From Octopus vulgaris (taxonomy: Eukaryota), in the NCBI GenBank assembly GCA_951406725.2, contig OX597832.1, positions 57,474,001 through 57,538,000 of the forward strand: a stretch of 64,000 bases of DNA, read 5' to 3'. Shown piece after piece: positions 1 to 64,000 of the stretch. The translations under genes were made by a program, and so were the position numbers. Each line of letters opens with the position of its first letter. Position 1 is the first letter of the stretch. The notes beneath the pieces are model-generated. The model did no database searches, was not told where the DNA came from, and saw only the letters and a program-made list of their open reading frames with translations.

Positions 1-19
1 GTTTTGAATAATGTTCATG

Positions 20-399
20 AGTTTAATCACACACACACATATCTTTACATATATACAAATATCAACACATAGACTTACATACATATACACGCAACTTCAC
101 ATGTGAATATGAACGCATTCTTATGTACATACATATTCGCATACATACAAATACCAACAAATATTTATGCACACACTCACACATTCTCATAGGTATAAAT
201 GTGAAAACATTCTTACACATACACACACACAAGTGTGAACATAGACTCACATACACATAGTCATACAGACAAATACGAACACAGGCTTATGTACATGCAC
301 ATACGCACGCATTCACACATGCATACAGATATCAACACCTATACTTACATACACATATATGCACACACATTTGCAGGCATGTAAATATTAAACAAATAT

Positions 400-454
<55 letters not shown>

Positions 455-880
455 CTCACACATCTTCACACACATACAGGTGTGAACATATACTGACGTA
501 CATACGCACACATACACATACAGAGGTACAGACAAATACGAACACTTATGCTTATGTTCACACACACATGCACCCACACACACACACACAGACATACAAA
601 TACAAACACCTATACTTACATAGACACATACATACGCACACACTTACACACATTCACATGCATGTAGATATCGAACGCATACTTACATACACATATGCAC
701 TCCTCATACAGTCACATACATACAGGCACTGAACACTTGTACTAACACACACACACATGCATTTACATACGCACACATACAAACTCTTATTCCTAAGTAC
801 ATCTACATACACACGCATACACACATGCATGCACACCCATGTACGCAATGTACCTGTACCTGCTCACATATGCGAACACC
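20..880. repeat. CA-rich compound microsatellite with degenerate ~265-bp higher-order repeat
   Basis: Pure (CA)n at ~401-450; motif TACAGACAAATACGAACAC recurs at ~265 and ~527; AACAC[A/C]TA[G/T]ACTTACATA recurs at ~64, ~334, ~605. Confidence 0.85.
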
Positions 881-1415
881 TCCATGCACCCGCGCAGCGT
901 GCCTCGCAAAGATATGCTAAACCCCTAACACAGCATCTAGTGATGCTACGTTCCATTTTTCAATAAGTATGTTCCCTTAACAACAACAACAGCAACAACA
1001 ACAACCACAGCTGGTCCCTTACTGCCCCTTTCTACTCCCTACTGAAATAAAAGTCCCATTTATTACACAGGAAGCCAAATAAATTGCAGGTTGCATTTTC
1101 TTCAGCGAGAGGCTGGCGGCAGTGGAGAAAGGGGAGGAATTGGATAATGACCTTTCGTGTGAAACATCGCCATGGTATTGGAGGAAGTGTGTTTGTGTAC
1201 GTGTGTGTTTGCGGTTGTGCGTGTGGGGTTTGGGCGGGGTTGTATGGGGGGTTGGGGTCGGGGAGGGAAGTTTCTGCAGCTGCTGTTAGGTTAGTGCACT
1301 TGCTGTAACCAAGATGGTATTATGATGCAGGCATGTTTTTTATTTTACCTTTTCACACTGATCAGTCAGCCATCCTCACCATCTTTCTCTTGCTTTCACT
1401 GTTTCTCTCTGTATG

Positions 1416-1450
<35 letters not shown>

Positions 1451-1802
1451 ACATGTGTGTTTATTTGTGTGTGTGGATATATATATATATATATATATAC
1501 ATATGTGAATATATAAATGTTTCTATAAATGTGTACATGTGTGTATACACATGCTCGCACACATGCACGTGCACACACACACATACACATTCATGCATAT
1601 ACATTTTTTTCTCTCACATTCTGTAATAAATATATCTATATACCATCACCATCATTATCAGCATTTATCACATATATATACATGTGTATTCTTTCATTCT
1701 CTGTGCTTGTATTTATATATATGTATATATATATACACACAAACACATACATACATACACATGCGCACACACACACGTGTATTATATATATATATATGTG
1801 TA

Positions 1803-2106
1803 TGTGGAGGCGCAAAGACCCAGTGGTTAGGGCAGCGGACTCGCGGTCGTAGGATCGTGGTTTCGATTTCCAGAAAGGGTGTTGTGAGTGTTTAATGAGC
1901 TTAAACACCTAAAGCTCCACGAGACTCCGGCAGGGGGTGGTGGCGATCCCTGCTGTACTCTTTCGCCGGAGCTTTCTCCCACTCTTCCTTCTGTTGGCCT
2001 GCTTGCTTAGCCAGAGGGGTGGCGTCATTCGAAGGCTAAAACAATGTGAACACATTTTGACCAGTGATGTGTAGCAACATCTGATGGTCTGGTCTGTCAC
2101 GTGATA
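1803..2106 (+). mobile_element. tRNA-derived SINE, family A (tail type 1)
   Basis: Head GGAGGCGCAAAGACCCAGTGGTTAGGGCAGCGGACTCGCGGTCGTAGGATCGTGGTTTCGATTTCC with A/B-box-like motifs; same head at 24371, 35722, 46351 (+) and ~7552 (-); tail recurs at 21968-22086 (-). Resembles described octopus tRNA-SINEs, exact family not assignable by eye. Confidence 0.85.
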
Positions 2107-2149
2107 TATATATACACACATGTGCACACACACACGCACACATGTGTAT

Positions 2150-2182
<33 letters not shown>

Positions 2183-2664
2183 CTGCCCTTATGACAAGTA
2201 GATCTGGCAGTGGTTGTCCTTTCATCTTTGGTTTGTATTCTCTTCTCACTGGTTTTAAGCCTTTGAATGGCCTGCATTTAATTTCCTTTCTTTTCATTTC
2301 ACCCTAACCTCCACCCCCCCCCGTTTTAATTAGTTCGATAATTTAAGGACTGAGAAAGAATTCATTACTATTTTTTTGTTATCATTTTTGTTACTTAATA
2401 TCATCATCATCATCGTTATTAGTGGTATTTTGACCCCCCCCCATCTGTCATCATTGAAGAAATAAAAGCTCTTTGGCAGAATCATTAGCACACTGTACAA
2501 ATGGCTGTGCATGTGATTTGACTTTACGTTCTGAGTTCAAATTCTGTCAAGGCTGGCATTGCCATTTATTCTTTCTAGTCCTCTTACCCAAAATGTTTGG
2601 TCTTGTGCCTATAGTGGAAAGGAGTATAATAATAATAATAATTATTATTATTATTATCATTATT

Positions 2665-2829
2665 AGGTGCAGGAGTGGCTGTGTGGTAAGTAGCTTGCTT
2701 ACCAACCACATGGTCCTGGGCTCAGTCCCGCTGCGTGGCACCTTGGGCAAGTGTCTTCTACTATAGCCTCAGGCTGATCAAAGCCTTGTGAGTGGATTTG
2801 GTAGACAGAAACTGGAAGAAACCTGTTAT
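2665..2829 (+). mobile_element. CORE-like SINE, family C, 5' half
   Basis: AGGTGCAGGAGTGGCTGTGTGGTAAG...GGCTCAGTCCC...CACCTTGGGCAAGTG; CCTTGGGCAAGT resembles the MIR/CORE domain; more than 10 copies in the window. Confidence 0.85.
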
Positions 2830-2845
2830 GTATGTGTGTATATGT

Positions 2846-2878
<33 letters not shown>

Positions 2879-3084
2879 GTCAATCCAAACATGCACAAGC
2901 AAGAAAAAACAACGCGAGGACATGTTATATTCTTTGATTATCTCCCTTGAAAACACGTTCATCTTTCCCACATAACCTATGGTGTCTTTGGTGTTTCCAA
3001 AGTTTATTTTCGTTTCTCTATTAGTAATTTTACTCGCGTATCTATCTTAAGATGAGCTGCTTAGTGGAGGTCTGTGGAGGATGA

Positions 3085-3565
3085 CATGACAAGCCTTGAC
3101 TGTTGGGATCGACACAAATAGCTCAGGCTTTGCTCCCACCACTGCCACTGTGAGCTCTATATCATCTTTATGATGCAGAAAATATTCCATGAACATTGCC
3201 CATCTTTGAAATCTGTTCGAGGCTTGGCCCCTGTGCCATCCGTCCACTACAGAAATGTTTGAGTCATATCACAACACTATGATAGAACTATTTCACCTCA
3301 ATTGGCCCTGCTCTCTTCAACATTGTACCAGACACATAAAGGAGGAAAGTGACTTCACGGCATTCAAATGATCCCTAGATAATTAACCCCAACAAATACC
3401 AGATAAACCACCCACACCCAGATATGTCTCTGATAACAATATCTCTCTGCGTGAATGGGCTATGGTTCCCCAGAGCCGACTGTGTATCTCTTCCATGTGG
3501 TGCTATTAAATTAGACATGGCTTGAGTCAACTTCGGCCGAAACTTATCTAAGTAATCTAATCTAT
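3085..3565 (+). pseudogene. Decayed 3' end of a CR1-clade (CR1/L2/Crack-like) LINE ORF2
   Basis: Manual translation: SLDCWDRHK*LRLCSHHCHCELYIIFMMQKIFHEHCP...NYFTSIGPALFNIVP...IKEESDFTAFK*SLDN...QQIPDKPPTPRYVSDNNISLREWA, matching the typical LYSLQRRRERY...GPRLFN.LP...FK..LD C-terminus; stops and frameshifts; tandem tail ATCTAAGTAATCTAATCTA. Confidence 0.8.
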
Positions 3566-3856
3566 GCTGTAACCTTTTAATCAAAGCATGACAATGTGGG
3601 TAGAGGCTGATATCTTAACATTTCTGATGGTCTTAAGTATAAAAAAAATTATTAAAGATTTATATAGAACTACATTCAGAGTATGTCTATATTCTATTGT
3701 GTTTAGACCTGGTTTCTATCCTCAAACTGTTCCGTTTTCTAGATGCAATTTTTTTTGTTTTAATAAAGCACTCTGAAATTAGAAAAATCAAAAATCTGCA
3801 ACAATCTTGGTCCCATGAGTATCGGATAATGAATTTTTAACTATGTAAAGAAACTA

Positions 3857-4392
3857 ATTGTGGTGATCGTAGTTTTGACGATGATTGTGGTGATCGTAGT
3901 TTTGACGGTGATTGTGGTTATTGTAGTTTTGATGGTGATTGTTGTTTTGATGGTGAATGTGGTGATTGTAGTTTTGACAGTGATTGTGGTGATCATAGTT
4001 TTGACGGTGATTGTGGTGATCATAGTTTTGACATTGATTGTGGTGATCGTAGTTTTTACAGTGATTGTGGTGGTCGTAGTTTTGACAGTGATTGTGGTGA
4101 TTGTAGTTTTGACAGTGATTGTGGTGATCGTAGTTTTGACATTGATTGTGGTGATCATAGTTTTGACAGTGATTGTGGTGATCTTAGTTTTGACAGTGAT
4201 TGTGGTGATTGTAGTTTTGACAGTAATTGTGGTGATCGTAGTTTTGACGGTGATTGTGGTGATTGTGGTGATCATAGTCTTGACAGTGATTGTGGTGATC
4301 ATAGTTTTGACAGTGATTGTGGTGATCATAGCTTTGACGATGATTGTGGTGATCATAGCTTTGACGGTGATTGAGGTGATTGTAGTTTTGAC
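3857..4392. repeat. 27-bp minisatellite, ~20 copies
   Basis: Unit GATTGTGGTGATCATAGTTTTGACAGT; 9-aa periodicity in ORFs on both strands (TITTITVKT / VIVVIIVLT). Confidence 0.95.
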
Positions 4393-5164
4393 TTTTGCCA
4401 GCGTTAGTTTGGGAAATTGGGCGATTTTCAGCATGCGTGTATATGGGTGGAAATTCCACACTACCTTGTCCCTCTCTGAGTGCTTTTCTAGCTTTAGCCC
4501 TTGTGGCCAATAAAAGAGTTAATTGTTATTATTATTATTTACCTATCATTTACTTGGCGTTGTAAGCCTATAGTTTCTTGATAAATTCTATTGCTTAGCC
4601 TTTGTTAAAAGATTCCACACTACCTTGTCCCTCCCTCTCTCTCTCTCCTCCTCCTCCTCCTAACCTTTATTTGTTATGCCATATTTCTTTACACAATAAA
4701 TCTCTATTTTCCAACCTGACGGACCCCCCTCCCCCAGACCCCCGGACCGTTTCAAGCAAGTTCAGTGGAGGGATTGTATTAAATTCCTCTTTGGTTTCAG
4801 AGTGAATCTCATTATTTTTATCTCCCTGACATTTCCCTGCCCCCACCCCCGCACCCCCACCCCCCGCGCTCCCATCCGGATGCCAAATTTTCTTTGCCTC
4901 CACCTATCAGCAGTTTGCTAATTGCTTGCTACCAATTGCAAACGATAAACACACCAACTTTGCAGACAATTTAAACGTGTCAAAACCACATTTCGAAAAC
5001 TTTGTCTAACCCTTGAACTGGAACAAAATTCTATAAATCATGTGGTAACTTTGTTGGTGTTGTTGTTGTTGCTGCTGTTGCTGTTGTTGTTGTTGTTTGC
5101 TTAGGTGTTTTTTTTTTCTTTTTTTAAGATTTTCTTTTTAAACAGTGAATAATCTGTATAAGGA

Positions 5165-5390
5165 CCGTTGCTGCTGTTACCGCTGCAGTTACCACCACCA
5201 CCACCTCCACCACCGCTACTTCTATTACTACTACCACCACCTCCACCACCACCGCCTCTACTACTAGTACTACCACCACCATCACCACCACTACTACTAC
5301 TACCTCCACCACATATTGCCAACACCATCACTACCACCTCCACCACCACATCTCTACAGCCACCACCTCCATTGCCACTACCTCTACTAC
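5165..5390. repeat. (ACC/ACT)n trinucleotide low-complexity tract
   Basis: Direct reading; similar tract at 8095-8510. Confidence 0.9.
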
Positions 5391-5419
5391 AGAGCCAAGT
5401 GAGTTTATACACAACTATA

Positions 5420-5464
<45 letters not shown>

Positions 5465-6371
5465 TAATAAATAAAACATATGCATATATATATACGTATA
5501 TGTACGTACATACCTCTACATGTATATATACACGCACATATGGGTACAGGACACCAAAAAAACGTCGAACACAATGAGAAACGAAAACATAAACAAAAAA
5601 CCAAGGAACTGGACATTTTTCTTAAACAACAAAAAAATAGAGTACAGGACAAATAACACAAGGAAAATTCTCTTTCTTCATTGCCATATATATATATATG
5701 TGTGCACACACACATAAATATATTATCATCATTGTCTTGATCCTAATGTCTATGTTCCATGCTGGCAAGGCTTGGACGGTCTGAGAAGGATCCAAAGAGT
5801 CAAAGACTGCATCATACTCTACTGTCTGATTTGGCGTGGTTTCTATGGCTTGATGTCCTTCCTAACACCACCCACTTAACACTGTGCACTGGGTGCTTTG
5901 TTTTCCCTGCAGCAGCACAACCAGGGTTGTCATGCAGCTTACAAATCAATGAACCCAGGAAGGGAGGATGGTGTCTCTTTATGTTTGATGGGGGTCGAGG
6001 TATGAGGGAAGAGTTTCGGGTGGAGCAGGTTCTTGTAGAGATGCTCCTCTCTCATTTTCTCTCTCCCTCTCTCTGCTGCTCTCTTTTTTATTGGCCCAGA
6101 AAGGATGAAAGGCAAAGTTGATCTCAGCAGGATTTTGAGCTCAGAACACAATGAGTTAGTACAAATATATATATACACACACAGATATATATAAACATCT
6201 ATATACATCTATATATATATATAGATATATATATATAGATGTATATACTTTGCCTTTCATCCTTTCTGGGCCGATATATATATAGATATATATATATAAA
6301 CATATATATATATACATATATATATAAACATACATACATATACATATGTATATAGGTGTGTGTGTATGTGT

Positions 6372-6680
6372 ATGTGAAGGCGCATGGCCCAGTGGTTAGA
6401 GCATTGAGCTTACAATCATGAGGTTGTGAGTTCGATTCCCGGACTGGGCTGCATGTTGTGTTCTTGAGCAAGTCATTTTATTTCATGTTGCTCTAGTTAA
6501 CTCTGTAGAAATTAGTTGTGACATCACTGGTGCCAAGCTGTATCGGCCTTTGGCTTTCCTTTGGATGACATCAGTGGCATGGAGAGGAAAGGCTGGTATG
6601 CATGGGTGAGTGCTGGTCTTCCATAAACAACCTTGCTTGGACTTGTGCCTCGGAGGGTAACTTTCTAGATGCAATATATA
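6372..6680 (+). mobile_element. tRNA-derived SINE, family B
   Basis: GTGAAGGCGCATGGCCCAGTGGTTAGAGC (A box), GAGTTCGATTCC (B box), GTTGTGTTCTTGAGCAAG; homologues at 37215-37460 (+) and 54150-54961 (-). Confidence 0.85.
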
Positions 6681-6699
6681 CCCTTTAATTGTTGGGCAA

Positions 6700-7003
6700 A
6701 ATACTGTGCTTGAGAAGATCTGTTGAGTCAAGTGAAATCGTTTTCATGGCTGATGTCTGTACAGCCTGACTGAAACCTGTGGCCTGTGCCAGTGCTGCCT
6801 GACTAGCCCCTGTGCCAGTGGCATTTAAAAAGCCCCCCACTCACAACCCTCTTGGAGTGGTTAGTGTTAGGAAGGGCATCCAGCTGTAGAAATCTTGCCA
6901 GATCAGATTGGATCCTGGTGCTGCCTCCTGGCTTACCAGTCCTCAGCCAAACTGTCTAGCCCATGCCAGCATGGAAAGCAGACATTAAACGATGATCATG
7001 ATG
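6700..7003 (+). mobile_element. Non-autonomous retroposon, family D (RTE-like motif, (GAT)n tail)
   Basis: GAGTGGTTAGTGTTAGGAAGGGCATCCAGCTGTAGAAA...CCCATGCCAGCATGGAAAGCAGACATTAAACGATGAT; AGGAAGGGCATCC recalls RTE-clade untranslated regions; about a dozen copies (e.g. 5740-5890 -, 9725-9860 +, 12125-12585 -, 28380-28645 -, 31280-31448 +). Confidence 0.75.
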
Positions 7004-7164
7004 ATTATATATATATATATATATACATACAATGGGCTTCTTTTGGTTTGTCTACCAAATTCATATACATACATACACACACACACACATACATACATAC
7101 ACACACATACATACATACATACATACACACATAATACATACATACATACATACATACATACATA

Positions 7165-7552
7165 CATAGGAGCACAGTGCCGGTTATGATGATGAGGGTC
7201 CCAGCTGATACGATCAACGGAACAGCTTCCTTGTGAAATTGATGTGCAAGTGGCTGAGCACTCCACAGACATGTGTACCCTTAATGTAGTTCTTGGGTAG
7301 ATTCAGCACGACACTGAGTATGACAAGGCTGGCCCTTTGAAATACAGGTATACCAGAAACAGGAAGAAAGAGTAAGAGAAAGTTGTGGTGAAGGAGTACA
7401 GCAGGGTTCACCATCACGACCCCCAGCCGGAGCCTCGTTGAGCTCTAGGTGTTTATGCTCAATAAACACTCACAACTCTTGGTCTGGGAATCGAAGCCGC
7501 GATCCTATGACCGTGAGTCCACTGCCCTAACAACTGGGCTATTGCACCTCTG
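7165..7552 (-). mobile_element. Composite SINE: family A head joined to a different body
   Basis: 7360-7552 is the reverse complement of the family A head; 7165-7350 matches the body at 43110-43271 and 46680-46860. Confidence 0.7.
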
Positions 7553-8798
7553 CACACACACACACACACACATCATCATCTGTCTTCCATGCATGTATGG
7601 GATGGGTAAGACTTAATAGGAGCTGGCCAGATAGAAGATCACCCCAGGCTGCTCTATCTCTTTTGGCAGGGTTTTTACAGCTGGCTGCCCTTCTTAACAC
7701 TTACCACTGTGTGTGTATCTGTCTGTGTTTGTCCCCTACCACAACTTGACAACTAGTGTTGATTGGTTTATGTCCCCCATAACTTAGCCGTTCAGTAAAA
7801 GTGAAAAGGGACCAACAGAAAAAGTTTGAAACTAAAAAATTTAGTAAAAAAAAAAATCCTGGCATAGATTTGTTGGATTAAAAATTGAAGGTGGTGCTGC
7901 AGCATGGCCACAGTCTAATTAATGACTTAGACAGGTAAAAGATATGACCTGTCTGAATGGCTGGCAGACCTCGCTTAAATTCCTGTGTGTTGTCTTATAT
8001 CGGCGGGTGCGAACTTGGTTATTCAGGGTGGGTGATCACGACACTGATACACCTTTGATCATTAGAGCTTGATGAGGGCTGACCCAGGGCTACCAACACT
8101 ACCACCACCATCACTACCATCACCGCTGCCGACGCCACCACCATCAGCACTACTACTACTACTACTATAGCTGCTGCTGCTGCTTCTATTACTAACTACT
8201 ACCATCACCACTATCACTGCTGCCACTGCTACTACCACTACCACCACTACCAATACTACTGCTGCTGCTATTACTAGCTACTACCATCACCACTACCACT
8301 ACTGCTACTAGCCACTACTACTACTACCACTGCTGCCACAGCCACTCGCTATTACTACTACCACTCGCTACTACTACTACTACTACTGTCACTAGCCACT
8401 GGTACTACTAGCATCACCACCACCACTATCACTGCTGCCACTACTACTACTACTACAACAACAAATACTACTGCTGTTACTACTACTACTGCCACCGCCA
8501 CAGTTACAAGTGCTAATTATAATGTTTGTGTTTGTTTACATTTTATTAAACTGTTTCTGTTGTTATTCTGTGATTGGAGTTGTTGGAGGTTTTTATTGAT
8601 TTAATCAAGTGAGGAGTTAATTGTAAGAAAATTAATTAAATAATGTTTTTAATTCAGTTTATGGTAAAAAAAAACAAAACAAAAAAAAGCATTGCGTTTT
8701 TGTTTTAAGTCTAAATGCTTCAGATGAAGTTTACTTTGCCGGAAGAGAATCGCATATTGATGGTGAGGGAGGACGATAATGATGTTGTTGGTGTTGTT

Positions 8799-9344
8799 GT
8801 TTAGCTTGAGATGACATCTGATCTAGCAGGTCTTTGATCAAAGCAGTTCTACTCGTGACCATCCTGTTTGAAAACACATTGGAAATTGAGATGGTATGGT
8901 ATCGATGTTATCGTTGTTGATGGTGATGATGATGATGATGATGATGGTGTTTAGCACCAGGTTACATCTAATCCAGCAGATTTATGATCCGAATGGTTCC
9001 ACTTGAGACCACCCCATCTGAAAACACATTGGAAATCGAGATGGTATGGTATCGATGTTATCGTTATCGATGGTGATGATGATGATGATGACGATGATGA
9101 TGATGGAGATGAGGATGATGAGGATGACAACGATGACAATGATGATGATGATGATGACAACGATGATGATGATGGAGAGGATGATGATGACGATGATGAT
9201 GATGATAAGGATGATGATGATGATGACAAGGATGATGATGATGGTGTTTAGCTCCAGGTTACATCTGATCCAGCAGATGTATGATCCGAATGGTTCCATT
9301 TGTGACCACCCCCTCTGAAAACACATTGGAAATCAAGATGGTGT
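8799..9344. repeat. Three tandem ~100-120-bp units separated by variable (GAT)n tracts
   Basis: GTTTAGC...ACATCT[A/G]ATC[C/T]AGCAG...TGAAAACACATTGGAAAT..AGATGGT starts at 8799, 8949 and 9246. Confidence 0.9.
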
Positions 9345-9461
9345 ATTTTCACAGAAGTATGGTGAAAGAACAAAGGGGTTAACTTGAGCTAAACTAAACC
9401 CTTCCATCAAAATTTCATGTTAATTAAAGGTCCATATGCTAGGTTAGCAATCTTCTATCTT

Positions 9462-9874
9462 TAATGTTTTACCTGTTTCAGTCATTAGACTGCGGCCATG
9501 CTGAGGCACCACCTTGAAATTTTAGTTGAATTAATTGACCCCAGTAATTATTTTTTCAAGCCTGGTACTTTTCTATCGGTCTCTTTTGGCAAACTGCTAA
9601 GTTATGGGAATGTAAACAAACAAACACCGACTGTCAAGTGGTGATGGGAAGACAAACACAAATACACACACACACGCACACTCACACACACACACACACG
9701 CACACACACACATACATACATATGAAAGGCCATCCAGCTGTAAAAACCTTGCCAAATCAGATTGGAACCTGTTGCAGCCTCCCAGCTTGCCAGTGCTCAG
9801 TCAAACCATCCAACCTATGCCACCATGGAAAGTGGACGTTAAATGATGATGATGATGATGATATATATACATAT

Positions 9875-9915
<41 letters not shown>

Positions 9916-10060
9916 AGACGGGCTTCTTTCAGTTTCCGTCTACCAAATCCACTCACAAGGCTATGGTCAGCCCGAGGGTATAGCAGAGAACACTTGCCCA
10001 AGGTGCCATGCAGTGGGACTGAACCCGAAACCATTTGGTTGGGAAGCTAGCTTCTTACCA
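9462..10060 (-). mobile_element. Family C SINE with a family D element nested in its internal microsatellite
   Basis: 3' half 9462-9660 and 5' half 9916-10060 on -, family D fragment 9725-9860 on + between them; another 5' half at 10120-10280. Confidence 0.75.
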
Positions 10061-10581
10061 TACGATTTAGATGTATTTCTCCATTTTCTTATCTTGTATA
10101 TATATATGTATATATACATTGGGCCTCTTTCAGTTTCCATCAACCATTTCCACTCACAAGGCTTTGGTTGGCCTGAGGCTATAGCAGAGCACACTTCCCC
10201 AAGGTGCCATACATTGGGACTGAATCCGGATCCATGTGGTTGGGTAGCAGGCTTATTACCTCACACCCACTCCTGCATCTATAATGGTAGCCGTGTTTCA
10301 ACAGAAATATGGTAACAAAACGGTTAGAGTGATCTAAATAAACATTCCGTCAGAATTGCTTGTTAATTTATGTTCCAAATACTAGGTTAGTATTTTAGTA
10401 AATTCTTCACAATCTAAAAAATTTATTGAAACAAAAGTAGTAATTTTTCAAAGAAATATGGTAATGGAAGAGTTACAATGGTAATGCTTGTGTAAATAGA
10501 ACAGCAGACAACTCAGCCATGACCAACAATACTGACAAAAGGAAATAATAAAGCAACAATAAATAAAGTATACACCACAAT

Positions 10582-10841
10582 AGATTAATCACTCATCAAC
10601 TAAGGATGACAATGTAAGAGAAAACCAGAAAATAGAGGTGACAATAGCAAAATCAATCAATACAGAGATCAATGGAATTACTGTCTCCCCACCCATGTTG
10701 GGAAATAATGGCCAAGTATGATGAGGGCCATCAGGAAATTCTTTCCTCTGAAATAAATCCAAACATCGATAGCTTAAATGACCTGATTTATTTAGAAGCC
10801 AGAAGAGAATCAATGGAAATTAGGTTTGGACCCTAATGGAA
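10582..10841. repeat. Local duplication copy 1 (~260 bp non-TE-like sequence)
   Basis: Aligns end to end with 12730-12990, roughly 85% identical by eye. Confidence 0.9.
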
Positions 10842-10847
10842 CGAGGC

Positions 10848-11064
10848 ACCCCACACACCATACACACACATGCACACACACACACACACACACACAGACT
10901 CACACACACACTCACACACACATACACACACACGCACACACACGCACACACACACATACACACACACATACACACACACTCACACACACACACACACACT
11001 CACACACACTCACACTCACACACACACACACATACACACACACACTCACACACACACATACACA

Positions 11065-11112
<48 letters not shown>
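10848..11112. repeat. (CA)n microsatellite
   Basis: Direct reading; followed by (TCTA/TCCA)n at ~11615-11935. Confidence 0.95.
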
Positions 11113-11117
<5 letters not shown>

Positions 11118-12729
11118 AAGAAGAATAAAATAGAAAAAGAAAAAAAGGAAAGAAAGTGTATAATTCAAGATTGATGAAAAGAGAGGTCTTTTTATTATTC
11201 AGTTTAATAGTATGAGAGAGGAAGAGAGAAAGGGTGATAGAGAGAGAGAGAGAGAGAATATGTAATATGTAATTAGCTGTAATTATATTTTTGGTAGCAC
11301 TTAAACCTAACATTAAACTAACTCTCCAACATTTAAACTGGCCATATTTGGATGAGATATTTTGCCTGTTTTCTGTTCAAACTGACCAGATCTAGCCTCT
11401 TGTACCTAACCTATAATATCAAATTAAAAATGTCTCTGTATATATATATGTGTGTGTGTGTGTAATTAGCCTGTCCACCAGATCAGTGGGATGGTATAAT
11501 CCAAAAAAGCTCCAACTGTGTGACAAAGAGGTTAGGGACCAGGAGTGTATAACCATGTCCAACAGTCTGGCTGACAGTGATGTGTGTGTGTGTGTGTGTG
11601 TGTGTGAGTGTGAGTGTATCTATCTATCTCTCCGTCTGTCTATCTGTCTATCTATCTGTCTGTGTGTCTATCTCTCTGTTTCTCTCTCTCTATCCTCTAT
11701 CCATCCATCCATCCCTCTATCCATTCATCCATCCATCCATCTATCTGCCCGTCTGTCTATCTATCTATAGCTTTGTTTCTCTCTCTGTCTCTCTTTCTAT
11801 CTATCGATCCATCTACCCTTCCATCCATCTGTCCCTCTGTCCGTCCATCCGTCTGTCTGTCTACCTACCTCCCTGTTTCTCACTCTCTGTTTCTCTCTCT
11901 CTCCATCCATCCATCCATTCGTCTGTCTGTCTATAAAATAACAAAGGCAGCTACAAGCAATATAAAACCAAAAACAAAAGAATCACTTGTCATTAATTGT
12001 GACTGAGGGTGCCAGGTAACACCTATATTGCTAGAAATAAGAGTTAAAATCTCTTAGAACCACAAGAAAGCACATTTTCATATACTGACAGGGGAGATAA
12101 CCATCTCGTGAATCATATGTATATGACTGAGGTCTGGCGAAGCAGATGGCTGCACCCGACTCCAGTCTGATCTGGCAGAGTTTCTACAGCTGGATGCCCT
12201 TTCTAACGCCAAACACTCCAAGAGTGTAGTGGGAGTTTTTATGTGCCACTGGCATGAGGGCCAGTCAGGTGGTACTGGCAACAGCCACACTCAAATGGGG
12301 CTTTTTATGTACCACCTGCATAGGAGCCAGTCCAGCAGCACTAGCAATGACTTTGCTCGAATTTTTTTCCACGTGCCACCAGCACAAGTGCCAGTAAAGC
12401 GACGCAGGTAACGATCAGGCTCAAATGGTGCTTTTTACATGCCACCGGCATGGAGACCAGCTTGTTTTTCTGGTAATGATCATGCTCGGATGGTACTCTT
12501 AGTGCTCCACTAGCACGGATGCCAGTCATCGAATTTGATTTCGATGTCACTTGCCTCAGCAGGTCTTTGCAAGCAGAGTTTAGTGGCAAAAAGTGACCGA
12601 TAGAATAAGTACTAGGCTTACAAAGAATAAGTCCTGGGGTTGATTTGCTCGACTAAAGGTGGTGCTCCAGCATGGCCACAGTCAAATGACTGAAACAAAT
12701 AAAAGAATAAAAGAATAATACATTACAGC

Positions 12730-12990
12730 AGATTAATCAGAAAGTAAATAAAGATAACAATGGAAGAGAAACCGGGAAAAATAGAGGTGGCACTAGCAAA
12801 ATCAATCAATACAGAGATCAATGGAATTACTTTCTCCCCACTCATGCTGGGAAATAATGGCCAAATAGAATGAAGACCACCAGGAAATTCCTTCCTCTGA
12901 AATAAATCCAAACATCAATAACTTAAATGACCTGATTTATTCAGTAGCCAGAAGAGAATCAAAGGAAATTAGGTTTGGACGCTAATGGAA
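12730..12990. repeat. Local duplication copy 2
   Basis: Shares AAATAGAGGTG..A.TAGCAAAATCAATCAATACAGAGATCAATGGAATTACT...CCTCTGAAATAAATCCAAACATC...GGAAATTAGGTTTGGAC with 10582-10841. Confidence 0.9.
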
Positions 12991-13117
12991 TAAGGGATGC
13001 CACCAACAGATATGAGCCCCAAAGAATTTTTTACAAATTGGATGAAAATATGTTGTTATTCTCAATTGGTATATTTGGACTTGTTCAATTATATTGGTGT
13101 TTAGTATTGACCGTTCT

Positions 13118-14276
13118 CTAACCCTTTGGTTACCAACCTGGCTGAAACTAGTTCTGGCTCTGTAGTATAAATGTCTTGTTTTCATAAGTTTTGAATTAAA
13201 ATCATCCACCAAACCTTAGTCACAATTTATGTTCCTAACACCAACTTAATGATAACCAGGTTATTTTACTAAATTGTTTGTTATATTTAAAATTAATTGA
13301 AAGAAATACAGAGCATCTCAACAGAAATATGGTAACAGAAGGTGTAAAATATATAATAGAGAAACAATTCTTAACCCTTTCAATATCAACCTCGCTGAAA
13401 CCAGTTCTGTAGTCTAAATGTCTTGTTTTCAAAAGTTTTGAATTAAAATCTTCCACCAAACCTTAGTAACAATTTATGTTCCTAACACTAGCTTAATGAT
13501 AACTAAGTTAGAAATATGGTAACAAAAGGCTTAAAATATATAATAGAGAAACAATTCTTAACCCTTTCGATATCAACCTCGCTGAAACCAGCTCTGTAGT
13601 ATAAATGTTTTGTTTTCAAATGTTCTGAATTAAAATCTTCTGCTAAACCTTAGTCACAATTTATGTCTCTAACACTAGCTTAGTGATAACTAAGTTATTT
13701 TACTAAATTCTTTGTTATATTTAAAATTAATTGAAAGAAACACAGAGCATCTCAACAGAAATATGGTAACAAAAGGCTTAAAATATATAATAGAGAAACA
13801 ATTCTTAACCCTTTTGATATCAACTTCGCTGAAACCAGCTCTGGCTCTGTAGTATGAATGTCTTGTTTTCAAATGTTCTGAATAAAATCTTCTACTAAAC
13901 CTTAGTCACAATTTATGTCTCTAACACTAGCTTAGTGATAACTAAGTTATTTTACTAAATTATTTGTTATATTTAAAATTAATTGAAATAAACACAGAGC
14001 ATCTCAACAGAAATATAGTGACAAAAGGCTTAAAATATATAATAGAGAAACAATTCTTAACCCATTTGATACAAACCTGTTTGAAACCTGCTCTGTAGTA
14101 CAAATGTCTTGTTTTCATAAGTTTTGAATTAAAATCTTCCACCAAACCTTAGTCACAATTTATGTTCCTAACACTAGCTTAATGATAAGCAAGTTCTTTT
14201 ACTAAATTCTTTGTTATATTTAAAATTAATTGAAAGAAACACAGAGCTTCTCAACAGAAATATGGTAATGAAAGGG
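13118..14276 (+). mobile_element. Tandem array of five piggyBac-type MITEs with 23-bp spacers
   Basis: Units start (T)TAACCC at ~13118, 13371, 13558, 13805, 14057 and end in variants of AAAGG[G/C]TTAA; spacer AATATATAATAGAGAAACAATTC; copy 2 has an internal deletion. Confidence 0.9.
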
Positions 14277-14865
14277 AGAATGAGAAACTATGTTGGCAGT
14301 TTAGGTTAAGAATGTAGTTCTTTAAAGTGTGTAATTTTCTGTCTAAGGTTAGTGACTTGAGTAAGAAGGAGTCTGCTAGACTAGATCCTGGAGAAGGTTG
14401 TAGGAGAAAATTTATAATGGTAAGCTATGGGTTGTGGTAAGGAGGGGTTCATAAAACAATTAAGAATAAGGGAGAAGAAAAAGGTATAGAAATCAAACAT
14501 AAAGGTGAAAGAAGAATAAACATAAAAATCATAATAATGATGTCTACCACTACAACTGGTAAACAGAAATGATTGTAAATGTACTATTACTACCATTTTT
14601 CTTTATTAATTAATTAACTTAATGGCTTACTAACGCAATCAACCAACTTCTTGCTTTTATTTTACCTCCATTTTCTTCTTGCATATAATTTAAACTACGG
14701 TTTACCTGCTGAATTACCTGCTACCGTATACCTTTTACCAAGGACTGTACCTACGCAGGTAATCATCAGGAGTGCCTTTGGTTTTAACTATCCCTTAGAG
14801 GTTTTAAACACCTCTAACTTATACCTGTATATGTGTGTGTGTGTGTGTGTATATATATGTAGATG

Positions 14866-15077
14866 CTCTTTTACTCATTTCAGTCATTTGACTGTGGCCA
14901 TGCTGGAGCACCGCCTTTAGTCGAACAAATTGATCTCAGGACTTGTTCTTTGGAAGCCTAGTCTCTTTTTGCCGGGTGGCTAATTTATGGGTACGTTAAC
15001 ACACTAGTATCGGCTATCAAGTGATAGTGGGGGAGGGACAAACAGAAACACACAAACATACAAACACACACACACAC

Positions 15078-15121
<44 letters not shown>

Positions 15122-15288
15122 GTATATAGTGAGCTTCTTTTAGTTTCTGTCTACCAAATCCACACACAAGGCTTTGGTCAGCCTGAGGCTATAGTAGAAG
15201 ACACTTGCCTAAGGTGTCATGCAGTGGGACTGAACCCAGAACCATGTGGTTGGTAAGCAAGCTACCTACCGCACAGCCATTCCTGCAC
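14866..15288 (-). mobile_element. Full-length family C SINE with internal (TA)n/(TG)n
   Basis: Reverse complement of head, CORE-like part, microsatellite and 3' part ending CAGTCAAATGACTGAAA...GTAAAAGAG. Confidence 0.85.
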
Positions 15289-15799
15289 ACACACACATAT
15301 ATATATATATACACACACAAGTGTTTTCTTTGTTGGCCATAATTCCTTGATATTGAACTAAATGGCAATCGACAGATCAAATATTTTAATGAAACAGAAC
15401 AACAAATATTTGTAGTATTGTTAATTGGTTGAGATAAATGTTTTCATTATAAATTTATTTATATGCTTGTAATGTATAAGAATATGTGTGTGTGTGTTCC
15501 AATCAAAAAAGGTTGTCTTATGATGTGTCTGTTACAGAAATCTTATTTGAAAACTTTTAATTGAAGTCTGTTCATTTTGGTTTTACGAGAATCTATTTAA
15601 TACCATCTGATGTGTTTGATGCTGTTTGCTGTTGTTGTTGTTACTACTCTCCGCATTGTGTGTCTGTGTGTATTGATAGGGATGTGTGTGTGAACGTATT
15701 CTGGCTTCATACACACACACACACACACACAAACAGATATATACATGAATCTGTTTGTGTATGATGGTGTTATGTTCTTTCAGTGTCCATATATATACG

Positions 15800-15817
15800 T
15801 ACCTATAAACATACATA

Positions 15818-15862
<45 letters not shown>

Positions 15863-16596
15863 GTATGTATATATATATATATATGTATGTATATGTATGT
15901 ATATATATATATATATGTATGTATATGTATGTATATATATATATATATGTGTGTATATGTATGTATATATATATATATGTGTGTATATGTATGTATATAT
16001 ATATATATATGTGTGTGTATATGTATGTATATATATATATATGTGTGTGTATATGTATGTATATATATATATATATATATATGTGTGTATATGTATGTAT
16101 ATATATATATGTGTGTATATGTATGTATATATATATATGTGTGTATATGTATGTATATATATATATATATGTGTGTGTATATGTATGTATATATATATGT
16201 GTGTATATGTATGTATATATATATATATGTATGTGTATATGTATGTATATATATATATATATGTGTGTATATGTATGTGTATATATATATATATATATGT
16301 ATGTATATATATATATATTGTATATATATGTGTATATGTATATATATATATATGTGTATATGTATGTATATATATATATATATATGTATATGTATGTATA
16401 TATATATATATATATGTATATGTATGTATATATATATATATATGTGTATATGTATGTATATATATATATATATGTGTGTATATGTATGTGTATATATATA
16501 TATATGTGTATATGTATGTGTATATATATATATATATATGTGTATATGTATGTGTATATATATATATATGTGTATATGTATATATATATATGTGTG

Positions 16597-16629
<33 letters not shown>

Positions 16630-16800
16630 GTGTGTATATATATACATATATATATATGTATATATATATGTGTGTATATATATACATATATATATATATA
16701 TGTATATATATATGTATATATATGTGTATATATATGTATATATGTATATGTATATATATGTATATATGTATATGTATATATATGTATATGTATATATATG

Positions 16801-16838
<38 letters not shown>

Positions 16839-16890
16839 TATGTATATATATGTATATGTATATATATGTATATGTATATATATGTATATG

Positions 16891-16924
<34 letters not shown>

Positions 16925-17282
16925 TGTATATATATGTATATGTATATATATGTATATATATATATATGTATATGTATATATATGTATATGTATATATATA
17001 TATATGTATATGTATGTATATGTATATATATATATATGTATATGTATGTATATGTATATATATGTATATGTATATGTATATGTATATATATATATATATG
17101 TATATGTATATATATATATATGTATATGTATGTATATGTATATATATATATATGTATATGTATATATATGTATATGTATATATATATGTATGTGTATGTA
17201 TATAGGTATATATATATGTATGTGTATGTATATAGACATGTAAGTCTATATATATGTAAACACACACACACACATATATATA
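15800..17282. repeat. ~1.5-kb compound (TA)n/(TATG)n microsatellite
   Basis: Recurrent GTGTATATGTATGTA(TA)n block of ~22-28 bp; source of the 480-560-aa artefact ORFs. Confidence 0.97.
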
Positions 17283-17550
17283 TTGAGAAAAAATGAGAGA
17301 GATAGACAGGTAGATGTGTGTGTGTGTGTGTGTGTTTTGTATCGTTTTAATTACAAAGAGGAGAGTAAACAAAAAGCAACAACTTATTAATGTCTTGAGA
17401 AAAATTTGATTTCATTAGCGGAAGAACATAAGTTTACAAACCAAATTGAATAACAAAAGGAACCTTGTGAAAATGGTGAGAAGAATATGCTTAGCCCAAA
17501 ACAACACACCTTCACACACTGACACACATGCTATCTCTCTCTTTCACACA

Positions 17551-17586
<36 letters not shown>

Positions 17587-18453
17587 GTGTGTGTGTGTGC
17601 TCATCTCTGTTGGTAAGCAATACATTTACATACACAGGCAACTCTTCTTAATATCCCTTTTCTTTTCTGTCTTTGTTGGTGTCTGTCTGTCTTTCAAAAT
17701 TTACGTGTGTTTGTGTGTGTGTGTGTGTGAGTGTTTGTGTATAACTATCTATCTGTTCGTTTGTCTATCTGTCTGTTTCTCTACATTTATATATATGCGT
17801 ATATATAAATGTATGTGTGTGTGTATATGTATATATATATATATGTATATATATATTTATACTTATGTATATATAAATATATATTTGTGCATATTTATGT
17901 ATATATACGTGTATACATACATATGTATATGAATTTATCTATCTATCTATCTATGTGTATATATGAATGTATTTATATGTATCTATATGTATGTTTATGT
18001 GTATATGCATATATACATATGTGTGTGTGTGTGTATATATATGTATACGCACACACACACATATGTGTGTGTGTATATATATAAATATATATATATATAT
18101 GTATATCTACACATACACACACACACACACACAACCTATTCAAATTAATAAGCATATCACAATAGAAAGGTTACCTTGAGATATTTTATTAACACTTTTC
18201 TCAAATATGATATTGCCGTTTTCTAGAGACACTGATAATTAAAACCACACATAAACTTTACCTTTGCAAATAAATTATTTCTGATTGCTCAGATTGCAAA
18301 GGTCACCAATTAATCAGCAGAACAAGTCGTTAGTTTAATTGTTTAAATGTTTTTCTCCCAAACGAAGTCTGTTTCTTTGTTCTCTGTTGCAGCGAAACGG
18401 GGCCTCTGAGTCATTTAGTCATTGTGCCTCCACTTAAAGACATTGGAATGTAG

Positions 18454-18658
18454 GTGATGGTGATGATGATGATGGTGGTAGTGATGATGATGATGATCGT
18501 GGTAGTGATGATGATGATCGTGGTAGTGATGATGATGATGATTGTGGTGGTGGTAGTGATGAGGATGATGATGATGATGACAATGACGACGATGATGATG
18601 GTGGTGGTAGTGATGATGATGATAATGATGTTGATGATGATGATGATGGTGGTGGTAG

Positions 18659-18693
<35 letters not shown>

Positions 18694-19430
18694 ATGATGA
18701 TTATCGTGATGGTGATGATGATGGTGGTGATGGTGATGATGACGATGACAATGATGATGATGATGATGATGGTGGTCGTCGTCGTTGAGGGGTGATGGTA
18801 GTAATGGTGACGTAGATGATGATGATGACGACGATCATATTCGTGGTGGTGATGGTGATGAAGATGACAACAATGATGATGATGATAATGAGGTGGTCAT
18901 CGAGGGGTGGTAGTAGTGGTGGTGGTGACGTTGATGGTGATGATCGTGGTTGTGGTGATGACGATGACGACAACGATGGTGGTGATGATGTTGGTAGTCT
19001 TCGTGAGGTGGTGGTGGTGGTGACGCTGGTGATGATAATGAAGGTAGTGATGGTGAGGATGATGACCACAATGATGATGATGATGGTTGTGCTCTTCGAG
19101 GGGTGATGGTGGTAGTGGGGGTGGTGGTGATGTAGATGATGATGATGATGATCGTGGTGATGGTGGTGATGGTGATAAAGATGACGACAATGATGATGAT
19201 GGTGGTGGTTGTCGATCGGTGGTAGTGGTGGTGGTGGTGGTGGTGGTGATGTTGGTGATGGTGATGGTGGTCGTCGAGGGATGATGGTGGTAGTAGTGGT
19301 GGTGGTCATGATGATATGGGTGATGGTGATGACAACAATGACAATGATGATGATGATGGTGGTGGTCATCATCGTTGAGAGGAGGTGGTGGTGATGACGA
19401 CGATGATGATGATGATGATCATGGTGGTGG
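18454..19430. repeat. (GAT/GGT)n trinucleotide tract
   Basis: Direct reading; punctuated by a recurring T[C/T]GAG[G/A]G motif at ~18785, 18900, 19097, 19274, 19375. Confidence 0.95.
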
Positions 19431-19444
19431 TTTCTCTTAATAGC

Positions 19445-19871
19445 AGTTTCTGTCAATAGCAGTGTTCCACCTTTGAACGAGAACATTTATCCCTGCCCAA
19501 TAAAATTCTGTTGACTGTTCTTTGAGCCACTTCTTCTCTACAGTTTTCACTTCCTCATCACTGGAATACTGTTTGCCTCTCAAACCCTCTTTTGTGGCAC
19601 CGAAGAGATGATAGTCTGAAGGTGCTAAATCTGGTGAGTGTGGAGGTAGTGAAGAAGTGGCTCAAAGAACAGTCAACAGAATTTTACGGGGCAAGGATAC
19701 ATGCTCTCATTCGAAGGTGGAACATTGCTATTGAGAGAAACGGTGACTATGTTGAGAAGTAGGGATGTGATCCACAGAGGACCAGCTTCATTTTGATGTA
19801 TGATACATGTTCCTGTGTTGGTAATTATACCTGTCCTAAACAAAATGGCATTACTTTTTGACTCACCCTCG
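19445..19871. mobile_element. Mariner-derived fold-back (two inverted transposase 3' ends), right TIR intact
   Basis: Minus 19649-19445: LPPHSPDLAPSDYHLFGATKEGLRGKQYSSDEEVKTVEKKWLKEQSTEFYWAGINVLVQRWNTAIDRN (mariner SPDLAPSD motif). Plus from 19649: VKKWLKEQSTEFYGARIHALIRRWNIAIERNGDYVEK*; terminus TTACTTTTTGACTCACCCTCG then TA. Confidence 0.92.
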
Positions 19872-19898
19872 TATATACACACATATATATATATATAT

Positions 19899-20014
19899 AG
19901 GGAGAATTTACAAAAAAACAACAAAAGACGAAGACAGGTGGTGTACAAAACAAACAGATGTATTAGTATAACGCTCAGGAATAGAAAAAGTCTTTTACAT
20001 TTCGAGCCTACGCT
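19899..20014 (-). mobile_element. Truncated short Penelope-like element in a TA tract
   Basis: Nearly identical to 57564-57675; ends within the hammerhead-like stem (minus AGCGTAGGCTCGAAAT). Confidence 0.6.
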
Positions 20015-20329
20015 ATGTGTGTTTATAGTTTTGTTTGTGCATAAATGTATGGGTGAATGAATTCTTCAGAAATTATTTGAAGACACAGATCTGCCAGAGA
20101 CCTAGACGTGGGTGAGTCGGGGTGGAGTTGGGGTGGGCATTGTAATTATGATCATGTTTTAGCAACATCCATAAAGCACAATTTACATATTTTAACATTT
20201 CTAAGTTCTGCTTGACTGGTGCAATGTTTCTTTTTATTTGCTCTTTTCTGATCGGATGCGGAAATATTGATGGTGATTACGTCATGGGGATACAATTTCA
20301 TCTTCATATTTTGAATTATATTTTCTCTG

Positions 20330-21020
20330 TCATCATCATCGTCGTTGTCGTCGTCATTGCCATTGTGCATATCATCAGCACCATAATTGTTGTTGTCATC
20401 ATCATCATCACTATCATAATCGTCGTCATCAACATCATTGTCATCACAACCATCATTGACATCACCAGCATTATCATCATCACCGTCATCACCGCTGTCA
20501 CCAGAATCATCATTGTCATCATCATCGTCATTGTTATCATCATTATCATTGTCATCATCCTCATCATCATTGGTATTCTCACCACTAACTTCATTGCCAT
20601 CATCACCATCATAATTATTGCAGTCACCATAATTAGCATTATCATCACCGTAATAATCATCATCATGATCAACATCATTGTCATTGTCATCATCGTCACA
20701 TCATCATCATAACCACCACCGCCACTGCCAGCATCTTCATTATTGTCATCCTCATCACCACCACCACCACTATCATCATTGACATTGCCATCATCATCAT
20801 AACTACCACCACACCACCAGCATCATCATTGTCATCATCATCATAACCACCACCACTACCGACACCTCCAGCATCATCATCATTATCATCCTCATCACCA
20901 CCACCACCACCATCACCACTATTATCATTGACGTTGCCATCATCCTCATAACCACCACCACCATCATCATCATCGCCACTATTGTTCCCATCGTCATCAT
21001 CATCATCATCATGCCCATCA
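20330..21020. repeat. (ATC/ACC)n trinucleotide tract
   Basis: Direct reading. Confidence 0.95.
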
Positions 21021-21102
21021 TGTTTGTTATTCTATGCCGCCATGGTTTACAAGATCGGAATTATAGTAAATTCCCTCTCATCTTAATCTGTTGTCTTCTC
21101 AC

Positions 21103-21305
21103 CTGTCAGGTCTTCAACGCTTTGTGATCTGACTTTGTCACTTCTTCTTTCCTGGCGCCGAATACAGAGGAATGGTACATTCTTGACAAGCAGTTTACAT
21201 TTTTGTTCCTTCTTTGATCCGTATTCCTCTGTCACATTAAGTCTCCAGTGTCTTAGGGAAAGTCATATAATGTCACGTTCTTGAAATTTCCTCCTGTCTG
21301 AAATT
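21103..21305 (-). other. Candidate exon (possibly non-coding/UTR)
   Basis: Minus-strand acceptor TTCTTGTTTACAG at 21306 and donor CAG/GTGAGA at 21102 around 203 nt of purine-rich unique sequence; no fully open frame. Confidence 0.3.
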
Positions 21306-21467
21306 CTGTAAACAAGAATCATGTTGGTGGATACCGGTAATTAATGGAGACATTTGATAGCAGACAATATTTGGATACTGAATGGAGAGGAGATGAATGG
21401 GAAAATAAAGTGTGAGCCAAAGTGAGTATGTGAGAAAAAAAGATTATAATAAAAAATAATCATTTCT

Positions 21468-21892
21468 AATCTAGGCACAAGGCTCGAAGTGTTGGGGGTG
21501 AGGGCCAGTCGATTTGATCTACCCCAGTACACAACTGGTACTTAATTTATTGACCCTGAAAGAGATGAAAGGCAAAGTTGACCTTGGCAGAATTTGAACT
21601 CAGAACGTAATGACAGATGAAATACCGCTAGGCATTTCGTCCAATATTCTAATGTTTCTGCCAGCTCACCGCCTTTAAATAATCTTTTCTATGCTAGGCA
21701 CCAAGACCAAAGTTTTTTGGGAGTGGCGGGGGCACTAGATTAGATACACCTCAGTACGCAACTGGTACTTAATTTATTGACCCCGAGAGGGATGAAGGCA
21801 AAGTCGGCCTTGGCGGAATTTGAACTCAGAACATAAAGACAAACGAAATACCACTAAGCATTTCGCCCGGTGTGCTAACGATTCTGCCAGCT
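21468..21892 (-). mobile_element. Two tandem SINEs with Nin/Deu-like central domain
   Basis: Reverse complement of GTTCTGAGTTCAAATTC.GCCAAGG.C.ACTTTGCCTT..ATC...GGTCAATAAATTAAGTACCAGT; same family at 62962-63378, 6085-6150, 2470-2630, 52050-52180. Confidence 0.75.
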
Positions 21893-22614
21893 GTCCTTGT
21901 TTGTTTCCCCTATGTTTTGCCCCCTATTATGCATATATACATAAACTTTCATAGATATTTATCATTCATGCGATCACATGACCAACCAGGCTATCAGATG
22001 TTACACATCGCTGGTCACAATATGCTTTTTGCATTGTTTTCGCTTTCAAATGACTCCCCCCCTGCTGGCTAGGTGAGCAGGCCAACATTTACAGGTTTTC
22101 TTGAATGGACAGCCAGGCTTGCTTTGCTCCATGCCACAAAACCACGAGACGTAAGGTTTTCATTTAGAGGAGCGGCGATTTGCCAAATTGCTGTTATGCA
22201 TGTATGAAGTTGGTTCCAATGTTGGAGCCAACGTTGATCAACTCTTTATATATTATTGGCAGTGACTTCAAGTAAGGCATTGTCATCTGTCTTACAATCG
22301 CTTAACTGGCTGAAACTTTGAAGTCCCTGTCAACAACATTCTAGTTTAAGAATAATAAGTTTGTACTGTACAAAGTATAGAGTAACCCATCAGATTAATG
22401 TAAAATTGGTTTTGTTATTATAACTGAACATAAAAACAAACAGGAATATATCTTTATATACTTACATAAAATTAGGATGTGTGAGAAAAAAAATGCATTT
22501 GAAGATTGCTATTACGATTTTCACATTTCCGCCTTTGTTTCTTCATCTGTACATTAAACACAGAAGAATCTTCCTATTTATTGTTCCTGGCTTTGACTTG
22601 ATAATTGTGTGTTC

Positions 22615-22870
22615 ATGACAAGAAATTTGGAGCCAATGGATCCAGTTCATAAATCCGTCAGCAATTCCATCTCTGTTTCTGCAATAACCTTTGTGGAAAA
22701 AGACACAAGCTCCGAATAAAGTTTGATGCCAAGAATTTTGGAGCAGATAGACCCAGTTCATAAATATGCCTGCAATTCCACTATCTTTGATCATGGAAGA
22801 ATAAGTCTGAGATCTCTCTTTCTGCGATAACCTTGTGGAAAACATAAGCTCCAAATAAAGTTCAATGCAA
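22615..22870. repeat. Two-copy tandem duplication (~110-bp unit, insertion in copy 2)
   Basis: CAAGAA.TTTGGAGC...CCAGTTCATAAAT...GCAATTCCA...ATAACCTT.GTGGAAAA...AAGCTCC.AATAAAGTT occurs twice. Confidence 0.8.
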
Positions 22871-23393
22871 TTCTTTACCTTCGCACACAACAAAGCTCTG
22901 ATTATTTTGGTTTCACTTCAGTTGCTGGTTTTTTTAATCTGTCTCGCATATCAGAGAAATTTTGTAATTAATGTAGTTGCATTTATTTATTTATTTATTT
23001 ATTTATTCATTTACCCCACCCCCTTCATTCTAGCTTCCCATCAATCCATCTATTTATCTATTTATTCAGCTCTATCATCATCATAACCATCATCATCATT
23101 CTCATTGCCAATGTCATTGTCTTAGAGATTGTCGTTGTCAACAGCACTTTTGAATTGATTAGCACAAAAGGTAAACAAAAGTTGAAACAATGTAACACTG
23201 TCACCATACAGCAAATAAAACTGTTTTTGCCTATGGTTTTCCTTACTTCCACCTGCTATTTACTCACTTGATCAATACCCAAGACACTTTCTATTTACAA
23301 AATTCCTAAGCAGCTGAGAAAGACAAAACAACAAATAGAGGCGGAATATGACTTTCAATATACTTGTAATATTTTAAAGCAGGTTGTTTGTAT

Positions 23394-23448
<55 letters not shown>

Positions 23449-23712
23449 GTGTGTGTGTGTGTGGTGTGTGTGTATATATGTATAAATATCTGTGTGTGTG
23501 TGTATGTGTATATATATATGTGTGTGTGTGTGTGTTTGTGTGTGTGTATGTGTATATATATATATGTATGTATATCTATGTGTCTACGTATGTATATGTG
23601 TATATATGTATATATGTATACGTATAAATGTATATGTATATATGTACTTACATGTATATATATGTGTGTATATATTTATATAAGTACATATGTGTATATA
23701 TATATGCATATG

Positions 23713-23750
<38 letters not shown>

Positions 23751-24332
23751 CATGTATGTATATATGTGTGTGTGTTTGTATATATGTATGTATACATGTA
23801 TTGATATACTCCACTAGAAGCGTGGTTCTTTTGAAGGAATCAATAGAAAGTGTTATTTCGACAGAATAAAGAAATACACAGCTTCCAACATAAACAAGCA
23901 TTTCTTCACAAAGAGGTAAACTGCTGCGCTTACTTAATGAATGTTCTGTTATTCTTTAGGTCAGAAGATAAATATTGTTATTCCAGATTTTGCTTTTCTT
24001 TTCCTCACCCACCACATCTATTCTATTATCCAACAAGAAACCTGATGGCTCAGCTAACTCTGCTTTCTGAAATGTTTGTTTTTGAGGTACTCATTTAAAA
24101 AACAACAACCTAGACAGAAAATTCATTTACCGTTTCTTCTGTTATTTGTTTGTTAATTTCTAAAGCATTTTATTTCAAAGTTGCAAAGTCTGCATTTCAA
24201 GAACTCAAAGTTCATGTCAGAAAGTTGCTGATTCAAAAGTACGTCTTTCTAATTAGGTCGAATTAAAAAATTTATCGTCATTAGGAAGTCTTCTTTTAGC
24301 AAGTGATTTTTTTTCCCCATTTTTTTTTTTCG

Positions 24333-24850
24333 TTAACCTTTTGCTACTCAAACCGACCATATCTGGCACTGGAGGCACATGGCCTAGTGGTTAGAGCAGC
24401 AGACTCACGGTCGAGAGATCACAGGTTCGAATTTCAGACCGGTCAATGTGTATGTTTATGAGCGAAACACCCAAGCTCCACGCAGCTCCAGCAGAAGGTA
24501 ATGGCGAACTTCTGCTGACTCTTTCGCCACAACTTTCTCTCTCTTTTCTCCTGCATCTTGCAGTTCACCTGCGATGGACCGGCGTCCCATCCAGGTGGGG
24601 AACCTATACGCCAAGAAACTGGGACACCGGCCCTTATAAGCCAGGCATGGCTTGAGAAGGAACAAACAACAACAACAATATCTGGCACTAATAGTTTACC
24701 TGCTTAATTTTCAAACTGACCAGATCCAGCCTCTCACACCTACCCTACAATGTCATTCTAAAAATAAACAATCACATCATTAAAATATCAAAGCTATGAG
24801 ATAATGCAGGCTTGATTCAAAACAAGGTGAATAAATTAGCATTAAATTTG
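24333..24850 (+). mobile_element. piggyBac-type MITE (second family) interrupted by a SINE
   Basis: TTAACCTTTT start; body matches the intact copy at 38020-38233; right end missing. Confidence 0.75.
24371..24677 (+). mobile_element. Full-length family A SINE (V-domain-like tail) with 12-bp TSD
   Basis: A box TGGCCTAGTGG, B box GGTTCGAATTTC, CCTGCGATGGACCGGCGTCCCATCCAGG, (AAC)n tail; TSD ATATCTGGCACT at 24359-24370 and 24678-24689; second copy 46351-46637. Confidence 0.92.
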
Positions 24851-25154
24851 ATGCAGCATGGAATTTTGTCAGTGAACAGGTTGTGGTCTCAAAGTGACAA
24901 AAATATTTTGGCAAATTAAACTTAAATGTTGAAGTGAATCTAATGGATTCACTTTAACATTTAAAACAATTCCACGCTGCAATTGTTTTCATTCCAGCAT
25001 GTGATCTCAGATCAGTTCACTTGCTATGCAAGTACATATCTGTAAATTTGACTGAGTTTGTTGAAAAATGTATATTAGTGACAGGCGCTGGTGTCACAAT
25101 TAGCCAACGAGCTTCTTAATTAATTCGACTGAATAATCTGAATACTAAAAGGTT

Positions 25155-25570
25155 ACTCTTTTACTTGTTTCAATCATTTGACTGCGGCCATGCTGGAGCA
25201 CTGCCTTTAGTTGAAGAAATCGACCCCAAGACTTATTCTTTGTAAGCCTAGTACTTATTCTATTGGTCTCTTTTGCTGAACCGCTAAGTGATGGAGACAT
25301 AAACACACCAGCATTGGTTGTCAAGCGATGTTGGTGGACAAACACAGACACACAAACATACACACACACACACACACACACACGTATATATATGTATATA
25401 TATATATATATATATGATGGGCTTCTTTCAGTTTCCGTCTACCAAATCCACTCACAAGGCTTTGGTCAGCCCGAGGCTATAGTAGAAGACACTTGCCCAA
25501 GATGCCATGCAGTGGGACTGAACCCGGAACCATGTGGTTGGTAAGCAAGCTATTTACCACACAGCCACTC
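25155..25570 (-). mobile_element. Full-length family C SINE
   Basis: Same architecture as 14866-15288. Confidence 0.88.
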
Positions 25571-25572
25571 AT

Positions 25573-25802
25573 AAAGAAAAAATTATTAAATAGTGCAATA
25601 CAGTAGTATTGGTTCCCAGGTTAAAGTATATATATATATACAGTGAAGCTTTACTATAGCGTTGTATATTATCAACTGGTATTTCCAGTAAATATTGGTG
25701 CATTGTTGTACTGCTAACTTATATTTATACTTTAACCTTATGGTGCTTTGTTTTACTGGGAAGCAATACTACTGTATAGCACTATTTAATAATATTTTCT
25801 TT
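25573..25802. repeat. Inverted repeat with 47-bp arms enclosing an ~85-bp segment that recurs at 26078-26160
   Basis: 25573-25619 versus reverse complement of 25756-25802 match 44/47; inner arms AGGTTAAAGTATA / TATACTTTAACCT. Confidence 0.88.
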
Positions 25803-26157
25803 GGAAACTTTTTCACCGTTCTCGGTCTGTTAATGGCCAAGTGCTCAGATGAGTATACACTGGCATTGATGGAGCGACATTTGAAATTTTGTCTAGGTGA
25901 ATCTAGCTGAAGAGAACCAATCAAATTTACATTAACAAGCATAATTTGGGAAGATCGAAACCTAAGTCCTAGATTATCCACCTCTGGATTCTTACATTTG
26001 TTTAATGTTCTTCCTACAGAGATGATGAAATTTTTTATGTTTGTCGCCCATAAACATTTTTGCTAGTATATGTATATATACAGTGAGGCTTTACTATAGT
26101 GTAGTATATTATTGATTGCTATTTCTAGTAAATATTGATGCATTGTTGTACCACTAT

Positions 26158-26195
<38 letters not shown>

Positions 26196-26329
26196 TGAAA
26201 CTTTTTCCTTGCATAAAAGTTTCATAAGCCTATGCTCTGCTAAAAAGTATGTGTGAATTTATGTGTATGCATGTATGTATATTGATGTATGCTTGTATAT
26301 ATGTAGATATATGTATATATATGTGTGTG

Positions 26330-26362
<33 letters not shown>

Positions 26363-26400
26363 ATGTATGTATATGTTTATATGTGTATATATATGTAATG

Positions 26401-26443
<43 letters not shown>

Positions 26444-26730
26444 GTATGTGTGTGTGTGTGTATACACACTCAGTCACACCCACTCACATACATCAAATAC
26501 ATGTAGACCAGCTTCAAAGCTTTGACCCACCCTGTGGCTGCAGTTGATTGGCTGAAGCTTCTGAAATAATGTGTATTTGTTTTTATTTTTTTTATTGTGT
26601 GTGTGTGTTTATATATGTCTATATATATATATATATATATATACATACATACATACATACATACATACACACACACACCAACACTTTTGTATATACATGT
26701 TTATTCCATGAACTTGCAAAACACATACCT

Positions 26731-26777
<47 letters not shown>

Positions 26778-27478
26778 GTATATGTATATATATATATGTA
26801 TGTATAGTTTGGAAGAGGGGATGTTAAAATGATTATGATGTTTTGTACATATGTATCTCCTTGTAGACATACCTTGTAATACTTTTATTCCTGGTCTTGC
26901 ATCATATTTTTTTTCTTTGTTTTTTTCCACTCCATCCCTAATAAACCATGGTACTTTACCTGCGAAATATTTCTACAGCGAAAACCCTCTGAGATTAAAT
27001 CTGTCCTGATATCATTTCATTGCCGAAACTCCACTCAAGCACTACCTGAAGCTCTGCTCTTCATTCATGATAAATGAGTGCAAGAACTATAATCAATTAA
27101 GCTAATGTCTGTCCACAGTTGGAGCATGGTTCCACAGCACCATATCAAAGCTACATTAGCTATGAAGTTAGATTCTTCAAGCATCATATAAAAGAGACGA
27201 GTCTCATCTCAGAAATGGACCAATATGATTTTGGATACTTTTAGATAAATCATTTGGATAGGTGGTGGGTTTTTTTTTTTGTTATCGTTGTTATCATTTT
27301 ATTAGTTTTCTTTTTGGGATTTTTTTGTTGATTGTTTTTTTATTTTTTTTGTATTTGAGTCTGATTGAAGACGCATTTTTTTTTTTGTTCCGGTTCCTAC
27401 TGGTTGCATCAATATTTCAGTTCTGACAAATAGATCCCTTTTGAAATTCTCTTTCATACTCACATGCAGACATAGGCA

Positions 27479-27514
<36 letters not shown>

Positions 27515-27580
27515 CATACATACACATATATATACATACATGCATATATATACATACAAATACACACATAGATTTATATA

Positions 27581-27612
<32 letters not shown>

Positions 27613-27669
27613 CATACATACACAGACACACGCACACACATATTTATATATATATATATATATATACAT

Positions 27670-27706
<37 letters not shown>

Positions 27707-27964
27707 CATTCATACATACACACGTACACACACAAACATGTGTATATGTGTGTGTGTATATGTATGCACAAACACATGAATGTATTCGTACACTTACCCG
27801 TGCATGCATGTGTGTCTATGTATTTATGTGTGTGTCTTTATAAATAAATAAGCAAAACAACTTACCTAACCTGGACAAACACAAGAGGCAACCCTAAGCA
27901 CTTCTGGTGATTTTTCTCTACATATTTCCCTTATACATTCCCTTGTGCATTGCCAGAAGGTGCT

Positions 27965-28252
27965 CACATGGCTGACTGGTTGAAAGGCACAACTTTTTGG
28001 CCGCCATATGATTTTGGGTTCAGTTCCACAGCACAGCTCCTTGAGCAAGTGTCTTCTGCTATAGCCCTGGGCTGACCAATGCCTTCTTAGTGAAATTGGT
28101 ACATGGAACCTGTTTCGAATCCCTTCGTATACATATGTGAATGTATGTGTCTTTGTTTGTCTCCCCACCACTGTCTAACAACCAGTGTTGGTTTGTTTAC
28201 ATCCCCGTAACCTAGTGGTTTGACAAAAAGTGACCAATACAATAAGTACCAG
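27965..28252 (+). mobile_element. Decayed family C SINE
   Basis: GGGTTCAGTTCC, CCTTGAGCAAGTGTCTTCTGCTATAGCC and 3' part GTTTACATCCCCGTAACCTAG. Confidence 0.75.
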
Positions 28253-29194
28253 ACGTCAAGAAAGAAATTGGCACTTGGTTTGATTTATTTGATTAAAAGC
28301 CCTACAGTTCTGTCAGAGAAACAAGTGCAAGTGTTTGCTTCCCAGCCACATGTTTGCTTATATGTGAAGTTATTTGTTGTTCATCATCATTGTCATCATC
28401 GTTTAACGTCTGCTTTCCATGCCGGCATGGGTCCGATGGTTTCACTGAGAACTGGCAAGTCAAGAAGCTGCACCAGGCTCCATTCTGATCTGGATGCCCT
28501 TCATTACACCAACCACTCCGAGAGTATAGTGGGTGCTTTCTGTGTGCCACTGGCATGAGGGCCAGTCAGGCGGTACTAGCAACGACCATGCTCAAATGGT
28601 GATTTTTACATGCCATCTGCACAAGAGCCAGTCCGGCAGCACTGTAATTAATGAGAGATAGAGGATGGAAGATACGAGAATCTTTATTGATCAATACAAT
28701 TGTTTTGACCCATCTAGCATCAATCACTCATTGGTGGGATACTGCTCCACTGGTTTAGCTATATCTCTCAGTGTAGATGTGTATCCTCAGGTGATTTCAA
28801 TAAGCATCTCATTAAAATAAACTCTATTTCACATAACTTCTTTCTGCATGTTTTCTTCTTGGTCTTCATATATAGAAATGACAAAATACAGGATACAGCT
28901 TAATTTTTATAGAAGATCCTTAACAAAGATGAGAAAGAAAAAGAAATGAATACACAATACAGTGAAAAATATTATTACATATAACCGTTAGTAGATATAG
29001 ATATACAAATGCCCACACATGCGGTGTGGTGTATGTACTCTTGTTTGTACAAACACACATGCACATATAAGCACATACACACACACACACACACACATGC
29101 ACATGTGGTTTGGTACACATATGCTCATACACAGAATTATGTAGGTATCAATAAAATCAGTACCCAATTTTTGAAAAGTAAAAATTTTGTATTA

Positions 29195-29503
29195 TGCAGC
29201 TTGTTATTCTCTTTAAGTGAACATTTTTCTGGTTGAAATAAACCGAAAAATGGTGACACAGCAGTCAAAAAATCGTAAAAAATAGGGATTTTCATAGAAG
29301 AAAAGCACCTTTTTGATGTAAATAATTTTTGGTCTTAACATGGTCTGATTTGAATTTTTTCTTCTTCGAAATGAAGAGCAAGCCTTCTTCTATCATACTC
29401 TCAATTTTGGTCAAGTTGCACCACAGGGTCTCAGAGGAGATAGTGTTAATTAAAGCCTACTGAATCTGCCACACACAGACAACTTCAGCTTTATGTATAA
29501 AGA
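29195..29503 (+). mobile_element. Possible Helitron/Helentron-like non-autonomous element
   Basis: Ends AATTTTGGTCAAGTTGCACCACAGGGTCTCAGAGGAGATAG...ACAGACAACTTCAGCTTTATGTATAAAGAT, a style recalled from invertebrate Helitron-like elements; single copy here. Confidence 0.4.
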
Positions 29504-32500
29504 TAGGCACATGTATGTACAGAATTGTGCATGAATATGCAACCTTGTAGGCACTGCTAGATGAATCAGACTCACATGCGGAAGATACAATAATGTAATG
29601 TAGAAGAAGAGGTGGCAAATACAGTTACACAATGTAATATTGAAACAACAAAATGACTTAAGTTCACATCAAGAATTCTGTATACATAGTCTCTGATTTT
29701 ATATACCATTTAGTCATGTTGATTGTATATGCAGTCGATAATGGCATGCATATACAGTCTAGAGTGGTGTGTAGAGTAGATGGGTTGTTTTTGAATGAAT
29801 GGCTAGTTAAGCAACTGAGAACCTGTAGAAAACATCAGTGTCAGGGTGAGGATATCCAGTGTAGTTACACGTAGGTTTGTTGTGTTTTCATTCCATGGAT
29901 AGCGATACGTATTGAGAGACACAAGTTGGTATTTACCTCACTTTAAGCGATATACCAAGGCCAAGGTATATCTCAGTGGTGTTGGTAACTAGTGTGGCAT
30001 AGTGTTTATAAGAATGGCGAGGTTGTGGTTATTCATCTGTACAATTAGGTAAAGTATGATTATTAATTTACTCAATGATTACCCTAATTCATGCCCATTG
30101 TATTGTGCAACAGTGCATTTAGTTGCATGCAAGTATCTTGTTAGTCTTTCTGAAATCTTATTAACGAGCTTCTAATTGGTCCACAAAATGCAGAGCAATA
30201 CTTCAGAGCATAGTCTGCATCCTGGAAAGGACATTGTATGGTTGTGTATGTCTTATTATGGACCACATGAGATCATATTTAATGTTCCTTTTCAATTGGC
30301 ATACAAAATCAGCTAAAGATTTTGAGTGCCTCTTGTTGATTTTATTGAAGCTGGTGACATGGTTTCCATGTCAGTTCTTGAACTAATCAGCCATTGAACC
30401 AGGTTAAACTTGTGTGTACAGTGCATTTACATGCAACATTTGTACTCATACAGATGTTCATCAATGGACATTTTGCTTTTTCTCTGCATGAGCATTTGTT
30501 AGATTTTGTTGCATGTAAAATGCTGCTGAAACAGATGTTAGTTCTGAACCTCACTTGTGTTCTTTTTTGATATATATATATAGACACACACACCCATATA
30601 CAAACACACACACAAATACACACCTACAGACACATACGCACACACACTCACATACACTTCTTTTTCACAGAATTCCTGTTATCTTTCTGGTATCATCAGT
30701 TTCTTGCTGAATGATCTGCATTCATTCATTCAACTGAAATTTGACGTATAATTAATGACATTCCACCATTCATTTGACAGAAGGGTTATTTGTTGGCGCT
30801 CTCACCAAATCAGTATCATTGTTACTCCAAACTCTGCTTGAATAAATGTAGGTTGCCATGCAAGAAACCTATGGTATCAGAGAGATAATGCAATTCTATT
30901 GTAGGCATAGGTATGTGGTGAAAAAGGAGCCATGTAGTTTTGGGTTCAGTCCCACTATATGGCATCTTGGGCAAGTTTTCTCTGCTATAGCCCTGGATTC
31001 ATCTATATCATCTGAGCGAAGTTGAAAAGAGAACAATTCAAACACTTTGAGAGGTCCAAAAAGAGAGAAAGAATGATTTCTAATAAAGATTCATCATATT
31101 CATAAAAAAAAACAGCCAGAGCAAGTAATAAGTATATGAAAATGGTAGTTGAAAAATATTGTTATAGGTATAAAAATACCATAAACAAATATAGAAAAAT
31201 TGAGGAGAAAAAGATATTGAATCAAAATTAGATTTGATATAAAATAACGGTATTTTCCAACTATAATATATATATATATAAGCACCCACTACACTCACGG
31301 AGTGGTTGGCGTTAGGAAGGGCATCCAGCTGTAGAAACATTGCCAGATAAGACTGGAGCCTGGTGCAGCCTTCTGGCTTCCCAGATCCCCGGTCGAACCG
31401 TCCAACCCATGCTAGCATGGAGAACGGACGTTAAACGATGATGATGATATATATATGTGTGTGTGTGTGTGTGTGTATGTATATGTGTGTCTTTCAGCTT
31501 GTTTTACTTCTGCTGGACAAGTGGAGTTGGTTTGTTGGCATCCCTGAAATTTAGCCTGGCAAAAGATGCCAATAGTATAAGTAAATAACTAAAATAAAAA
31601 GTAAAAAGAGAGGTCTGGGGTCATTTTGCCCAACTAAATTCTTCAAGGTGGTGGTGGTGGTGGGGGCTTAGCTGTCCAGTGACTAAAACAAGCAAAAGAT
31701 AAAAGATGTGTGTGTGTGTGTGTGTGTATGTGCAGGTGTGTTTCACTTTACGTGTATGAGTAAAACGCACTCAATACAGAAGCAGTGGCTAATTATTTAA
31801 TGTAGCACAGAGGTTAGTCCTTTTCATCTGAGTATTGTGAGTTTGATCAGATGACTCATGTGATCAGCAACGGTCACAAAATTCAGATTAGTAATGGACA
31901 CTAATCTCAGTAATACAACAAATATATATTAGTGTTGGATATATATATATATATGTGTGTGTGTGTATACATATACCCAGGTACATACCCACATACAGTC
32001 ATAAGTGCATGTGAGTGTGTGCATGTGTATATCTATATATATATATATACATTTGTACATATATATATATATACATATATACACTCACACATGTATGAAG
32101 GTATGTATACATTTACATACGCACACATGCATGCACAAATAGATTTCATAGAAACACAAATACACACACACTCTCACACATGCACACATATATAAACACA
32201 CACACACATATATATAAACACACACATATATATATAAACAAACACACATATATATAAACACACACAAATATATATCAACACACATATATATATATATATA
32301 TACACACTCACACACACATGTATGAAGGTATGTATATGTTTACATACCTGCACATGCACACATGAATAGATTTCATAGACACACAAACACTCACATATAT
32401 AAACGCACACACACACATATAAACACATATATACACATACACACACACATGCATATATATATATGTATATCATACACACATGTATGTATCTATGTATCTA

Positions 32501-33394
32501 TCTGTACATGATGTATACCTATACACACAGATGTTAGATGATGATGATGATATCTAAGTGTCAGGGTGCATATGTATGTGTATGTGTGTGTAATGCCTTT
32601 CATTTTTAATATTATATCACTTTGTACTAAAAGCAAAAACAACAACAACAACAACAACAGCAGTGACCACAAAAATAATGTTATATGCAAGTGATTTTAT
32701 TTAAGCCTTTGATATAATTTACATTGGCCAGTGTGATGGATGGGAAACAGTCATATTTAATATGTAATCTACACTAATAATTCAACTCATGCTGTCTCTG
32801 TAAAAAAAAAAAAACAAAAAAAAACAGAAACAAAAGAAAGAAAATCTAAAACGTAGGAAGGCGAAACAGATGGTGGGACCACGAGGATATTATTATTATT
32901 ATTACTACTACTATCATTATTATTACTATTATTATTATTATTATTATTATTACTATTATTACTATTATTATTATTATTATTATTATTATGATTATTGTTG
33001 CTGTTGTTGTTGTTGTTGTTGTTGTGGCGGTGTTGTCACTCTGATATTGGTGATATTACAAATCACCATTGATAATTTCTACATCTGATAAAGGGATGCT
33101 GATCTGAATGAACAGACAGATAAATAAAACATGAATCGATTCTCTTCTGTTTAGTTAGTGATTGGGTTTCGGTGGTGGCGGTGGCGGTGATGGTGGTGGT
33201 GGGCGTTGACGGGCGGTGGGAGATGGAAGGCAGACGGAGCGGTTTTGTACTGAATTTTAAACTTATTTGAACTACTCTGGCATAAAAAAAAGAATATGAT
33301 AAAAAAAAAAATGTAATTCTTTCATATTCCCTGGTGATGATTAGTGGAGAAAGATTTGAAGGGATAAATTGAAAGTTATCTATCTATATACTTT

Positions 33395-33446
<52 letters not shown>

Positions 33447-33567
33447 CATATATATAGAGGTATTTTATATATGTATATATATACACATACACACACACAT
33501 ATATAAATGGAGGTATATTATATATATATACAAACATACACAAACACACATATATGAATGTATATTA

Positions 33568-33611
<44 letters not shown>

Positions 33612-33687
33612 CACAGAGACACATTTGAATGTATATATATATATCATCATCATCAAGCAGACGTTAAATGATGATGATGGTGATGAT

Positions 33688-33744
<57 letters not shown>

Positions 33745-33854
33745 TATATATGTATGTATACATATGTATATATACACATGCACAGATATATATATATATA
33801 CACACACGTATATATGTATGTATATGTATCTCTAGATATAATTATCTATATATG

Positions 33855-33897
<43 letters not shown>

Positions 33898-34830
33898 ATA
33901 TATGCTATATATATTTGCATTTGTAATAGTACGTGCATGTTGATATATGAGTATGCGTGGATAGATAGATAAAATTCATGTAGAGTAATGTTTTTTGCGT
34001 ATGTTTAGGTTTTATACACATACATAATTAAAAGTTTAAAGATAAACTTACTGCTAACCCTTGCAGCTTCACCTCTTCGCTCCAAATTAGGGGCGGCAAT
34101 TGAATGCAATGAAACGAAATGAAATGCATGAGATATGGACACGAGATGGTTTTTGATGTAACATGTACCGCTAAACATAATCCCGACGTTGGAGAGTGTT
34201 GTAAGCACTTAGATTAAAACGAATAACAATCTCTCTAATGGAATGTCCATTCAGTTTTGTGTGTATCTCAGCTTTTTGGGTGAGAAATACCAATCCCTCT
34301 AATGGAACGTTGACCTATGTCTCTGCCATCATCATCATCATCGTCATCACCTCTGTGGCTGCTGCTTCTTTTTTGCTCTTGTTCTTTGTCTTCTTCATCT
34401 TCTCCGTTTCCATAATGATATTTTTGCATCATGGTTTTTGCTTCTCATGAGACATTGGTTTACTTTGTCCATCGCCGGAATATTTGCACTGCGGTGCATG
34501 ACAAACACAACGAACGCCAGATATACTTAAAAGTAAAGCTGATGAGGAATAAAATGAAATAAAACAAAGTAAAAAAAAAACAAAATAAAAATAGAATAAG
34601 ATAAATTGAACGCCACTCCCTACATCCCTGCCACAAGTAAGCGAACAGAGAGCAAATGAATTTTTGGAAAATATCTTCACTGGTTATTAATTTTTGGGAC
34701 TTTGTATATTTATTTTGGTCTTTTTTTAAAAAATTTTTATTGGCGAAAATAATTAAAAATTTAAAAATTATTAAATAAAGATAAGTGCTAGAGATGGTTT
34801 TACTCCATTAAGTAATGTTTTTAATTTACT

Positions 34831-34890
<60 letters not shown>

Positions 34891-35144
34891 TACACGCACT
34901 CACATACATACAGATATGTACATGTATACATACATCCACACTCACACATATGTGTATATGTATATGTACATATATGTTTGGGTATGTATAATTATATATG
35001 TGTGTATGGATGAGTATATATATGCATGTGTATATGTATATATATATATAAGTATATATATCTATATTTATGTGTATATAGACATACTTGTGTGGATAGA
35101 TATATAGATATATTTCTGTGTATATACATAAGTATATATGTGCA

Positions 35145-35180
<36 letters not shown>

Positions 35181-35564
35181 TGTATGTATGTATGTATGTA
35201 TGTATATATCTATATATATATATACATGTATTATATATAGGTATATATGTATGCATTATATGTATGTATATATACATACATATATATACATACATACACA
35301 CACACACATAATATGTATTCTTTTTTTTCTAGATTTTTAAACTTCAAACTTACACCAGCAAGTTTTTAACTTCAATAGTGTAAAAGTGTTGTAAAGTTAT
35401 GAAATTCTTTTCTTTCTTTTTTTTTTTTGTTTTTGATAAACACGTAAAAACGATATAGAATAAAGCAGTACAGTTCTGAGTGAAGACTCACAGTTACTAA
35501 AATCATGGTTACGAGTTCAAACTTTGTCAGAGACACTGATATATTGATTTTGGAGTTTACTAAT

Positions 35565-36178
35565 ACAGTAGAACCTCAGTTTTCGAACAACTCTGATCAC
35601 GAGTAAATCGTGCTTTATCTCCTGTCTTTCTCATATTCATTTAATACAGCAGTACCTCTGTTTACAAATGCCTCTGATCACGACTAAATCTTCCTTTATA
35701 TCTATATCTATACTTCTAATATGTGGAAGCGCAATGGTCCAGTGGTTAGGGCAGCGGCCTCGCGGTCAGAGGATCATGGTTTCGATTCCCAGACTGGGCG
35801 TTCTGTGTGTTTATTGAGTGAAAACACCTAAAAACTCCACGAGGCTCCGGCAGGAGGTGGTGCTGACCCCTGTTGTACTCTTTCACCACAACTTTCTCTC
35901 ACTCTCTCTTCCTATTTCTTGAGTAATGCTGCAATGGACTGGCAATCGCTTGACAACTGATGCTGGTGTGTTTACATCCCTGTAACTTAGCAGTTCAGCA
36001 AAAGAGGCCGATAGAATAAGTACTAGGCTTACAAAGAATAAGTCCTGAGGTCGATTTACTTGACTAAAGGCTGTGCTCCAGCATGGCGACAGTCAAATGA
36101 CTGAAACAAGTAAAAGAGTATATATAAAGCACGATTTATTCATGATCAAAGATGTTTGAAAACCAAGGTACTGTTGTA
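35565..36178. mobile_element. pogo/Tigger-like palindromic MITE with duplicated left arm and nested chimeric SINE
   Basis: TACAGTAGAACCTCAGTTTTCGAAC (35565) and TACAGCAGTACCTCTGTTTAC (35646) are inverted to TTTGAAAACCAAGGTACTGTTGTA (ends 36178); insert 35722-36120 is a family A head plus family C 3' half. Confidence 0.7.
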
Positions 36179-37556
36179 CTTATTTTCATTTAGCAATACA
36201 TAAAATCAGTTTTTGAAGAATGGCAGTACAGCCATTTGGATCAACCCTGAATTTAAGAACTATGAACATGGAATCTGCAAAAACAGATAACAACATTAAA
36301 AAAAAAAAACAATTGTCAAAGATCTTCTATTTCAGATCATTCTGTATCAATATTTTCTGTATCGATTAATACACACTCTAATGCCTGAGTTCATTTTGAA
36401 AAAAGTTATTATTGATTTTGAGTTACCTCCCTTGCTTCGTTTGGTTGAATTAATCATTGCTCACCAATGTTTGCCTCTTCTCACTGTCAACATTCAGTCT
36501 TGATTAGTTCAAGTTATCATGCTTCTCTCACCACATTGAATCTGTTTTTGTGCTTAATTCACTTTATGCTAATAGGAGAAATACGTGTTGAAGCTATCTT
36601 TTGGGGCTACAGTTAACCCCTCAGCAATTGACTAAATTTTGTTTCTTGTGTTGGAAAGTGAAACGAGTTAAATTTAATATTCAACCAACTTCGTTGAACA
36701 CTATTTCGTCTGTTGTGTTGCTCACTCGCTCGCAGGTTGGCTTGTTGGCTGCTTGGCACTCCAATCGGTTTATTGGTTTATGGGGTGTGAAATGGAACTT
36801 CATTCCTTGGGCATTTTATAGACTGATCTAATCGCTCTTATGGAAGAACCATAGCAATAAAAGAGCCATGCTTATTGGACAAACCTTGGCATTCAAATGC
36901 ATCTATTGGGCTGAAGAAAATGGTGGGGGAGGGGAAAGAATAAAAAAAGGGGAAACCATTCATAGTGATGTGGCCAAGATGGTTTGTTCCACAATCAAGT
37001 GGTTTTTGGTTTTTGGTTCACTCCTACTGCACAGAAATTTGAGTAAGCACCTTCTACTATAGCCCCATAACTGACCATGGACGTATGAGTTAATTTGGGC
37101 AATGGAAACTGTGTGGAAGCCAATACATACACATGAATGACCATGGGATTTTCTCACAGTCAGTGCCCAACTGACCCTGCTATACTGTGCAGTTGACAAA
37201 ACCAAGAAGAAAGTAGTTTGATTCCTGGACTGAGCTGTATGTTGTGTTCTTGAGTAAGGTACTTTATTTCACATTTCTCCAGTTCACTCAGCTCTAGAAA
37301 TGAGAATGAGTTGCAATATCACTGGTGCCAAGCTGCATCGGCCTTTGCCTTTCCCTTGGATAACATCAATGGTGTGGAAAGGGGAGGCTGGTATGCATGG
37401 GTGACTGCTGGTCTTCCATAAACAACCCTGCCCAGACTTGGGCCTCGGAAGGGAACTTTGTAATTTTGGTAAATATATCTGTTAAAATGAGATGTCAGTG
37501 TTATGTTTATTTTTGCGGAAATTAGATGACAATTTATTCATCATACCCTGTATGTA

Positions 37557-37636
<80 letters not shown>

Positions 37637-38019
37637 TAGATAGATAGATAGAGAGAGTGATAGGGAAATGGCAGTTTGTGCGTGTGTCTTTGCATTTGTG
37701 TCTCAGTGCTTAAGTGGTGTTGGTTTGATTACATCCTTAGATTACTTGGTGGTATGGTAAACAAAAAAGCTCCTACAGAATAAGTACTTTTGGCCAGGTA
37801 ATAATATATTACAAATTAAATATAACTTTGGGCATTTGATAGATAAATGCAAATGTTCACACTTATGTTCCCAACTTTAGCCATGACTGTATCGTTATGA
37901 TTGGATGCACCCAACACATGAGAATCACACCATTGGATTGGTTTACTGATGTACCTCCTCCTTACCCACTCCCCCTCTGGAATGTGCTTTCAATGTGTTT
38001 AACCCTTTAGCATTTAAAC

Positions 38020-38233
38020 TGACCATATTCAGCCCCAAATTTTCTATGTGTTTTATGTTTAAGCTGGCCATATTTGGCCACTCACACCTTCCTAAGAATG
38101 TCATTGTAAAGATAAGCAATCACATCATTGAAATCTGAAATCTGAAAGCTACAAGATAATGCATGATTAATTCAAAACAATGCTATAAATAAACCTTACA
38201 TTTGATGGAGTAATCTGATTGCGAAAGGGTTAA
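38020..38233 (+). mobile_element. Intact piggyBac-type MITE (second family)
   Basis: TTAA-CCCTTTAGCA...TGCGAAAGGG-TTAA; homologues at 11320-11430, 24333, 53948-54999, 54996-55227. Confidence 0.9.
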
Positions 38234-38419
38234 ATTCGGTTGCTGCTTGTCTTTTACTTATATTTCTGTATCGATTGTCTGACAGTGTGTTTGTTTCATG
38301 CTGACCACTTTAAGTTTCATCTACTGGCTACATCTATTGTGTAACATCATGCATTCCCTAATACTGAAACATATGTAACAGTTTGAAGAAAAGAGCACCG
38401 AGTTATGCCCATATTCTTT

Positions 38420-38760
38420 CATCATCATCATCATCATCATTTTGATGTCCGTTTTCCGTGGTTTGGACTGTTTGACTGGGCTGGCACGCCAGAAGGTTGC
38501 GCCAGGCTCCCAGTCTAATTTGGCATGGTTTTGTATGGCTGGATGCTCTTCCTAATGCCAACCACTCTGAGAGTGTAACGGGTGCTGTTAGGTGCCAGCG
38601 ATATCTGTTACGATTGTGATTTTGCTCAGCTTGATGGGTCTTCTTCTCAAGCATGACATAATGCCAAAGGTCTTGGTCATTGCCCAACACTTGAAAGGAA
38701 CTCAGTCACCTTGCCTCTGTGAGGCTCAAAACTCGTAGGGAACTCAGCTATTTTGCTTCC
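38420..38760 (-). mobile_element. Family D retroposon
   Basis: (CAT)n then GGCTGGATGCTCTTCCTAATGCCAACCACTC; matches 60180-60475 on the opposite strand. Confidence 0.75.
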
Positions 38761-39917
38761 ATACATATATATATATGCATGTGTGTATGAGTGAGTGTTT
38801 GTCTGTCTGAGTGTATTGTGAATGTTTTTCTGGTAGTATAGAGATCTGTCATAAAAGTTAGCTATGTAGGTTAACTTGTATATGTATAAAGATTTTGTAT
38901 AACGTTATGTAAGAAACCAATAATATCTTCCAATCAGTTTTGCATGCTAACACTAAAAATACTCTGAGAAATGATTGACCTGCCTGTCTGAGGCTTTGCA
39001 GATCCTTGTTTTGCTTTGATCCCAAAGGCGTTTAATAAACAAGTTATCTATTTCAGAAATTCTTTATCTTTTTGGGTTATTGATTGTAAGAAAATTCGGT
39101 GCCCTCCTCCGCCACCGCCAAAGTTGATTGAAACTCCAAGGAAAGATGCTAGTCGAACAAGAGGGAGAGAGAGAGAGAGAGAGAGTTTCTTTGAAGTTGT
39201 ACATAGCCAGAGTTGATTGTCTGCTATTTCATTATCACAAGAAATGCAGAGTTAATTATTGAAAGACTGTATATGCAGAGGATACTGATAGACAGAAAGA
39301 TCAGAAGATGGATAGATTGATAGCTAGATACATAGATAGATAGATAGATAGATAGATAGAGAGTGAAAGAGAGAGACAGAGAGACAGAGGGAGATAGGGT
39401 TATGATTAAATAATTCAATTTGATAATATTGTAAACTCTATCAAAAGAAGATGTCGGGGGGGGGGGGGAAAGAAGTACTTTTAGTGGCCGATGTTGTTCC
39501 ATTAGTTTTATCTCACAGACATTTTTGTTCCTGGCCTGATGAAGAATTTTTCCACAGCCAGATAAAAGAATGTTCGCCTAAACTAATTTCAGAAGCGATA
39601 GACTGACACCGTCTGCTAGAGTGTCTTACAGTGGTGCTGGTTGATCTGAGCAGTGGTTATACACATGCACTACTGATGAGATTTCTTCCGATTCCTGATA
39701 TTGACATTGCTGCTACTGGTAGCAGCAGCGCTTCCATCTCCTGGTCAACCCACTCCACCCAACCCTTCGCCGTGCACTAGTTCTAGTTTCTAGTTTCACT
39801 TTATCAAGTTGAAATCTACATCTCTTTGATTGTCTAATAACATTGCCACTCTCTTGCATGTTTGTTTTACACACACACACACACATATGGACATATGTGT
39901 GTTTATAGTATATACCT

Positions 39918-39948
<31 letters not shown>

Positions 39949-39991
39949 TAAATACATATATATATATATTTATACATGTATATATATATAT

Positions 39992-40020
<29 letters not shown>

Positions 40021-40022
<2 letters not shown>

Positions 40023-40225
40023 GTTAATCCAAACATGAACAAAGAGAAAACACAACAATGCAGGGATGTGGAATAAGTATAGTGTTATTGGACGCTCAGG
40101 AAAAGAAAGAAAGAAGGAGGATTTAACATTTTGAGCGGAGCTCTTCGTCAGAAACAGAAAAAAGGAGAAGTCCTAGAAAGGGAAGACGGAAAGAGAAAAT
40201 CGCCAACGATACACATGCGGTCACA
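40021..40225 (-). mobile_element. Short Penelope-like element with decayed minimal hammerhead
   Basis: Flanked by TA tracts; minus 40155-40122 reads GUUU-CUGACGA-A-GAGC-UCC-GCUC-AAAA-UGUUA (GAAA decayed to AAAA); related starts at ~2878 and ~62542. Confidence 0.65.
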
Positions 40226-40320
40226 TATATATACCTTTATATATATATATATATATACTCACAAACACATATATATGTATATGTATGTATATATATATAC
40301 TTTATTTAAAGCAGCAGAAA

Positions 40321-40405
40321 ATTCAACAAAACCTGTTACTCTGAGTTTCACGTTCCCGTTCGACGAATGGGAATGTGAAACTCAGAGTAACAGGTTTTGT
40401 TGAAT
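40321..40405. repeat. 85-nt near-perfect palindrome
   Basis: Arms 40321-40362 and 40364-40405 are complementary at 40/42; both differences are G.U on the + strand. Confidence 0.97.
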
Positions 40406-41038
40406 GAAGCATATTACTCTACCACTGGTATTTGAGTACTCTTTTTTCCACCTTGTTTCACATTTATGTGTTTACTCTGGTGTATATATATATATATACA
40501 GACACATGCATATTTATTTATATATTGTGTATGTAAAGAGAAAATTTTGTATGTATTCTTAGAGGTGAATCATTGATGTAACCATAATGTTCTGATGATG
40601 ATCTGATGAGCTGGATTTCTTTATTTGTATTGTTGTGTGACTATACAATGGGTTTGTATAATGTGTAGCATGCATATTAATGCAGACCATGTACACTGAA
40701 ATTATTATACACTAAAATTATTATTACACGAAGAAGGCTGTGAAACGGCTGTAACCCTGAGGATGACCAGTGGCTAAACGAACATATTTACCTCTCTAAC
40801 CTCCTGAATTTTATAGTTTATATGTAGAGATGTATAGGAGCACATACACGCACGCATGCACGCACACACGCACACGCACACTCATATGTATATATCATCA
40901 CTATCATCGTCATCATTATCATCATCACTGGCTTTATATCTGCTTTTCCATTCTTGCATGGGTTAGATGGTGTAATGATTGGATAATGCATGGATTGAAC
41001 AGAGTATATATATGTGTGTGTGTGTATGTGTGTGTGCA

Positions 41039-41255
41039 TGAGGGGGTGCTGAAAAGTTCCTGGCTTTGAGTAAAAGAAAATACATGAGAATCAGTTAATT
41101 ATGATTTTATTCAAAGTATTTCCCTTGTAGATTCACACACTTATTGTAGTGGTCCTTCAGTTTTTCTAAGCCCTGTAAAAGAACTCGGAAGGTTGAGCCT
41201 CCAACCAGGCCTTTTGCAAAACCCTTAAAGCCAGTGACTTTTCAACACCCTCTTG
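41039..41255. mobile_element. Mariner-like MITE (~217 bp)
   Basis: TIRs TGAGGGGGTGCTGAAAAGTTCCTGGCTTT / AAAGCCAGTGACTTTTCAACACCCTCTTG, TA at the right end. Confidence 0.8.
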
Positions 41256-41854
41256 TATATATATAAACACACATGTACGTATGCATAATATACATGTCTC
41301 TGTTTTCAGTTACATCACATTTTAACCTCTTAACATAGTTGTTAAATATGGAAGCTAAAATTACATTTTGACACATTTCCTGTAATTGTTACATTTATTT
41401 TATTGCTGTTTCAAATCCGTTTACTTTGTGCTAACACCAACACACGAGTTTCGTTTCATTTCTCATTGTCTCATTCTCAATATCTTGCAGACGGTTACGA
41501 AATTGAGAAAAGAGGTAGAGAGGAGGCAGGGGAAAGACTGCTGCTCATTTATATTACATCTTGTAACGTCTGTGTCAAACCCAGCACATCTGTTCCACAT
41601 TGGTCACCTTATATTCGTTAATAATGAACAAATGTGTCTTACTTATAACATCTTATTTTGTTGTTTGAAAGTATTAATCATTTGGCGTGCCATTTGATTC
41701 AATTCTGTGCCCCTCGTCATAGAAACCATTTCAAACTTTATCCTGTATCAATTAATTCCTTTTGACATCTTTCTGAAAGTTTTCTATGTCAAAACCTCAG
41801 TTCTGCAATGACTGAATAGATGGCGCCTAAAAATATGCTTGTTTACTTAAATAC

Positions 41855-42393
<539 letters not shown>

Positions 42394-42689
42394 ATAATGC
42401 TTATAATGTATTTACTTGTGGTCAGATTATTATAAAAATTGACAGTATCATTTATCTGTTATCTTTTACCTGATTCAGTCATTAGACTGCGGCCATACTG
42501 GGGCACTGCCATGAATTTTTAGCCGAATGAATCAACTCCAGTACTTATTTTCTGTTAAGCATGATACTTATTCTAGCGGTCTCTTTCGCTAAACTACAGG
42601 AACGTAAACACACCAACACCGGTTGTCAAGTGGTGACGGGGGACAAACACAGACATGCACACATAGATATATAGGGTTGGCACACCCTA

Positions 42690-42905
42690 TATAGACACAC
42701 CATGCTTGTGTTGTGTAGATGCACCACGCCCGTGCTGTGTATACACACTGCCAGTACTGTGTAGATGCACTGCGCCAGTGCTGCATTGATGCACTGTGCC
42801 AGTGCAGCATAGACACACTGTGCCAGTGCTGCATAGATTCACCATGACTGTGCTGCAAGGATGCACCATGCCAGTGCTGGGTAGATGCACCATGCCTGTG
42901 GCATG
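42690..42905. repeat. ~24-bp minisatellite at the 5' side of a family D element
   Basis: Unit ~TAGATGCACCATGCCAGTGCTG[T/C]; family D body follows at 42920-43090; related ~25-bp array at 58980-59215. Confidence 0.8.
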
Positions 42906-43271
42906 TAGCTTGCATTCAGCACACTGTATAAAGTGTTTGGTGTTAGGAAGGGCATCCAGCTGTAGAAACCATGCCACAACAGACACTTGGTGTCTGGATA
43001 GGTCCCTGGTTGGTCGGCTCCTATCAACCCATGCCAGCATGGAAAGCAGACATTAAACGATGATGATGGTGGTGGTGATGATGATGATGATGATAAACAA
43101 AAGCATGAAGAATTAACTGGCACTCCTTTGGTTATGGCAAGTGTTCCAGTCGATCTGATCTACAGAACAATTTACTCCTGAAATCAACGTGCAACTGACC
43201 TGGCTGAGTACTCCACAGTACCTACCTTGTAGTTCTCTGGGAGATTCAGTGTGACATAAAATGTGACAAGC

Positions 43272-43538
43272 CTGATAAATACCAAGGTTGACTACTTTAT
43301 CATAACCTTGCTGTTGTGTGTTTTTAGACCTGCTGGGTATCATGCCTGTAAAATATTGTTGCTACTGAGGTGTACCTGACTTCATTTCATCTCACATAAA
43401 AAACATTGCTATTCTGCTTCAGGGAAACTAAAATTATGTCTTTAGAGAAATTTATGGTTGGTTTACCTTCGAGTTTTGTGAGCGAATAAGGCACCTTCTG
43501 TTTGGTCATTCAACTGGTAATGCAGGGATGTCTAACTT
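43272..43538. repeat. 267-bp copy of 44579-44849 inserted inside a SINE
   Basis: Near-identical direct repeat (2 substitutions, 1-bp and 3-bp indels); splits the SINE at 43110-43635. Confidence 0.95.
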
Positions 43539-43782
43539 TGAATTATGGCCACAACTCATTTTTGAGTGAAATAAAGTGTCTTACTCAAGGACACAATGTA
43601 CCACTGGGAATCTAACTCACAACCTTATGATTGTGATGTAGAATATCAGGCCGAAAATCTCCTGTGAATGGAAAAAGTTGATGGTTGGCCATGAAATTCC
43701 AGCTGTTTTCCATCCAAAGGGTTTTTTTTCAAATCTCTCAATGTCTAAATTCTTATAATATAATAATATAAAAATAAAATGT

Positions 43783-44250
43783 TTAACCCCTTCTTTACTG
43801 TATTTATTTTGAGATGCTCCGTGTTTCTTTCAATTAATTTTAAATATAACAAAGAATTTAGTAAAATAACTTAGTTATCATTGAGCTAGTGTTAGGAAAA
43901 TAAATTGTGACTAAGGTTTGGTGGAAGAATTTAATTCAAAAACATGAAAACAAGACATTTGTACACAGAGCTAGAGGCAGTTTCAGCCGAGTTGGTAACA
44001 GAAGGGTTAAGAATTGTCTTTCTATTATATGTTTTAACCCTTTTGTTCCCATATTTCTGTTGAGATGCTCTGTGGTTCTTTCATTTAATTTAAAATATAG
44101 CAAATCATTTAGTAAAAGAACTTAGTTATCATTAAGCTAGTGTCAGGAACATAAATTGTGACTAAGTTTTGGTGGAAGATTTTAACTGAAAACAAGACAT
44201 TTTTACTACAGAGCCAGAGGTGGTTTCAGACAGGTTGGCAACGAAAGTGA
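43783..44250 (-). mobile_element. Dimer of piggyBac-type MITEs, inverted relative to 13118-14276
   Basis: TTAACCCC...GAAGGGTTAA (43783-44010), 23-bp spacer, then TTAACCC at 44034. Confidence 0.9.
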
Positions 44251-44295
44251 CTCTACATGGTGTTTTGGTTCCTTTCTTAGAATTTTGGTTTAGAC

Positions 44296-44571
44296 TTGTG
44301 GTTCTTAACTATTTTCTACCTATGGACCCCTTTGATGCCTATTTTATTCAAGTGGACCCTAATAACCCATTCTATGTTTCAAAATTTTCTATTATTATTT
44401 TCATAATTAAATATTATTAGAAACTGTATATAAAATATTGTTATATATTTTGCATAATGAAGAAATGTAACCAAATTTGTGCAGATAAATTTTAAGATCA
44501 AAATCTTCTGTGGACCTCCAAGGATCATGTAAACCTCCTAGGGACATATGGACCCTTGTTGAGAACTACTG
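44296..44571. mobile_element. hAT-like MITE
   Basis: Ends GTGGTTCTTAAC / GTTGAGAACTACTG resemble CAGTGGTTCTCAA-type TIRs; subterminal GGACCC motifs; similar ends at 55606-55908 and ~56484. Confidence 0.6.
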
Positions 44572-46679
44572 ATTTCGACTGATAAATACCAAGGTTGACT
44601 ACTTTATCATAACCTTGCTGTTCTGTATTTTTAGACCTGCTGGGTATCATGCCTGTAAAATATTGTTGCTACTGAGGTGTACCTGACTTCATTTCATCTC
44701 ACATAAAAAAACATTGCTATTCTGCTTCAGGGAAACTAAAATTATGTCTTTAGAGAAATTTATGGTTGGTTTACCTTCATAGAGTTTTGTGAGCGAATAA
44801 GGCACCTTCTGTTTGGTCATTCAACTGGTAATGCAGGGATGTCTAACTTGTTTGGTTTTGTGGGTTGGATTCAAGCTGAAACTAGATCTTGTCGGCTGGA
44901 TAGGTACAATTATTTTTAAAAACCTTATTTGTGGTGTAGATATAAAAAAAAAAGGAAAAATGGATAAAGGGGTCAGTATGCATTATGACAACTTTATTAA
45001 GAATAAATAAAAGAAAGATATGCGGTGTTTGCAAAAATTGTATGCAGAGATGTGCACGGAGGAAAAAAAAATTCCTTCCAGATGAGGGTGTATAGGCTTA
45101 TTGCGTAAATGTCCTTTGAGTGAGAACTGATAAGAATTTTCCAAATGAATACCTGCTGTTCTTAAGAAGAGCAATGCTTGACAGAAAACTTGCAGTTTCT
45201 CTACTGCAAAATCTGTCAACATCATTTATGCTACTAGAATCCAGTTGGACAAACACACACAAATTTCGAGAAAAAAGCAAAAAATGTATGAAAATATACA
45301 AACAAAAAGAAAAAGCAAAAAAAAAAGAAACAAATATCCATTTGGCTTGTCCTGTGGAGGGGGACAAAGTGAAGGGGAAATAGGTCACATGTCATCGTGT
45401 GGATTCATAATCATTTTCATTTGTTGAGATAACACGGTTCCCGAAGGTGTACTTATTTGATTAATTGGAATCTGTGTTAATTATGGATTTAATCAGGCGT
45501 TGATTCTGGGAACATGCTAGTAATATTTAGTTTTATATATTTTATAGAATGCTTAAAAATGAGAAAAAACAAAAAAATAGTGAAAATCTATTTTATAAAC
45601 ATTGCTGCAGGTAGGATCTGGCTTTTGGGCAATATGTTTGACACCCCAGTGCTAAGAAATCCCTTATACTGTACCTCTTTTTGAATAAAACAGGCTAGGG
45701 TACATTAGATAATGTAATCCTAGATACACCATGCTTGACAAATAAAAAAAAAGCAAGCAAACAAACAAAAAGATGGGATGGTCATAGCTGGACTAACTTT
45801 CATCAGGGCTGATCTCAAGGTTAAAAACCAACAACAATAACCTAAATTTTTGGTGCTGTTGGATATTTCTTGATGTATTAAGTATTATTGATATTTCCTA
45901 ACCATAAGCTATTCCTCAATCACATTTGGTAAATTGTCTTTGTATTTGAAAGAATTTCACTGGCTTTGTGTGCCTTTGCATGGAATGTTAATATTTATGA
46001 TGAAGCCATATCAGTTTCTTGTGCGTTCTTCTCTATATAGACTGCCTGATTGGATTTCTCCACAAATTCCCTTTCATCTCTCTTACCTTAATGCAATCCA
46101 CATCATATGACAGAATATTAAACCATAAGGCAAGAAGGACATACAAAGTGAAAAATTGGATTTCAAAAGCTTGATATGCAACATATGTGAAGCCTAAAGA
46201 AACAGATACTGCAAAAGACTTTTACAGGACTGTTGTTTCTTAACCCCGAGTAAGCTCTCAATGAACAGACCTATTATGAAAAGTATTCCAGCCATGCCTG
46301 TGCCATTTAGCGTTCCAAATATTATGTATTTAGGTCTGTAATGTGTAATTTGTGGAGACATATGGCCTAGTGACTAGAGCAGTGGACTTGCAGTTGAGAG
46401 AGTGTGGGTTCAATTCTCAGTCCGGGCTATGTGTGTGTTTATGAGGGAAACACCTAAGCTCCACGTGGCTTCAGCAGAAGGTAATGGTGAACCTTTGCTG
46501 ACTCTTTTGCCACAACTTTCTCTCATTCTCTCCTCCTGTATCTAGCAGCTCACCTGTGACAGACTGGCGTCCCATCCAGGTGGGGAACCTATACAGTATT
46601 GAAACCAGTCATGGCTCGAGAAAGAACAAACAACAACATGTAATTGGCTCTTCTTTAATTAGTAATTTATAGTGTTCTC

Positions 46680-46986
46680 CATTGGTTATGATAACGTGGA
46701 CTCCAGTTGAACCGATCAATGGAACAGCCTGCTTTGTGAAATTGGCTGAGCACTCCACAGACATGCATACCCTTAAGGTAGTCCTCGGGGAGATTCAGCA
46801 TGACACAGAGTGTGACAAGACTGGCTGCTTTGAATTACAGGTGCCACTCGTTTTTGTCAGCTGATTGGATGGGTGCAATGTGAAATAGAGTTTCTTGCTC
46901 AAGGACAAGGTCTGGCACAGCTGGGAATCGAACTCACAACCTTATGAGCATAGGCTGAATATTCCAACCCCAAAGCCACATGGCTT
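46680..46986 (-). mobile_element. tRNA-derived SINE (B-type head, alternative body)
   Basis: GGGAATCGAACTC is the reverse complement of a B box; TTGCTCAAGGACA; body shared with 7165-7350. Confidence 0.75.
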
Positions 46987-47229
46987 CGTGTGTGTGTTTG
47001 TGTTTGTCACCCACCATTACTTGACAACCAATGTTGGTTTATTTGCACTCCCATTACTTAGCGACTTGGCAAAAAGGGTTTGATAGAATAAATACTACTT
47101 TTTTTTTTAATTCTGAGACTGATCAAAATAACAGAATGATGGGATGGCCACAATCAGGAGGCCTTTGGATGCAGGTTTTGTATGTAAGGGTTTGCTTTAT
47201 ATTTACATAAAGACTTAGGTCTCCCGTGA

Positions 47230-47502
47230 GCTACTAGGGCTTATAAAGCTGGAGATTAATCTGGTTTCCGTGGCGATTATGTGAATGAGCTTACAACACT
47301 CCCTTCCCGACTGGGATCTCAGTCCCTCACAGGATTAACTCCCTGGCTATTGTTGGAACTCATTTACAGTCAAGTGGACTGACGTGATGTGAAATCAAGT
47401 GTTTTGCTCAAGAACGGAATGTAGCACCGAGTCTAGGAATTGAAACCACAATCTTACAATCATAAGAGCAGCACTGTAAACACTTAGGCCCTGTGTCTTC
47501 AC
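47230..47502 (-). mobile_element. Decayed V-domain-like SINE, apparent founder of the adjacent satellite
   Basis: Body GGTTTCCGTGGCG...GGGATCTCAGTCCCTCACAGG...CTCATTTACAG continues into a head (47385-47502) homologous to the satellite unit. Confidence 0.7.
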
Positions 47503-50500
47503 ATTTATATAAAAACCGGATTAAATTCTGTCTGTTTGGAGGGTTAATGCATTTCTAAATAGCAGCCTGAGTTGAAATGTTTTGTACAAGAACACAACAC
47601 ACTGTTTAGTCTGAGAATTGAAACTGCAATCTTACAATCATAAGAGCAGCACATGCTTTCACATTTATTTAAAAACCAGATTGAATTCTGTCTGTTGGGA
47701 GAGTTAAAGGATTTCCAAATATCCAAACAGCAACGTGAAATGACATGTTTAAATGTTTTGCTGAAGAACACACTGTAACTGTATACCTGGGAATTGAAAC
47801 CTGATTCTCATGATCATGAGTGCAACACCCTAATTAGGTCTTGTGCCTTCACATTTATATAAAAGCCAGATTAAATTCTGTCTGTTTGGAGAGTTAAAGG
47901 ATTTCCAAATAGCAGCATGTGATGAAATGTTTTGCTGGAGAACACTATGCCATACCCAGCCTGGGAATTGAAACCACAATCTTGCAATCATTAGAGAAGC
48001 ACTGTAACCACTTAGGCCATGTGCCTGTGCATTTATTTAAAAACCAGATTAAATTCTGTCTGTTTGGAGAGTTAAAGGATTTCCAAATAGCAGCATGTGA
48101 TGAAATGTTTTGCTTGAGAACACTATGCCATACCCAGCCCAGGAACTGAAACCACAATCTTGCAATCATTAGAGAAGCACTGTAACCACTTAGGCCATGT
48201 GCCTCCACATTTATTTAAAAACCAGATTAAATTCTGTCTGTTTGGAGAGTTAAAGGATTTCCAAATAGCAGCATGTGATGAAATGTTTTGCTTGAGAACA
48301 CTATGCCATACCCAGCCTGGGAATTGAAACCACAATCTTGCAATCATTAGAGAAGCACTGTAACCACTTAGGCCATGTGCCTCCACATTTATTTAAAAAC
48401 CAGATTAAATTCTGTCTGTTTGGAGAGTTAAAGGATTTCCAAATAGCAGCATGTGATGAAATGTTTTGCTTGAGAATACTATGCCATACCCAGCCTGGGA
48501 ATTGAAACCACAATCTTGCAATCATTAGAGAAGCACTGTAACCACTTAGGCCATGTGCCTCCACATTTATTTAAAAACCAGATTAAATTCTGTCTGTTTG
48601 GAGAGTTAAAGGATTTCCAAATAGCAGCATGTGATGAAATGTTTTGCTGGAGAACACTATGCCATACCCAGCCTGGGAATTGAAACCACAATCTTGCAAT
48701 CATTAGAGAAGCACTGTAACCACTTAGGCCATGTGCCTCCACATTTATTTAAAAACCAGATTAAATTCTGTCTGTTTGGAGAGTTAAAGGATTTCCAAAT
48801 AGCAGCATGTGATGAAATGTTTTGCTTGAGAACACTATGCCATACCCAGCCTGGGAATTGAAACCACAATCTTGCAATCATTAGAGAAGCACTGTAACCA
48901 CTTAGGCCATGTGCCTCCACATTTATTTAAAAACCAGATTAAATTCTGTCTGTTTGGAGAGTTAAAGGATTTCCAAATAGCAGCATGTGATGAAATGTTT
49001 TGCTTGAGAACACTATGCCATACCCAGCCTGGGAATTGAAACCACAATCTTGCAATCATTAGAGAAGCACTGTAACCACTTAGGCCATGTGCCTCCACAT
49101 TTATTTAAAAACCAGATTAAATTCTGTCTGTTTGGAGAGTTAAAGGATTTCCAAATAGCAGCATGTGATGAAATGTTTTGCTTGAGAACACTATGCCATA
49201 CCCAGCCTGGGAATTGAAACCACAATCTTGCAATCATTAGAGAAGCACTGTAACCACTTAGGCCATGTGCCTCCACATTTATTTAAAAACCAGATTAAAT
49301 TCTGTCTGTTTGGAGAGTTAAAGGATTTCCAAATAGCAGCATGTGATGAAATGTTTTGCTTGAGAACACTATGCCATACCCAGCCTGGGAATTGAAACCA
49401 CAATCTTGCAATCATTAGAGAAGCACTGTAACCACTTAGGCCATGTGCCTCCACATTTATTTAAAAACCAGATTAAATTCTGTCTGTTTGGAGAGTTAAA
49501 GGATTTCCAAATAGCAGCATGTGATGAAATGTTTTGCTTGAGAACACTATGCCATACCCAGCCTGGGAATTGAAACCACAATCTTGCAATCATTAGAGAA
49601 GCACTGTAACCACTTAGGCCATGTGCCTCCACATTTATTTAAAAACCAGATTAAATTCTGTCTGTTTGGAGAGTTAAAGGATTTCCAAATAGCAGCATGT
49701 GATGAAATGTTTTGCTTGAGAACACTATGCCATACCCAGCCTGGGAATTGAAACCACAATCTTGCAATCATTAGAGAAGCACTGTAACCACTTAGGCCAT
49801 GTGCCTCCACATTTATTTAAAAACCAGATTAAATTCTGTCTGTTTGGAGAGTTAAAGGATTTCCAAATAGCAGCATGTGATGAAATGTTTTGCTTGAGAA
49901 CACTATGCCATACCCAGCCTGGGAATTGAAACCACAATCTTGCAATCATTAGAGAGGCACTGTAACCACTTAGGCCATGTGCCTGCACATTTATTTAAAA
50001 ACCAGATTAAATTCTGTCAGTTTGGAGAGTTAAAGGATTCCCAAATAGCAGCATGTGATGATATGTTTTGCTGGAGAACACTATGCCATACCCAGCCTGG
50101 GAATTGAAACCACAATCTTGCAATCATTAGAGAAGCACTGTAACCACTTAGGCCATGTGCCTCCACATTTATTTAAAAACCAGATTAAATTCTGTCTGTT
50201 TGGAGAGTTAAAGGATTTCCAAATAGCAGCATGTGATGAAATGTTTTGCTTGAGAACACTATGCCATACCCAGCCTGGGAATTGAAACCACAATCTTGCA
50301 ATCATTAGAGAAGCACTGTAACCACTTAGGCCATGTGCCTCCACATTTATTTAAAAACCAGATTAAATTCTGTCTGTTTGGAGAGTTAAAGGATTTCCAA
50401 ATAGCAGCATGTGATGAAATGTTTTGCTTGAGAACACTATGCCATACCCAGCCTGGGAATTGAAACCACAATCTTGCAATCATTAGAGAAGCACTGTAAC

Positions 50501-51195
50501 CACTTAGGCCATGTGCCTGCACATTTATTTAAAAACCAGATTAAATTCTGTCAGTTTGGAGAGTTAAAGGATTTCCAAATAGCAGCATGTGATGAAATGT
50601 TTTGCTTGAGAACACTATGCCATACCCAGCCTGGGAATTGAAACCACAATCTTGCAATCATTAGAGAAGCACTGTAACCACTTAGGCCATGTGCCTCCAC
50701 ATTTATTTAAAAACCAGATTAAATTCTGTCTGTTTGGAGAGTTAAAGGATTTCCAAATAGCAGCATGTGATGAAATGTTTTGCTTGAGAACACTATGCCA
50801 TACCCAGCCTGGGAATTGAAACCACAATCTTGCAATCATTAGAGAGGCACTGTAACCACTTAGGCCATGTGCCTGCACATTTATTTAAAAACCAGATTAA
50901 ATTCTGTCAGTTTGGAGAGTTAAAGGATTCCCAAATAGCAGCATGTGATGATATGTTTTGCTGGAGAACACTATGCCATACCCAGCCTGGGAATTGAAAC
51001 CACAATCTTGCAATCATTAGAGAAGCACTGTAACCACTTAGGCCATGTACCTGCACATTTATTTAAAAACCAGATTAAGTTCTGTCAGTTTGGAGAGTTA
51101 AAAGATTCCCAAATTGCAATGTGAGTTATTGCCCGGGTCTGGTAATTGAACCCACAATCCTATGATCTGTTTGCGGAGTTAATGGCTTTCCAAAC
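47385..51195 (-). repeat. 178-bp satellite derived from a SINE head; ~18 near-identical units plus 3-4 diverged edge units
   Basis: CTATGCCATACC recurs every 178 bp from 47945 to 50971; minus unit is GGAGGCACATGGCCTAAGTGG...GGTTTCAATTCC...GTGTTCTCAAGCAAAACA plus ~65 bp of flank. Confidence 0.98.
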
Positions 51196-52181
51196 AAATG
51201 TTTAAATTTGAATATGAAAATACCATTTCCATTTGGTTAATCACAGTAAGTTTGTTATATTTGTATTCTGTAGAAAATTACCAAGAAAGTTCTGTTCCCG
51301 ATTCTATTTTCACTTCATCAGTCACACCTAGATGAGCTAATTAAAAATAATTACCTTGAAGGGAGGTGGAAAGAAAAGTGTGAATGTCACAACTTCTTAT
51401 TTACTTTACCCTCCACCCTCTGCACGCACTTCTATTAATATGAGACATTCTGAGATATTTTCCTTATTTATACGGAAGAAATAATTATCATGGGGAAAAA
51501 AAAATAAAAAGAACACAAAAACCGTCATCAATATCTTTTGGACTGCATTCTATTTATTATTTTTTACACAAGTTTTATGCCAACCCTTTCCTTTTATCTC
51601 CTCTCGAATCCTTTTGTAACTATTTTAAAAATATTTTCCATCAGTTTTCATAAAGGAGAGAAAGTAAAAAAAAAACTAGAATGTTGTTTCCCCTACCATG
51701 GCTTATTTTAGAGGGGGAGGGCAATGAAGTGGTGACTCACATTCCACTCCTCTTTCTTTCCTCCTATCACCTCATTCTCTCCCCCTATTGCACTCTCTCG
51801 CCCTTTTGCCCCCCCCCTTCTCCCCCTTTTTCATTTTAGTTTTCTAATACAATGTTATTGTCTAATATTTAGGGATCCTTGTTGTAGAGATTTCTGTTCC
51901 TTTTGTTTATATTTTGTTTTTATTTTGTGTCCCCTTTTTCTTCCCCTCACCTTTTGACCCTTTCTTTATTATTAGAGGGAATCCTAATTTTTTTTTCTTA
52001 ACTCTACAATAATCATCTCTAATAATTGTAATATTAACAATCTGTTCTAATTCTAGCACAATGCCTGCAATTGTGAGGGAGTGGTGGTGGGGGTGATTAT
52101 ATCAACCCCCAATACATGACAGGTACTTTATTATACTGACATCAAATGGAGGAGAAGCCAAGTCAGGTGCAGCAGGATTTC

Positions 52182-52328
52182 TGTGGCGGGGTGGAAAGAG
52201 GTTTGCTTCCCAACAACATGGTTCCAGGTTCAGTCCCACTGCATGGCAGTCTTCTACTATAACCTCAGGTCAACCAAAGACTTGGAAATGGATTTGGGAG
52301 ATGGAAACTGAAAGAAGCCTGTCATATA

Positions 52329-52371
<43 letters not shown>

Positions 52372-52610
52372 ATGTGTGTGTGTGCATGTATGTGTGTGTG
52401 TTTGTCCCCCACCCTGACTCCCCGCTTGACGGCCAGTGTTGATGTATTTTATTCCTGTAACTTAGCGGTTCAGCAAAAGAGACTGATAAAATAAGTACCA
52501 GGTTTTAAAAGAAAGTACTGGGCTCAATGAGTTCAATAAAAAGTAATTCTTCAAGGTGGTGTCCCAGCATGGCCACAGTCTAATGACTGAAACATGCAGA
52601 AGCTAAAAGA
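52182..52610 (+). mobile_element. Family C SINE
   Basis: GGTTCAGTCCCACTGC, internal (TG)n, 3' part ending ATGACTGAAAC. Confidence 0.8.
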
Positions 52611-52859
52611 GAACAGACGCAATCATATTTGCATCAAGATCTGAAATACTGTGTTGAAACTGTAGCTTGAGATGTCTTGAGAATGTCTTCAGTGAATTTG
52701 AATGGAAATGAAGAAATAGCTTTTGGATTCTACAGTTCTACACAACAGCCTCCTAAGTAGACCAAGTGCAGATATGACTAGCATATGGGAACCGGTATGA
52801 AGGAAGGATAGAAAAATGTTAGATTTATAAGCGCTAAAATTCACTGCATAATTGCCCAC

Positions 52860-53160
52860 GGCCATATGGCGTAGTGGTTAAGAGTGTGGGCTACTAACCC
52901 CAAGATTCCGAGTTTGATTCCAAGCAGTGACCTGAATAATAATAATAATAATTGTTTTATTTGTTTCAGTCATTTGACTGTAGCCATGCTGGAGCACCGC
53001 CTTTAGTCGAGCAAATTGACCCCAGGACTTATTCTTTGTAAGCCTAGTACTTATTTTATTGGTCTATCTTACTGAACCGCTAAGTGACGGGGGCTGTAAA
53101 CACACCAGCATCGGTTGTCAAGCGATGTTGGGGGGACAGACACAGACACACAAACATATG

Positions 53161-53207
<47 letters not shown>

Positions 53208-53575
53208 TATGGGCTTCTTTTCAGTTTCCATCTACCAAATCCACTCGCGAGGCTTTGGTCGGCCCAAGGCTACAGTAGAAAGCACCTGCCCAAGGTGCCA
53301 TGCAGTGGGACTGAACCCAGAACCATGTGGTTGGTAAGCAAGCTACTTACGACACAGCCACTCCTGCGCCTATAATAATAATAATAATAATGACATCGAA
53401 AAATACCTCAGGAATGAGAACCCAGGTTCAAAATTTCCCCAAGACCCCTGATGAAGGCTGGAGGGTATATCAACCAAAACATTGTGTTAACAAACAAGAT
53501 AAGGACAAATATCTGTCAAATGTAAATAATGTGAATAATGTACATAATTCCTCATCTCTTAAATATAGAACTGTA
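52860..53575 (+). mobile_element. tRNA-headed element with hammerhead-like tail, interrupted by a family C SINE (52953-53371, -)
   Basis: 74-nt tRNA-like head 52860-52933 (TGGCGTAGTGG, loop CTACTAA, GAGTTTGATTCC); (AAT)n on both sides of the insert; CTGATGA-AGGCTG...CAACC-AAAAC at 53448-53480. Confidence 0.7.
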
Positions 53576-53947
53576 GGATCTGAAATGCTGTGTTGAAACT
53601 GTAGCTTGAGATGTCTTGAGAAATAGCTTTTGGGTTATATTTTCCAAAGCTAACAAGGAATGTAGATTTTTTCCCTTTTTTTTTCATCGTTTGCTGAAAA
53701 TGGAAAAAAATGGTTAATTTAATATTGAAACGTTTTCAGTGCAGAATATATGTGGCATGTCAGATAAGAACATTTCTTTATTCTTTTGTTACCATTTCTT
53801 CTGTTGAAATATTCTGTTCTTGTTTTCAGTCAGTTATTGAAAATGATGAAGAATTTAGTAGAATAACTTTGTCATTTCCATTGTCATTGGAACATAAAAA
53901 TTGACATGAAATTTTGAAGGAAGGTTTCAATTTACATTACTTGGACT

Positions 53948-55227
53948 TTTTAGCATTCAGATTACTCAGAGGAGTTTAATGCCTGTCTGTTCATATTGGT
54001 TCGAATTAACCATTGCATTATCTTGTAGCTTTGAGATTTTGATGAGATGATTGTTTATTTTCAGAATGGTACTGTAGGGTGGATGAGATAAGTTCAGTCT
54101 GGTCAGTTTGAATATAAAACTTAGAATATATAGGCCAGATAATGTAACTAAATAAAGACCTTCTTCAGTTATGACTGACCATGGAATTGCACCTAGAAGG
54201 TTCCCCTCCAAGGCACAAGTCCGTGCAAGGTTGTTTACAGAAGACCAGCAGTCACCCATGCATACCAGCCTCCCTTCTCCACACCCTTATATGTACATAG
54301 GGTAAGGGGTAAAGACCCATTTTGGTCATGACTGACCATGGAATTGCACCTAGAAGGTTCCCCTCCAAAACACAAGTCCTGGCAATGTTGTTTACAGAAG
54401 ACCAGCAGTCAGCCATACATACCATCCTCCCTTCTCCACACCATTATATGTACATAGGGTAAGGGGTAAAGACCCATTTCGGTCATGACTAACCATGGAA
54501 TTGCACCTAGAAGGTTCCCCTCCAAAACACAAGTCCTGGCAATGTTGTTTACAGAAGACCAGCAGTCAGCCATACATACCATCCTCCCTTCTCCACACCA
54601 TTATATGTACATAGGGTAAGGGGTAAAGACCCATTTCGGTCATGAATGGCCACAGGATTACTCCTAGAAAGTTCCCCTCCAAGGCACAAGTCTGGGCAAG
54701 GTTGTTTATGGAAGACCAGCAGTCACCCATGCATACCAGCCTCCCCTCTCAATGCCACTGATGTTATCCAAAGGAAAGACAAAGGCTGATACAGCTTGGC
54801 ACCAGTGATGTTGCAACTCATTACTACAGCTGAGTGAACTGGAGCAATGTGAAATGAAGTGTCTTGCTCAAGAACACAACACACAGCCCTGTCCAGGAAT
54901 CGAACTCACTACCTTATGATTTCAAGCCTAACATTCTAACCACTGAGCCATGTACCTTTACTGGGTCAGATATGGGCTGTTTAAATGCTAAAGGGTTAAC
55001 CCATGAGAATTCAGATTACTCTATCAAGTGGAATGCTTATTTATTCGCCTTGTTTTCAGTTAATCATGAATTATCTCATAGCAATGACATTTCGATGATG
55101 CAATCATTTATTTTTAGAATGACATTGTATGTAGGGTAGGTGTGAGAGGTCAGATCTGGCCAGTTTGAACATAAAACATGTAGAATATTTGGGCTGAATA
55201 TGGCTGGTTTAAGTACCACAGGGTTAA
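53948..55227 (-). mobile_element. Two piggyBac-type MITEs sharing TTAA at 54996-54999; the first carries a family B SINE
   Basis: AAAGGG-TTAA-CCC junction; final CAGGGTTAA; SINE at ~54143-54961 with degenerate TSD TATCTGACCCA/TATCTGGCCTA (minus). Confidence 0.85.
54155..54755 (-). repeat. Four tandem ~157-bp copies of the family B SINE 3' segment
   Basis: GT[C/T]ATGA...CCTAGAA[G/A]GTTCCCCTCC starts at ~54168, 54325, 54482, 54639. Confidence 0.9.
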
Positions 55228-57150
55228 AGCAGGAAGTTCGTATCATAGAACTTAATTGTTCTCACCCAGTCATGAAGATCTCAGCATTTTCTCATGTCCC
55301 TTTTGAATCCCTTACCAACGCCATAGCATATCCTCCAAATAACCCCTCCCTCTACCTGTGCCCACTCGTTAGGTTCCTCCCCATCCGTCTCCCAATCTCC
55401 TCTTACAATCGAATGAACACAAACCTACTCTCTCCAATCTGCAGTCCAGTCTACTTCATCATATATACACCTCCCTGTAACTTGGGTGTATAACCCCGCC
55501 CCCACCTCATCACATCTTCACCATCTTCTCTCTGTTTTCATCTTTCACTCTCTCTCTCTCTCTCTCCATTTCCCCCTGAGGTAGCCATATCTTTTTCTTC
55601 TAATCCAGTGGTTACCTAGCATTTTCAAGCTGCCGTACCCCCACCCTTGGCACCCAGACAACATTCCTAGCACCACCACCCCAACCCGCTTACCCCACAA
55701 ACATCGACAGCTTTCTGCAGCAAATTCAAAACAGCAGTATTTCACAAATAAAACTTAACCTAGTCAACCCACTGTTTTGTTGCTATCTACATCTATCACA
55801 TTTTACATCCACCCCATTATCACCCAACTTTTCTTAAACACCCCCTGGATCTTTTCACCCCCACCCACCCACTTTGGGGAGCAGTACCGCCCACTTTGAG
55901 AACCACAGTACTAATGCACAACACCATTTTCTCTCGCTCAATACTAACTCCCCACCACACTATTGAGGGGTCTTTCCTGCAGGGTACTTGGTGACCTCAC
56001 CGGTGCTGGTGCCACATAAAAATAACAGTCACTACACTCTGTAAAGGGGTCAGCATTAGGAATGGCCTCCAGCCATAGAAACCATGCCAAAGCAGATAGC
56101 AGAGCTTGGTGCAACCATCTGTTCTGTCAATTGCTGTCCAACCATCTAAACCATCCCAGCATAGGAAATGGTCTTTAAATGATGATGATGATTATGTAAC
56201 AAATTCTTTCAACTAATCCCTATGAAATTACTGTATTTCAGACAGTTTTTGGGGATTTCAGTCTTTCCTTTAAGGGTGCTTTGTAAATTACCTTAATTTT
56301 CTTTGTTTGGCAAAGTTTTCTATGAATAAAAATTCTTTAAAAATATAGCATTAGTGTTGTGGAAGGATTCCAACCATCCCCAAGTGACTAAATGTGGACT
56401 GATTCATTGTTATAAAACAGAGAACTGTGAGCAATTGGCAGTTCGGGTTGGTAAGCAGTTCACTCTGAGCCATTGATATAGAGCAGCATTTCTCAACCGG
56501 GTTTCCCTGGAGCCCCAGGGTACGACAAAAGGTTCCTAGGGGTTCTATGAGAAAGAGTGAGATAAGCTAATGCTAATTTCATGATATATAATTTTATATA
56601 TGTACATATATATATCATCATCATCATAATTGTCGTTTAACGTCCGCTTTCCATGCTGGCATGGGTTGGACAGTTTGATTGAGGACTGGTGAACCAGAAG
56701 GCTGCACCAGGCTCAATCTGATCTGGCAAGGTTTCTACAGCAGGATACCCTTCCTAATGCCAACCACTCTGAAAGTGAAGTGGGTGCTTTTATGAGGGCT
56801 GGTCCGGCAGCACTGGCAATGATCATGCTCAAATGTTGTTTTTCACGTGCCACCGGCACATGTGCTGGTAAGGTGACCCTGGCAACAGTCATGCTTGAAT
56901 GGTGCTTTTCATGTGCCGCCAGCATGGGAGCCAATCCTTGGCCCTGGCAATGATCGGATATGCTTTAAATGTTTCTCTGACACGAGTGTCAATCAAGCGG
57001 AACTGTCATTGGCCACGTTAGCAATTTTGATTTGATGATTTGATTTCACTAGCCTCAATAGGTTTTCACAAGCAAAGTTTAATGTCCAATGAATGAGGGG
57101 TACTCAGAAGTGGGCTGGTTACACTCCATACTTGCATGTGCTTTTAACGT

Positions 57151-57203
<53 letters not shown>

Positions 57204-57225
57204 TAGATAGATAGATAGATAACAG

Positions 57226-57347
57226 AAAATGGAGAAATATTGATGAACAACAATTGACTTACATTGATTATTATTTATTAATTCAATTGAATTAATAAAT
57301 AATAATTAATCTAAGTCAATTGTTATTCCTCAATATTTCTCCATTTT
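57226..57347. repeat. 122-bp loopless palindrome
   Basis: Arms of 61 bp centred on 57286/57287, complementary at 57/61. Confidence 0.95.
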
Positions 57348-57517
57348 ATTTAAATTTTGATTCATGATAAACTCATGTTTATCCTTGTCTTTACCTATAA
57401 CTTATGAACATAAAATGTTTGCATATGTACACTCATGGTTAAATATTGGTAATATATCGGTAGTGTGATGGATACTTCAACTCCTTAGACTGTTATTTTA
57501 ACCTCTAACTGAACTAA

Positions 57518-57563
<46 letters not shown>

Positions 57564-57566
<3 letters not shown>

Positions 57567-57737
57567 AGAATTTACAAAAAAAACAAAAGATGAAGACAGG
57601 TGGTGTACAAAACAAACAAATGTATTAGTATAACACTCAGGAATACAAAAAGTCTTTATGTTTCGAGCCTATGCTCTTCTACAGAAAAAAGGAGAGAAAC
57701 AAGGAGAGAAAAAAATGTGTGTAGTGGCTAACGATCT

Positions 57738-57740
<3 letters not shown>
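57564..57740 (-). mobile_element. Short Penelope-like element in (TA)n with hammerhead-like motif
   Basis: Minus 57688-57655: UUUU-CUGUAGA-A-GAGC-AUAG-GCUC-GAAAC-AUA-AA; TA tracts on both sides; second copy at 19899. Confidence 0.65.
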
Positions 57741-57791
<51 letters not shown>

Positions 57792-57853
57792 ATTATATAT
57801 ACATATATGATACTTACTACATGAGCTATGATGAAAAAATATGAGAAAGATAT

Positions 57854-57901
<48 letters not shown>

Positions 57902-58665
57902 ATTTATTACATGAGCTATGATGAAAAAATATGAGAAAGATATGGTATATAATTTTTCTTTTTTGTGCAGGGTTTCCTTGAGACATGTAATTTATCTTAA
58001 AGATTACACAAGGGTAAAAGTGTTGAGAAACACCAATAGAGAGCATCATGTCTCATTTAATATCAATAGTAGTGCATCACGTAAATGCTTTCTTTCTTCC
58101 CTGCTTCGTTAAATATCCAATACAAGGATATAAAAATTAGTATGGCAGAAGTTTGTTTTTCTTGTAGACAAAGAAAATTTCATCAAAATACTCAGACATC
58201 AGCTGGGATGTAGAATGGCAGTAGTAATTTGTGATGTTCAGTTTCTTTCTTTTGTTGTTTGTTTTTGTTTTCCTCCCTTTCCATTTTTCTTGTTTTTTTG
58301 AGGTTCCCCTCTCTAGTGAAACATTTGTTTGGATTTAATTAAAATGGAGTATCTTCTTCAAGTACCATCTACGCAGGAAAATAAAATAAATCCATGCGAA
58401 GCAGTTTTGTTTTAAATAATTTGTTTCACACACTTTCCAGAATAAATTCTGTCTGTCTGTTTCTCTGTCTCATTCTCTCTCTCTCCCTCTGTGTGTCTGT
58501 CTGTCTGTCTCTCTCTCCCTCTATCTATCTGTTTATTTGTCTGGTTAGTTTCTCTGTCTGTTTATTTATCTATCCATCTGATTCTTGGTCTGTCCATCCA
58601 TCTGTCTGTCTCTGTCTTATTCTCTGTCTGTTTTTGTGTATCCTCCTCCCGCTTTCTATTATATA

Positions 58666-58905
58666 CAGGGTATTTCAGAAACTCGTGATACCGTTTCAGA
58701 TGTAAATATCTGGGCATATGAAACTAATGTTGAGCAAAATGAAATTTACTCATCAAAATTTGAATGAGAAATTCAAAGGTTTGTGAATTTCAGGAGCAAT
58801 TTTGGTTTATTTTTACATATCCTATTAAAATTTGAGATCATTTGAACAAGAATTGGTCCAGTTTCTAAGATTATGAAATGATGTAAATCTTTCTGGAATA
58901 CCCTG
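58666..58905. mobile_element. Tc1/mariner-like MITE (240 bp)
   Basis: TA-CAGGGTATTTCAGAAA ... TTTCTGGAATACCCTG-TA: 15/16 TIR and TA duplication. Confidence 0.9.
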
Positions 58906-59217
58906 TATATACACTACATATATACACACAAATGGATGTTTGGACTGAATTAAAATAGTTGCAGTATCTTTTTGAAGTGCCATCTATGCTGATGCCCTGT
59001 AGAAATACCCGTGCTGGTACCACATGAAAGTGCCTCTGCTAGTGTCACATAAAGTGTTGGCACCAGTGTCACATAAAAGTGCACTTGTTGGTTCCACATA
59101 AAAACACCTGTGCCAGTGCCATGTAGCAACACCTGTGCTGGTGCCACATAAAAGCATCTATACTGGTGTCATGTAATGGTGCCCATGCTGGTGCCATGTG
59201 GATGCATATGTGCCAGT

Positions 59218-59670
59218 CATCATCATCATCATCATCATTTAACGTCCGTTTTCCATGCTAGCATGGGTTGGATGGTTCGACCGGGGTCTGGTAAGCCATG
59301 GAGGCTGCACCAGGCTCCAGTCTGATTTGGCAGTGTTTCTACAGCTGGATGCCCTTCCTAATGCCAACCACTTCGTGAGTGTAGTGGGTGTTTTTTACGT
59401 GCCACCAGCACAGGAGCCAGCGCAGGCTGGCAAACGGCCACGATTGGTAGGTGCTTTTATGTGTCACCAACACGGATTCCAGTTAGGTGACAAAAATCAT
59501 CTAGTACACTCTGTAAAGTGGTTGGTGTTAGGAAGGGCATCCGACCATAGAACCCATGACAAAACAGTTAAATGGAGCCCAGGCTGCTTTCCTACTGGCC
59601 AGCTCCTGTTAAACCATCCAACCGACGCCAGCATGGTGAATGGATTTTAAATGATGATGATGATGATGAT
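59218..59670. mobile_element. Two family D retroposons in opposite orientation
   Basis: 59218-59480 (-) contains GGATGCCCTTCCTAATGCCAACCAC; 59500-59670 (+) contains GTGGTTGGTGTTAGGAAGGGCATCC. Confidence 0.8.
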
Positions 59671-60749
59671 AAGTCACAACAGAAACATACACACACATGC
59701 ACACACTCATACATACATCTGTTTAGGTGTACAAATGGGACGAAAATGCCGAAAAGGTTCCAGATGGATTTGGTTCTGTGGCAGAAATGTTTATGGCAGC
59801 TGTGCAGTGGATGCACATGGAGATGTGTTTTGTAACCTTATAATGGGAGTTGTAGTTGTGGATAAATTGTAGAAACAAACCAATGAAGAAGTTACACCTG
59901 ACGTAGTCCTTATCAACATCATATTTGTCATCATTCATTGTCCTTTTTCCATGCTTGCACGGGTTGGACTATTTGTCACAGTATTCACACACAATTTCTG
60001 AGAAGCTAAAGTCGGATGAAAGGACAAGTGTAGGTGTCTTGCAGTAGAGGAGATACATGGCTACTCCACATCATATAAGGGTTTGGGGGAGCAGTTAGGA
60101 TGAAGATAAAGGTGGTAGCGATGGGGTGCAGTCTTGAGACAGCTAAGTGTTGTGTGAAACAGTTGGAAAACACCTTTCAAGTGTTGGGCCTTGCAGAGGC
60201 AACGATGAATGACTGAGACCTTGGGCATTATGCTGTGCTTGGAAAGACCCATCAAACTGGTGTCATACAACTGGCACCTGAGCCGGTGGCACATGGAAGC
60301 ACCTATTACACTCTCAGAGTGGTTGGTATTAAGAAGGGCATCCAGCCATAGAAACCATGCGAAATCAGAGTGGAGTCTGTTGCAGCTTCCGTCTTGCCAG
60401 CACTGGTCAAACTGTCCAACCCATGTCAGCCCGGACAATGGACATTAAATGATAATGATGATGATGATGATGATGAATATCATCTAACTTTTTTGGACTG
60501 GAAATATAATGTAATGCACCAATGAGATGCTTACAGAGTTTTGGCTTTTCTCTGACTTTAGCAGACAAATTTGGTCTAGCTTTACCGTCCCTTGGAGTTT
60601 TGAGCAATGTCATAGATTATTGCAGAGATGAAGAGAACGAAGAAAGGCAAGGGGAGGATATGTCTTGCTTTTATTTCAGAAATGTCTTCACAGGAATCTA
60701 AATTTTCTGACTTATTTCAGTAATATTCATACTATGGGGCATAATGTCA

Positions 60750-61472
60750 AGCGGTGTGTGTCTGTGTGTGTGTGTGTGTCTGTTTTTGTTTCTCTGTGTG
60801 TATGTGTGTGTGTATGTGTGTGTGTATATGCGTGTGTCTGTTTTTGTTTCTGTGTGTGTGTCTGTTTTTGTTTCTGTGTGTGTGTGTGTGTGTGCACACG
60901 TGTATATGCATATGTGTGTGTGTCTGTTTTTGTTTCTAGGTGTGTATGCGTATATGTGTGTGTACATGTGTATATGCATGTGTGTGTGTGCAAACGTGTA
61001 TGTGCATGTCTGTTTTTGTTTCTCTGTGTGTATGTGTGTGCACAAGTGTATATGAATGTGTGTGTGTATGCATCTGTTTTTGTTTCTCAGTGTATTTGTG
61101 CGTGTGTGTACACATGTATATGCATGTGTGTGTATGTACAAAGGTGTGTGTATGGATGTGTGTCTATTTTTGTTTGTCCATGTCTATGTATCTCTATTTA
61201 TGTTCCTGTTTCCCAGTGCGTGTGTGTGTTTGTATGTGTGTGTGTATGTGTGTGCACATGTGTATATGCATATGTGTGTGTGTTTGTGTATTTATGTTTT
61301 TGTTTGTATGTGTGTGCACATGTGTATACACATATGTATGTGTGTATTTATGTTTTGTTTATTTCTTCGTGTGTATGTATATGTGTGTGCACATGTGTAT
61401 AAGCATATATGTGTGTGTGTGTGAGTGTGTGTACAAATGTGTATGTTTGTGTGCATGCATGTGTGCGCGTGT
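60750..61472. repeat. (TG)n compound microsatellite with recurring TCTGTTTTTGTTTC motif
   Basis: Direct reading. Confidence 0.92.
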
Positions 61473-62541
61473 GAATATATTTTAATTTCAACACTGTTTT
61501 ACCTCGACTTAATTCTGTGGAATTTTACCTCATTATTTCCACTATTTTGGCTAATTTAAATATTTTCCCAATGTTTTCTTCGAGATTTTGCATAGCCTTA
61601 AGTCGTGCTGTTTTATATATTGTATTTTATTTCATTTTTTAAAAAAGTATTTCATGGTTTATTCAGGCGAAAGGGAATGCTCTGCCTTCCTCGTCTCGTG
61701 ACCTTATCAAGGCCTCCAAGAGTGGTGACACTGATGCGGCCAGTATTTAACCTGAACAGATATAATTTGATGTTGTCGAGAAAAATCATTGATGGGAAAG
61801 GAATTTTTTAGTAGGTTAATATCCTGTGGAAGAAGGATTGGGTATATGGAGGGGGGGGGGCGTGTGTAGGAGATCTGCGAGGAGAGGTGAGCATAGTCAC
61901 AGGCATGGCTCTGCTGGTTAAGAAGCTCAATTTGCAACCATGTGATTCCCGGTTCAGTTCCACTACACAACACATTGTACAGGTGTCTTCTATTGTAACC
62001 CAGGGACTACAGATGCTTTATGAGTGAATTTGGCAGGCAGAAACTGTATGGAAGCCCATCATATGTGTACACACACACACACAAACACACACAAACACAC
62101 ACACACACATACATATGTAAAGTTAAATAAGGCCGGTTTATGGAATTACCCTGGGTTTCACGTCCATAATGCACTTAGCTTTCATGTGCTTTATGGATGT
62201 GAAATCCAGGGTAACCCCATAAACCAACCTTATCTAACATCCAGACAGCTAGGTGATACAAAAAAGGACAACAAAACATCCTGATAGACGATACAAAAAA
62301 AACAAGGATGGGTCATTCGAAGTCCTCTTTCTTCAGTCAAATACCAGATTATCCTTGCAATTTCGGTTGATTATTCTTGAGATTGCTCCAATCTGGCCAG
62401 CCCCAAGAAAAAACTAAGCTAAGAGCATTAGATTCCTTGGAAGAAATCAGCGAATGTATAAGGACAGAAGAAACGGACAAGTTACACAAATATAAATGCA
62501 ATAATAAATACAATAAAAATAATAACAGGACATATATATAT

Positions 62542-62779
62542 ATAGTCAAATCAAATAAATGCACATTAATAATGACAATAACAAACAAGAGGACATGCAC
62601 ATGGAATGTATTAGTTTGATGCTTGGTACGAAGAAAGAGTTTTTGACATTTTGAGCATAAGCTCTTCATTGGAGAGCAAAACAGAAAAGTCCAAAGAATG
62701 AAAAAAATCACCAACAGCATGTGTGTAGCACCGTTGCTGAAGTGAATGCCTTCGTACATACGTAGGCATTCACTTCAGT
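62542..62779 (-). mobile_element. Decayed Penelope-like element ending in a 44-nt palindrome
   Basis: Minus CCAAUGA-A-GAGC-UUAU-GCUC-AAAAUGUC at ~62644-62672; palindrome GCTGAAGTGAATGCCTTCGTA-CA-TACGTAGGCATTCACTTCAGT at 62736-62779. Confidence 0.55.
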
Positions 62780-62961
62780 GTGTATGTATGTAGGCACAGG
62801 CATAACTATGTAGTAAGAAGCTTATTTCCTGAGTGCATGGTTTTGCACCCTGTACAATTGTCGTCTATTATAGCCCCGGGCCAGCCAAAGCCTTGTGGGT
62901 TGATTTAGTGAATGGAAATTTAAAAAAAAAAAGCTTGTTGTGCATGTGTGGGTGTATGTGT

Positions 62962-63378
62962 GTGGCAAGCTGGCAGAACCGTTAGCATGCTGGGCAAAAT
63001 GCGTAGCCGTATTTCGTTTGCCGTTACGTTCTGAGTTCAAATTCCGCCAAGGTCGACTTTGCCTTTCGTCCTTTCGGGGTCAATAAATTAAGTACCAGTT
63101 TCGCACTGGGGTCGATGTAATCGGCTTAATTCGTTTGTCTGTCCTTGTTTGTCCCCTCTGTGTTTAACCCCTTGTGGGTAGTAAAGAAATAGGTAATTTG
63201 TCTGCCGTTATGTTCTGAGTTCAAATTCCGCCATGGTCGACTTTGCCTTTCATCCTTTCGGGGTCGATAAATTAAGTACCAGTTTTGCACTGGGGTCGAT
63301 GTAATCGGCTTAATTCATTTGTCTGTCCTTGTTTGTCCTCTCTACATTTAGCCCGTTGTGGGTAATAAAAAGAAACAA
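62962..63378 (+). mobile_element. Nin/Deu-like SINE with tandemly duplicated body
   Basis: GTTCTGAGTTCAAATTCCGCCA.GGTCGACTTTGCCTTTC.TCCTTTCGGGGTC.ATAAATTAAGTACCAG occurs twice ~183 bp apart; CpG-rich. Confidence 0.85.
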
Positions 63379-64000
63379 TAGTGATCATCATCATCAGCAG
63401 CAGCTGCAGCATCATCATCCTACACATCTGAGTAATACAACTTATGAGTCTTATTTCAACTTTATGGAGCATCAGCAGCTGTTTGAATGAAACTCAAGAT
63501 GGTTTACTATTTCTCTAGTATCAGTTCAAGAGCTGCGGCCATACTGGGGCACCGCCATCAGTTTACATGGTTTCTTTTCGTTTCTTTTCTTTTCGAGATG
63601 TTATGCAGTTTCTATTAGCTTTTGATGGTGAGATTGTTAACGAGCAGCATCCGAGATTTCAAGGCTTAGCATCATCATCATCATCTGTAGTGATTTTTGA
63701 GTGCTTCAGTCATGTTTGCTTAAATTACTGTAATATCCTGCACCTCCCCACCAAACCATCCCTTCTTCCACCTAGGACATAGTGCTGCTTCCGAAATGCC
63801 TGAATCGTCGTCGTCAAGATTCCTTAATGATTAACGAGATATGCGAGCATTTCTAAAAATTCTCTCTTTTAATTGACTACTAGATGGTTTATCTCTCATG
63901 CCACACACCATCACTGTTAAGGCCGTCTTGTCCAATGAGTGGGCATCAGGTGTCGCACTTGACGTTCGATGTGATTGTAAAACCCTCACCTGTTCTATTC

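Follow-up and report, generated by a model that had tools for sequence, protein, structure and literature searches.

SINE-derived satellites (sSats), such as sSat3Gja2 and sSat3Ppi2, have been described in squamate reptiles by Vassetzky et al. (2023; PMC10702118), whose account gives units made of the 5′ part of a SINE plus ~30 nt of DNA of unknown origin, arrays in which the last unit is extended, and orthologous loci that differ in copy number. The same account presents many loci sharing a unit as a feature of sSats, with a subtelomeric bias for the abundant ones only. Among bivalves, tandem SINE arrays of 4–15 units have been reported in S. broughtonii (PMC11481361). Satellites with tRNA-like Pol III promoters are known from amphibians, namely OAX/satellite I of Xenopus, PolIII/TAN of the newt, Rana/polIII and Hy/polIII (summarised in PMC10702118 and PMC12054243). 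PolIII/TAN is reported to be transcribed in vitro (summary in PMC10702118), Rana/polIII is reported to make up as much as 10% of the genome, and OAX is described in the title of its report as an abundant transcribed family.

Within the window that we analysed, a 64,000-nt stretch of an Octopus vulgaris contig (OX597832.1, positions 57,474,001 to 57,538,000), we found a tandem array that is best read as a SINE-derived satellite of the kind already described in reptiles and bivalves. As in the squamate sSats characterised by Vassetzky et al. (2023; PMC10702118), the unit is shorter than the SINE and falls in the size range of about 70–290 nt, it joins the SINE 5′ part to extra DNA, and a longer terminal unit reaches the SINE end; the tendency of longer arrays to be more uniform and the variation of copy number at orthologous loci are likewise shared. 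The octopus array differs from them in belonging to an invertebrate and in occupying apparently a single locus (in both of the DNA runs compared), and its extra DNA can be traced to the SINE's own upstream flank and ends in a run of five T (T5). With the bivalve arrays it shares an invertebrate host and the direct tandem arrangement of sequence from a tRNA-derived SINE, but those arrays were defined on SINE matches of at least 150 bp (PMC11481361), whereas here a 3′-truncated head is repeated together with unique flank.

The likeness to the amphibian satellites lies in tandem repeats that bear a tRNA-like Pol III promoter. Units there are given in the summaries as about 200–360 nt or longer, whereas here only 8–10 nt separate the terminator from the next start, and the abundance typical of OAX and PolIII/TAN was seen in neither of the two DNA runs compared. 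The human tRNA-gene VNTR at 1q23.3 is described with 7.3-kb units, real tRNA genes and a CTCF site (PMC4041453), in contrast to the 178-bp decayed SINE head found here. Our search of the open-access literature, at the level of its listings, returned no report of this array or of cephalopod SINE-derived satellites.

We put at roughly three in four the probability that the array is a young SINE-derived satellite, which likely expanded not long ago through ordinary duplication in place and whose units are probably not under selection as Pol III genes. On this reading it is of interest as a SINE-derived satellite outside reptiles and bivalves whose history is legible in place, with the parent, its target-site duplication (TSD), the decayed units and the expansion all preserved, and the array could serve as a length-polymorphic marker.

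The array, its older copies and the parent SINE

The young array extends over 47853–51056 on the minus strand and consists of 18 units of 178 bp, each beginning with ~113 bp that cover the SINE head and the first part of the body, followed by a flank block of ~65 bp (block F) that ends with the T5 and 8 further bases. Unit starts fall at 51056, 50878 and so on down to 48030, and no gap interrupts the 18 units, which bears out the claim of a first-pass annotation that ~18 tandem 178-bp units lie here on the minus strand; TRF called 18.5 copies at 47834–51118. Mean pairwise identity among the 18 units is 98.5%, there are 10 distinct units, and the majority unit differs from each of the 18 at 0–6 sites. 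The variants are ordered, in that a four-variant unit is followed by a two-variant unit at 51056/50878, and the same pair recurs five units on, at 50166/49988. The existence of the array is far beyond chance, and it has the structure by which sSats are recognised, with at least four head-to-tail units (18 in this case), each of 178 bp as against ~291 bp for the parent. Two details of the earlier description needed correction here: the GGAGG given as the unit start stands at the start of 13 of the 18 units only, and the array extent of 47385–51195 holds for the young units at 47853–51056 but also takes in 47385–47852, which consists of two old, diverged units and the head of the parent.

The parent SINE, previously placed at 47230–47502, most likely runs instead from 47502 to 47212 on the minus strand, as a full-length tRNA-type SINE with an 11-bp TSD and a head 80% identical to that of the young unit. 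The likely 5′ copy of the TSD (47503–47513, minus strand) is identical at 10 of 11 positions to the likely 3′ copy (47201–47211, minus strand), and ~0.03 such matches would be expected by chance in the stretch searched. Three T of the 5′ TSD are shared with a T5 at 47515–47511, and because the TSD overlaps the T5, this run was likely part of an AT-rich landing site. The parent may resemble a CORE-SINE, and the segment that follows its tRNA head is common to other SINEs in the window.

Next to the parent lie two old units on the minus strand, one of 190 bp at 47663–47852, which is 72% identical to the young unit and has an A box short by 4–5 bases, and one of 160 bp at 47503–47662, which is 81% identical to the young unit over 150 bp and has its A box deleted. 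The full SINE at 47502–47212 closes the array behind these two, in the manner of the extended terminal unit of an sSat. The upstream end of the array is formed by F0, a leading copy of block F (51057–51121, minus strand) with five differences from the young F over 59 positions, and by a degenerate remnant unit (51122 to approximately 51200, minus strand) that comprises a partial F, a deletion through the A box, a B-box region and a shortened body. The A box is lost or broken in all three older duplicates. The B-like box, by comparison, retains 10–12 of its 12 bases in all four older copies, with more divergence in the adjacent bases, and the B box is the most shared portion of all dispersed heads.

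For comparison with other sequencing data, four of 24 matching runs were aligned with 47100–48120 at 88% likeness; two of these were taken as DNA (X5 and X7, from 12 non-RNA runs matching the locus), and two (X11 and X13) were treated as RNA by guess, none of the 24 listed runs being recorded as RNA, which says nothing for or against expression. Summed depth over head positions reached 10^3–10^5 in both DNA runs. The depth of the flank block was 21–45 in X5 (flanks 21–25) and ~6–9 over most of the block in X7 (flanks 7), and this single-copy depth in both runs suggests a single locus. The head is therefore a member of a large dispersed family and the 65-bp block is local flank, in agreement with the earlier proposal that each unit joins the neighbouring SINE's head to ~65 bp of upstream flank, from which the T5 comes. 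We rejected an origin of the 65-bp block as the tail of a different SINE family, given its single-copy depth; its sole dispersed copy in the window is one 23-bp match. With 17 of the 18 young units set aside, a search with a profile of seven local heads recovered 16 sequences, each a head or a fragment of one. A tree of 12 heads grouped the four local heads at a support of only 88/92, a hint that they may have a common origin.

Pol III signals and the predicted RNA

The young units carry the promoter and terminator signals that had been ascribed to them. The A-box motif is exact in all 18 (example at 48364–48375, minus strand) and fits the A-box pattern, being one base longer than the A box of the dispersed heads, and 17 of the 18 carry the exact B-like motif (example at 48320–48331, minus strand). 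The B-box consensus is GTTCRANNC, and in a strict test the B-like box failed to match it by one base, a T in place of the first G. Its earlier description as non-canonical stands with respect to this mismatch and to the CA that replaces the CG of seven of the eight dispersed heads, but not with respect to an “extra T”, since a gap-free alignment to other SINE heads shows a substitution. A full match to GTTCRANNC is present in four of the eight dispersed heads and the T variant is common to two of them, so the latter may be tolerated in this lineage. In yeast, the first G of the B box is among the TFIIIC contacts (PMC11724288).

The T5 is found in 17 of the 18 units (example at 48217–48221, minus strand), 8–10 nt before the next start, and the last unit has a T4 in its place. 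As the annotation had noted, the young units contain no other run of four or more T (T4+); the first such run is the T5 at unit position 166, and a single weak TVT3 motif lies at 120. From the end of the A box to the start of the B box there are 32 nt, within the 30–40 bp looked for, and an AT-rich stretch lies near −31/−24 upstream of the unit start, a region that helps the transcription of mouse SINEs (PMC7279448).

Among 65-nt stretches of non-repetitive window DNA, T4+ occurred in 37% and T5+ in 14%, and the first T4 fell within the last 25 nt in 10% (1724 of 16544 overlapping stretches). The position of the T5 is one event copied many times, with odds of roughly 10–14% in the DNA of this window. 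T runs do not regularly precede the heads of this family, as T4+ was found within 80 nt upstream in just one of nine independent full heads, and we rejected that explanation. The unit contains no CpG, and TG or CA occupies six of the nine columns at which at least two of the eight dispersed heads carry CG. We did not take the loss of CpG as a mark of gene-body methylation (PMC9476566), since CpG is depleted across the whole window (o/e 0.39).

From these signals the first-pass annotation suggested that the array may work as ~18 tandem Pol III transcription units or as a boundary element, a reading that our analysis does not support. The first of these proposals would make the array a new bank of Pol III templates similar to OAX, with a discrete ~165-nt RNA in some tissue (oocytes, for example) whose amount scales with copy number. 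Its attraction lies in the near-invariant boxes and T5, their spacing and the AT-rich stretch upstream, in the T5-bearing block being the less diverged part of the unit, and in the precedent of amphibian tandem tRNA-like repeats, one of them reported as transcribed in vitro (PMC10702118); T5 is moreover described as an efficient terminator for human Pol III in vitro, and as leaky in cells (PMC3141230). We nevertheless hold this to be unlikely. Other individuals appear to have one to about two units, the older A boxes are lost or broken, and the B box is off-consensus at the very G that TFIIIC contacts in yeast. The terminator is also poorly placed for a working array, because the TFIIIB footprint covers 10–40 bp upstream of the start (PMC5052057) and the T5 of the previous unit, ending 8–10 nt upstream, lies within it, so that by analogy with the yeast data units would obstruct their neighbours. 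Our literature search found no direct data on interference between tandem Pol III units.

Nor does the predicted RNA have a favoured fold (z = +1.09; 176 of 200 shuffled sequences fold equally well or better). ARAGORN found no tRNA gene, Rfam gave no tRNA match even at E values up to 10, and no Rfam family was assigned to the unit, the only matches being two chance ones with E values of 1.8 and 6; the units thus lack the cloverleaf of a tRNA array. The sole locus-specific contig of X11 is 204 nt long and aligns to 47975–47786 with one difference, passing through the T4 of the last unit and the junction and reaching 67 nt into the older unit at 47663–47852. This contig is not the predicted discrete RNA and in that respect counts against a bank of terminated templates, but it may be DNA, its strand could be either one, and the unit that it crosses is the only one whose terminator is weakened, so it neither supports nor excludes a small RNA. 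Among the contigs listed for X13, none was locus-specific. Neither X11 nor X13 covered 48045–48120, and such gaps are uninformative; many libraries also lose small RNAs. Some unit may have Pol III activity.

The pattern of divergence within the unit is an oddity. Among distinct copies, block F differs at 2–8 of 59 positions (six pairs), whereas the heads that follow it differ at 13–20 of 59–77 non-CpG columns (18–31%), and this contrast between flank and head gave Fisher p values of 0.0003–0.03 in four of the six pairs, which are not independent of one another. Such low flank divergence is not predicted by simple neutral block duplication; it could be caused by local conversion of the block, by conversion of the heads by dispersed copies, or by constraint on the block. 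Constraint would be the strongest argument for reading the locus as a newborn Pol III array, in which a SINE promoter, captured by accident along with the T run of its own target site, would have become a self-terminating Pol III mini-gene that is expanding as a variable array (1 to 18 copies), with the dose of a 165-nt RNA or the TFIIIC load varying between animals. This would be an OAX-like satellite at birth, with a constrained terminator block. We consider it rather improbable; if true, it would show how OAX-type satellites begin, and the natural copy-number alleles would amount to a dose experiment.

Copy number in other animals and the history of the locus

Since the depth of a contig is not a copy number, the estimate for X5 is a rough one, made among the contigs listed after filtering, and that for X7 relies mainly on contig continuity; many joints in the run comparison, produced at 88% likeness by dispersed copies of the SINE, were excluded from the inference. 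The organism label of X7 differs from that of X5, but its flanks differ in sequence by about 0.5% at most. The only X7 contig over the junction has the bases diagnostic of F0 (at 48053 and 48061) and continues into the head, with a depth of 6.1 (flanks 7.2–7.6); a further 350 letters of this contig do not fit the compared stretch and would represent the upstream flank. A second X7 contig runs unbroken from 47988 to 47437. Taken together, the two contigs point to a single young unit in X7, with no loop. The X5 graph does branch as a loop would, at 47866–47895, but its loop contigs have a depth of 27–29 against 21–25 for the flanks; a chromosome would then carry some two units, far short of 18. 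The two other sequenced animals thus appear to have only about one to three copies, and with one unit in X7 and about two in X5, the expansion to 18 copies seems to be recent and to vary between animals.

The same figures raise the question of whether the assembly is inflated, with no more than one to three young units at the real locus, given that neither DNA run compared approaches 18. We find this very unlikely, as the ordered variants, the absence of indels, the 10 distinct units and the variant pair recurring five units apart fit real duplication better than an artefact of assembly.

A young satellite formed by ordinary local duplication would account for these observations through the following history. 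A tRNA-type SINE would have inserted at an AT-rich site, so that the T run is partly its TSD, a reading suggested by the sequence around 47502. The flank and head would then have been duplicated several times long ago, in an order that we infer from the divergence of the copies, and three of the duplicates now have broken A boxes. One unit that retained its A box was probably multiplied in recent times, with slippage or unequal exchange as the likely mechanism, as the variant block repeated five units apart and the one to about two units in other individuals suggest. The A box, the B-like box and the T5 would in that case be inherited by-products, and transcription, if any, would be weak and confined to some units at a time, as TFIIIB bound 10–40 bp upstream would be expected from the yeast data to cover the prior terminator. 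Some observations count against so neutral an origin, among them the T of the B box, which recurs in dispersed heads. The amplified unit is the very duplicate that retains the A box, the 32-nt spacing, an interior free of T4 and the AT-rich stretch at −31/−24, and divergence is lower in the T5-bearing flank block than in the heads.

The remaining proposal, in which clustered TFIIIC binding would form a boundary or make replication pause, with no stable RNA produced, and the pausing could itself have favoured the duplications, is scarcely credible: the retained B-like box of the older copies and the stalling of polymerases reported at yeast TFIIIB and TFIIIC sites (PMC5052057) speak for it, but retention of this box is expected because it is the most shared part of the dispersed heads, the array differs greatly between individuals, no gene that it could insulate or that could host it was found among 150 of the 347 candidate frames at the curated thresholds of Pfam, and a promoter-less SINE piece nearby has also been duplicated. 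Four weak Pfam matches in those 150 frames fell below the curated cut-offs and were rejected.

That duplicated piece serves as an internal control outside the array. It lies 3 kb away at 54153–54750 on the minus strand and is a tandem of 3.8 copies of 157 bp, derived from the 3′ part of another SINE whose head is at 54961. Repeat pieces are often duplicated in local tandem in this DNA, and no Pol III promoter is required for it; a second tandem of a dispersed element, a 247/187-bp repeat, is found at 13323–14275.

Old copies and unit starts of the array

When we compared the old copies at the array locus (47503-47917 and 51057-51121), we found that the flank block, the stretch of about 65 bp taken from upstream of the parent SINE, had diverged only about one third as much as the SINE heads adjoining it. 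Within the head of old unit 1, the middle part (47786-47833, minus strand) matched many dispersed copies in the sequencing runs examined, and lacked the derived bases common to the parent SINE, old unit 2 and the young 178-bp units. This segment may have been overwritten by gene conversion from a SINE copy elsewhere in the genome.

The unit starts in the window (e.g., 48030-48027 and 51056-51053, minus strand) read GTGC, GCAC or GTGG, and the unit start in a sequencing run taken as DNA and labeled as another organism, contigs of which aligned to the array locus, read GCGC. These bases look like the remains of a CpG that decayed on one strand in some copies and on the other strand in others.

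Other tandem repeats in the window

Simple or tandem repeats made up approximately one quarter of the window (array region included), and we found no convincing protein-coding exons across positions 1-64000, where Pfam searches of 150 of the 347 candidate frames returned only four weak matches, all below cut-off.

A second SINE-derived tandem (54153-54961, minus strand; 157 bp x 3.8) consisted of the promoter-less 3′ part, together with junction DNA, of the SINE headed at 54961. The tandem at 13323-14275, with units of 247 and 187 bp, derived from a dispersed element with another copy at 43867-44237, and its start presumably resembles the end of a small DNA transposon. Further dispersed repeats formed adjacent direct pairs, at 63011-63369 (184 bp, 91%) and 9898-10260 (201 bp, 84%), which may represent duplications or neighboring insertions.

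SINE insertion sites

Similar upstream sequences directly preceded two SINEs, at 24369 (plus strand) and 54961 (minus strand), as though both SINEs had landed at one shared position within another dispersed repeat.
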